Part shown: piece by piece, positions 1 through 64,000 of the stretch | Position numbering within the stretch: position 1 is the first letter of the stretch | How the letters are laid out: each line of letters opens with the position of its first letter | NCBI GenBank assembly: GCA_051294905.1 | Contig: CM119372.1 | Coordinates: 37,326,001 to 37,390,000 of the forward strand | Source: Botryllus schlosseri | Taxonomy: Eukaryota | DNA length: 64,000 bases | Direction: 5' to 3' | Program-made: the position numbers and the translations under genes | Notes under the pieces: model-generated | What the model was told of the DNA's origin: nothing | The model's input: only the letters and a program-made list of their open reading frames with translations | Database searches by the model: none

Positions 1-583
1 ATGTATTTTGCAATCTGAGACCAACAGTATATATGCGAACAGCAGGGGAAAACGATGCGTCCTATATAGAAATATCGACTTGGAATGGTGCGCTCATCAC
101 GAAAGAAATTTATTTGAGGTAAGTTTGGGCGATTCCAATATTTTTCCGTCCTAGGCTATATACCACCCCAAGATCAATCATAATTTATACCTTGCCCTAA
201 ATTTTTTAAAGCACTCCATCCATTAACTCTACCAAGGAATTTGACCGCATGATCTGAGAAAAGATCAATATTTGAATATGTGAAACCACTTATATCAATG
301 ACGAAATTAATTCGTGAATCTGAAAGATTTTCGCGATTCGCGCGACCATATCGAAACCAAGAAACTGTTCATAACATTATAACTCGTAATTTCGGTACGT
401 ATAGTAAGCCAATATGAATAAATACATTCATACGGAGTTCATCGAAAATGGACATGGACAGTTTAGCATGGATATATTTGGCGTCCAGTTAGTGCTTTAC
501 GACCACCTCATGGAATGCGGCCGTAGGCTTCATGAATATAATCGAAATGCAGCCGTGAAGAGCAAAAAGGTTGGTCACTCCTG
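1..583. mobile_element. hAT MITE family member, cut by the window start
   Basis: Homologous to about 13776-15027, 18145-18566 and 62546-63266; right end aaaggttggtcactcctg. Confidence 0.65.
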
Positions 584-687
584 ACCTAAAGGGTCGCTCA
601 ATGAAACATTGCAACGAAAGTGCGTCGCGAGCTGAAAATGATTGTAAAGCACTGGATTAAGCCACCTCAACGGTCTAGATTCTAGAA

Positions 688-1539
688 CAGGGGCGGGCAA
701 CTTCTCGAGTCGGCGGGCCGGATATAGGAAAATTAAGTACTTGGCGGGCCGGATTGCTGAATCGATACAATATTCGCTTATTTATCCACATTCCAGATAT
801 ACAAGGAATAAGCCATTTCTCGCCGATAATGACGAAGACAATGTGGATTTGAGAATAGCATTGTCATACAGGCGCCGCCATGTCTGCTTCTATCTGATCA
901 ATCAACACACGGTGCAATCCTCAATTAAGATTTCAAGGAGTTCGATAACCCCGGCACCCCTAATTTACCAACACATATATTCGTTAGGGTTGAGTAGGTG
1001 ACGAGATAGCATCGTTGTGCAACTGTGTGGCCTGAGAAATCTCGATAATGAATTCATGCGGTCCGCGACCTCTACGAAATTTGAAAAGTGGTCTGTGACC
1101 CGTTTTGAGTTGGCGACCCCTGGTATAAGCAGTGTTTTCGTCTTACAAAAGCCTAGAAGTGTGCCGTGCTACAAGTCGGCGGTTGCAGAATGAAAAATAA
1201 GAAATATCAGCCTGGTGTAATTGACCATTGTAGTCGACAAACACCATGATTACCACAAACGACATTAGGGTTGAGTACATCGCAAATGCCGATAATGCAA
1301 GTCTTCTCGCTTCGACGAAATTTCGCGTAAGCTCCACTCTAGCACGCTGCGCATATACGTATATATTAACATGCACTATGCAGTCACTAAAATTTGACGT
1401 TGTAAGCAAGTAGTGGGAAATCTCGGCAGACTAGGGCCGCGGGCTACATTATCATGTAAAACGGAAAACTGTCCGCGGGCCGGACAAAATCCCTTCGCGG
1501 GCCGGATCCGGCCCGCGGGCCGTATGTTGCCCACCCCTG
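688..1539. mobile_element. hAT MITE
   Basis: TIR caggggcgggcaac/gttgcccacccctg; perfect TSD ttctagaa. Confidence 0.85.
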
Positions 1540-4500
1540 TTCTAGAACGAACATAATCGCGAAACAGCCCAAACATTTCTGTAACATATTATGTTTGCCG
1601 GAGGGGACAGTACCGAAATTGAAAGTAAGGTACGTCTCGACACTGAATCGCTTAAAGCGCTATAAAAAGTTTTGAGCTCAATAAATTCGCCCAAAAATAC
1701 TTTACATTATGCAAACTATCGAATAGATCTTAAATAGCGTATAATTTCACGCTTCAATTCGTACCCCCTGCTTTGGTGCTCCATACCCCCAAGGGTTCCA
1801 CGGACCTGAACCGCTGTAGTATAACAAAGGGAACATAAATCAACTTACAACTTCGTGACTCGCAGGGTAGATCCATTATTTGGGCGGTTTATAACTTTAC
1901 TCAATTGGTCGGTCTCTCATTGTATTTTTTTCCAAATGCGTTGTTTGCTAACACAAATGCAACCATAATGGGGCCTCAACTATCCGTAATATGAGGAATT
2001 ATGAATTCGCTGATTATGATCCATTCTAGTGAAAATCAAAGACATGGATTTGGATGTAGCATTCCGGCTTCATTTAACGGGTGCGGCCCAGAAGCGATCG
2101 AAAGGTTGGAATCCATCCTGCGACCCAAATTGACTTTGACACCCCGGCTGTAACGATATTTCAATATTAGCTGACTCTGCTGACAAATCTTGCAACTCAT
2201 GCACCGAGCGCCCTTACTGACGAGGGTGTCATTGACATTCCGCAATGAAGATACTGATGAAAACTGAATCAGTTAAGATTGATCACCCGAGAAAGTTCTT
2301 AATGCTGTGCACCACAATTATCCAGATATAAATGCATATTTAATGGTGCACGATGGTTGTCAATGGGCTTTTCCTGGTTTAATTGCCTTGGTAATGCTAT
2401 GCGCATTTGTGAAATCAATCACCAATTTCAATGATTCAGGGGTCTGTGTGCTTGAAAACTTCCCGCATGGATCTAGTTCGTAACTACCAAATTGATGGAA
2501 ACGACTAATTTACGGAGAGCACATAACACAAATGACCCGTGCATTCATAATACTTGGAAGAAATTCCAGTGACATCAATCGCACCTAATCTATGAATTTT
2601 CTTCTGATGAATCATTTGTCATAGAAATGCTACTTGCCTCCAACTACACTACTTTTTACATACAGAATTTAGCATAGTAGGATTAGAAATGAAATTCCTC
2701 TCGACGTAAGAGGTCTTACACTGTGGTGGGAGTTATTGCTTCGCATGAATACATAAAATGCACAGACTCGAACTGCTCGAACTCTGCCCCGTGCGTAACG
2801 TCAAAATCAAGTTTTTTGTGGTATTCATGGCGTTTGTCGACTAGGCCTACTATGGTCAATGGTCATTTACACCAGGCTAATTTTCTTCATTCTTATTCCG
2901 TAGCTGCCGACTTGTAGCCCGCCTCACTTCTAGGATTTTATGAGACACCGTTTACACGTATGATATGGCGAGAAGGAGCCTAGATAAACCTCCGACACTT
3001 TTATAGTCTGGATTTTGGAGTCCACCTAAGTCGGACGCGAATCCGCAACCCATTGTTATTGCAGAAGTGGATTATACCAATACGCTATCTCGCCACAAGA
3101 GCAAGTGTTGTTGTAAAATTCGGTAATTTACGATTCTCGATAATCGATTTCGTATAGTCGTAATAATAACAAAAAATAATATGCAGTGTAATAATATTAC
3201 GTGTTGCTCTGGGGCATTTTCCTGTGAATATTTAACCCAGCGATGTGAGCAGGGCTTTGGAGCAGCCGTAAATGTTACATGCTCCGGCTCCGGAGCTCTC
3301 TTCTATCATAAATTAACTCCGGCTCCAGCTCCGCAGTCGCATTATTACCACTGCTCCGCTCTGGCTCTGAAAACTATCGAATGGGTCCGTCTATATAGAT
3401 TACTAACCTACCAATGGATGGGTTAGTTATCTATAATAATCTAGAGCAGAGGTCTCAAACACATTTTGTGCGGCCCGCGATGGCATTTTGGAATTTCAAG
3501 TCTTCGACAATATATTCAAGTGCCACATATCTTTTTTAGACATAAAAACTTGAAGTTCACGCTAATACTAGCCTACTATAAAAACACTGAAATCTCAACA
3601 AACGACACCATGACATCACTTTTAAAGGCTACCATGCGGTAAAAGATCAGCTATTACGTCACATTTCTAATTCATGATGATAAAACATGACCCGTTGATG
3701 ATTCGTGACTGAAAATTGTGATTTGGTTTGGTGCGACCTTTCGTAAAATTACTCGATTTCGGATTGACTGGGTGATTAAACAAAAATGAATCGAGTTGAG
3801 TCGGGTCAAACGTTAAAATCAGAGAACTTGCGACTCTGAACGGTGACTTGGCAATCCTACGGATGCAACAATCTATGAAACTATCATGGGAAATAATAAT
3901 ATATCAAAAGGTCGTAGCTTGCGTTGCGTAGGGTATATATAGCTATCTAATCATGTCAGTATGGCAACGATCGGCATTATGTGACTTCCGTGACGTATAT
4001 AGTTGGTTACATGCTGGGTGTTGTTTGTTCTCTTCATCCATGCTATTATCAGGGGCGAGTAAGGTAGTAGTACGCTCCACAGCTGTAACACCAATGAATT
4101 AATTCATCGGCAATTGTACAATGCACATTTGTATTCCAGAGGTTCTTAACCAGGGCCCGTAGAACCCTTCGGGTTACGAAGCACCACATCATGGGTATAA
4201 TATGCATTGTTGAGTTAGGCCCATATGTTGTGGAATATTTTCTTGATCAATTTATTTAACTGGAAAATGCTGGTCTTCGCGCCACGCGCGATTTTTTGTC
4301 TATGTCTACTTTTAAAATGGGTACCATCAGAAATTGTGTTGAAAATGAACAGGGGCTACGAGAAATCTTATTGGAAGCACGAGGGGTACGATCGCTAAGG
4401 CTAAGAAACAATGGTAATACTATGGCTCAATGATGATTATATCTAAGCTGTAATCGATATGTTACAATAATAATTGAGGGCAAAATCTGACGCTGATACA

Positions 4501-4634
4501 ATTGGACTTTGGCAATGACAGTAACATGTATATCATGGGTCGGTGTATATGCCGCAAAAACATCAAGGCCAAAAATAAACTACGTCTGATATCATATCCA
4601 TCTTCAGTAGATTTTAAAATATTCTACATACAAT

Positions 4635-7600
4635 GACGATTTTCATTTTTGCTCACGAGCGCCGCCATTATGGTAAAGGGATGGCGGTCGGTGAATCTTG
4701 CTTCGTGCGCGCAGATGGCAGTTTTGGAGTTGGTTTCGCTATTTATCTCTGTGGGTTGTCGATATGATGCAGTTCAGGGTATCGATGCTAAATTAAGATG
4801 AATAGCATGTTTATTATTAGCATGGAATCTTTTTGTTAGCGAAAAACAGCCGATTTCAGCCGTTTCACGAATTTTTTCGGTAGGCTACTGGTTTGTGACA
4901 ACTCACGAGAAGTCGAGAACATCATGGCATATCAGCTTTACTTCTAAGATAATAATAGTGCATATATATTTGTAAAATGGCTGGTCATAACGGATATATT
5001 TATGTAATTTAAATTAGTGAATTTATTCCTGTAATATAGTTTTATGTTTAATATGGACAGGTTGATTTCTTGCAAAGAACTTTTACGATAAACAATCTAT
5101 ATATTATTATACTGTATTGCCTGTGAGATAACAGGCATGAATGCAGATGCGGGATCGTGGACTGTGACAAGAAGATCACACTATGATTGTCGTGTGCTGA
5201 AATGCAACAACGACTAAGAAAGGCCATGAAACTATCTTTTCACATGAAGATATGGATATAAAAAATTAGATCTGTAGTCGAGTTGAATTTTGAAGTGAGT
5301 AAATTACCAGAAGTGTTTCAATCCGATCATACTCTCTCTTGTTCTATCGTGATAATGCTGCTATTGACTTTTGTCTAGATAACTGGAAATACACGTGTTT
5401 GTGGGGAGCATTTCAATGACGAGGATTATAGACTGAAGTCTTGCGGACGTCACTATTAGAAAATTGGAGCAGTTCCTGGGATACTCAAGTGGACGAAGTC
5501 AACAACACCATCAAGAAGGGTGTTGCACAGGCATCAGAGGTGAGATTAATGTAAACTGACATGATATGAAGCTACAAATTTCTTTCAATTCTTAACAATG
5601 ACTGGTACATGGTAGATAGATCTCTTATGTGTGAGAGATTCCAATATTGTTTAACACTATTTCGCGAACTTGGCACATCAATTGGGTAGAAGGGAAAGTC
5701 CAATAACTACATGATACTGCCTTTCCAACTATATGTAGACTGTCGAGTGCATTGCAGCCAAAAATATTACTTGCACAACTCAGTATCAGGAAATATGCTT
5801 GGCCATTCTAGGACCGCGTAAAAGTATTTCTGGTTATTATGATTAGTGCAGCAAAATCCCGAGCTCAAACCCAAGCTGCTGTATCACCCGAACAGCGACA
5901 AACAATATGACCGAACATTATTAGTGATATTAGAGTGTGGCAAGCAGACAGACATTTTATCCAATTCGGCTCGTTTGTTATTCGGGTGATTGTTTACTTT
6001 AAATTTTTTTCTGCACTTGGTTATGCCACCAGCACTAACTATTTAATAAAAGGAACTCTATTACGTGAAAAACGTAGATGTACTTGAATAACTGCCATTG
6101 TTAGTTGATCGTAAATATACCGTAACTATAAATGTTTTCATTTCTGTCGGCATGTTATTAATAGGGCACAATGATTCGAGTACTCGGATCTGAATCGAGT
6201 ATTAATTTCAATGATTCGAATCGAGTAGTAAAAACAATTTTTTCGAGTACTGAAATTACAAGCTCCTCATCACTGAAAGTTAATTTATCAACGAAAATTA
6301 TAGTTGCGATACTCTTTTCCTTTGTGGAAGCCTTGAAACCTTGATTACCCGTATCGCAACGCACGAAACATAGTAAAAAGCTACCAACGTTGCTGGAAAT
6401 AACACATTTCTGAAGTCATGATCATCCCACATTATGTCACAAAGTACAATGAGATCGGTATGGTCGAAAAAATATTTAAGTACCTTTAACGTGATGGATA
6501 AGAGGTAATATATTCTTTGTGGTGGCAAAAAAGGTACATATTTGAACTTTGACATATTACATTCTGTTATGACGTAATAATGAGTAATACTCGAATACTC
6601 GACTCGATGCTTAATACGTGATTCAGAATCGAATCACTCAGGTACTCGATTTTGCCCAGCCCTAGTTATTAATGCTTCTAACTGTATTTGTAGTGGACAT
6701 CATACTCCAGAAGAAATTCCTGGTCCAAGTAGCACTGATCAGATTCCACATCTACAACAGCCAATGCTGGATCACGCGTATTGTGAAGAAAAATCATCTA
6801 AAGCAAAGGGAATAATTCAGGATTTAAATAACGAGCTGGAGAAGCTGATTTTGTGTACGATTCAAGGCATCCGATACATGTTTCTGTATTATTCTGGATT
6901 TTCTAGTTATGGATTTGTTTTGAAGTTTTTGATATAGTCTCATCAACAGCTACAACTGTACCACTTTTATCAGCTGTCAAAAATTATCTCAGAAGTGGTA
7001 TAGTGAAGAATTTCAAGCAAAGGCAAATTCAAAAACCATACCATTGCAAGACGAACTGTTTTCATTTGTTTGTCGGATTCACCAAGGCTTTGGAGTGAAA
7101 GACGTTGGTGTTCGATTCAACTTGTCTACTGCATCTGTTAGCGGGTTATTGATAACTTGGGCAAACATTCAACAGTTCTGTTGGGTATTGTATATTGACA
7201 AATTTATCCGCCATTTGCTAGGAGCTAGCCAGTTATGCACAAAGCTATCCGGTACACAACTGGGAGTGAGCGACTTGGTGTCCACCGTGCGGAACAGAGT
7301 CTAAACCCAGGTAAGATCAGGTGCCCATGACCCTTTCATATCCCGCAAATGGGTTCTTGACAGTTCTAGTTTCATCATCAGATTTCGAAATATCCTTGTC
7401 GATCATCGATGGTCCGTGTCGTTGTGGCTGGTCGATGAGGCACATCTGCACCTGGAACATAAAATACTGCAGCAGCATATGGTGCACTTGACAATCATCG
7501 AACTCATCAACTGGAAACATTGCAACGACAGCAATTTTTAGTCATATTTTAAAGCTTCGTATTTGTTTGTTACTAAACAATTTGTTGACTAGTTATTTGA

Positions 7601-8278
7601 TTTTAGTTGCCAGCACAATTTTTTGTTTTGACAATATGCAATATCAAGCATTGACCCCAACAACACTGCTGATACTGACATGCTCAACTCATCAGGATCA
7701 CAGATGATACTTGAAAAGTCACGAAGTCTAATTCTCAAAGTCAGTTAGGAGCCTATAATTTGAGTGCTTGAATAAATATATCAAGGACCTCTGCTAGTAT
7801 AAATTACAACATGCCTCTAAAATCTCATATGTGAGATTCAGCAAATAATTTATAGCCTTTGCTATTTCCATTACCTCTCGATTCACTGGCAATCCTGCCC
7901 ACGTCGGCAAAACTGAACTCTGGTAGATCCGTCAACAAGTACGAAAATACAAGCTCCATACATTGCTGTGTAAATTGTTACTGTTACTAGTGACATCAGA
8001 AGAGAAGTCAGCAGCAGTTCAGTTAAAGCAAAAATACAGTCCCACGATAAGGCTTCTCAAACAGCTATAATGAAGAAGTAGGATCTGGATTTCGCTAGCA
8101 ATGACATGAAATCAGGCATTAGTGGTGTTGCAATAACCAACAACTCATGCATTCGCAGTAACGAGCTGCCATAAAGGGAAAAGAACTGCAATATTTCTGC
8201 ACACAATGGTAGCCTTATGGAGGCAAAATTACGACCGCCATCCCTTCATAGGTGGCGCTAGAGCGGTGAGAATCGTCC
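4635..8278 (+). mobile_element. Decayed ISL2EU-like (PIF/Harbinger-related) DNA transposon with THAP domain
   Basis: Imperfect TIRs of about 65 bp (gacgattttca..gcgcc..aagggatggcggtcg versus cgaccgccatccctt..ggcgct..tgagaatcgtcc) with AT on both sides. THAP remnant NTRVCGEHF..GAVP at about 5385-5495. Transposase HTH remnant LQDELFSFVCRIHQGFGVKDVGVRFNLSTASVSGLLITWAN at about 7044-7170. Confidence 0.75.
6162..6664. mobile_element. hAT MITE (CTCGA-rich family), copy A
   Basis: Ends tagggc...cagcccta; perfect TSD gttattaa; inverted homolog at 12130-12628. Confidence 0.85.
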
Positions 8279-8308
8279 ATTGTGGCACGTCAAAGGTTCA
8301 CTAGCTGC

Positions 8309-9440
8309 CAGCCCCGTAACTGCCGCACCCCAAACCCCCCAATTGGGGGGGGGCGAGCTCGAAGGGGACCCAAATTTATTTCGTGAATTAGCATAAATCA
8401 TAGAGTATTTTTTGAAAATTTATGCAATTTTTTTCAAAATTTTTTCGCGCTGTATGTGCGCGAATTCAAGTAGCCATTAATCTTTAGTATTGAGTATTGG
8501 GCCATTAACGCGCCCCGACCCACCAAGACATACAATCAAGTTTTAGGCCATATAACATGCGACTCCAAGAAGTGTGCCAGAACGATCGGCAGCGAGAAAA
8601 CCTTGGCCGAAAAGGTCTCAACCTCACAAGATAAATACCATCCCGCTGGGAAAATTATTATGCCAGTGAAGAAATACAAATTTGAAATCATGTGCGTTTC
8701 TTAGTTTAGAAACCTACGTTTGGGCGATTCTATATTGATATAGCAGACTGGAAGTCACGAAATAACATCATGTAACGAGAAGTCATATCAACAGGTCCGC
8801 CCGCCCCAAGATCTTTAATTATTATTTACGGGCTCTCCCGTTTTCAAGACACTTCACTCAGCTCTACTGGTAAATCTAATTACGTGAGTAGAGAGGACAA
8901 TAAATTGATAGCATAATATATATGCAATCGCCGATCTGATTGACCGATTGTATCATAAATTATAGAGAATTTTCGCGCATCGCGCTGGTTCACAATACAT
9001 TACAGATGATTTCGTGACAAACACGAACAACGTGATGGGGGGGGGTCGTTTTATCACCCTATGGGAGCCCAATACCCACGTTTTTTGGGGCCTGACGAGG
9101 TGCTGTTTCGTTCCTGCCAACGGGTATACGCCCGACACCTCACTCAGCTCTACCGGAAAATCTGATTACGTGAGCAGAGAGAAGATAAAAATTGATAACA
9201 ATATATATGCAATTCCCGATCATATTTACCGATTCAATTATGAATTCTAATAATTTTCCGCGCTTGGCGCGCTTAGGCGACAAAATCTGTTTCACTAAAC
9301 AAACTCTCAAGGAATCTGATAAATAGCGATAAAGAGTCTGTCGCCGAAGGGGGGTCTGGGTTCGGTTCGGTCTATAACCCTATGGGGGGCCCAAGACCAA
9401 AGTTTTGGGGGAGGCCTGACGAAGTGCTGTTACGGCCCTG
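8309..9440. mobile_element. hAT-like non-autonomous element with GC-rich ends
   Basis: TIR cagccccgtaac/gttacggccctg; TSD ctagctgc/ctagctgt; contains a partial internal duplication. Confidence 0.75.
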
Positions 9441-10118
9441 CTAGCTGTAATGTTATAACCCGACAGTTTGACGATGTCATGATGCATCCCTCTCGCATGA
9501 TGTCTATAGCTCATTATTTTAACAAATTATGCCCGGCACAAAAACAATGATTTTTTTTTCGTGTCAAGCGTGAATGGTACAATAGTAAATAACATTTTCA
9601 CGATGTTTGTGGAATGCCTGTCTGCAAGCTCCCGTCAGAGAAGGCCTACTTGGAAATTATACGTTTAATATCCCTATTACTGATGCTGCGGCCCGCGGCG
9701 TCTGCTAAACTAGGAAATTGGCCCGCGAGCACATTTGAGTTTGAGACCTTTGATCTAGACTAGAGTCTGTCAGCCGTTACTAAGATCGGATGCATCAACG
9801 AAGACATAGGTGCCGCCGTGTCGGCTTGTGACGCCATAAGATGTCCTTGTCGATTGTCGACAACATCACAGTTTCACTTGAACGCTCTTAACACCATACC
9901 ATCGCTGTGTGCAGCATTAAAATTCTGATGCGGCATTTCAACACCAGACTGCACTCGTTAACATCAAGCCATACAGCTGAATTCAATCTTAAATGTGCGA
10001 TTATTATTCAACTATAACTGTAGTAAAAGCAATATGGGCGCATATCGCGACCTAATCAATAGAAATCCGACTTGTAGCAAATAGCTAATGGTTTGAAATT
10101 CGATATTCGTGTACTCGT

Positions 10119-10255
10119 TACCAGTCCATCCAGTTTCGATCAAGTTTATTGAAATAGATTATTCTCCCGTTGATACGAATCGAATAAAATCTGAACTGGT
10201 GGCACGGAGAATCACATGTTTCATTAAGATTGCAACTTAAACACTGTGCCATGCA
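10119..10255 (+). repeat. 137-bp direct repeat, left copy (LINE target-site duplication)
   Basis: taccagtccatcc...cactgtgccatgca is identical to 11948-12084. Confidence 0.95.
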
Positions 10256-11847
10256 AGTCTGCGGCCGTACTATTCTCTAGACGACGTAAATTACCTGAAG
10301 TGAAATTGGTTTTTAATGATGCTGCGGTTCACACAAAAAATGAGTATAAATATCTTGGGGTTACGTTTGATGCTAGATTAAGCTACAGAGCACATTCGAG
10401 AATTGTCACTGAAATCTGCACCAAGCGTCTTAATCTACTGCGCCTTCTTAGTGGCACATCTTGGGGTGCGTCCAAAGACTGTCTCCTGACCCTATATAGA
10501 GCATTAATAAGATCGGTAATTGAATATGGATTCGAGGCGTACATGTTCGCCCCTAAATATGTGATCAGATCAGTGCAAGCTGTTCAAAATGCCGCACTCC
10601 GACTTTGCTGTGGAGGTATGCGTAGTACCCCGATATACTCTTTGCAACACGCGTGTAACGAGCTGCCAGTTCACTTACGTCATTTACAGGCCTGTTTGAA
10701 GTTCCGAGGAAATATATTATCCGGCAATGATCACCCCTGTCGATCTCTCGTACAACAATCATGGCATGAGATTTTCCCATCGCATTCCTTCAGAACATTT
10801 AATATGGTATCGAACATACCTGCCGTGAGGTATATATCTATATACAAGTCTGACACTTTTCCCATCTCACCATGGGAAGACATTCTAGACTGTCGCGTAG
10901 ACGTAAGTATATCGTTGATGCTCCGAAAAACTGACCCCCCAGCAGTTACCAAATTGGTAAGTGAGCAATACATTTACGATTATTATAGAGAATGTATCAA
11001 AATATATACTGATGGTTCAAAAACGGAGATTGGGTGTGGAGCCGCCTTCTACGTGTGGGACGAGGGTGTGTCGAAAAATGTATCACTAAACCACCATTTA
11101 TCAGTATTTTCAACAGAGCTCATAGCTATACAGGAAAGTCTCAAATGGATTCAAAGATACGACACTAGTAACTATGATATAGTTATCTTATCCGATAGTC
11201 TGAGTTCCCTACAAGCTATCCGATCACGCGTATTAAATAACATTATTGTTGCAGACATAATACTCCAGTGTACTGATTTGAAACGCCGAGGCTTCAACAT
11301 CACTATGCTGTGGATTCCAGGCCACTGTTCAGTGGGGTGCAATGAAATCGCAGATGCGCTGGCTAAATCAGCCGCGCTGCGTAGAATCGGTGAGGATCAA
11401 GTTGAACTGTCCACCAAGGAATATAAAAGTGTTGTGTCGGAAGTATGCCGAAGCCTGTTCAAAGAAGAATTCAAGCAAGTGGATCAGGAATCGCAATACA
11501 GAAGAATTTTCTCACCCAATGCGGAATCGTACCAAACGTATCCCAGCGAAGAAACAACAAGGAGAGCTTCCTCTGTCCTATTCCGATTAAGGACCGGACA
11601 TTGCAAACTCAATTATCACTTGCGCAAATTGCATTGTCACCCAAATGGATTATGCGAAGATTGCCAAGTACCCGAGACGGTAGCACACTTTCTACTTGAA
11701 TGTAGAAAGTACGATCGACATCGACAACATTTGCGGGACAATGCGCGGTTTCACAACGTACCAATGGAAATTGAACTATTGCTCTCTAGCCCTTATACCA
11801 GTACACCAGTAATTGAATTTGTCATATTATCTGGTAGAGAAATATGA
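10246..11847 (+). CDS. LINE ORF2 fragment: RT thumb, RNase H and C-terminal CCHC knuckle
   Basis: KYLGVTFD, LSGTSWGA..LLTLYRALIRSVIEYG; RNase H motifs IYTDGSK, STELIAI, LSDSLSSL, WIPGH..GCNEIADALAK; CEDC..ETVAHFLLEC. The first codons come from the flanking repeat, so this is not a true start. Confidence 0.9.
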   Translation: MPCKSAAVLFSRRRKLPEVKLVFNDAAVHTKNEYKYLGVTFDARLSYRAHSRIVTEICTKRLNLLRLLSGTSWGASKDCLLTLYRALIRSVIEYGFEAYMFAPKYVIRSVQAVQNAALRLCCGGMRSTPIYSLQHACNELPVHLRHLQACLKFRGNILSGNDHPCRSLVQQSWHEIFPSHSFRTFNMVSNIPAVRYISIYKSDTFPISPWEDILDCRVDVSISLMLRKTDPPAVTKLVSEQYIYDYYRECIKIYTDGSKTEIGCGAAFYVWDEGVSKNVSLNHHLSVFSTELIAIQESLKWIQRYDTSNYDIVILSDSLSSLQAIRSRVLNNIIVADIILQCTDLKRRGFNITMLWIPGHCSVGCNEIADALAKSAALRRIGEDQVELSTKEYKSVVSEVCRSLFKEEFKQVDQESQYRRIFSPNAESYQTYPSEETTRRASSVLFRLRTGHCKLNYHLRKLHCHPNGLCEDCQVPETVAHFLLECRKYDRHRQHLRDNARFHNVPMEIELLLSSPYTSTPVIEFVILSGREI

Positions 11848-11947
11848 CACTGGAAATTCTATAGTATAGATCTTTTGATTTTGAAATGGCATGGTGCAAA
11901 AAACCATTTGCAGTTATACGCACCATTTCCAATTATACATACATACA
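10256..11947 (+). mobile_element. 5'-truncated non-LTR retrotransposon of the I group (I/Nimb-like)
   Basis: Uninterrupted ORF2 C-terminal half, short 3' UTR with a stem-loop (tggtgc...gcacca), and a (TACA)n tail. Flanked by identical 137-bp direct repeats. Confidence 0.92.
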
Positions 11948-12084
11948 TACCAGTCCATCCAGTTTCGATCAAGTTTATTGAAATAGATTATTCTCCCGTT
12001 GATACGAATCGAATAAAATCTGAACTGGTGGCACGGAGAATCACATGTTTCATTAAGATTGCAACTTAAACACTGTGCCATGCA
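11948..12084 (+). repeat. 137-bp direct repeat, right copy (LINE target-site duplication)
   Basis: Identical to 10119-10255; starts directly after the (TACA)n tail. Confidence 0.95.
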
Positions 12085-12129
12085 CGTTGCGCCGTGCCCG
12101 TAACGAATTTAAGTATGCACATTTACAAG

Positions 12130-12628
12130 TAGGACTGGGCAAAATCGAGTACCAGAGTGATTCGATTCTGAATCACGTGATATGCTTCGAGTCGAGTCGA
12201 GTATTCGATTATCACTCATTATGACGTCATAGCATAATACCCAAAGTTCAGATATGTACCGTTTATGCGACCACAAAGACTATAACGCCTGTTATCCATC
12301 TCATAAAAGCTTCTTTGGTATTTTTTCGACCATACCAATTTCATTCCACTTGGTGACAATGCTGTGGGATAATCATGACTTCGGTATGTGCTACATCCAG
12401 TCACCTTCGTCGCTTTGTAGTATATGTTTCGTATGCTACGATACCGCCAATCAAGGTTTCAAGGCTTCAACAGTATCGAAACTATAATTCTCGTTGATAA
12501 ATTAAATTTCAGTGGTGAGAAGCGTGTAATTTCAGTACTCGAAAAATAATATTTTACTACTCGACTCGAATCATCAAAATTAATACTCGATTCAGATTCG
12601 AGTACTGGAATCGTTGTGTCCATCTCTA
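12130..12628. mobile_element. hAT MITE (CTCGA-rich family), copy B
   Basis: Reverse-complement homolog of 6162-6664; TSD tttacaag/tttccaag. Confidence 0.8.
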
Positions 12629-13775
12629 TTTCCAAGTCACAGTGCGCGATAATTCGGGAATACTATAGTATATCAATCAGACAAGAAGAATGAATACACG
12701 AAACAGATGAATACAAATTGGAAATCACATTATCAAATTAGTAATTTGTCTCCAACATAAAATACGACGGGGTTCTGACATCGCATTTAGTAGCTCGCAT
12801 CGCGACAATTGTTTGCTGAGTGTAACGGCGTTTTGGGCTACTCTTCTGCCATCTCCTAATTATGCTCAAAATCCTTACCTGAGTGAATGACGATCATGCG
12901 CAGAAATGAATTCCAATTCGTATGCATACACAATAACACTGTCCAATTTCGAGCCGGATTAAAAAAACTACCACGGATGAACCAGCTGTTCATCCGATTC
13001 AGAGCAACGATGATATGGTATTTCTTGGCGGCTGCTCGTCCTATAGACATGTGCAACGAAATCACGTTTTCATCCTCTGTCCCATTTCGCGTAACCCATA
13101 TTGATCATTATATTCGAACCGGTCAATTGGCCAACAAGGTTGTGCTGATGATAAACTTGCGGGTATGCCGAATACCCATAATAATCACAGGCATATCTAG
13201 CATACCGAGGTTCGGCGATCCTGTATGAAGATTGACCATCTTAATCTGAGATTGAACATATATGACTTCTCTGCTGTGAAATCCCCAGGAACATGGTTAG
13301 TCGGAAAAGGTAGCGCCAAAGATTCAAAAATTTATAATTTCGCGAAGGGCTGCTGTTGAGTTATGTGAATTCAGCAGCTATGGTTGTTGCATATATAATG
13401 ACATCTTATGAAATACGTCAGAGCCGAAGCTACTCCTCAAATAACTGGCTCCAGCTCCGGTGAAAATGCACGACTCCGGGGCTCCGGCTCCATGCTCCGG
13501 CCCGAAGCCCGGGATGTAGGTATAGATATTGGGACGTTCCCAATGCGAGTGACTGTCCCAGAAGTAGGTACTTTGCCGTGTTATGATTGCTGTATGGGTT
13601 AAGTAAATCGCATACCTGCCAATCAGTGACTATGTTTTCGTGTCTCCTACATCCTTAAATCGAGGCCTGACGTTAATTACACATATATAATATAAATATA
13701 TTTAGCAATTCTCACTCTCTCTCTCCAAAAGACCAAGTTTTACGAGTACCATGTCTAGATAATCCCAAAATCGAA

Positions 13776-15027
13776 GTTGCCAATCTGCGGCAGTAGAAGG
13801 AAATTTATGCGGGCGGCCGTTGACACTTAATTCGATTAGGATGTGATGGCGGCCGTCAATATGCAAATTCAATTTACGAATTGAGTCCCTAATTAATGAG
13901 AGGTTTCAATTAATATTTAAATTTTCTTCGCGCTTCGCGTGGTTCAATGCGAATTGATTTTCCATTTTAATATAGTAGTGTCCTTTGTAATCTGAGCCCA
14001 AGAGTACAGATGCGAACAGCAGACGAACATGATGTGCCCCATGAAAAAATACCAATTTATAATCGTGTTTTCTACATCACGAAGGAAATTTGTTTCTGGC
14101 AGGCCTACGTTTGGGCGAATCCAATATATTTCCACTATACCGACAATCCTGATGGAAGTACAACAAATAACTGCATGCAACAAGGACGACTGTTAACATC
14201 CCCTGCATCAACTCTACCAGTGAATCTGATCACATATTCTGAGAAATTATAAATATGTGATAGTGATATGTGAGACTATACTAATTTTAATGACGAAATT
14301 TACTCGTGAGTAGGATTGCATTTAAAACAAAAATCAATTTAAAACAGACATGTTTAAAACAAGGCTCTAATTTAAAACACGTTTTTTATTGTTTTTTTTC
14401 AAAGCCATGACGTCATGAATACTCAATTGTGGCGCCATAGTGGATTTACATTGACAATTGAAAATATAGGGTAAATATAGCTCCTTTGACGAAATATCTG
14501 GACTATTAATGTTGAACCAACTATTTTGAGGGTTCCAACCATCCCATATCGATATAAACCGGGTATATAGGGTGGTAATTGTCGCAGGCTCATACAATAT
14601 GTTTTTTGGAAAGTTTCTACTTGATTACGGCATAATTTTACAACTTGAAAAAAAAAAATTTTTTTTAGATGCCATTATTTAAATTTTAAAACTCTGTAAT
14701 AAACATGTTTTAAACGAAGTGTTTTGAAACACCGTTTGTTTTAAATCCAACCCTACTCATGAATATGAAAATAATTTCGGGCTTGGCGCGACTACAATAC
14801 GAATCCCAATGGCTATTCAAAACATTACTACTCAGGATTTCAGTGCGCACAATGAGCCGATATGAGTGAATAGATTAGTCCGGAGTTTACCGACAATGGA
14901 CATGGAAAGTTTAACATGGGTATTTTGTCTGCAGTTAGTTCATTACGACTATATGAACTGGAATGTGGCCGTAGGCTACATAAGTAATCGAAATGCGGTC
15001 GTATAAAGCCCAGATTGCCCACCACTG
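13776..15027. mobile_element. hAT MITE with a nested MITE at 14311-14755
   Basis: Shares internal sequence with 1-583 and 62546-63266. Nested element taggattgcatttaaaac...gttttaaatccaacccta has TSD ctcgtgag/ctcatgaa; a relative lies at about 31286-31770. Left boundary is approximate. Confidence 0.65.
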
Positions 15028-15756
15028 CTTCAGTTGCTGAAGAGTGTTGTCCGGTATCGTGTGCACCTCATAGTTCAAAATAGAATGAAAGTGATGATCA
15101 TGATAATTTTGTTGTATTTGTATTTCTTCAATAAAATATTATTTCTTTTGTGGTAACTATGCCCGTCGCTCATGTTAGAGAAATCGCAGCGTTGTACTGA
15201 CGTACAGTTATCAAGCGTGGTTGTTAAACTTTTTTGCCTATTTTTATCTCCATATTGAAGTCATGCAACCCGCGGCCTCTACGAATTTTGAAAAGTGGCA
15301 TGCGACCCGCTTCAAGTTGGCGACCCCTGGTCTATACATACGTTGCTTGAAATCTACACTACAGCAAATATTTAGTCTGTCAGGTAACGACTGTTCAATA
15401 ATATTAATCTACAAGAGGTTTCACATGTACATTAATATACGATTCTATATCACATATTAAATCAAACATCACCACATATATAGGCGATACGTATAGCCTA
15501 TCAAAATGACAATGTCCTGAAAGTGAGAGACGCAGTAAATTTATTAATATATTAGCATAGCAATTTACAACGTAGCGTACTACGTTGTAAATTGCTATGA
15601 TATTAGTGCGCAATTCAGTAAAATTTCTGTCTAATATATTCTAATTAAAAATGTTATGGGTAATTTTTATGCTTTGATTAACCTCCGATCATTTTTGATC
15701 TAACCATGAATCACATATGGTTACAACGTTTTCTCACAAGTTTGGTGTAACGCTAT

Positions 15757-18700
15757 TTACTGACAGTTACTCGTTACTGAAGTTTACCAGGCTATTGGCA
15801 AAATTGATTACCTTGAAAATCTCTGCAGTCAATGTATACGTGGAACTGAATGTTACTGATATCATTCTCGTGATGATTTGACCTGATTCAACCTCGTTCG
15901 CGAGACTGGGGTCTGTCATACGGAAATTGTTGGCCCTAGTACCAATTTCAGTATAGTACATAGTAGGGTAAAAGAAACAACTGACAATCGTAGATAGCCA
16001 CAATATTATAATATATGGCTATGGCTATGCGGCCGGTTTCGCTGTCACGGATATGACTGATGAGTTAGAATATCAGTTTAGGATGTATAATATTGATCGG
16101 GAAACTAGAAATATCAGCGCCGCATGCTAAGTTGACCATTCGTTGATGGCGAACAAGGCGACCTGTAATAGGTTACCGTTACGCGTTACTGCTTTTTCTG
16201 AGATTCGTAGTAAACAACCAACGCACAACTGTGACATCACAAGCAGCGTCTGGTTAAGTAAGTAGGGTAAGTAGTGACAACACATGGAATAAATATCAAT
16301 TTATACGCAATTAGATGGAAAAGAAAGGGATTAGATGTAATGATTAATGTTTCTGTATGAAAAAACGACCTAAATCAAACATTTTAACGCAGTGGCCAGT
16401 AAATATTATTGGTCGCATGTCAGCGGATGAATACCACTTATTTCGAAATCGTTAGAGTGTCGGATCGTCGTCTGGCCATTATTGAGATTTGAGCAAAGGG
16501 TGCAGCGAAGCTTTTTGACTTGAAGAAAGTGGACACGATCGTTGAAGATTCCTAGGAATGCTGATTGGGATACGCATCGTAAAAGGTACAGTACTACATA
16601 GTATTCGTTACCGTGAATATCTACGACTGTGCGCACCACCGGGATGACTTTGATTTCATGATTGAAATACTTCATTCGCCGCATTTTCTGTCCTATTTTG
16701 GGATGTTAGTCGACCTATATACTGACCTGTGACACCACATACTCTGCCACGGAGTAGTCGAAACTGTTGGCATGTTTATGTCATTTTTGGGCCATAGCAT
16801 AGAGATGTTTCCATCCACTGCTGGATTTGTTTGGCACACATGCCACCTCAAATGATGAACCTTTTGCTTCAATACATAAGATCAGTGGTTCTCAACCTGG
16901 GGAACGCGAGAAATTGACTACCGTAAGTCTGTATGAATTCTGACTAAACATGTGTTTCGCAACCATTTTCAGAAGACGATTGTTGAAGGTGAAACTTATT
17001 TCGTATTCAAGAAAGCTCGCCAAATTCAAACTCCAGCAGTCGCGCTCAACTACATTTGAGCAAATTTTTGAAATTATTGGAAGATTTAGAGGAATTCCCA
17101 CGTGTAAGTCATTCATTACTTCATAGCTTTGGCAGAAGCCTAATGCTCGTTGCGCTGGGTAGCTGTTGTTAATAGCTGGCGAACTGCACTGCGTAAGACA
17201 GACTTGGATGTAATATAGGTTGCTCGGTTTCACACTCAATTAAGCTACCCTATATCAACACAATTTAATTCAATTCAATTCCAAAACTGATCAAATTGGG
17301 CATTAGTGCTCTTCAAAAATGACTTTTTTTCTCAAATCGTATACTGGCTACTTGATAAAATCGTTAAGTTACCTAATTTAAGCCTACACACAAAATTTGG
17401 TTCAATTCCAGCCAGTAACCGCTTTGCTACAGGAGCAGTAAGTTTATATTTATTATATAAAAATGAATAATAAAAAATTTGAAAATTTTCTGTTCACCCC
17501 ACGAAAGTGTTAGGCTGTCTATAGAAACGATCCTCACCAAATTTGGGTCAATTCCAACCAGTGGAAGCGGAGTTAATGCCGTCTAATAATTTGGATTTGA
17601 ATAAAATAGTATTTACGGTGACCGATTCTTTGTTTATTTATTATAGTTGCGCTCACCGTAAATACTATTTTATTCAAATCCAAATTTTTCGACGGCAATA
17701 ACTCCGCTTCCACGGGTTGGATTTGAACCAAATTTGGTGAAGATCGTTTCTATAGACAGCCTAACACTTTTGTGGGGTGAACAGAAAATTTTCAAATTTT
17801 TTATTATTTATTTTTATGTAATAAATAGAAACTTACTTCTCCTGTAGCAAAGCGGTTACTGGCTGGAATTGAACCAAATTTTGTGTGTAGGCTTAAATTA
17901 GGTAACCTAACGATTTTATCAAGTAGCCAGTACGATTTGAGAAAAAAAGTCATTTTTGAAGAGCCCTATTGGGCATGGCAGTACAGAACGACGCCTTGTT
18001 CTCTGTAGTCACTACCAGCATTAGGTCCGGTCCAATGTTTTTTTGCTATTTTCAAACAAGTTTGGGGAAATTTGTCAAAAATGTTAAAGACTGGAATACG
18101 TATTCAAACTTGGCGTAAGACATACCATATGTATACTATTAGATCAGGGATGGGCATTGGGCAACCTACTGCCGTGGATTGGAATTTGTGCGGCCGTCAG
18201 CACCTAATTCAATTAGTATGTGTTAGCATCCGTCGAAATGCAAATTGAAATTACCAATTCACTCCCAATTTTTTTAAAGATTTCAATTATTCTTGAAATT
18301 TTCTTCGCGCTCCACGCAATTCAACATAACTTAATTTTTCTATTGTAATTTAGTCCCGCCATGTAAATCTGAGCAGGAATCAGAATGGTGTGCTCCTCAC
18401 AAAATAAATTTTTTATTGTACATTTGGGCGATTTCAATATATTTCCACCACCGATACGATGGACAATCCTGATCGGGGGTCAAGAAATAACAGCATGCAA
18501 TAAAGTGCATGACTAATAATAATTGGCCCACACGAAGATGCAATATCATTTATAAATTGCCCGCTGCATTTGATAAAGTAAGTCATTAATCTCTGCTATA
18601 TCATGTGAAAGGCGGAGCCGTCACCACACAATGTACTAGTACCGGTACTTCAAAAATTGTTATATTTTTGTTACCCTATTTATCTTAGTAGTCTTTATTA

Positions 18701-19306
18701 TGTCATGTCTAGGTTAGGAACTTTGCTTAATATAGCGACTTAGGCATGCATTCTTTTTAGTGGAACTGCAAGATACTAGCTACACAGAAGGAATGAGGAC
18801 GAGAAAAAGAAACAACTGGAAGTTTGGCCGATGGTGGGAGACCACTCGTGTTACTGCATGTCTCCTAAAGAAGAATTAGACCTCCAGCAGCAATACTTTT
18901 CCATCGATAATCTTCTCATCGTAAATCATGAATGAATATACAGTTTGTACCAATGTCGTTTGGGGGTGTGAAGAAGCTTTTGCGATATTTTAGCATCGGG
19001 TTGCTTTGCGATAGGTATGGGATGTACGTGAATTTACAAGGTGGTATGTAATCCTGATTTACACAGACAGCATGTATGTAGGTAGGCGGTAAAATTACAG
19101 TCTGAGTGGCAAATATACAGGACAAAATGTAGATTGGATCTACCGGAGGTGACTGTAACATTACAGTCTGGCGTGTAAAGTGAGATTACCGGACGAGTGT
19201 AAGTTAAATTTACATTGACTAACGGTAATGTTAAATTACCACGAAATGTCTGGCTACCGTGCTTCCAAACATTTCGCGGTAAATCGAGGTTTTTTTTTTT
19301 ACATTG
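15757..19306 (+). mobile_element. Non-autonomous CACTG-ended (EnSpm/CACTA-like) element, copy 1, left end truncated
   Basis: Colinear and highly similar to 59509-64000. The right end ggtaaatcgaggttttttttttttacattg matches the reverse complement of cactgtaaaaaa..gatttac at 59346. Confidence 0.7.
17304..17968. mobile_element. Palindromic hAT-type MITE (665 bp, arms about 317 bp)
   Basis: Ends tagtgctcttcaaaaatgac and gtcatttttgaagagcccta; 8-bp TSD ttgggcat. The empty site is visible in the paralogous copy at about 62331. Confidence 0.9.
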
Positions 19307-22300
19307 TAATAAATGACAACCTTATGGATAGAATTTCCCTGTAATTAATTGACTCTTTACTTGGTATTTGAAGTCATGTCGTTCACTAATATTGCGACGA
19401 AACAGTCATATATAGAGATAACATATCCCCGCATAATGCTGGACGTATCACGATTTGCATGTGCATGATATGTCTTGCCGAATTGATATTCAATCGTAAA
19501 AATACAATTCGAAGTATAGTCGTATCAATGACAGTATAGCGGGAAGGCGTGTTTATGTGTTATAATGGTTGCAGAACAAATGGGATCAACAGAATGTATT
19601 TCTTAGTCTAGAACAGATGAACGATATTTTAGTGTGTGATTTATTGAAACCCATCAGTTGAAGATGCGACACTTCACTGTGAACATTAACCTTACTCAGC
19701 ACCTAACACTGCCCTCAATCCCGATACTAACGCCTAACCGAATATTAGCAAATTATAGCACTAGTCCTAACTATCATGATCAGAAGTGGTCGGTAACGAA
19801 GTACTTCTACCTGTCGAAAAATTCAAGTACACTATACGAACTTTCCCTACTTCCTCCAGTGGTTATACGATTTTAGTCCACTTCAACCTGACAGTTTTAA
19901 GTTTTTCATGCAAAACTAGGCCTTCAATGCTTACTTTATTCTACTTGTAACCGCTACCTCTACATCTACTCGAGTACCGACGATGACTATAATTTAATCA
20001 CATTTGATCATGATTACATCATGTGCGTGTCTATGCTGAAAGGTCTGGAAAAACTCCATAGTAGTTATAACGCGGTCACTTCTGCTCCTGCGTGACGACT
20101 GTCCTATGGGTGTTCACTTGATATTTTGACGTGCAGGACAAAACGAAGGTACAACTTGCTGTGGATTATTATGCTGGTTTGTACCAAACTCAGACACGCT
20201 ATCAAAACAGAGTCTGATATTCATACCAAGCAATATTACTTAGCGATAGTAATATTTGGCGAATGAATTCTTCATATTATTCGCGAGTGCTGCGGACTGC
20301 ATATATTCCTATGGATTGTGACGTTGAAGCAGCCTTGTAAAAATTTGTCCTGCTTCTGGTATAGTACAACTCCGCAATAAACACAAGTATGTGTATGCGT
20401 GTATGTTCTGTTGTTGATAGGCCTATGTATACATCCAATTTGCCAGTAATGCCTACATGCTCACTGCACGCAAGACACCACATGCTGCTACGAGCATCGC
20501 CACAATATTTATCCTCATACTTAGGATAACTACCTTTAAAATTGTATATGAGACGACAGTTTCCATGATCAATGTCATGCAAGCAAGCTGAAGATCCTGA
20601 CTCCAAGTATTTAAAAAGTGTGCCTACTTACTGAGCACACACTTTTGTAATCAGATTCATCGTCATTGTATAGGTAAAATCCTTGCATCATGGTTTTGCT
20701 GATATTTGTTGATTCCGTAACATACCATCCCTCGTATAAAGCTTTGGGATTTTTCACTTCTTTCGTTGCGATGGGCTCTTTCTGATACTCTAATGTTTTG
20801 ATATTTACTGCATTGTGTTCATAAGTTCGTGTATCAATAAATGGATTGGTGGATTTGGCTTGAATACACCTACTGGAATGGGTGTGAAGGCAACATATTC
20901 CATCAAAAAGAGTCACTAATTTGATTTGCGCCCTACAATACAGTGAAAATTAGCGTTGCGGCATACGATTTTATATGCAATGTACTGTACAGGAAACGAT
21001 GAGGCTATTTTTACGTTTTCATAATAGCAGTGTCAATCAGGTTTGCGGAACTTTTTAACACCGGATTCAACTTTCACACCACGCCAAGGGTATTAATGAG
21101 CATTGAGCAATAGACATCCATTCCTATGAGGTTTAATGAAGAGGGCGAGCGGGATTATGTTTATTTTTGCCACTCCGAGAAGAAGATATACGTAAACCAG
21201 ACTCACTCCATCCGTGGAATATGGCAGCATAATAATGGGCGAATTTGTCTCATCAATGCAAACTTATGTGAGGGTAAAGCACTGACGGTGTAATACAAGA
21301 TGGCCATTATCCCAAGATATGTTGGAAATCTTTCAGATGCATGTAAGATTTGTACGTTATACAGTCCATGAGTCGATTTATGTTCCTTACACGTTGGCGG
21401 AAAAACATTGTCGTTAGAAAAATTATATAGACGTAGGGACTGTGCGAACGTTCTGTTCACGTCCGTATTCATTATACAAACCTATATAATTCAGAGGTTG
21501 TTCTTCGCAAAGCACCCTTTGCAAGTGTATGTGTGTGTGTGTGTGAACATTTTGTTGTAAAATGCCAGTATTTTCCTGTGATCTTAATGTCAATGATCAA
21601 CTGTATCACGATGACAACGGAAAATCAACACTAATCTAAGAGGAGCCATGTTACGCAGTGAATGAGTTTATAGAATGCGGTCAACTTATCACGGTAATTT
21701 AGTTGTTGTTAATAATAACATGATTCGCTGCCGTCACTGCTACGCGCCTGGCCAAGACCTATAAGATTCCGTGCTCTCGAAGCACTAAATATGTCAGATG
21801 AGACGGAAGTGTTATACATATTCTTGGAATTAGCATTGTCAAAAGTTCATTTTCGAAGAGAATCTTTGATAAAACTTCCTGATTACACGAACCCCGACCT
21901 TTTCAAGAGGTTACAGCACGACCCCAATTACACATTGAGGTAATACATCCTGTTCCTGATTCGAGATTCAAATAGAAGTCCTAATTCATATCTTCAATTT
22001 ACGTTACATTATATCCAGATCTCTAGTCCATGAAGGGTAATAATGATCTCCAGCATATTCTTCAAATCCTTTTTACAATAATCAAACCAAATTCCGTGTT
22101 GACCTCTAGCAACTAGCACCAGCTCATCATCATGTCACCATCAATGTACCATGAACGTCACTACAGTGTAATTTTCTCCTACAGCGCAATGAAGCGGCAC
22201 GCTCGATTACTTCAAATAGATCAGCGGCAACATACGATGTGATACGCCAAGTGAAACGTCACATGAAAACTTACATTCTACATTACGCCACCGCCTATCA

Positions 22301-22701
22301 CAGAGGCTGGCAATTTTCTGCATCACGTGCAGCGTGCAATTGCTTACGTATGGACTTTCCGATCACGCGTGATAAATTTAACTCGGCGTCGTGTCCTTTT
22401 TGCGTTGATTCTATATAAACCACGAAGCACATACGATTGCAGAGTATTTAAGCGGGACAGGCCAGTTGAAATCTTCAAAATTGTCCGTGGATTCTATTTG
22501 TATAGCTTTTGTCTCGACGTGACTGCTCCCGATAGCTCTTGATTCTGAAATCGGTTTGGTGAAATCTCCGTCATTACGAGGCGCAAAATTGAATGTATCA
22601 ACATTGCTGATTGATATGGCTCAGCGAAGTTTAGAAATGAGGCAATTTAATTTTAGCTGATGCGAAACGCATTTCAACATCCAACCCTAAATGGCTGAAT
22701 C

Positions 22702-23830
22702 CAGTGGTTCTTAACTTTTTTTCCTGCAGCGCCCCATTTCTAAAATTTCCTAGGCCTGCCACTCCCCTCCCCATATTCTAAGGACGGTAGAAAAACAACG
22801 TTCGAAGAATTCAAAGTTTGGTTGGTCTTTTAGGGTTGGGAATATACAATCGGAAATAGCTTGGATCGCGGCCGAGGACCACTCGACTAATTTAGGCTAT
22901 AATAATTGTATGTGCTCCGTTCGGGATCAATCAAGGCGGCTATAACAACCATCGGGTACGGGCTCATACCATATGCAGGGTTCGAGCCCGGTGTACACAT
23001 CCTAAATTCACCTCTGCGATTGGCAGTACTGGGACATTAATAGTATAGGATTTTGTTTTATTCCTTTCTATGACTAGTAAATCAACTGAGATAGTGGTAG
23101 AGATCTCTGCTCACATTGAATTTAGTACTACCCCAGTTATTAACTTCAACATGAATGCATTCCAAACAAAGCAAGTCATATTATACAACGTTCGTGAGCG
23201 GTTGCGGGTCACAACGACGAAGGAATATTCTGAAGATTTAATTTTGTAGCTCTCAAATACAAATATAATTACGGTAGTTAATCATTTTGACCAGAAAGCA
23301 TCAAAGCATCTTCAATGTGCAATGGACTCTCACTGTGAAAAGCGGTACAATGCTTCTTTCTTCGATTTCATCACACTGTGCGCTGCTAGATCAAATACTG
23401 AGTTCGAAACATTTAATGGAAAATAACCCGAGCTAGCGTGACCAGATTGTGTTAACGGGGAATTGGCGATTAATAGTAAGCTCAATTCATTTTACATGAA
23501 TTAAAATAAACCACTGCATACATGGACATGTTGCAAAGAATGTCGGCACGAAAGATTTTGAAATTTGACACATACTGTCGAAAGTTAATTTAATTAGAAC
23601 TCAGAGATATATAGAACTGTTGTTCGACTATATAATCATATGTTCCTACTGCACTATCTCTTGCGACGCCATTTTTCTTCGGCGCCCCACATACCGCCCC
23701 CTAAGCCCAGCGCCCAACAACGCCCCTTGAGCCCCGCGCACCCCATATCGCTCCCTGAGCGTTTCCTCCCCCTTCAAAATCAAATTGGCCCCTTGGAGGG
23801 GGGCGCTGGAGGCGAGGTTAAGAAACACTG
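22702..23830. mobile_element. hAT non-autonomous element, same family as 45665-47625
   Basis: TIR cagtggttcttaac/gttaagaaacactg; cgcccc subterminal repeats; degenerate TSD gctgaatc/gcctaatc. Confidence 0.75.
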
Positions 23831-24918
23831 GCCTAATCGAATCATTATTTTGTACTAATCATTACAATAAGAGTACAAAATGTCACTGGTAGACTTACTT
23901 CAAAATACTGCAGTCTTGAATCAGAGCGTAGCACACGCATAGCTGTATTTTAAAGGCTTCCGGGCGTGTTTACGTCAAGGTGTAGCTTATACGGGATTTT
24001 CGAGTAGGTGGTTGGCCTGCGTTAGACAGTTAATACGTTGTTGCGTAGCTTTCGCCACTTACATGAGAACATCCGAAGTACCAACAATGTTATGATGCCA
24101 GCTGATCCGCTTATAATCATACAATCGGACAATTCCAGAAATTAGTCGACTCGATTTCGAATTACTAATTTGTATTGTCCGTGTTAGGACCAGATGCTAT
24201 ACCTTATATACGCACGATATACGACACATAGTATTATAGTATCTTAGACATTAGGTAATCCTTCTTATCAGTATATCTTCACAAGCGACTGTTGCAACTA
24301 CGCAGTACATGGGAAGGTGAGACTTACAATCTCCTATTATCCACCATACGCCATTCCATCGCTGCTCTGTGGCATGCTATAGTTTGTTGACGTAGCGTCT
24401 GCACTCAAAATTGTAAACAAAGTTACAAACTCGTGTAGTCGCGCCGGTAAACGCCGGTTTCGTGTTACCATTGATATGGCGCAACTCCTGTCACGTGCCT
24501 GCGATACTGAATGAAGTTATTTTAAATTATAGATAACTAACCTACGGAGATTAGTTATCTATAGTCCTATGCCGACTCAGTGCTACGCGTACCAACAAAC
24601 ATGACGCGATCAGGATTATACTGTAATCAGATGTTTCTATATGGACTGGATTATTGCTATTAGGCGGTACTTTTAGTCCATTCAGAAATCATTATTTCAC
24701 TTTCACCAAAGCACAATTTTACATGGATTTTGCAACTTTAATTTGCATTGGTGGTGTACATGAAGGTTAAAAATAGCAATGGCATGGTAAATCGTAACGT
24801 TAAGACAATCTTCCTCCGCTAGACGTGTCGTTGTAACATATAGGCTACTTATGACGTAGGATGGCATGAATATTATAATATAACCATGACCTCGCAACTT
24901 CGTCCCTACTCATTAGTC

Positions 24919-25758
24919 CAGTGGTTCCCAAACGGTGGGGAATTCCCCACTGGTGGGGAATTTCGGGATTTCTGGTGGGGAATAGACTCACTTTTGAAAA
25001 AAATCTTTACAGTCATATTATCCTTTATTAAATGTCGTTTAGAAATGCCGGCCGAATATTTCGTAGCTCATTTGCATTTCAGCGATTCATATTATCAGTG
25101 CCTCCAATTAGCGAGAATCACAAGCGATCTCCAGAAATGTTTTTATTCAATTGTACACCATCATCGGTCACGAAACGTAGTGATAGAAAAATACTGATTC
25201 GTTGTAATAACAGCTAATATTGCTGAACACAGTGAACACGTATTCAACAGATATCGTGGATTCGCTAATTCATAGCACATACAAATGAAATTACATATTT
25301 ATGTTATTTCAAGTTCTTTTAGTATTGTGCGAAAGTGTAGTTTACGGCGGCTTATATGTATATCGCACGCATGAGTTCGTCAACATCAGGAAAGTTATCT
25401 GGCCCGTGTATTATTCGGCATTTATGTATGTAAATTGATGCTACTCCGCAACAGTTGGAAAATTTTCAAACCCCTCGTATTTTTCTGTTGGCTGCGCGAC
25501 AGGGTAGATACATATATTTACGGAAGTGCGTATATGGTTACCAGTTCAACGCTGCGTTAATTTCATTGTGTGCTGATCTATTTCAGGGATCTTAACAATC
25601 ACCAATAGCACGTACTATTTACTAAGCAAAGTCTTGCAAAAGTTTATTGGAGGTAGCACTTCAAAGGGTAGATATGGATACAGAGATTTTAGGTGGGGAA
25701 TGAAGGCTCGGAATAAATCGGAAGTGGGGAATTAGGATAAAAAGGTTGGGAACCACTG
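24919..25758. mobile_element. hAT MITE
   Basis: TIR cagtggttccca/tgggaaccactg; perfect TSD cattagtc; relative at 57033-57572. Confidence 0.85.
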
Positions 25759-26728
25759 CATTAGTCAGTATTTAGAGAATCCTTTTGAAATACATCTCAA
25801 AGCGGTGCGAAGACGAAAAACATACGACAATATTACCGATTAGGCCTATATGAAAATAATTGTCGCAATGCTATGTATGATCACCGTGACGTGTTGGCTG
25901 TAGTTTCCCATATATAAGGAAACCGAGTGAACACAACATAAACGTTTGAAAAGTTTTGCATTAAAATTTAATGTTTCGAAATACAATTTCCGAAACTATG
26001 TTATCGGTAATAGAAGACGTTTGAAACTTTAATGCGCTTTTACTCCGGCGACGATTTTTTTACGGTTGAGGTGATTGGTTGCACCGAGTCTGCAGGATAC
26101 CATAAAACGCCTTTTGATGAGGTTAGCCGGCAGCAAATTCATTAAGGCAAAAGTAGTTTGTTTGCATTTGACTATCCGTGCTTGATTAACATTAACTAAG
26201 GCCGAGAGGATGTAGGCCATGTTGATACGAGGTTATCAAATGATTCACACCGCTAGAATGCTCAGAATCGTCACAACTGCGTTATCAGAGGTTAATCTCG
26301 ACATCACAATATCCAGACGAGTTCGTAGCAGGACGTTATAACGGTATGTCGTTATTTAATTATCATTCATGCAATATTCTGATTTCAAATTGCACCGATT
26401 TTGCAATTTCTTTCACGCTGCGAATATATCTGCAAAACTTTTGAGGATACTTTATGATTTGTTTTGGCAGTCAGGCAAACTAAGACCTGCTTTGTATGCT
26501 CTATTAGTGTGTTATTTTAGAAACAGGCTGGGTAATGTTGCGAACAATTAGCTCAGCGTGTCATTGATAAACCGAATCGAACGTCAGCAGCTGACAATTC
26601 ACTTCCAACATGTGGTTCTGGATATGAGGCCCTATCATCAGTAAAATATTCTCTTATAAAAAATTAGCCTACGTAACTATGCGTGGCCGTTGTGTATTGC
26701 GTATTGAGATGTAAGTGTTCCTAAGGAG

Positions 26729-27745
26729 CAGTGCTTCCCGATCGTTTTATAGCCGCGACCAAATTTCCGATTTGGATATGTTCCCCGGCCGGGTCGACCT
26801 CCTAATCTAGTCAGCCGATTACTAAACAAGTTCAGAACTATGGCTCATATAGCCGCAATGGAATCAAAGTAGCTTATGTCCAGTTTTTAAATTTTGGTGG
26901 TTTATCTTTAAAACTTGAAAAAAGAATCAAGTCTTTGATAATTACTCATTTTTTTCGATTATATCTAGCCCATGTTTATGTTCATCTCATTGTTTCAAAG
27001 TTAACCATCGCCAAGATATGGGTGAGAGAATATATAGATAACTAACCTACAGATAGATACGCAACACCCGTCGTCACGCTTGCTTGCCCGGAGGAAATTA
27101 CTGCTCAGCAATCTGAACGCAACATAATTGCTAATCCCATAGCTGACGACCCGCGCGCTTAAATTGAATAAAGTTGTTCTTATTTGAAAGCTACTGTCGC
27201 ACTGATTCCGAAAATATACAATAAAATCTAATCAGGGCAATGGATCCCCTTGAAATACACCTCAAAGTCCGGAAATCGGCATTGTTCTGAACAATCGCAA
27301 TCACGCAAGGGTCATTGTTATGGTCATTGTGTTGCGTCGCCGCTATTGTTTAGAACAATGCCGATTTTCAGACTTTGAGGTGTATTTCAAGGGGATTCCA
27401 TTGCCCTGATTAGATTTTAATGTATATTTCCGGAATCAGTGCGACAGTAGCTTTCAAATAGGACCAACTTTATTGAATTTAAGCGGGTGGGTCTTCAGCT
27501 ATGGGATTAGCAATTATGTTGGGTTCAGATTGCTGAGCAGTAATTTCCTCCGGGCAAGCAAGCGTGACGACGGGTGTTGCGTATCTATCCGTAGGTTAGT
27601 TATCTATAGAGAATATGACAAATTTACGTAAAGGTAATTTTCTCGAAGTATGTAAAATGGACATATGGTACTTTGATTTCACCGCGGCGATATCCTGCTC
27701 ACGGCCAATTTGGGAAGCGGATTACGCCTATGTTGAAAACCACTG
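26729..27745. mobile_element. hAT MITE hosting the 27034-27607 palindrome
   Basis: Ends cagtgcttccc and gttgaaaaccactg; degenerate TSD ctaaggag/ctatagag. Confidence 0.55.
27034..27607. mobile_element. Foldback / Mutator-like palindromic element (574 bp, arms about 262 bp)
   Basis: Near-perfect inverted repeat atagataactaacctac...gtaggttagttatctat; 9-bp flanking duplication agagaatat. Confidence 0.88.
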
Positions 27746-28088
27746 CTATAGAGAGATCATCGCTCAGGTTTCCTCGTATTTTAGCTTCTATAAAATGCGC
27801 GATTCTTTCAGGGAAACTTAGTGCCGATGCATATTATATATTGTCATTGAATATTCAATTAGGTGAACGCATGATGGAAAGTAATAACAGGAATAACGAT
27901 ATTTGCAGCAATCACTTCCAATGGCCAGTACCAAAAATGGTAACTGTGGCGAAATCCCGTACGAAACAATAATACTCGTTTCGCGATCACATAATGCAAT
28001 TTTCATGAGCATGTCCGGCAATTTTCAGCTTTTCATGCTTCATTTTAAATGCCTCAACACCGTGACCATCGATTACGAGCAGCTAAGA

Positions 28089-29214
28089 CAGTGGTTCTCA
28101 ACCGGTGTGCCGCGGCACACTAGTGTGCCATTTACGTCTCGCAGGTGTGCCGCGAGCGATTTCTTCAGAACTTTGAAATTATGCGCAAAATAATTCTAGT
28201 CTATAGCAAACGACCAATCATGTAAATCGAGCTTTATGTGAAGTTTGTACATTTGACAAATCAAAATTGATATTATACCCGCAATCAATATCCCCTCGAA
28301 TTCGCTTTACCGGGCAGATCGCGTGCCTTGCAGGCTGAATTTAGTTTTACACAATACGTGATTGATCGCACGCAGAGTAGAACAGACAAGGCGGCGAATT
28401 TCGAATTTCAAGCATGCTAATCCACATTGTGATTATTAGGTATCGTGCCGGCACTTCGGTTAAAATGTAGACTTGCAGCACAACGTTGTGTTACTGTCTG
28501 TCAATGAATATGAGAATTAAGAAGTAATGTTGATCAAATTATATCAATTAACAAACCTCTTCGCCGTCGAGGTTATAATCTTGGTTTGTTGGAGCTATAA
28601 TTGAACTGCGGTTGGCTGCCATCAGAACTATTGAGGTATGGCTATCCTCACGCGTGGTACAAGATCTGCGTGAAAATGCATTGTAGCCTGGTATAGCCTA
28701 CACCTCCACGACTCAGTATTCGCTAGCGGCGATGGTGCTTGACCTCTTCGACGCAATGCGGCAGTGGGCATATTTATTGGAAAACAAATCGTATGAAATC
28801 GTATCTAAGGGCAGCCCGAAGTTTCTGTGAAGTCGTATATCAAAATCACCCCTTTTACCTTCGTCTGAATACGCCCTGTTTGTCGTCATCACGAAGCAAC
28901 AATATTCTGGCCTGAGGAACACGACGATTTTCTATCGCGGCGTAGTAAGCTATATAAAGGACGCTTCGCGTAAAAGGTTACTTTTAGAATTATTTAAAGA
29001 TATAAGTTTATGTTAAAAAAGGAAGTACAGAAACATTTTGGATTGACTGCAGAGGTGGTCACATTAGTCGGCGTTACTACTGGGTGCTAGTAAGTAGTCT
29101 GATAGTTGGCAAGTGCCGTAAGCCAAAAAAGTTCAGAACCACTGTGATGGTGTGCCGCGAACTATTTTTCGTTTCCAAAGGGTGTCACGTGGTCAAAAAG
29201 GTTGAGAACCACTG
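28089..29214. mobile_element. hAT MITE
   Basis: Perfect TIR cagtggttctcaacc/ggttgagaaccactg; gtgtgccgcg subterminal motifs; TSD agctaaga/tgctaaga. Confidence 0.85.
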
Positions 29215-29964
29215 TGCTAAGACAACACAAGTCTAATAGAAGATACTGATTACGAGATGCAGAACAAATAGCGACACTAATTTATCCAGTAGTTCTAGGT
29301 GACTGACAGCGGTGGGGAATTTGCATCAAGCATGCAACTCGAATGGAATACTTCAGGAATGTATTTAGCGATAATGGATACAGGAATATTATAGGCGACA
29401 GATCGCGTGTTCAAGTAACAGATGGAAACGATACTGTATTATTCAGATATTAGGAGTGTAATTTGACTACTATAAAAGATTACGGCTGTATAATCTAGAC
29501 CACTTCAGATAGTACGGCGAACGATAGGTAACGTAGATGGCTTACAAACACTGCATTTTAGATGTACTCTACAAGTGGGGAATCGAATCAATTAGCAGAC
29601 TACAAATGAAGACAAGGACCATAATAGACCTTGTCCGATCTCAAGACAAGCAATGGCATTGGAATTTTCCTAACTCTACTCTTGTATCGATTTGACCGCG
29701 TGATAACGAAGTCATCACTCTGTGTTTATTTTTGTTGAGCAGTTGACTCATACTATAAGCTAGTCATTATTAAGTGGTAAGTAGGCGTTATGTGCGTCTT
29801 CAACTGCTGAATTTCCAAATTCGACTCCCGTGTTCCCAGAACACTATCAATAAATTTGCAAGATCATATTTGCTATTTGGCTAACTGCTGAGTAAAATTC
29901 GTGTTCCGGAATAGCTTTTGTCACTATCTTCGTGTATACGTCATGAAGCAATCAAAATTAAAAT

Positions 29965-30282
29965 GGTTTCATACAAATACCGAAAGTACCGTTACCGAGA
30001 ATGGACATTACTGAGAATGGACAATACAGAGAATGGGCCTGACCGAGAATGGACAATACCGAGAATCTAACTTATTGAAACGGGCGTTGTCAAGAAATTT
30101 ATACCTGAGAATCGACACCGAATGTGACACATATACGCGATCTGTACATATGCATAGCATGCCTGTATTTCATACATAGCATTCCCGGTGATGTCCATTC
30201 TCGGCGGTGTCCATTCTCGATAACGTCCATTCTCGGTGGTGTCTATTCTCAGTAATGGTTTTCTTGGTATTGACCGGACACC
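29965..30282. mobile_element. Mutator-like MITE with tandem 17-bp units in both TIRs
   Basis: (ccgagaatggacaata)-like units on the left and their complements (tgtccattctcgg) on the right; GG...CC ends; 9-bp TSD aattaaaat/aattaaaac. Confidence 0.7.
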
Positions 30283-33200
30283 AATTAAAACCTGGGCCTT
30301 CCAATCTGGGTGTTGCGCAAAGAATTTCGTGATGTTGTACGTTATATCACATAACGCATACAAGTGAATTCTGCACATTACAATTGCACTATAAAACTAT
30401 AGATCAATCCGTCGTACTGTTCAGCAATAATAACATGAAATGCAAATTCAATGTCCGGTCACAGATTCCGTCCAGTCGATTATGACTGTGATTGTTTAAA
30501 CAATAAAAATATTATTATACTAACGTAATCTTGCGTTGCAATTAGACTCAAATTTTCAATTTTTCGCTGTACAATTTCATCATTGGTAAATATAGTTGAA
30601 ATTGGATTCGTGAAGATCAAAAATATTTGGTGTGAACGTTCGACGTTCAACATGTACTATATAGCTTACATGAATATTGGGTGCCAATTGATCAGACAAC
30701 GGAGACTTTTTACGGGAATAGCGAACTGATTATAATGTGGGCAAACCCGACATATTTCATTTACTTGACCAATCTTTACTCTGACATTACTAATCAATCG
30801 AATGAGAAATAATATGTCTCGTTATTATTTCCAAAACCCTTTTTGTATATGCAGCTATCAAGCATTTGATAAAAGAGTGCGGCTCTCGTGTGCACGTAGC
30901 AATTATTATCTTGTACGTATACGTTTAGCGTGCCCGTACTTTCTTTTCCAACCAGTAACCAGAACAAGCAACAGTAATCGAATCAATTAAAGAATAGTCT
31001 GACAACAACGATAGTAAACATACAGCAGTCAATGTTGAAATAGCGTAGAGAGCTGAATTCCAACTGGCACATTATAAATGCATTATTACATCAATAAATA
31101 CGAGATCGGATTGAATGTTTTACCGACATCATTCTCGACTCGATGCAACAACATTTCACAGTTTAGTTTTATTTCGCTCTGTTAATCCTAATATTCGTGA
31201 CTGCTGGTCGCAAGAAAGTTTAGGAAAATAAAAAGAGACTGAGCAAAGAGTTTGCGAAGCTTTACTCCGAACGGTACCGTGATCGAGGTTGCATTTAAAA
31301 ATAATCCATTCAGAATGAATATGTTTAAAACATGACCCATGTTTAAAACATGTGTTTTATTGTCCGTACCAAGACGTCACGAATTGGCATTGACAATCGA
31401 AAGTATAGGTAAATATGACTCCTTTATCGAGAAGGCACCCGACCACTGTCTTAAATGGACCGGAACCCATCTAGGACCATGACTACACTGTAATGTCGCA
31501 TTTTGACGATCGGGGTCATCATCATCAGAGCATCCTTTCCCACACCAATGATCTAAAAATACGTGGTATACCTATTGCACCGACGACAATTTCGATGGTT
31601 TCAACCATTCTATATCATGTTCTTCGACCATGTCGAGTGCAAGTCGTCCGTAGACTCATACTAAGTGTTTTTTCGAAAGTATTTACACATATATGGCATA
31701 ATTATAAATCTTTTGTTTGAAAACAGAATTTCGTTCTTTTCGAAATGATGTTTTTTTTTAAAACATAGTCTGAAACAGTAGTTCCCAACCTTTTTCGACT
31801 CATCGCCCCCTTATAAAGCTTGACACAAATGCCCTCCCCGCCCCACCTATTTATGGTTCTAAAAAATAGGACATACAAACGGGAGATTTATTCACCTAAC
31901 TCTGATTGCCGGTGAATTGACCAAATAAAAAGGTCATTTTCCGAGTAGGAGCTCGAAAAACCGTTTTCGCAAGAAAAACAAAATTTAAAAACTGAAATCA
32001 GTTCCAGCATTTCAAAATACTTTACCAAGCGTTCTTCCGAAATCTCAAATCAGGTTTGGGACAGCAAAATATGACCTCGCGAGCCGCGTGTTGGTGACCC
32101 CTGGTTAGGGTTACCATATATTGGGAATCTGAAAAGAGGACTCTTTTTCAAAATTTTCAAACTTGCAAGACCGGTTCTCAAAAAAGCGGACAAAATCCGA
32201 AAAAAGAGGACTAACGGGCTTCTTCCGGGGAGACTTTCCTATTACAAATCCTATTAAAAGAGGACGCATGGAACCCTACCCCTGGCATAATCCATTAAAT
32301 GGGAAATAGGTCAGCTGATGAAACTGCATCCCAACTTATGAAGCTGAAGAAAAATATTTCAGTGTCCAACTCGTACACCTCCAGATGAAGCTTGTTTTAA
32401 ATTGAGATACCAGGATGCACGCAACAGGTCATTGCGAAGCACAGTTGTGATACCCGTTCTCTGGCTTCATATGTCACATGGGGCTCATTTCATAGTTATC
32501 ATTCGAAGGAATGTACATACGATCGCGTTGATTCGTACGGTTGGCTTTTGAGCATACTGACCTATGCGATGTTTCGCGGGATACATATGTATCTCGTAAA
32601 AAGCCATCGCGTATACATCGCTACGTGCACTCTTTAATAGGTAATTCGACTATGGAACATTGAGTTCGATGTTTATAGCAGCTTTGTAACTATTCGTGAC
32701 TCATCATAGTGTCATAGACAATCATAAATTTTTTTTGGCAAACTACCTACATTTTAAACGTAGCATATTGTTAAGTAAAACTTGGTTTTATTAAAGTTTT
32801 TGCATCACTTTTATGAGTGTAATTGTATAAAAGAAGTGTGTCTGATAGGCCATATATCACGGTAACAGAATTTATTTGGGTAATGGCATGTACTTGCAGT
32901 GTTAATATTAGTTCCGAATTTGTCGCGACGATGCATCTTTCAATTTCAATAGAGGCCACATCCGACAATCCGCTGAAATTCGACGACCCTCGACAAATTC
33001 TACTCTTTTGAAAACCTTTACTCGACTGCTTTTAAGTTTATAATTCCACTCAAAGTGGTTTTAACAGGTCTTTGAAATCGCTACTTTTATTTGTAAATGA
33101 GTAGATATTCACGACCTTACTTCTGCGTCTATCTGAGAAACAATTATGACTGCTTTGATCGCATCTGGAAACGGGTGTGTGGTTTATGTGAGCATGCAGA

Positions 33201-33873
33201 TAGCGCCATGTGGTAGCATGCGGGATTTTACTTTTTTTACTTGAGAATGATGGATTAGGGTTTGGGTTTGTTGGGTTATAGATAACATGCTAAAGTTTAG
33301 TATTATGCGTGAGCAACGAAATCCCAATTATCTTTTTTACTGTGTTGCATGGTCAAATGATAGGCTTCAATATAAAAGACCACTTTTCCGATGAGTGGTT
33401 AAACTGTACAAAGCGTGTGGTTGATATATCGATTGCATAACGTTGCTCGTATTGTTCCATTTCTGAGTGTTCCAATGTATACCATTTTAGTTTGCATTCG
33501 AACAACGGATCACAAACATTTTCATCATCCTTTATAGAAAGCGCGAGTAATCGAGGGTCGTGACACCAGTCACGATACTGTGACTCGGAGGGATAAAAAA
33601 AAATACACGGCACCGCGATTTTTCATCAACAGAACAACAATCGTGTTATAATGTATAATATTCAGTTTATAATCTATGACGTCCTTGTAATCGAGCCTAT
33701 CCGATATCAATACAAGGTATTTATCACTACAAAACAAAAGGCCCCTCAATATGGATAGAATACTAGGTTGATAAACTTATGCCATTATGCTGTCATACAA
33801 CTTTAAACACATGTACAGTACATACAGTCACTGCGTGCCACTTGAATGACGGTTACGTTGCATGCTCCTATAA

Positions 33874-35294
33874 CACTGGTCAACAAAATAAAAATAAAAA
33901 ATTTGGCAGATCATCTAGGAGTCGATTCTAGGGTTATCAATCACATTAGTTTTGCCAGGTTGACTCTAGTTTAAAAAATACGTAGCCTATACCCATAGAA
34001 AAGCCCAAATTACCGAAGAGAACTCAAATATTTCACTAGGTAGGAAGTAAATCGAAGCTTTTTCCACTTTTGTACTGCGCATAAATAGATAATGTCCTAT
34101 AAAGAACCCTGATGTTGTCCTCATTTACTCAATCAATGTTAACATGACCCGATGCGAGATCTTGGTTTGTCAAAAAAGAAGTTTGTCAAACTTCAAAATT
34201 ACACTTTTGCCCAACGAAAATATATTTTCTCCTTTATCAAGTGTTCATTTTACCAAGATGAAAGAGGGTTATTAAGATGTCAAATTAGTCCTTGAAAAGC
34301 TTAACCACAATACTCATGTGCATATCATCTCTTTCAACTTGTAAATGTACAATTTTCTGCTGTGCGAAAACAAAGTGGGTATACCTAGTTTTCCTAATAA
34401 AGCTGATATGTTTGATGGACCTCAGATTTGAATACGGATGAAAGATTCCAATTTCATATTATGAAAGGAGATCAATGAATGGAATTACTTCTAGTATGTA
34501 CTAAATAAAACTTTTTGGAAGATCACAAAGCACCCATAGCTACATACAGTGGGTCCGAAAATTAATATCTGCATAACGAAAACTTAGAGCAAATATGACC
34601 ATCAAAGTTAACTCCCTGTTCACTGTTCAGTCATCTTGATATATTTCGTGATCATTTTGTTGATTCGAGTGAAGAGCAAGAGAAAAGGTTCAACCAGAAC
34701 ACCAGAAGAAAGATATCAGGGTAGATGAGAGGAACATAACCGGGCAGAATATTGCTTGAACCTTCCGAGAGACTGCACTAAATTGCTTACAAGCGAAAAT
34801 CGTATGGGAAACAATTTTGTATCAAGATAAATTGGTAAAAATTTATTTCAACTGATTATTTTGAATTAACAGTAGATGGTTGAGATAAAACTGATTGAAT
34901 TGAGACAACGTTATGTGAGTATTTAGGTAGATACTTATGCTTATGACTGGAGTTTATTTATGTATGTCCTTTCCGCGAAAGTCTCCGACTATGGTAAATC
35001 TAATAGCCCTAAATATAATGATGTTGCTGACTTCTGTAATTTTATTTAAAACAGTCTTCCGTGTGTGAAAATTACAAGTAGATTGAATTTCTGAACTATA
35101 TAATACGACTGAGCCGTTTTTTTATCCGGCCCATAGAGCGAAAATATGAGATTTTGGTTAAAATAACCCCTATTTGGTTATCTGCAAAAGCAGAGCCAAT
35201 TTGAAACAACTAAGGTCATGTTCGGAATCAGTAGCCTTCGTAACCCCAAATTCTACTATAACTTTGCCCGCCTAAAAATATGCGTTGACCAGTG
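33874..35294 (+). mobile_element. Chapaev3-like (CMC superfamily) DNA transposon relic
   Basis: Perfect 11-bp TIR CACTGGTCAAC/GTTGACCAGTG with TAA on both sides. Disrupted transposase C-terminus at about 34390-34820: FDGPQI*..MKD, LFSHLDIF, SEEQEKRFNQ, ERYQGR, AEYC, YKRKS. Confidence 0.82.
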
Positions 35295-35431
35295 TAATCT
35301 GTTTTCAAAATGAATTTATAATGTCTTCTGAAGATTTACTTGTGATACGGTGTATGCTATATGTTGAAATAAATTATTGGTGCATACAACCTGCAATATC
35401 ACGAAGCGTTACACAGTATAGCCCTAATACA

Positions 35432-35787
35432 ATGTCGTGGCAAGGATTTGCCTGGCGTTCGGCATTTTCACGGATATCACAAAAGTCGGAGGATGAAAAA
35501 AAGTTTCAAATCTTCGGAATCTTTCGAGAAATGCGAGACAATCTGTCATCAGACAGTAAAGACGCCCTACTTGATTTTATCGAAAAAGACATCGTGGGAA
35601 CTGACGCATCATTCGATGGGCCATTCGGAAAAAGAAAAATCGTATACTGCGACTACGTGGCATCGGCGAAAGCCATGCACTCGATCGAACAGTTCGTGAT
35701 GAAATGCGTGCTTCCCACCTATGCCAATACTCACACACTTTCGAACGTCACCGGGTCGCAGACAAGCTCGTTTCGGAGTGAATCCAA
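35432..35787 (+). CDS. Desulfurase-like gene exon 1
   Basis: ATG at 35432; MSWQGFAW...FDGPFGKRKIVYCDYVASAKAM...YANTHT; donor AA|gtaagt. The start codon is inferred. Confidence 0.85.
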
Positions 35788-38700
35788 GTAAGTTTGCGCG
35801 GGTGAGGGGAGGTCTAATTTCGTCAGGTCTAATTCCGGACGCACAAGATGGAGTTTCCACGATCTTCTAACTAAGCGTTTTCAAACTTTTCTCAACTGCG
35901 TACCATTTCAATTTCCAGGCGTGCATGACTTAGGCTACCCCTTGAACTGAATCCAAAGTTAACGTACGACTGTCTATAAACTCTATTTTAATGTTTGAAA
36001 GATATACCTCGGTCCAACTCTGAAATATCAACTTAACTTGGGCCATAATAATGGATACAATATATTTGCATTAAGTTTACTTAAAATAACACTGGCTTAA
36101 ATTCTGCTTCAAACACATATATATTATTTAGTCTCGGTGGCTTGGAAAAAGTGACCCTGGTCTGATCCAAGGTGGAATCAGTTTGTCATAAAAACGACTT
36201 CACATTGATCAGTGGCAGTCCCCTAAATTGTAGCCTGTTTATCACTGTGCACAAGCAATACAATCAAGATTCATTCGTATTCAAGGTTCATTGTTACCCA
36301 TACTATCCCTAATGACAGAGACATCATCCGCAATGCGGTGAGAGCAGACGAAGAGGACATATTGATTTTTACCGGATCCGGAGTCACCGGCGCAATCCAT
36401 AAGCTGATATCGGTTTTGGAGCTGACGCAACCGCCTGTGATATTTTGCGGTCCTTTCGAGCACCATTCCAATCTGTTACCGTGGAGAGAAATGAATGGGC
36501 ATGTCAGTATATTAGAATATGCGTGCACAGATGTATATATAGCTGCTGCTACAAATAATTCATGTCTTGATTGATGCGCTATGAATCGATTGCAAAGTTC
36601 CCCATAACCTATATTTCACACCAGCTTATATAGGCATACATATTCGATTTTGCAACCACTTAACATTACTTTGATAAAAGTTATAGTCCACAGACTATCC
36701 TCCCCCACCTTATATGTTGGTCTGTTTATATCCGTCGCAAATGAGAAATATACCCATTTATTTCATTTTATTCGGGCTACTCACACATTCCTCTTCTAGA
36801 TGGTGGACATGGCCGAATTTCCACCGTCGCGATATAGGGGAGATGTGGTACCGATGGATCAAAAATTGCAAAATGATCTCTAGCTCTCAAATCTTCAGCC
36901 GAGAATAGCAGATCTTTTGCTTTCTCAACACTTCGATGCAAGCTCTACCTAACGTGGACATTTACATGAATATCCGCCTTTTCAAAAAATATTTATAAGA
37001 GTTTAAAATTTGTTGCTTGAACGTGTCATCGGTCCCCACCCGGTGGGTCCAAATGCACACGACCATGGGACCTATGAGACATACGCTCAAAAACTCAAAT
37101 TTGTTAACTTGTTTCATTGTGTACTATAATCTAAGCTACATCAAGCCAATGAAAAATGTTTCGTCGCGACCTTCAAGAATACAATAGATTATATCAACTC
37201 AAATGTTGGCATAAAATCATGTTTTGATTTACGCACAAACTTATAAAATTAATGCCACATACATATTATCCGCAAATCGACATTTTGACTTTCAAATACC
37301 TCGTAATAGCGATAAAACACCACGGGTAACTAAGATTTATGGCTTATATATATATGTAGGCGAGTTTCTGCTGTTGAGTGATTAGTTGGTCCATCTATTT
37401 TGCTTGATTTGGCTATGGTACTATAGGTCCCCACCCCATAAATATTGAAATTTACTTGAAAATAGTCCACTCGAGGATGGTATTCATTCAAAAAATATGT
37501 GCCATTATATACCCTGATACAAGCCCTATACTTCACATCAAAAATTACGGCGGGTTTGTTAGTCTGAAAGGTGATATAGATAAATGAAAATGTCGATCCT
37601 AATTTACTTTACACCCCCTAAAACGTAAATCATTCGTCACAGACCCCATAACTCACGCAGGTCGTATTTTTTTGCATGTGAGGAAAGATTCTGTCAGCAT
37701 GTAATTGTAGACAAATTCACGGAGTGTAATCATGGAATTGTCATGGAGAATTTTTCAAGTATTTTCGGTCCCAGTGATCCATCGGTACCACATCTCCCCT
37801 ACATCTTGCACTATCCTGACGTATTTCCCATCCAATTGCTATCGCCACATTCAATAGCGCAGCTCATCTCCTGGCAAACTTTTCTAGATCCATGCACAGA
37901 GTCCAACTGCTTTAGTCTGTTAGCATGAGACTTGGTCAATGGCATAAGTGACGTTTTCTAATTAAACATATCAAAACGAATTTCCTGTAATATAATCCTA
38001 ATCTAATTTATGAAATGTTCCCATGCTCTGTTTAAATTTCCAATCTATTTTCTGTTTTTCCTGAAAATGTTGTATAACTGCTGTTTAGTGTGATACGAGT
38101 CAGTCTCAGTGTACAGACATTTGTCATTTTCGTGCTTATGAGAATTAAGAAATGAGATTTGATATGAAGCGAACTAGATATTCGTTGTGTTTCTTTTGCG
38201 AATCAAGTAGTTCTAATATATAATTTGGAAAAGAGGTATATATTTTAAATTCTTTCATATTGTTGACTACCTGAAAATTATATAGTTGTCGATCCATGCT
38301 CCGCATACCTTTACAAAAGCGGTCGATGAGCAACAATATCATCAGTAGTGTTTCTTATTGTATATTGGTATAGTTGTTCTATCTCGAAGGTGGTACATAT
38401 TGGAGAAGATGCTGACGGGAGGGTGGATATGAGACATCTGGAAATAGCGCTGAAAACGTGGCAAAAATCAGGTCGTCCGATGATCGGAACCTTTTCGGCA
38501 GCCTCGAATATCACAGGTACGTGGTCGCCATTCCTAATGTCCATTCATTGTCCGAAAACTGTAGAAATGGTTTCATCGTGCTGGACCAGGGATTCTTAAA
38601 CTAGGGTTGCCATACGTCCGGAATCTCCCGGACATATCCGGAATTTCACTGTTAAAACTGCGTCCGGGAGGAATTTATAAAATATGCCTAAATGTCCGAA

Positions 38701-41700
38701 ATTTTGAAGGCCTGAAGTAAACTCATATTTTTTTTCGTAAATCAACATAAACAATATTATTTTTGGCCGGACTTGGTACTTCTTCGCGCTGCGCGCGATT
38801 TAGTAGGAGCCTACCACATATATTGGTTTTATAATATGGGGACTACCCTACCACCCTCGCCAAAACTGCGATCAAAAATAAATAAAAATAAGTCTAATTG
38901 TAATCGCAATTACAAGACAACGGTGTATTCACAGAGTCGGTTTAGGCCGTTTGGATGCTTTATTCAAAGATCGTGGTTCTACCGATAACTCTAATCATAT
39001 GGGCGGAGTGAGGTTCAAAATGATATAGTAATATATTGAAGAATCAATATTATTGGTATAATTCATTCAAATTATTTAACGACCAGATGCATACAGAAAC
39101 CAGATGCATATAGTAAGCCCCCAGAAGTTGCATCGATTACCCTATGGTGGGCACAAGATCGGTGTTTATTTGGGCGAAAGGGGACTGAAAAAATGTAGCT
39201 TCGGCCCTGGTTACAACTTACAACACACAACCACATACTCCTGAACCGGATCGTGACCACCTCTAGTAGATTTGCTGGTGTGACGTCATATTGATCGACA
39301 ATGTGCTTATATCTCATTTTGAAATCCGCTAGTGGGCGCTCAAGAGTGTCCGTATTTGTGCAACAGAAATATGGGAACCTTATCTTAAACTAGGCGCTTA
39401 AACCTCGTTGGCGATCCGTAGACCTGTTTCAAGGGATCCATGAAAGGCCAGTGAAACCTACAGTGTTTTTATTTCATTGTAAATAAAATTTAGTCACATT
39501 ATCGATAGTAGCATATAACCACCCAATATCGAAATTAAATGTTTTTGATTTATAAGCCGGTGTTAAAGGAAGCTTCTCAAACTCGAGATGTACTGAACAG
39601 AGTATAGGCCAAGTTCACCGCCATTCGACATAAGGTTTATTCTTCGATGGAGATTTTGAGCAATTCGCACTCATTATTCAACAGCTTTGCAAGTACTAGC
39701 TCTGGGCATGTATCACCGCGTATTCATTTTATGATCGTCAATCATATATCATACGCAGATTTATAAATAAATTCGGACGGTCCGTCATGACGAAGCAAAT
39801 CTTTCAATAGAACACACGAAGTGATTAGCACAGGGTATTTATTGCGGTCTAATACCTAAATTCATAGTTATCACCAGATTACTGATAATGAGTAATGTAT
39901 ACAATTGTGTGGCATCATGTTGTGACAAGAACACGCAATATTTGTCGGATAAAGCATCATATACGTCGCCGAGGTTTTGGACTCATGTCAAGCTTGGAAG
40001 ATTTATGCTGCAGAAAACGGCTCGCGAGTGTTGTGTCACTGACATCGTCCGTTCGTTTCGATACCTTCTAGTGAAATAATAGAATATGTAGGAATCAACT
40101 GGTTTCGCGTATCCATTAAAATGCTTACTGGTGGAATATTTCTGGGGGATCTGATAATAACCTGCCTAGCCAACACTATGGGCCCTACAGCATTTGGACG
40201 CGATTTCATTTTATAACACTCGAGATTATTTTACAGTACGATTCAAATCGTGAATCCAGCCACCGAACGCGCTTCGGCAACATTTTAACTACCTAAATCA
40301 GGGGTATCAAACGTACGGCCCGCGGGCCGCATCCGGCACGAGAGGTCGTTCGGAGTAAATTGAAACATTATTGTATTATGCAGCCCATTTTTAATTGAAG
40401 TAAATGTCGAACATGTTTATCGGCCATATTGTGTAACCATCTATCGACAGTGTTGAGTTCTCACTCAAGTAACCATCAGGAACAAGGCGGTGCATTGACA
40501 TTGCATTATGGGGAGGCAAAAAAGTGCAAACTCTGTTCAGAGTTTTCTGGAAAAATGGGCCATATCATAAGTATTCACAGAGGCGGAAACGAAAATTCGA
40601 AACCGTTGCATGTAAAATACAAGGGGAATATAATAGCTACTAGGAGAATAGAATTCAAATATCTCTGGTCGCACTGCTGCTTGTATTACTCTGACCCAAA
40701 AGGCCTCAGCCCCGGTCTCCAGAGAAATCGAATGGTGAATTGGTGATATAAAAATGATGAACAAAATTCCAGCGCCCTCGTTTACAATTTCCTATAATCC
40801 TCACCCCAAATACGCAGGGTCAACGACGCATCACGATTGAAGCAAGGAGAACACTGAAATATTCCTACTTATATCGACGTTATTAGAGTCTCTGCTTCAG
40901 TGGCTTACGACTGTAGCCTATTCAATCGACCAATCATCGCATTTTTTCAATGCCATTGTTTGCGAATAATGGTGTTGCTAGAATAGGGCCCATATCTGAT
41001 CCGTGATGTAATATATAATACTATTTTGCATGGTGGTTGACAATAAAGCATTCCTGTGAAAAACAAAGGTATGGATTTGGAGGTAACATTTCGGGTCATT
41101 TGACAGGTCCGGCCCGCGAGCGATCAAAACTTTTGAATTCTGCCCGCGACCCGAGTTGAGTTTGACGCCCCTGACCTAAACAAACCAGTTGATGCAGTCG
41201 ACATGTTACTGAATTAGTTCACGAAGGAGGTCCTTGGAATTATTTCTAAAAGTTAGTCGTCCGCGATAAAACAAAATTTAAAAGCCCCTCTGCTAGACGA
41301 ATAGAGGATCTTTCTTTTCTGTACACATTGCGAAACAAATTCTATGATTGTGACACACCTCATGTGTGGATTCGAAAAATCGATTCGAACCGATTATTAC
41401 TGTTTATGTTGCTTCCGGCTATACACTATTAAAGACGTTTCCGATTTACGGGTACCGGCATTACCACAACCAGGGAAGGCAAAAGGCACATAAGTTTTAC
41501 CAAGACCCCCCTCAGTCTATATTCCACTTTTATCTAACTTTCATCCTGAATACGCCTACATGTTTACAGGTATCACTACCAACACCCGAAAAATCGCGGC
41601 GCTTCTTCATAAATACGGCGCCGTGTCCCTTTGGGATTACGCAACCGGAGGGCCCTACCTGGACATCGACATGCATCCAGAACCTTACGACGGATACGAC

Positions 41701-44700
41701 AGCTCAAAAGATGCCATATTTTTGTCGATGCACAAATTCGTCGGCAGTCCTGACGCCCCAGGCAAGTAGCCTACCCGATATACCTATCATGGTTGGACAG
41801 AAAACGTTTGTTTTTTCGAAATAAATTAGAATAATAATTATAAATGCATAGTTTTGTCGAAATTAAACTATAATAGGATTATATCTGTAAAGTTCCTTTT
41901 TTAAATTAGATTACAATCATAATTACTGAATTGTTAAGAAAAAAATACAACCAAAGTGAAGTTCAGTCCAAATCAAGTGTGACTTCATTTTCATAAGGAT
42001 GACAATGGCAAATGTTGGCAAACCGAGCTTGGTTTCTTTTGCACTATGCAGTTCTCCTGTGGCGTTTTCAGGAAAAACAAAATAAGTTTAGAATTAAAAT
42101 TAGAGCATTGACACATTTCATAAATTCGATTCCAATTATAATTAGAGCATAGCAACATTCCACAAATTCGATTCGTATTAGATTACCAACAGTTTGCTTT
42201 AAGTATCCTAACTAGACAACTAGAACTATCTGGTGGTGCGAGTCTGATATCTCTAGGTGTACTTACGCAAGACACCAGACCAGTAACACTCAACGTAATA
42301 CGTGACAACAGGTCTCTTAATCGCATCAAAGCACCTGTTTCAAAACAAAGTTCCCTCGTGTATGGGAGGAGGCACGGTACTCTTCGTGTCCGAAAATGAT
42401 CATAAGTATCTCAAGGACATTGAAACGCGCGAAGAGGGGGGTACGCCGGCCATAATCGGATCGATACGAGCGGGACTGGCATTCAAGTTAAAAATGGTAT
42501 GGATGTGATTTTCATAGTATTCGATGTTTTTCAACTCTTATTGTGGTATTACATCAAATCTATGTTGGTATCGATGGCTGCCGACTTGTGGCACCGCGTA
42601 CTCTCGTTTTAAAACAGAGGTTACTGAACTGATTTGATTGCGGGATCCTTCAAGTTTATGGGCGGTTGCGTACCCTCAGAATATCAGAAGTCGATGAATA
42701 AAAAAGGTCTTCTCTATGTGGACCAGTTTCGATTTAGGATATTCAATGCCTTAAATATGCTAAGAAATAAATAGTCATGGTATAGTCACAGTGGACAATC
42801 TGGTTTTGTAGTTTCTTGATAATGCATTTCTTGGACCCCGCTGATCGCTAATCTATCCGTGGACGACAGTACAAGAACCTCTGTTTCAGGATCTAGAATC
42901 TAGACCTTTGTAAGTCACGGCTTATGCGGATTGGATAAACAGCCGATATAAGTTACCTCCAACAAATAATAAATGGTTTCATTGCTCCCAAAATAACGCC
43001 CTGTTTCGGCGAATTATGCTGAATTGTAAATGATGTTTGTGACCCATCCGTAAATCCTCCACAATCACTGTAGCAATGTCACCGTGTGCTTCATTTTATC
43101 CAGGCAGTCGGCTGTGACGAGATTATGTCCCGTGAAACGGCACTGTACCACAAAGCAATGAAAATCTGGAGAGATATACCGGAACTTGAGATACTGGGAG
43201 AACTGAAAACTCATAAAAAGACGAAAACAAACGAGGAGAAACTCGCAGTGTTTTCCTTTCTTATCCGACACCCACAGAGCGGACTCTACCTGCACCACAA
43301 CTTCGTTACCACGCTGCTCAATGATCTATTTGGCATTCAAGTATGCGGAATCACTCCTATGCCGTTACAAGCATTTACAGTATATTTCTACTTCCAGTCA
43401 AGAGGAGGTTGCGCATGCGCGGGAGTATACGCACAGCATTTACTTGGAATCGATCGAGACGCAGAAAATCGATTCGGAAAAGTGCTGCTCGAAGCTCCGT
43501 AAGTAGTTATAGATTACAGATTGTACGTTTAAGTATTCGTTGGTGAAGCTATCTCACTGGATTTTGATTTGCATGAAAAAGCTGATTTTGTAAATTTGCC
43601 AGATTTACGAATTTACATTTAGTTTATATGACATAGGCTTGAAAAAACTTTACATGTAGAATCTGTAAAATTCTTAGCTTACTGTCTCCGACCAAGATAT
43701 TATATATTATATATGAGATACTGTATGGTCACAGATCACTGCAATGCTATTGCTTGAGTCGCCACTGTCGTTTTGCAGCATCTTGAATAGTAATGTCGGT
43801 GAAATCGCGGTATTTTTTCAAAGTTTCGACGTCTTTCAAAATTTAATTAATAAAATAATGAAGTATTTTCGTCGACAATGCGCAGCGAGAGAGCTAAAAC
43901 GCGCAAGGCCGGCGAATCAGAGAGAACGGAATACGAAATCACGCGCCCCGGATTCACCCGACTGAATTTCCCTTACTTCATCTCCGACGAAGCAGCGGAC
44001 TTCATCATTAGCGCTGTGGGAATGGTCGCGAAAAACGGCTGGACGCTGCTTCCCAAATATGAGTATATTCCCACGTCAGGCCAGTGGAAACACGTGGACC
44101 ATTATCAGGTAATTGGTATTTAGATGTGCTCGATGAGGAAGTACCACCTTTTAAGAGTAATTTACTTGGTTATGAGTAGGCCTTCATTAGGGTTGCCATA
44201 CGTCCGGAATTTCCCGCACATGTCCGGAATTTCACTGTTCAAGCCAGCGTCCGGGAGGAATTTCTAAAATATGTCAAATGTCCGGAATTTTGAAAACTTC
44301 ACGTAGGATCATAATTTTTCGTAAATCAGCATAAAAAACAATATTTTTTTGAGAATATTTATGCTAAGGCATGATATTTTTTTAGCGCTGAGCGCGATTT
44401 GCAATCACATTTATTGATTTTAATATGGAGACTACCATCCTTGCAAAAACTGCAATAAAATAGAAATAAAGACAACCTTCATTCACTGGAATAGGAGAAC
44501 GGTATATTCCTAGATATCGTAAAGGCCATTTAAATGCTTTATTCAAAGATAGTGGTTCCAAACGGTGGGGGGGGGGTTGCCTTTATTCTGGAGCGAATAT
44601 GTTGAATGTAATCAGCTTCCAAAATAGCCCGTGAGTAAGTCTTGGCAAAGGCGCTGACTTCTTTTAGTAATCAGCCCGTCAAATTTTGATCTGGGCCACG

Positions 44701-47700
44701 GAACATTTTCGAATTGGAGATGGAGTCGAACAACTGGATATGGGGTGTTTATAAATATTCGTGGCTCGCACCGGCATAAGGCTGATAACCAAACTTATCG
44801 GTAGGACATGAATATGACTTAACGATGGGCAATTACGCTCGCTGTATTTTCGAACTCATCAACCTCAGTATTTAAATAGTAATATATAGAACAACCAATA
44901 TCATTGACAGAATTCATTCAAATAATTTAACGACCAGATGCATATAGAAACTTGATTCATATAGCAATCGACCCCTCTTCCCAGAAGTTGAATCGATTAC
45001 CCTATAGTGTGGGATCAAAATCATTGTTTATTTGGGCGGGAAGTGACTGAAAACATGTGCTTTCGGTCCCGGTTACACAACACACAGCCACATACTCCTG
45101 AACCGGATCGCGGCCTCCTCTGGTTCATGAGCAAAGCTTTGCTAGTGTGACGTCATACCTAATTTTGAAATCCACTAGTGGGCGCTAAAGAGTGTCCGGA
45201 ATTTGTGGTGCAGAAATATGGTAACCCTAGCCTACATGCTCCGCTTACTAAATTAAAAATTATTTAAAAAAACCGCCACTTTAAATTTAATCGCTTTAAG
45301 GCAAAGATTATTACTTTAAACATTTTAAATTACCTAAAGTATATATTAATTTTGTGTTAAGTTAACATCCTCTATTGAAATTTTGATAAAAGCCGCTTGA
45401 AATTGTTACTGACAGTAAATATTATTTGAAAGATCGTACATATTTGTTGTGTTGTTAGTCGTGTGGCGTTCATCGCGAAGATAAATCTTACAATATCCAA
45501 ATTAGCCACCTTCGATTACCTGTAAGAGATGTGATTGCTCGATCAAAATGTACTATTACTCAACTGCCTTTTGACTTGCTACATCAATTTGCCATTTGCC
45601 GTACTGCTGACATTCGAGCGTTAGCTGAGGAACAGCTGTGTGGTTAAATTTTGAACCAGTTACCCAGTGGTTCTTAACCTTTTTTTCCTCCAGCGCCCCC
45701 TTTCTAAAATTATCGTGCGCCATCGCCCCCCACCCAATATTGTAAGGACAATGGGTGCGAGGGGGGCCGTAACAGCACTTCGTCAGCCCCCCTAAAAACG
45801 ATTGTCTTGGGCACCCATAGCGTGATAAACCAAACTCAGGAGGGCTTGGCGCCCAAGAACCCCGCCGCGTGATTTCGATGGTCAGCAAAGTTTATGTGGC
45901 ATGGTCGCCCTAGGAGCCAAAGTTTTCTATAATGCATGAATGAAATAGGTTGTACTTGCATATAGATGTCACTATGAACTTTTTGTCCTCTCAGCTCACG
46001 TCATCAGATTTACCAGTAGCGCTGAGTGAGCTGTTGTATTGGAAAATGAAGGCCAGGTAATTAATAATTAATAATTATAATTGAACATATTCGGGCATGC
46101 CCGTTGGTACAATTAAATCGTTACATGTTATTTTGTTACCTCTTGTCCGCTATATAGTCAAAAGTTATTGAAACGCATGAACGTATTAAACTAAAGTAAG
46201 CAGACGATACAAAATTGGTATTTCGTCACTGGCAAATAATTTTCTTGGATGGATGTTATTTGTCCTGTGGGGTGCAGATTGAGACGACATGATAATTCGG
46301 CACGAGCGATTTAAGCACCATGGACAATTAGACTTGTCTACATCGAAGTTTACGATTAACATAAGAGTCTCTTGGGCTAAGGTCTTCTCGTTGACGATCT
46401 TTTTGACACCCTTCTCGGAGTCCCATATTCCCCGGAAGTTCATACGTCTTCTTGCACGTGGTGTGGTAATGGCCGACGCCGAAATGCCTATTTCTATTCA
46501 TAATCATGCGTATTCTTCCATGGGGGAGTCGTAAAAACATGATGTTTAATTTATGTTCATTCACCGATATGATTTTGGGCACCCTTCGAGCTAACCTATT
46601 GGTGGTTTGGGTAGCAGCAGTTTCGATCTGGGTAAGAGCTCAAAGTTCAGTCGGTCTTTTTGGAACTTTGGTATTGGAAATATTTCGCGCTTTAATCGCG
46701 CTCGAGGACCATTCGACTATGATAAACCGTATAATAATTGTGTGTGGTATATTCAGGGTCAAATCAAGGTTGCTATATCAGCAACAATCGGGTACGGTAT
46801 CATACCCTGTGGTTCGAACCCTCCAGATTTCACATCGCCGATTGGCAATACGGGGAAATTAATGGTATTGGATTTTGTCTTATTGCTTTGTATAACTATA
46901 AGTAAGTCAAGTGAGAATTGGATGCATATATCTGCTCACATTGAATTTAGTACGGTGCCCAGCTATTAATTTTAACACGAATGTATTCCAAACGAAGCAA
47001 CTCATATTACATAACGTTCATGTGAGAGTGAGGTTGTGAACCACAACACGAAATAGTATCATCCTTTATGATGCGATGAAGAAATATTCTGACGATTTAA
47101 TTTTGTAGCTCTCAAATATATGTATATAAAGTTATTCATTTCGTGCACAAAACTTCAAAACTTATTTTATGTACAAGGGGCTCTCACTCTCAATCAAGAG
47201 TGACATACAGGGCCTCCCTCTTCGATTTTTACACGCTGTGCGCTGCGGGATGTATTACCTAATTCGAAACATTTTCTTGAAAATAACCCTAGCAAGTGTG
47301 ACGGCAGTTTTTTAAATAACGGGAATTTGGCGATCTAAAAGTACGCGCAATTCGTTTCATATGAATTATAATAAACCACTACATTTATGTAAATATATGT
47401 AGCAAACATCGTCGCGTAGCGCGACCAAAATTTCGGGATTTGACATATTTTGTAAAATGTTAATTTGTTCTGAATACTCATTAAGAATATGTCCTGCTTC
47501 CACATCATCCAAAGCGAAGCCATTTTTCTTCAGTGCCCCCGTTATCGCCCCCTGTGCCCAGCTCCCCCCCATATCGCCCCCTGAGCGTTCCCGCCCCTTC
47601 AAAAAGGCAAGGTTACGAACCATTGAGCTACACGAAGCGAGAGAAGTTAGCGCCCACGCTAACTTACTCAATAACCTGATGAATATTGCAATATATCATG

Positions 47701-48703
47701 TTGTGTTTTCATAACGCCTGTCACATAGCTAGAGTCGAGGATGAGGTTTGAGGGGTTACTCGATGCAATAGCGTACCTTAGTAACGTTTAGGAGCATAGT
47801 CAACTTTTTTAGTCCATAGGGCCTGTAGCTCTACAGTCAGTGAGTCGAAGCATTCATATGCACTTATGACGATACATCGTATCACATGAATCGAATCCTT
47901 TTAACAAATACTTGATTCGGATTCGAGAACACGAATTTGTATGTCAGTTTCTAGCTATACATCAAGAACTGAGATCATCAAAAGTACGTTTTTATCTAGA
48001 GTTTCGAAGGGATTAGCCTGACTGATGTCAGCTTTCATTACGATGGATTGCGATTGCGAAGTGACAATCAGACAACGCAACTCCCTTGTTCAAAGATTGA
48101 GTGCTTGAAGAAGGCGGAACGGATATTTTTCAATGCAACAACGGTAAGGAATAGAGTCTGAGGGATATCGAATTTTGGGGTTGATGCGGACGAAAGCGAT
48201 AATTAGAATACTCGTGTTCGCGATGTAACAATATATGGATATAATCACATTTAAAATAAAATATACAGTCATTCATTTCCTTACCATTGCTAACGAGCAA
48301 CATATAACAGCTACTATACTATTTCTTTCAGATAATTGGCAAGGAATTGCCGAATCAAGCGAAGAAATTCGACACAACAACCGCTAAAGACCTGCGCTGG
48401 TTTCTGCTGCCTTCCGAAGCGCAGACATTGCTTAGGGGGAGAAAGATGGAGACGAGAATGCGATTAATCTTCCAAGTGCGCAAGGAAATCAGAGTCCTAA
48501 CGGAAGAGCAAATATTGAACTCATTGTTTCCACCTAACGGCGACTCGCCCACTGCGAAAAAGAGGGACAAAACAACAGATAAGATCGAGGGCAATGACAA
48601 TGCGTTGTTGAAGAAGAGCAAGAAGAAAAAGTTTGTCTTCAAGTCTTTATTTTGCCGGACAGAAAACGCCGTGGATGTTATATCGAAAAAGGGCATTGCG
48701 TGA
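35432..48703 (+). CDS. PLP-dependent aminotransferase class V / cysteine desulfurase-like gene, 10 coding exons, about 706 aa
   Basis: Exons 35432-35787, 36319-36502, 38390-38516, 41570-41761, 42312-42496, 43104-43340, 43398-43498, 43886-44108, 48000-48143 and 48332-48703 join in phase (2121 nt). Motifs: YCDYVASA, YANTHT, GPFEHHSNLLPWRE, AASNITG, WDYA, SMHKF (PLP lysine), EEGGTP, RGGCACAG, RPGFTRLNF, LRWFLLPSEA. Confidence 0.9.
36319..36502 (+). CDS. Desulfurase-like gene exon 2
   Basis: cag acceptor; DIIRNAV...FTGSGVTGAIHKL...GPFEHHSNLLPWRE; donor gtcagt. Confidence 0.9.
38390..38516 (+). CDS. Desulfurase-like gene exon 3
   Basis: aag acceptor; VVHIGEDADGRVDMRHLE...IGTFSAASNITG; donor gtacgt. 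Confidence 0.9.
38602..39382. mobile_element. hAT MITE (TAGGGTTGCCA family), intron 3
   Basis: Perfect TSD tcttaaac; tccgga subterminal repeats; homolog at 44188-45229. Confidence 0.85.
40299..41173. mobile_element. hAT MITE, intron 3
   Basis: TIR caggggtatcaaac/gtttgacgcccctg; TSD acctaaat/acctaaac. Confidence 0.82.
41570..41761 (+). CDS. Desulfurase-like gene exon 4
   Basis: cag acceptor; LLHKYGAVSLWDYATGGPY...KDAIFLSMHKFVGSPDAPG; non-canonical donor G|gcaagt. Confidence 0.9.
42312..42496 (+). CDS. Desulfurase-like gene exon 5
   Basis: cag acceptor; LLIASKHLF...GGGTVLFV...REEGGTPAIIGSIRAGLAFKLKM; donor gtatgg. Confidence 0.9.
43104..43340 (+). CDS. Desulfurase-like gene exon 6
   Basis: cag acceptor; AVGCDEIMSRE...LAVFSFLIRHPQSGLYLHHNFVTTLLNDLFGIQ; donor gtatgc. 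Confidence 0.9.
43398..43498 (+). CDS. Desulfurase-like gene exon 7
   Basis: ttccag acceptor; SRGGCACAGVYAQHLLGI (candidate catalytic Cys loop); donor gtaagt. Confidence 0.9.
43886..44108 (+). CDS. Desulfurase-like gene exon 8
   Basis: cag acceptor; EYEITRPGFTRLNFPYF...GWTLLPKYEYIPTSGQWKH; donor gtaatt. Confidence 0.88.
44188..45229. mobile_element. hAT MITE (TAGGGTTGCCA family), intron 8
   Basis: TIR tagggttgccata/tatggtaacccta; TSD gccttcat/gcctacat. Confidence 0.85.
45665..47625. mobile_element. hAT non-autonomous element in intron 8 of the desulfurase-like gene
   Basis: Ends cagtggttcttaacc and ggttacgaaccattg. Internal 46730-47470 is homologous to about 22900-23610. Confidence 0.7.
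48000..48143 (+). CDS. Desulfurase-like gene exon 9 (absent from the ORF track)
   Basis: tttttatctag acceptor; 144 nt open in phase 0-0 (SFEGISLTDVSFHYDG...ECLKKAERIFFNATT); donor gtaagg. Confidence 0.7.
48332..48703 (+). CDS. Desulfurase-like gene exon 10 (terminal)
   Basis: tttctttcag acceptor; IIGKELPNQ...DLRWFLLPSEA followed by a Lys-rich tail; TGA ends at 48703. Confidence 0.8.
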   Translation: MIGKELPNQAKKFDTTTAKDLRWFLLPSEAQTLLRGRKMETRMRLIFQVRKEIRVLTEEQILNSLFPPNGDSPTAKKRDKTTDKIEGNDNALLKKSKKKKFVFKSLFCRTENAVDVISKKGIA

Positions 48704-49739
48704 TCGATGGTTATTCCGTGTCCGTTGAAATCTACCCCATGAATCGGAAACCTACATCTTCTATTGTATTTCCAGTGTGTCATATAACAGTATCAATCAC
48801 CTGTGACGTCACAGTTGAAGATTACTGGCGTCATCGGGCCGTATTTCACGTGTCAAAAACTGATGCTAAGTTTGACACCCGCACCAACCAATCCATGTAT
48901 TCTGACTTGCTGAGGTCGCAGTGCGATCACTAGTTGCCGTCACCCTCTGACCTACCACTAATTACACAACAGTTACAAATTCGATCCGTAATACTCTCCC
49001 GTAACGGTGATCTCATTAGTGATTCGTGCTTTGACTGACGGGTTAATCGGGATATCCAAACTTCTGATTATTCTTATCAATTAGTATCAGCATGCATTTG
49101 GAATGCGTGTCTCGGAGAAGCTATAGCGTTTGTTTCAACACATTATCCTCACCGACATTAAAAGGGTGGAAAGTAAATCACTATGACATCTGTGAGTTAA
49201 CATAAAATAATACTTATACTTTATTTCACAAATTCGCCTTATAATTGAGCCCGTCAAAATCTGTTCAATTTACAGTCTTATATCGTCGATGGCTATGGTC
49301 CCATTAGTGCACAATTTCTGATAAACTCTTACTGTTTTTGTTGGCAGAAATGCTCGACTCTAGTGCCATTATTAAGTGTGAAGACGCTAGTCTGTCACCA
49401 CACCTGTTTACTGTGACCTGTCTCCCGAGGTTACTTCGACCGTTAAGTTATTACAATGGAATTTGATTCTTGTTTTATCGTACTACTTGAGTATTGTCAA
49501 CTTCGATTTCTCGGAGAGCCATGTGTGACTGGCGAGCCGTTGATTCCCGTCTCCTGATATACAAATATAGTTTCGCACATTATGTAAATATGTACTTTTA
49601 AATATATATTTTGTAAGCACCGATGAAAATCCGTTCAATACTTGGAGCTAATACCTCTCGCTGGAAAGTTAATTTATGAGTTACGCTATTCCAATGGTGG
49701 AATTGAAATTTCAGAACCCAATTGACTTGAAGACTTACC

Positions 49740-49745
49740 AATAAA
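49740..49745 (+). promoter_or_regulatory. Candidate polyadenylation signal for the desulfurase-like gene
   Basis: AATAAA about 1 kb after the stop codon, followed by T-rich sequence. Not verified. Confidence 0.35.
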
Positions 49746-52700
49746 ATACATTTCTCTATATACATTGTCTGTATCGGAGAAAGATATGGGCGATTTTATT
49801 ATAATTTCGTAATTATCTATGTTTTATAATAAAAAAAGTGGAATTAGCAACTGTTTCGTTAATACACCATCGTCTCGCAGACCTAGGGTCGCAGATAGAT
49901 TCCCGCTTGTTCTCTACCAGAATCCCGCAAATGGGGAGCGAAACCAAGAACGCTCCCAGAAAGGAGTCGTCAGTAAAGGCACCAGCGTGAAATTCCTATC
50001 TGATCATCAGTGAGATCACTCAGCTATACATTGTAGCAGCCTCGATCGTTAAACTATAAACTCCCGTGCTCCTGTAATACTAACGGGTTTATGTATTTCG
50101 AATGTCGATATATTCAACACTCAAGTAGCTCGAACAACTGGGGCTTGGCATACTAGTTATCACATGCGAGTAAATCAAATGTAATGTTGATAGAGTCGAG
50201 TATTGAAATTATACGCCCCTTTCGACTAAGAGTCATGTTATCTATCAACGATAGCTATAGTTTCAATACTTCTTTCCCATACTGGAAGCATTGAAACCTG
50301 GATTGGATGTATCACAGTCACAGCATGCCACATGCAACACATGTACAAGTCCACGAATTTGAGTGTGAAATGGATATGTTTGAAGTGTTTATTAATTCAC
50401 GGCCGGTCACAATGACATAGCTCTGGGAGTAGGACAACTAGAAAATTTTCAGCTATTCCAAATTAGATAGAATTAGAATTCTAGCTTCACATATCTTCAA
50501 TTAGATCGGAATCAAAATCATAGCTAGAAAGATTTTTCTTAGTTTAATTAGAATTGGAATTACTGAATTCGCTAAAATTATTATTTGAATTAAGTTTGAT
50601 TTGTATCGAATCAGAGTTCATAATTCTCTCGAGCATGAGAATGGAAAATGTCTGTACACCGAGCTTGGCTCGTTTCTCTAAAGACAGTTCTACTCAATGA
50701 TAAATATTCTGGTTCGACTATAGCATTTTCACGAAATTAAACAATTTTACCAGATTTGAACTTCTCACAAATTAGATTAGAATTACTTCACCGGTATTTC
50801 AATAGAAGTGACTAGAATTATCTGCAGGTGTCCAAGTCAGATAGGTATGGTCGAAAAACAGACAATTAGCGTTAATGAAGAGTATGGTCTTCGTGGTAGC
50901 AAAAAAGGTACGTGGACTTTTCACATCACCCATGCGGATAAAAAGCCGTAATGAGTCACATCCAAACCGTTTTACGCGATTCGAAACCGAATCACTCACG
51001 CTCTCGCTGTTTTGGGCTCCTTGCCTCCCGTGTGGCTGTTCATGCGATGACAGCCGGAAAGCCCAGAAAAATGACCAGACAAAAAAAAATGAGAAAAAAA
51101 TTGCTTTTAAAAGGACCGACGAAGAAAGATTCGTTTCGAAGAAGACTGTGACATCGGACACTTGGTCGAGGTGGATGCTTGTTTAAGAGTCCCCAACTGG
51201 TCGTTCGGCACCCACTGTCTGTTCATTACATCACATTGTGTCTTGTACATCACATTGTGCGTGTGTGTCTTGGACAGACGAAAATTTAATCTGACGATTA
51301 TTACCAAAATTATCTCGAACCCTTCCCAAGTGTAATTGGGTTCATCCTGTTGATAACATGTTAATAAAATGCGAATTTAGTTGTTACCCTAGTTTCAACC
51401 GCTTAGTTAAAGTCTGGACTGGGCGCTGAGATGTTTACCTAACAGAGTAAACGGCCCAATGTCTTGGCCGAATTTTTCTGCGGTATTTTCTAAGCCATTA
51501 TGATTTGTTATTTTTCTCTATCGGATTTCTCGGGGGAAAGCCCGAGTTGGCAGACGAGAGTCGCACCGTGTATGACAATCAAAAAGGTGGGCTGTGATTG
51601 ACGTAAAACAAGCCGTCTTCGGGGATAGAAGACATGACATCACGACATAAGAAAATATTTGCACAAAGCGAGATCAAGACCATCAAGAGACGATTCGGAC
51701 TCGTAGCACATGTACTATTACCCAGACATATTCGGGTTTTTCAACGGGCATATAATAAACTGTTTATTACCTTGTAAAAGTGAGTGAAAATCCGGATCCC
51801 CTTAGTATTAGTCCGCGAACTTGCGGGAATATGTCGTAGGAAAATTTAGTATGTGACTTTATTCTGTGTCTCGTTACTGGTTTTCGCAATTTGGCGACTA
51901 ACTCATGTGCCATGTCGGAATCAAACGCCTAGGATAGTTCGGACAATGCATTCGCAAAGTAGATGTCACTCTGCCAACTATGCGCAAAAAAGACGGATGC
52001 GTAATAGTTGTCTCGTAGCATATGTGATCTGTTAATGCAAATTACAATATATCTTTCAAACATCAATAACTTGTGGATTGTCATGATTCTTTAATATCGT
52101 AGAATGCAGGCTATATCGTTTCCATTTAACACGTATCATTCCACGCAGACGCGACGATTCTTCGAGCAGATGAAATTTGAAAGCAATCTAGTGTGATGGA
52201 GTATATATTAGCTCCTATTAGTAGTGTTGTTTATCGAAATGGAAAACACTAGATTTTTTTTACTAACGTCAACCACCATGATATAAGAAATTGCATACTG
52301 AAAATAAACACGGGATTTTAGATTCGAAAAACTCCCATTAATTACGTCGCTTGAGCAAATATAGGCATAATTAAGGCAATATACAGTAATTGGAAGACAT
52401 TCTTGGTACCATGAGGATTGATTTTACCAATTAGATCCTCCACGGAAACTCATGCCAAATAATTGGCGTAAACACAACCGGTCAAGTCATTCAAGTGAAT
52501 CAAGAGCATCGTGAAATATAAGAACCTGAACTGCGTTTTTACTGTATTTTGTTTGTTAGCGGCTGTTGCTTTGGAGATTTGGAACGGCTTGAAGGAACGG
52601 TGGGTTTCTATTATACAATTCTAAGTTATATTCAATTACCGAAGATATCGCTCATAAATTATTACTGGCCCGCCATGAGCATCCTTCTCATGCGTCAATT

Positions 52701-52830
52701 GTTTACAGAGTTATTCCCAATTATTTGATATTCCTGGTGTGCTATATTGTGTTCGTTTGCATCCGACCTATATTTTTTATTAGGATTCATAATCTGACGA
52801 CTTTTAGCACGGCCCACCTTCGCTCTAGGC

Positions 52831-53139
52831 CAGTGGTTCCCAAACTTTTTCGACTCATAGCCACCTTTTCAAGCTCCACACCGAACATCGCCCCCCTAAT
52901 ATTGGGAACCTAAAAATGGGCTTACAAACTGCAATCACGGGCGAGTTGACAAAAAAGTCAACTTTCCGTCTCAGCTCCCGAAATGCGGTTTTTCTTTCAC
53001 ATTATCCGTCCGTTGACTGAAAAAGGTATTTTTTTCGAGTTGACTCCAGTATAGCCGTTTTACCGGGCCATCGCCGCCCTATCGGTCCCTTCGTTCTTTC
53101 ACCCCCCTAGACCGCCGAATCGCCCCCTGGGGGCCACTG
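52831..53139. mobile_element. hAT MITE (tcgcccc-repeat family)
   Basis: Ends cagtggttccc and ccactg; perfect TSD ctctaggc; relative at 60849-61217. Confidence 0.8.
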
Positions 53140-54134
53140 CTCTAGGCTTTTGTAAGATGCGGCTTATGCGTATCGCATGTGGGGTAGGAGTTTAGTTAAG
53201 TTTCCAACACATAGATAGGATTTCTGGAACGGACCTCGGATGGACGACAACTTGCAACGCATTTGTGTTGGATCGCGGTCATGCTATCTAATAGAAGTGT
53301 CTATCCCGTCGCCAAATATTTGGGTTCGGACCAAGTAAATATTAGCTGTCTTTGCCGATCCTGTCTCTTCAATTCTCTGGTTCGACACCGATCCGACGAC
53401 TACACCTGACTTTTGAAATGGCCGGGATTCTATCCCAAAAATTCCGATAATAATCATCTATTCTAGTTCCGATTTCTATAAACCACAACAGCAGTAGATC
53501 ATTCTGAATGGGTTCAGGATAAATATTGAATAGCGGAACAAATGATACATGACAATAAAAACTCACAGGTTTGTATTGGCGGCTACTGGAGTGGGGTTGG
53601 TAGTGACAACAGTCTTGCTCAGCAATATTCTCAATAGCGATTCTGGACGTACGAAAAAATTACGAATCTGGCTCCGACCCGTCTCCGGCCGTATCAGAGA
53701 AATATAAATCTGGCTCCTGCCATACACGAAAAGATTCGTCCGGATCTCCAGTCAGGCTCCAGTGCATGTCCCTCTCTATTGTACATCCGCTAGTATTATA
53801 TTAATGAGGTGCCCAATACGAATTAAATAGAAGGTAAAATTGTGCACGGAAATAATGATAACAATTTAAATCTGGTTCCGCATCGGTAGAATTTCCAGAT
53901 GCCTTCTTTTGAATATGTAAGAATGGGCACACTAACATAAAGCGCATAAATACGTCTTCTACTATGCACGTGCGACACATAACGTATTCATGACATCGTA
54001 TCCGATAACCATAAGAATCGAATCGACGATGTCCCGATTTAAACCTCAGTAAATTTGAAGAGTTAGGCGACTTCGTGAAACGTTCAGCGGTGCAGGTATT
54101 TCTTTGAGGTTTTGTTCGTGTACAGGCAGGTTCG

Positions 54135-54386
54135 ATGGCGCATGCAAAGCTTTTGTTTCAAGCGCCAACATTCGCCGTCATCACTGGTGCCAGTCAAGGC
54201 CTGGGCAAGAGTATCGCTATCGAACTAGCTGCGGAACTTACAGAGGGGTCTGTGTTAGCAATAACTGCTCGCAATAAAGATGGTTTGGAAGAGACTGCGC
54301 GGATTGCGAAGTTGGAGCGGAGAGACAGGATCGCAGTGGGCGACGTCCAGATAATAACAATGACATCAGATTTGTCTAAATCCGAA
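54135..54386 (+). CDS. SPR: SPR-like exon 1
   Basis: MAHAKLLF...VITGASQGLGKSIA...SDLSKSE; donor GAA|gcaagt (GC). Confidence 0.82.
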
Positions 54387-57300
54387 GCAAGTTGAATGTG
54401 AAATATTTTAAATACATCGTATGCACTCACTAATATTCAGAAATGTACTTCAACAGGATATCGTTAACACGATTCTGAATTGCGTGAAGGACTGGACGCC
54501 GTCCAAGTTCTTATCGGCAATCTTGATACTTAATTTCGGGACCCTGGGAGACATGTCTAAAGAACTGTGTGACTTTCGTAACCCCGAAGAAATAACCGAT
54601 TACTTTTTCGTCAACTTGGCACATATCCCTATCTTAACGGGGCAGTTCATCGATTGGACGAGAGCAGGGGAAAATGAGATGGATACAGTTGTTGTGAACG
54701 TTACTTCGCTTGTCGCTCTGCAACCACTGACTTGCATGAGCCTCTACTCGGCGGGAAAGGCAGCCCGTGAAATCATGCTCAAAGTACGTAACATTATTTT
54801 AATGTCTAAAATGCATCGCTCAGGCAGTCACATGCCCAGTCAACAAAATGGGAAGCGATCGCCCGGCGTATTACGCGCATTCGATGTCAAAATGATGCTT
54901 CAAAAGAAACAATTTTCGCACTTCAGCCGCAGACTCATTAACCCTTTTGTTGCCGTTCATTAACCCTCTCGCCACTGCAGCTTACAACCGCTCGTAACCC
55001 TATCGCTACCTGAATCATGGTTGCTTTCTGGCAGATATATTAACCTTATGTTGAAAGACATCACAATTTCACAATATGTTTTCATTGTCGTGTTAGTTAT
55101 ATTAAAATCCAGCACGAGCATACATTCAAAATACCGGTCAAATACAAACAGACGGTCATATGAAATGCATAAAACGACACAGTCGAGATATAGAGAGATC
55201 TTCTTTCCTGGACCAGTTTGATACAACTATTCCTGCTCTTGAATTAAAATACAGACAATATCTGGTTTATCAAACAAGTCTGTGCCTTGGCGGGAAGAAT
55301 AGGATCAAGGCAACGCGGAGCTACCATCAGCATCCAGCTCACTGTGTAGCACGCTAACATCATTCAGAACCCAATCGTGAATGATATATCCCAAGTATAG
55401 GCTTAGCCTGGTCTCTGATATCTCGGTAACTCCACTGGCCTCATATTCGTGCGATGTACTGTCAGCCAGATATCATTAGTAGTGATGGACGGGTGATCAT
55501 GGACATTGTCGCTGCAGGTTGAACCAATGCTTAGAGCACGATATTTTATAAACTGTTGCCTTCGCCAACGCTGCATTCTTTTCAATTCACCATCAGACGT
55601 CTACCCACGGATATTTGGGCATATCGCAATCACTTCATGGCTTCAGTCTCCAGTTGTAAAATAAAGGCTTACTATAGCAACGAAACAACTCGTAGGTTAA
55701 CTGACATGAGTATCACAAATGTTAATCAGAAATTATCACAAGACATAGTATTTGGCTGAACAGTTGAAATGCCAACTGTTGTAACGAACATCAACGATTG
55801 TAAATTCCGTCACAGATATTGCAGACACAGACAATAGATTGTTTGACCAAATCCCATGTTTCGTTAATATACATAGCCTACATTAATGAATGCACTAACA
55901 AATGATGTCAAAGCCATAACTATAACACGTCAAGATTCGGCGATGGTCAGCGACACACTTCCGCGGTTTAGCAATAAAATATCAAAGGACCGGTAGTACG
56001 TTTTACGTTCAGAGCACTTTACAAGTATCACGCTGTTCAATACCACCAACCTGACATTTCAGGCCACGGAAAAGTCAAAGTCAGCATTTATATCAAGTCC
56101 TATTTTATAAGCCTAACGCAAGCAAGCAATTACAGTGTAATATGACTGATCTGCTAGTCGAAACACCATTTGGCTACCAATACACATCTAAACAAGCATG
56201 TAGGAAATTTCAATAATAACCTGAACTATCTCCTGCTCAACTTATCTCAACGAAAAACTTCATTCATATTCCCTTCCATCGCTATAATCTCGGAAATACA
56301 ATTCGACGGTACGGACGATAATTCAAACTTCAAGTGTGCAACGGTAAACAACATCCGATGACATATGACATCACAATGACTCCACGCTCAGGTGCTCACG
56401 AACCTGGCAAAGCTTGGCAGAAGAGACGTCACGGTAAAGCCGCGTGATAATCATGCGCAATTTGATTGGTTAATAACGCTGACACCAATCTGCCCGGCCG
56501 ACCGATGGAAAGGAGAACAATCGATCTTTTGAATTCGAGAGCGATCAGTTTTTGTACATCAGAGGTGCCGCCTCACTGTAATGTCAAAACGGTTGCGTTC
56601 ACTTCTCTCCTGCACTGTCTTCGCCTGGTTCGGCATTGAATATACACACTTTTGTTGACTGGGTGGTAAGCGCAGAACTGTAACAAGCGACAATTCGCCA
56701 TAATGAAATTCATGATATATAGCACAAGGAGGTAATCAAAATATTCATCGATTGTACTAAAGAAGACAAAGAAGTACCGACGTAATGTCCTACCCGGGGC
56801 AAGTAGAAGTAACGACAACCAAGACATGTTAAATCAACCTCAAAGTAATTTGTAAATGAAGTCCCGAAAAGTACTCAACTTAGTAGTTTCAAAAAGTAGA
56901 TTTTGTCAAGTGGTTATAGCATACTTTTAGAAGTTAACTTTTCAAATTACAGGATGCAACTTCTCGAATAACGCGAATGACTAATAACACAACTACTAAG
57001 TGAGTCGATATTTAGTCATATAGGGTCTATTCCAGTGGTTCCCAACAGGAGGAACTGTCCCATCTCTTGGGAAATTCAGGGGTTTACGGTGCGGAACTGA
57101 CGCACTTGGAAAAAATTACATATCCATTAGATACATATTTAGGGAGGCGCAACATTGGTTACCAGTTAACTACACTCGACAATTATATCGCGTGCAATGA
57201 CGTACAATAAATCGTTCGCACGATATTGTGGATTACTGGTAAACCCTGAGATATTGGGTTCACTCAAATAAGCAGATAGCCCTGACACCCGGCATATGCA

Positions 57301-58489
57301 TTAAAGATTGATAAACGGAATGACTATACGACCATAGTTTACTCGAAATAAGTTTTGTGCAACTGTCATAGTCATTGACTTTTTCTTTACACAGATCGTC
57401 ACTAGCAATTGTGGGGCTAATATTCAGTCTATGCTAAACAAGCAAAGTCTCACCAAATTATATTGAAAGGAGCCCATTTTAGCGTTGGATAGAGGTTTTA
57501 GAGGTTGTAGGGAATGAGATTTCGGAATAAATTTGAAGTGAGTAATGCAGAGAAAAAGGTAGGGAACAACTGGTCTATTCTGTCAAGTGGGTGTGACAAT
57601 TTTACTGATAAAGCTGATGCAAACTAGCCCTACAAGTACTTTTCATTTAAAAAAAATCCCAAGTGTAGAAAGTAAGACTTTTATCAACAAAACCAGTATA
57701 AGTATAAGTTTAAATATCATAGAAAAATAACCACGTGAGTACTTCGAACAAGTAAAAGTACTTCGTTACTGACTACCTCAGAGTGAATATTACTGGCTAT
57801 TTACGTTATTGAATTTTTCTTTGTCAGTCACCGCCACAGTTGTTCAGAGAAACTAAGTTACTTATTTAAAACATGATTCGAGTTCAAAATTTCAGGGAGT
57901 CCTCTGTGTAATTATTGTGTTGTGATTCGACATGGCAGCGATAGGTATATTTTATAGTGTGTACTCATTTGCTCTTTTGATTTCCTACAATTTACTTGTA
58001 AAGAGCTGAAGATCAATTCTTCAACGAAATGGTCATCATGGCAATACACACGAGACAAATATATTTCTCTTAGCTGCTCACTGACATTGGAAACGAGTGA
58101 GGAAATAATACAACGCTAAACAGCGATTTCTGATTAGGTAGTTCTGAAAATTTCCCGCTATTCCCAGTGTACATGCATTTGAATGAATTGGGATCATATT
58201 TCAGTCGATGTAACCCGATATATTGCACGCTGGATTACAGGTTCTCGCTATGGAAAATCCTAACGTGCGTGTACTGAGCTACGCGCCGGGTGCCTTGCAT
58301 GGCACGAACATGACGAAAACAATACTGTCGACAACAAACAGGCACAACACTTCTCATTCATTTCGCCAATTAGAAGCCAGTGGAAAATTCGTCACGTGCA
58401 AGCAGTCTGCTAGGAAGCTCCTTCGGCTGTTGCGCATGGACTGTTATTCGAACGGGGATCACGTTGATTATGATGACGTGAAGGAATGA
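54135..58489 (+). CDS. SPR: Sepiapterin reductase-like short-chain dehydrogenase/reductase, 3 exons, about 275 aa
   Basis: Exons 54135-54386, 54457-54783 and 58241-58489 (828 nt, in phase). Rossmann motif ITGASQGLG, ARN, GTLGD, catalytic VTSL and YSAGKAA, VLSYAPG, and C-terminal GDHVDYDD typical of SPR. Confidence 0.85.
54457..54783 (+). CDS. SPR: SPR-like exon 2
   Basis: caacag acceptor; LNFGTLGD...VVNVTSLVALQP...LYSAGKAAREIMLK; donor gtacgt. Confidence 0.85.
57033..57572. mobile_element. hAT MITE in SPR intron 2
   Basis: Perfect TSD gtctattc; related to 24919-25758. Confidence 0.8.
58241..58489 (+). CDS. SPR: SPR-like exon 3
   Basis: ttacag acceptor; VLAMENPNVRVLSYAPG...GDHVDYDDVKE*. Confidence 0.88.
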   Translation, partial: VLAMENPNVRVLSYAPGALHGTNMTKTILSTTNRHNTSHSFRQLEASGKFVTCKQSARKLLRLLRMDCYSNGDHVDYDDVKE

Positions 58490-59008
58490 TTTGTCATCAC
58501 TTCATTATAGTAGTGGGCAATTGCCTAATTCATGTCAACAACTGATTGACCTGCGCTCAAAATGTTCCTTGCGCTGTATATGTGCAGTGCGCAATGCATA
58601 GGCCTATATTGTGCATATTAGGGATGGTGTAGACCTCTGAAAGGTTTAGGTTCGCCTGAACGCGAACCATTTTAAATGGTTCTGCGTGAACGTGAACGTG
58701 AACCTATTGTTAGTTCCAACCCCACATCTCAGTGAAGTACTATATTAATGCACTGTCCAGAGTACCTAGCGACTATTCTGGCTACATTATGTCACAATGC
58801 TGAAGTACATGCTGACTTTTTATGCGTCTCCAAATGTATCATCTGGGTAAATCAACGGATATATAAAACCCATAAAATCAATATCTTCGTTCGCTTTGCC
58901 AGCAATTGCGATGAGGACTTGCAAGGTACTGTAATCTTAAGCCTTAGCGGTTTAGGCCAAACCGAGCAATGCATTCGGCATCTGAGTATTGCAGCATTGA
59001 TATTTAGC

Positions 59009-59210
59009 CAGTGTTGGGATCAAGTCACTACCTTCGAGTCACGAGTCATTTCGAATCATTGCACATTTTGACTCGAGTCAAGTCAAGTCAATCGATTTTC
59101 GAAGATGACTCGAGTCAAGTCAAGTCACTCGATTTTTGGAGGTGACTCGAATCAAGTCGAGTCAATTCAAGTCAAGTCACGAGTTAAGTCACATTTCAAG
59201 TCAAGTTGCC
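59009..59210. repeat. (gactcgagtcaagtcaagtc)-type repeat array, probably the left end of a hAT MITE
   Basis: Starts cagtgttggg, followed by repeated caagt/gagtc units. Confidence 0.6.
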
Positions 59211-59854
59211 TTTTCGAAGTATGTATGAGGCATGATTACATCATTGCAATTTGCTAGCTGTCTGAAATACAGTTTGAGTGGTCATTGATTGTGAAACAAT
59301 GACCGAATATAGAGTTAAATATGCATGCAAGAAGGCGCTGTATCGCACTGTAAAAAATCTGGTAGATTTACTGGGAAATCTCTGTCAATTTTGCAACGAA
59401 TTACCGGTCGCAGCCAATAGCTTAGCGTAGCTTGTAATTTTACATTTTGATATGTAATATTACCTCAATTTAACTGTAAATTCAAGTTACCAGAATTTCT
59501 TCGCAAAATTACTGACAGTTACTTGTTACTGAAGTTTACCAGGCTATTGGCAAATTTGATTTGCTTGAAAATCTCTGCAGCCAATGTATACGTTGAATTG
59601 AATGTTACTGATATCATTCTTGTGCATGGTGATTTCGACCTGATTCAACCTCGTTCGCGAGACTGGGGTCTGTCTTACGGAAATTGTTGGCCCTAGTACC
59701 AATTTCAGTATAGTACATAGTAGGGTAAAAGAAACAACTGACAATCGTAGCTAGTGTGGTACACCATGGCCACTATATTATATTATAAGGCTATGGCTTG
59801 GCTATACGGCCGGTCTCGCTGGTTACATTCGTTGTCACGGATATGACTGATGAG

Positions 59855-60729
59855 TAGGACGGTTTTTTTTGACATGTCAAAATTTGTCAAAATTTTGTCA
59901 AAATTGTAGCGTTAGGTCAAAATTTGTCAAAATTTTCCATAAATTCACAAAATTTTTGACGTCTGCATTTCGTTTGCAACGTAGATTTTGCACTGTCGGT
60001 GAACTTATCGTTTGATATTTTACAGCTTGTAGCCTATTTGATAGGCCTACTGTTGTAAACGGCTAATTGCCTGCTCATTGTGAATCATATACGGTCAAAT
60101 GAAACAAGTACAAGTAGGTAAACATGGTGTTATGGTCAACGTACCGCAATATCCTAACTGAAGAAAGACTTCTAGCGCATTGCATCATTCCTATATGAAG
60201 AAGTGCATGATGAAAAATTGTGATGTTGACAACATCGTCAGAATGAGATACAAAGCGTGTCACCAGCAGTGTACGCCGAACTTGAGTGCTATCAGCCAAC
60301 AACTGCAGCTGTTGAACGTCATTGGCAATCTTCTTAGTAAGGACATGCACTTTCTACACAAGAATGTAGGAAAGTATCCTCGTTGTACTACAAAATTTTT
60401 CAATTATTTCTACCATAATACATATTGTGACCAACCACTGGAATTCTTCGTAGGGCCAGATTTCGTTAAAATATTGTTTTTTTGTGTAAAAAGTTGCCTT
60501 TTTCTAAGTCAAAACGTTTTTTCAGCCCAAACTACTTCGTTAGGACAGTCAGTTCCAACCAGAAATGAAGATAATTGGTACAATTTTAACATTATGTGGG
60601 AAAACACCTAATTTGCATACGTTAGGTCAAAATTTGGTCAAAATTCAGTTTTTTTAGGTCAAAAAAAGTCAAAATTTGGATTTTTTAGGTCAAAATTTTC
60701 TTTTTTTTAGGTAAAAAAAACCCGCCCTA
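59855..60729. mobile_element. hAT MITE with gtcaaaattt subterminal repeats
   Basis: Ends taggacgg and cccgcccta; perfect TSD ctgatgag; empty site at about 16057-16064. Confidence 0.88.
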
Positions 60730-60848
60730 CTGATGAGTTAGAATATCAGTTTAGGATGTATAATATTGTTTGGGAAACTAGAAATATCAGCACCGCATGC
60801 TCAGTTGACCATTTGTTAATGGCGAACAATGCGAGGCAACCTGTAATA

Positions 60849-61217
60849 CAGTGGATCCCAACCTTTTTGGACCCATCGCCCCCTTTTCAAGGTCAACACC
60901 GGTCATCGCCCCCCAAATTTTGTGTACCGAAAATTGGGCATACAAACTGTAATCACCGGCGGGTTGACTAAAACAAAAAAATGGTCAAATTTTCGGCTCG
61001 ATGTCTAATTTGACACACTTTTTGTAACTAAATTTCCGTGGGTTGACTAAAAAAAAAAAAAAAAAAGGTCAGCCGTTTTGACTCGTCATCGCCCCCTATC
61101 GCCCCCTTCGCTATTTTCGCCCCCCGTCGCCCCCTTTGACCATTTTCGCCCCCCTGTCGCCCCCTTCGTCATTTTCGCCCCCCTGGCCGGCCAAATCGCC
61201 CATGTTGGGAACCACTG
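60849..61217. mobile_element. hAT MITE (tcgcccc-repeat family)
   Basis: TIR cagtggatcccaac/gttgggaaccactg; perfect TSD ctgtaata; empty site at about 16163-16170. Confidence 0.88.
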
Positions 61218-62545
61218 CTGTAATACGTAACATTAGGTTACCGTTACGCGTTACTGCTTTTTCTGAGATTCGTAGTAAACAACCAACGCACCACTGTGAC
61301 ATCACAAGCAGCGTCTGGTTAAGTAAGTACGGTAAGTAGTGAACAACACATGGAATAAATATCAATTCATGAAAAAGAAAGGAACTATATGTAATGATAA
61401 ATGTTTCCGTATGAAAAAACGACCTAAATCAAACATTCTAACGCGGTGGCCAGTAAATATTATTGGTGGCATGTCAGCGGATGAATACCACTTATTTCGA
61501 AATCGTTCGAGTGTCCTGTCGTCGTCTGGCCATTATTGAGATTTCAGCAAAGGGTGGAGCGAAGCTTGTTGCGCTTGAAGAAAGTGGACGCGATCGTTGA
61601 AGATTCCTAGGAACGCTGAACGGGATACGCGTCGTAAAAGGTACTGTACTACATAGTATTCGTTACCGGGAATATCTACGAATGTGCACACCAGCGGGAT
61701 GACTTTGATTTCATTTGCCGTATTCTCTGTTCTATTTTGAGATATTAGTCGACTTATATAGTGACCTGTGACACCGCATATTCCGCCGCACAGGAGTTGA
61801 AACTTTTGGCATGTTCGTGTCATTTTCGGGCCATAGCATAGAGATGTTTTCATCCACTGCAGGATTTGTTTGGCACGCATGCCGCCTCAAATGAGGAATC
61901 TTTTGCTTCAATACATAATATCAGTGGTTCTCAACCTACTTGGGGAACGCGAGAAATTGACTAAGTCTGTATGAATTCTGACTAAACGTGTTTCGCAACC
62001 ATTTTCAGAAGACGATTGTAGAAGATGAAACTTATTTCGTATTCAAGAAAGCTCGCCAAATTCAAACTCCAGCAGTCGCGCTCAACTTCATTTGACCAAA
62101 TTTGTGATATTCTTTGAAGATTTAGACAGAGGAATTCCCACGTTTAAGTCATTCATTACTTCATAGCTTTGGCAGTAGCCTCAAGCCCGGTGCGCTGGGT
62201 ACCGTAGCTGTTGTTAATAGCTGGCGAACTGCACTGCGTAAGACAGACTTGAATGCAATATAGGTTGCTTGGTTTCGCCCTCAATTAAGCTACCCTATAT
62301 CAATTTAATTCAATTCCAAAACTGATCAAATTGAGCATGGCAGTACAGAACGACGCCTCGTTCTCTGTAGTCACTACCAGCATTAGGATTGGTCTCAGTG
62401 CAACTTACCTTGAAATAAATTGATGTCCTGTTCAATGTTTTTTTTTGCTATTTTCAAACAAGTTTGGGGAAATTTGTCAGAATGGTAAAGACTTAAATAC
62501 AGATTCAAACTTGGCGTAAGACATACCATATGTATACTATTAGAT

Positions 62546-63266
62546 TAGGGATGGGCAACCCGCTGCCGTAGAAGGGAATTTGTGCGGCCGTTGACACCTA
62601 ATTCAATTAGTATGCGTTAGCATCCGTCGACATGCAAATTAAAATTACTAATTCACTCCCAATTTTTTAGAGATTTCAATTAATCTTGAAATTTTTTTCG
62701 CGCTTCACGCTATTCAACATAACTTAATTTTTCGATTCTAATACAGTAGCGCCTTTCTCAATCTGAGCAGGAATCAGAATCCTGTGCTCCTCACGAAAGA
62801 AATTTTTCTATGGTACATTCGGGCGATTTCAATATATTTCCACTACCGATACGATGGACAATCCTGATCGGGGGTCAAAAAATAACAGCATGCAACAAAG
62901 TGCATGACTAGTAACAATTGGCCCACACGAAGATGCATTATCATTTATAACTTGCCCTATATTTTCGAAAGCACTCCCTTCATGAACCCTACCAGTGAAT
63001 CTGATCACATGGGCTGATAAAGGATGAATATTTGACAGTAATATGTGATACTGCTACTATTAGTTGCCATACTTCATGCGTACAATAGGCCTTTGTTAAA
63101 AGTATAAAAGTCCGGAGTTCACCGGGAATGAATATAAACAGATTAACATATAGCCTATCTCTATATTAGATGATGTGATCTTTTTGACATAACGAAAAGT
63201 GCAGGGGCGCAATTTTTTTGGCCATTGCCAAGGGAGGCGCATGTCCAAAAAGGTTGAAAACCGCTG
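62546..63266. mobile_element. hAT MITE shared by both CACTG-element copies
   Basis: TSD tattagat/cattagat; an internally deleted equivalent lies at 18145-18566. Confidence 0.7.
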
Positions 63267-64000
63267 CATTAGATAAAGTAAGTCAGGAATCTCTGCTATA
63301 TCATGTAAAAGGCGGAGCCGTCATCACACAATGTACCAGTACCGGTACTTGAACAATTGCTATATTTTTGTTAGCCTATTTGTCTTAGTTAGTCTTTATA
63401 ATATCATGTCTAGGTTAGGAACTTTTGCCAATATAGCGACTTACGCATGAATTCTTTTTAGTGGATCTGCAAGATACTAGTTACACAGAAGAAATGAGGA
63501 CGAGAAAAAGAAACAATTGGAAGTTTGGCCGATGGTGGGAGACCACTCGTGTTACTGCATGTCTCCTAACGAAGAATTAGACCTCCAGCAGCGATACTTT
63601 TACATCGATAACCTTCTCATCGTGAATCGTGAATGAATATACAGTTTGTTCCAGTGTAGTTTTGGGGGTGTGAAGTAGCTTTTGCGATATTTTAGCATAG
63701 GGTTGCTTTGCGATAGGTATGGGATGTACGTGAATTTACAAGCTGGTATGTAATCCTGATTTACACAGACAGAATGTATGTAGGTAGGCGGTAAAATTAC
63801 AGTCTCAGTGGCAAATATACAGGAGAACATGTAGATTGGGTATACCGGAGGTGACTGTAACATTACAGTCTGGCATGTAAAGTGAGATTACCGGACGAGT
63901 GTAAGTTAAATTTACATTGACTAACGGTAATGTCACATTACCACGAAATCTCTGGCTACCGTGCTTCCAAACATTTCGCGGTAAATCGAGGTTTTTTTTA

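Follow-up and report, generated by a model that had tools for sequence, protein, structure and literature searches.

A young I-group-like LINE in Botryllus schlosseri bounded by a 137-bp direct repeat, probably a true target-site duplication

The direct repeat and the LINE copy it encloses

The stretch of DNA analyzed here (64,000 nucleotides, hereafter the window) contains no undetermined bases (N). Its longest exact direct repeat measures 137 bp, the second longest reaching 75 bp. The left copy (10119–10255) and the right copy (11948–12084) agree at 137/137 positions and mismatch immediately outside each end; the parts of the repeat and of the LINE described below all lie on the + strand. 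Between the two copies sits a 1692-bp insert (10256–11947), a 5′-truncated LINE, and the repeat adjoins both its 3′ tail and its truncated 5′ end. Two identical 137-bp repeats bracketing a stop-free LINE of this length had been described in the original prediction, as had a right repeat starting at a (TACA)n tail with TAC microhomology. Both descriptions were reproduced, the repeat being exact, mismatch-bounded, and the longest in the window, and TAC being present at 11948–11950. A duplication of 137 bp is about ten times the usual LINE target-site duplication (TSD); once the microhomologies at both junctions (3 + 2 bp) are allowed for, its size is 132–137 bp. A multi-kilobase repeat also occurs twice in the window (15757–19297 and 59509–63999), at 84–94% identity and with internal insertions.

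The LINE is read through by a stop-free frame of 539 codons (10228–11847) that ends with TGA at 11845–11847, and the remainder of ORF2 occupies 10255–11847. The element aligns at 47% identity to residues 718–1239 of an APE–RT–RNase H protein of 1239 residues, in which Pfam places RT at residues 517–754. The insert had been labeled an RT/RNase H LINE. The RNase H half of this label held, with a PF00075 domain at 10996–11376 (frame residues 257–383, E 5.1e-09). The RT half needs correction, as only the last stretch of RT remains from residue 718 onward, and Pfam RVT_1 gave no match in the window protein. Alignment to a full-length relative (P0126) places RNase H behind the RT end, and its D-E-D-H-D residues (D252, E287, D313, H356, and D366, numbered from 10258) do not vary among the aligned proteins (16 of 16). 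Because truncation fell within the end of RT, the copy is unable to move by itself; it is non-autonomous, with ORF1, the endonuclease, and most of RT lost.

A protein search in which 8000 candidates were scored returned 306 relatives, the best of them 47% identical. All four full-length relatives, the closest likewise at 47% identity, encode, from N- to C-terminus, an APE endonuclease, then RT, then RNase H. Since its relatives are APE–RT–RNase H proteins, the element looks like an I-group-like LINE. A C-terminal CCHC zinc-finger motif (C-X2-C-X7-H-X4-C) at 11653–11703 recurs in 4/4 full-length relatives checked, and a zinc finger of this kind at the C-terminus is typical of the I group. No RLE endonuclease family was detected in the window ORF, which covers the C-terminal part only, or in the four full-length relatives. 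RNase H behind RT is described in PMC4640811 as a mark of the I group, among others, and the window LINE shares this order, as it shares 5′ truncation with the I-group elements used for comparison.

Between the stop codon and the tail lies an 88-base 3′ UTR (11848–11935), whose predicted RNA fold was not above that of shuffled sequences (z −0.78, 45/200). The (TACA)3 tail follows at 11936–11947. According to a passage in PMC3747384, the I element ends in TAA repeats; the window LINE likewise carries a short-repeat tail, but of TACA. Elsewhere in the window, a decayed C-terminal fragment of a second I-like LINE lies at 53924–54061 (− strand), for which no usable TSD was found. Weak Pfam matches to short-chain dehydrogenase and class-V aminotransferase families, below the curated cut-off, were obtained at 54412–54963 (+) and 36227–36574 (+), in 2 of 35 frames scanned.

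The repeated unit and its junctions in other samples

Public sequencing runs were compared with positions 9500–12700. Three of them (X9, X1, and X10) gave coverage, and a fourth (X15) matched with 0 reads. Contigs of the LINE family from X9 (record 18) and X10 (record 10) match the window from 10254 and carry a further 137 and 912 letters upstream. As these contigs run past 10254, the left unit is not the LINE's own 5′ end. In two of the three covered runs (X9 and X1), the unit was found together with the right flank and without the LINE tail. The contigs concerned, X9 record 24 and X1 record 8, both begin precisely at 11948 and match 11948–12108 without a single difference, which makes the right flank (12085–12108) contiguous with the unit in these samples. 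Before 11948, the two contigs carry a further 104 and 122 letters. Both contigs are tail-free, since any TACA tail would align to the left of 11948 (A in the window).

The left boundary of the unit is crossed at 10119 by a high-copy repeat that covers the first ~30 bases of the unit and continues leftward. Summed contig depth over 10142–10151 is at least 34,000 in X9 and at least 16,700 in X1, versus only 367 and 129, respectively, at 10157. Because this repeat crosses 10119, the left flank and the unit appear to be ancestral neighbors. We therefore favor a one-unit empty allele in X9 and X1, with its left half the conditional part, as a 241-letter piece on the left copy, expected if the left flank were gap-free, is absent among the pieces listed for X9 record 24. 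Similarly, a joint from 10118 to 11948 is absent from what was listed (joints, 15 of 356; loose ends, 18 of 1897; pieces, 24 of 59,809). Of the one-copy allele that the original prediction proposed to look for in other individuals, a tail-free unit with its right flank was seen, and its left adjacency would follow from the repeat that crosses 10119.

The 137-bp unit behaves as host DNA and not as an element-borne repeat. This agrees with the claim of a host duplication, given that family contigs differ upstream of 10254 and unit contigs carry no tail. It is extremely improbable that the unit was duplicated before insertion, with the LINE landing between tandem copies, or that the element carried it as a terminal repeat or 3′ transduction. 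Such an origin would fit the depth over the unit, which in each of X9, X1, and X10 exceeds that of a single locus. In X9 and X1, however, one contig crosses the unit unbroken and enters the right flank, with no tail, where a tandem pair or a tail–unit neighbor would be expected to break it, on the premise that contigs break at points with two neighbors. Nor would a 3′ transduction account for the left copy, given that this copy still adjoins the DNA that was its ancestral neighbor on the left. Tandem Repeats Finder reported no array at the locus.

Summed depth over the right unit was 556 (X9), 1139 (X1), and 47 (X10), close to the LINE-body level, depth being no measure of copy number. Over 10152–10255 and 11961–12067, depth exceeds the single-locus level in the three runs. 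The unit may belong to a low-copy repeat and have diverged look-alikes elsewhere in the genome. A MITE-like repeat of very high copy number occurs at 12120–12621 and 6164–6674 in two inverted copies that are 80% alike, and the repeat that ends inside the 137-bp unit has an end motif of similar appearance. An RNA gene as the insertion target was ruled out, as Rfam returned nothing in 8000–14000 at E values up to 1. The target DNA folds slightly better than shuffled sequences (6/200, z −2.12), but with a nearly open centroid, and we do not claim its fold as a structural cause.

Both junctions are clean, without extra bases. At the 3′ junction, the (TACA)3 tail is continued by TAC at 11948–11950, common to the tail and the right copy (11936–11950 in all); from window base frequencies, a match of this kind has a chance of about 0.018. 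At the 5′ junction, the unit end and the LINE family share CA (10254–10255), a 2-bp microhomology consistent with the match of family contigs from 10254, and relatives read S-K-S-A at this position. The first 13 bases of the LINE (10256–10268) loosely resemble 11 bases of the right flank (12085–12095), with two gaps and one mismatch. This likeness was noticed post hoc and is weak: under an anchored-alignment null with three scorings, its score was reached by 128, 34, and 48 of 4000 random pairs (1–3%). It would fit pairing of the cDNA with the target near the second cut.

These junctions bear on two further explanations. One is an assembly artifact, whether from filled and empty haplotypes being mis-joined or from an uncollapsed overlap. 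The source individual is known here from its assembly alone, and among the pieces listed for X9, X1, and X10 the junctions of the window copy were not seen, both of which leave room for such an error. Yet each junction bears a hallmark of insertion at the scale of single bases, TAC at the tail and CA at the truncation. An overlap error would not set its boundaries at the tail and at a microhomology that matches the family, and the window contains no N; we give an artifact little chance. The other is a pseudo-TSD, in which two family copies that had inserted independently on different haplotypes, at sites 137 bp apart, were merged through a crossover within the LINE or through an assembly that switched haplotypes. 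The same outline would result, with the left junction of one insertion and the right junction of the other. The start of the unit inside a high-copy repeat would suit this route, and PMC5488345 discusses, for HERV-K, a related way in which recombination can yield pseudo-TSDs. A pseudo-TSD nevertheless requires that a low-copy family inserted twice within 137 bp. Both insertions would also leave short TSDs of their own, and the single-junction alleles then expected were absent among the pieces listed, making this origin very unlikely.

The window copy differs from high-depth family contigs at 4 of 1140 positions (X9) and 5 of 1513 (X10), or 0.33–0.35%, which upholds the description of a young 5′-truncated LINE. 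At this divergence, two copies of 137 bp are expected to be identical about 0.4 of the time, and the exact identity of the repeat is unremarkable at such an age. Window-copy letters at 10932, 10949, 11025, 11750, 11852, and 11855 are absent or nearly absent in X9, X1, and X10. Their absence suggests that these samples lack the window copy, although a rare variant may be lost from contigs. We take the insertion to be recent and probably polymorphic. Relative to the other runs, the window copy shows five coding differences, two silent and three residue-changing, which are too few to interpret. In X9, the main LINE contigs have depths of 747–860, versus 58–87 for the two locus contigs. The family seems small, with roughly ten copies as a rough estimate, contig depth not being a copy number.

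X10, filed under another organism label, carries the LINE family at >99% identity together with host repeats, and X15, which has the same label and study as X10, had 0 reads matched. X10 is probably a mixed sample rather than a case of horizontal transfer.

A long duplication, probably from one insertion event

The long duplication around this young I-group-like LINE is real and probably a true TSD, a reading favored by the exactness of the repeat and by its limits, which coincide with the tail on one side and the truncation point on the other. We consider it likely that a single target-primed reverse transcription event of the LINE produced a true, unusually long TSD, a rare outlier in a family that is otherwise ordinary. 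In such an event, an APE endonuclease would first nick the bottom strand at the point opposite 10118/10119. Pairing of the primer end with UAC in the RNA tail would follow, in keeping with the TAC overlap seen at the junction, and RT would copy ~1.69 kb. Copying would stop early, in the RT-coding region, and the cDNA would join the top strand via CA; the truncation point and the CA overlap that belong to this step are both present in the sequence. The top-strand end would lie 137 nt downstream of the first nick, not 10–20 nt, either because a more distant nick was used or because the stretch was unwound. Host fill-in of both gaps would finally leave the 137-bp stretch on each side of the element. 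The prediction had likewise invoked a distant second nick or, alternatively, long fill-in repair; a distant nick followed by fill-in belongs to the standard model (PMC2666801). Where L1 leaves long TSDs, PMC5223499 proposes either strand displacement or an unrelated nick at a distal position, and the placement of the second nick by LINEs is described as still poorly understood in PMC6895275.

The prediction had also treated a 137-bp duplication as surprising in itself. That view is not supported, as long TSDs are an already known rare outcome of LINE insertion and are routine in R9 and Dualen (PMC9977147). In HeLa cells, as many as 10% of L1 events leave TSDs of >100 bp, and in repair-deficient cells the majority do so (PMC5223499). 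Extremely long TSDs accompany 5′-truncated L1 in HeLa, as stated in PMC2912911. For ZfL2-2 in wild-type cells, PMC2666801 reports a 1228-bp TSD in 1 of 25 insertions and describes microhomology at both junctions as common. Human L1 and zebrafish ZfL2-2 offer the closest parallels in outline, as their long-TSD insertions resemble the window LINE in being 5′-truncated, with an intact tail, a TSD of >100 bp, and a distal-nick explanation. These cases come from cultured cells, whereas the window LINE is natural, probably inherited, from another LINE group, and in an invertebrate.

Long TSDs extend beyond these two elements. TSDs near 200 bp are attributed to C. elegans RTE-1, for which our literature search returned no paper, and this case carries no weight here. 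R9 of bdelloid rotifers has a 126-bp TSD (as cited in PMC9977147 and PMC6895275), a duplication length from one insertion similar to that of the window LINE. R9, however, carries an RLE endonuclease and inserts specifically in rDNA, at a fixed distance, whereas the relatives of the window LINE are APE-type and its site lies outside any Rfam family. The LINE Dualen-4b_cRei of Chlamydomonas is likewise flanked on either side by long duplications of host DNA, with a median TSD of 900 bp and more than half of its insertions above 50 bp in the data given in PMC9977147. Unlike the single case in the window, its long TSDs (median 900 bp) are family-wide, and the element carries both RLE and APE endonucleases (PMC9977147). 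Rare TSDs of 111 and 250 bp are mentioned for HERV-K in PMC5488345.

Most long-TSD examples for APE LINEs are from cultured cells, and one genome survey limited its TSD search to 30 bp (PMC2912911); the natural insertion in the window, clean and with a likely empty allele alongside its two junctions, adds usefully to them. Long TSDs also have a small practical side, as they can recombine and remove the insertion (PMC5223499). A single event alters no model, and the observation would matter more if the family did so regularly.

Single outlier or family trait

We regard as improbable the alternative that the second nick of this family habitually falls ~100–150 bp away, with host DNA duplicated at most insertions. 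Family-level long TSDs do exist, namely 126 bp for R9 and a median of 900 bp for Dualen-4b (PMC9977147). The small apparent size of the family, roughly estimated from X9 depths of 747–860 versus 58–87, would make the chance draw of a rare outlier less likely, and the clean junctions without extra bases also suit a regular process. Yet R9 and Dualen have an RLE endonuclease, whereas APE LINEs mostly give TSDs of 10–20 bp, as summarized in PMC6895275. In PMC8090852, the median for Drosophila I elements is 12 bp, versus 137 bp for the window LINE. Ascertainment also counts against a family trait, as choosing among many windows favors outliers. Judging from these base rates of other LINEs, we take a rare outlier to be likelier than a family trait.

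Distant relatives provided a further, weak test. Of 76 loci in genome contigs, 26 match the window ORF; the 13 that reach the C-terminus were examined and the other 63 left out. A long flanking repeat was present in 0 of the 13, the longest exact repeat being 14 bp, although these relatives are only 25–33% identical and mostly come without a 5′ flank. Exact repeats of at least 11 bp across the element occur in 2 of the 13, with more than 1 kb available upstream of ORF2 in only six. The 14-bp repeat, exact and A/T-rich, belongs to distant relative L002, in which it lies just upstream of ORF2 (7629–7642) and behind the 3′ UTR (11748–11761), and is a candidate ordinary TSD. A 26-base 3′ UTR pattern gave 0 matches in metagenome contigs, and protein-pattern scans found no family relative in metagenome, genome, or viral contigs.

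An outside chance attaches to an APE/RNase H family of the I group that routinely makes TSDs of ~100–150 bp in the germline. If true, it would be the first such APE-only LINE as far as our literature search found. That search, with most subscription papers and Repbase outside it, returned no published I-group family with long TSDs. The near-nucleosomal length and the 13-base likeness would then suggest that the second cut is set by chromatin spacing or by pairing between cDNA and target. Roughly ten young, polymorphic copies would in that event form a natural test of where second-strand cleavage is placed. As a separate observation from the searches for relatives, eukaryotic LINE ORF2 contigs (L001–L017 and others) turned up inside many bacterial genome bins, where they most likely represent host contamination.
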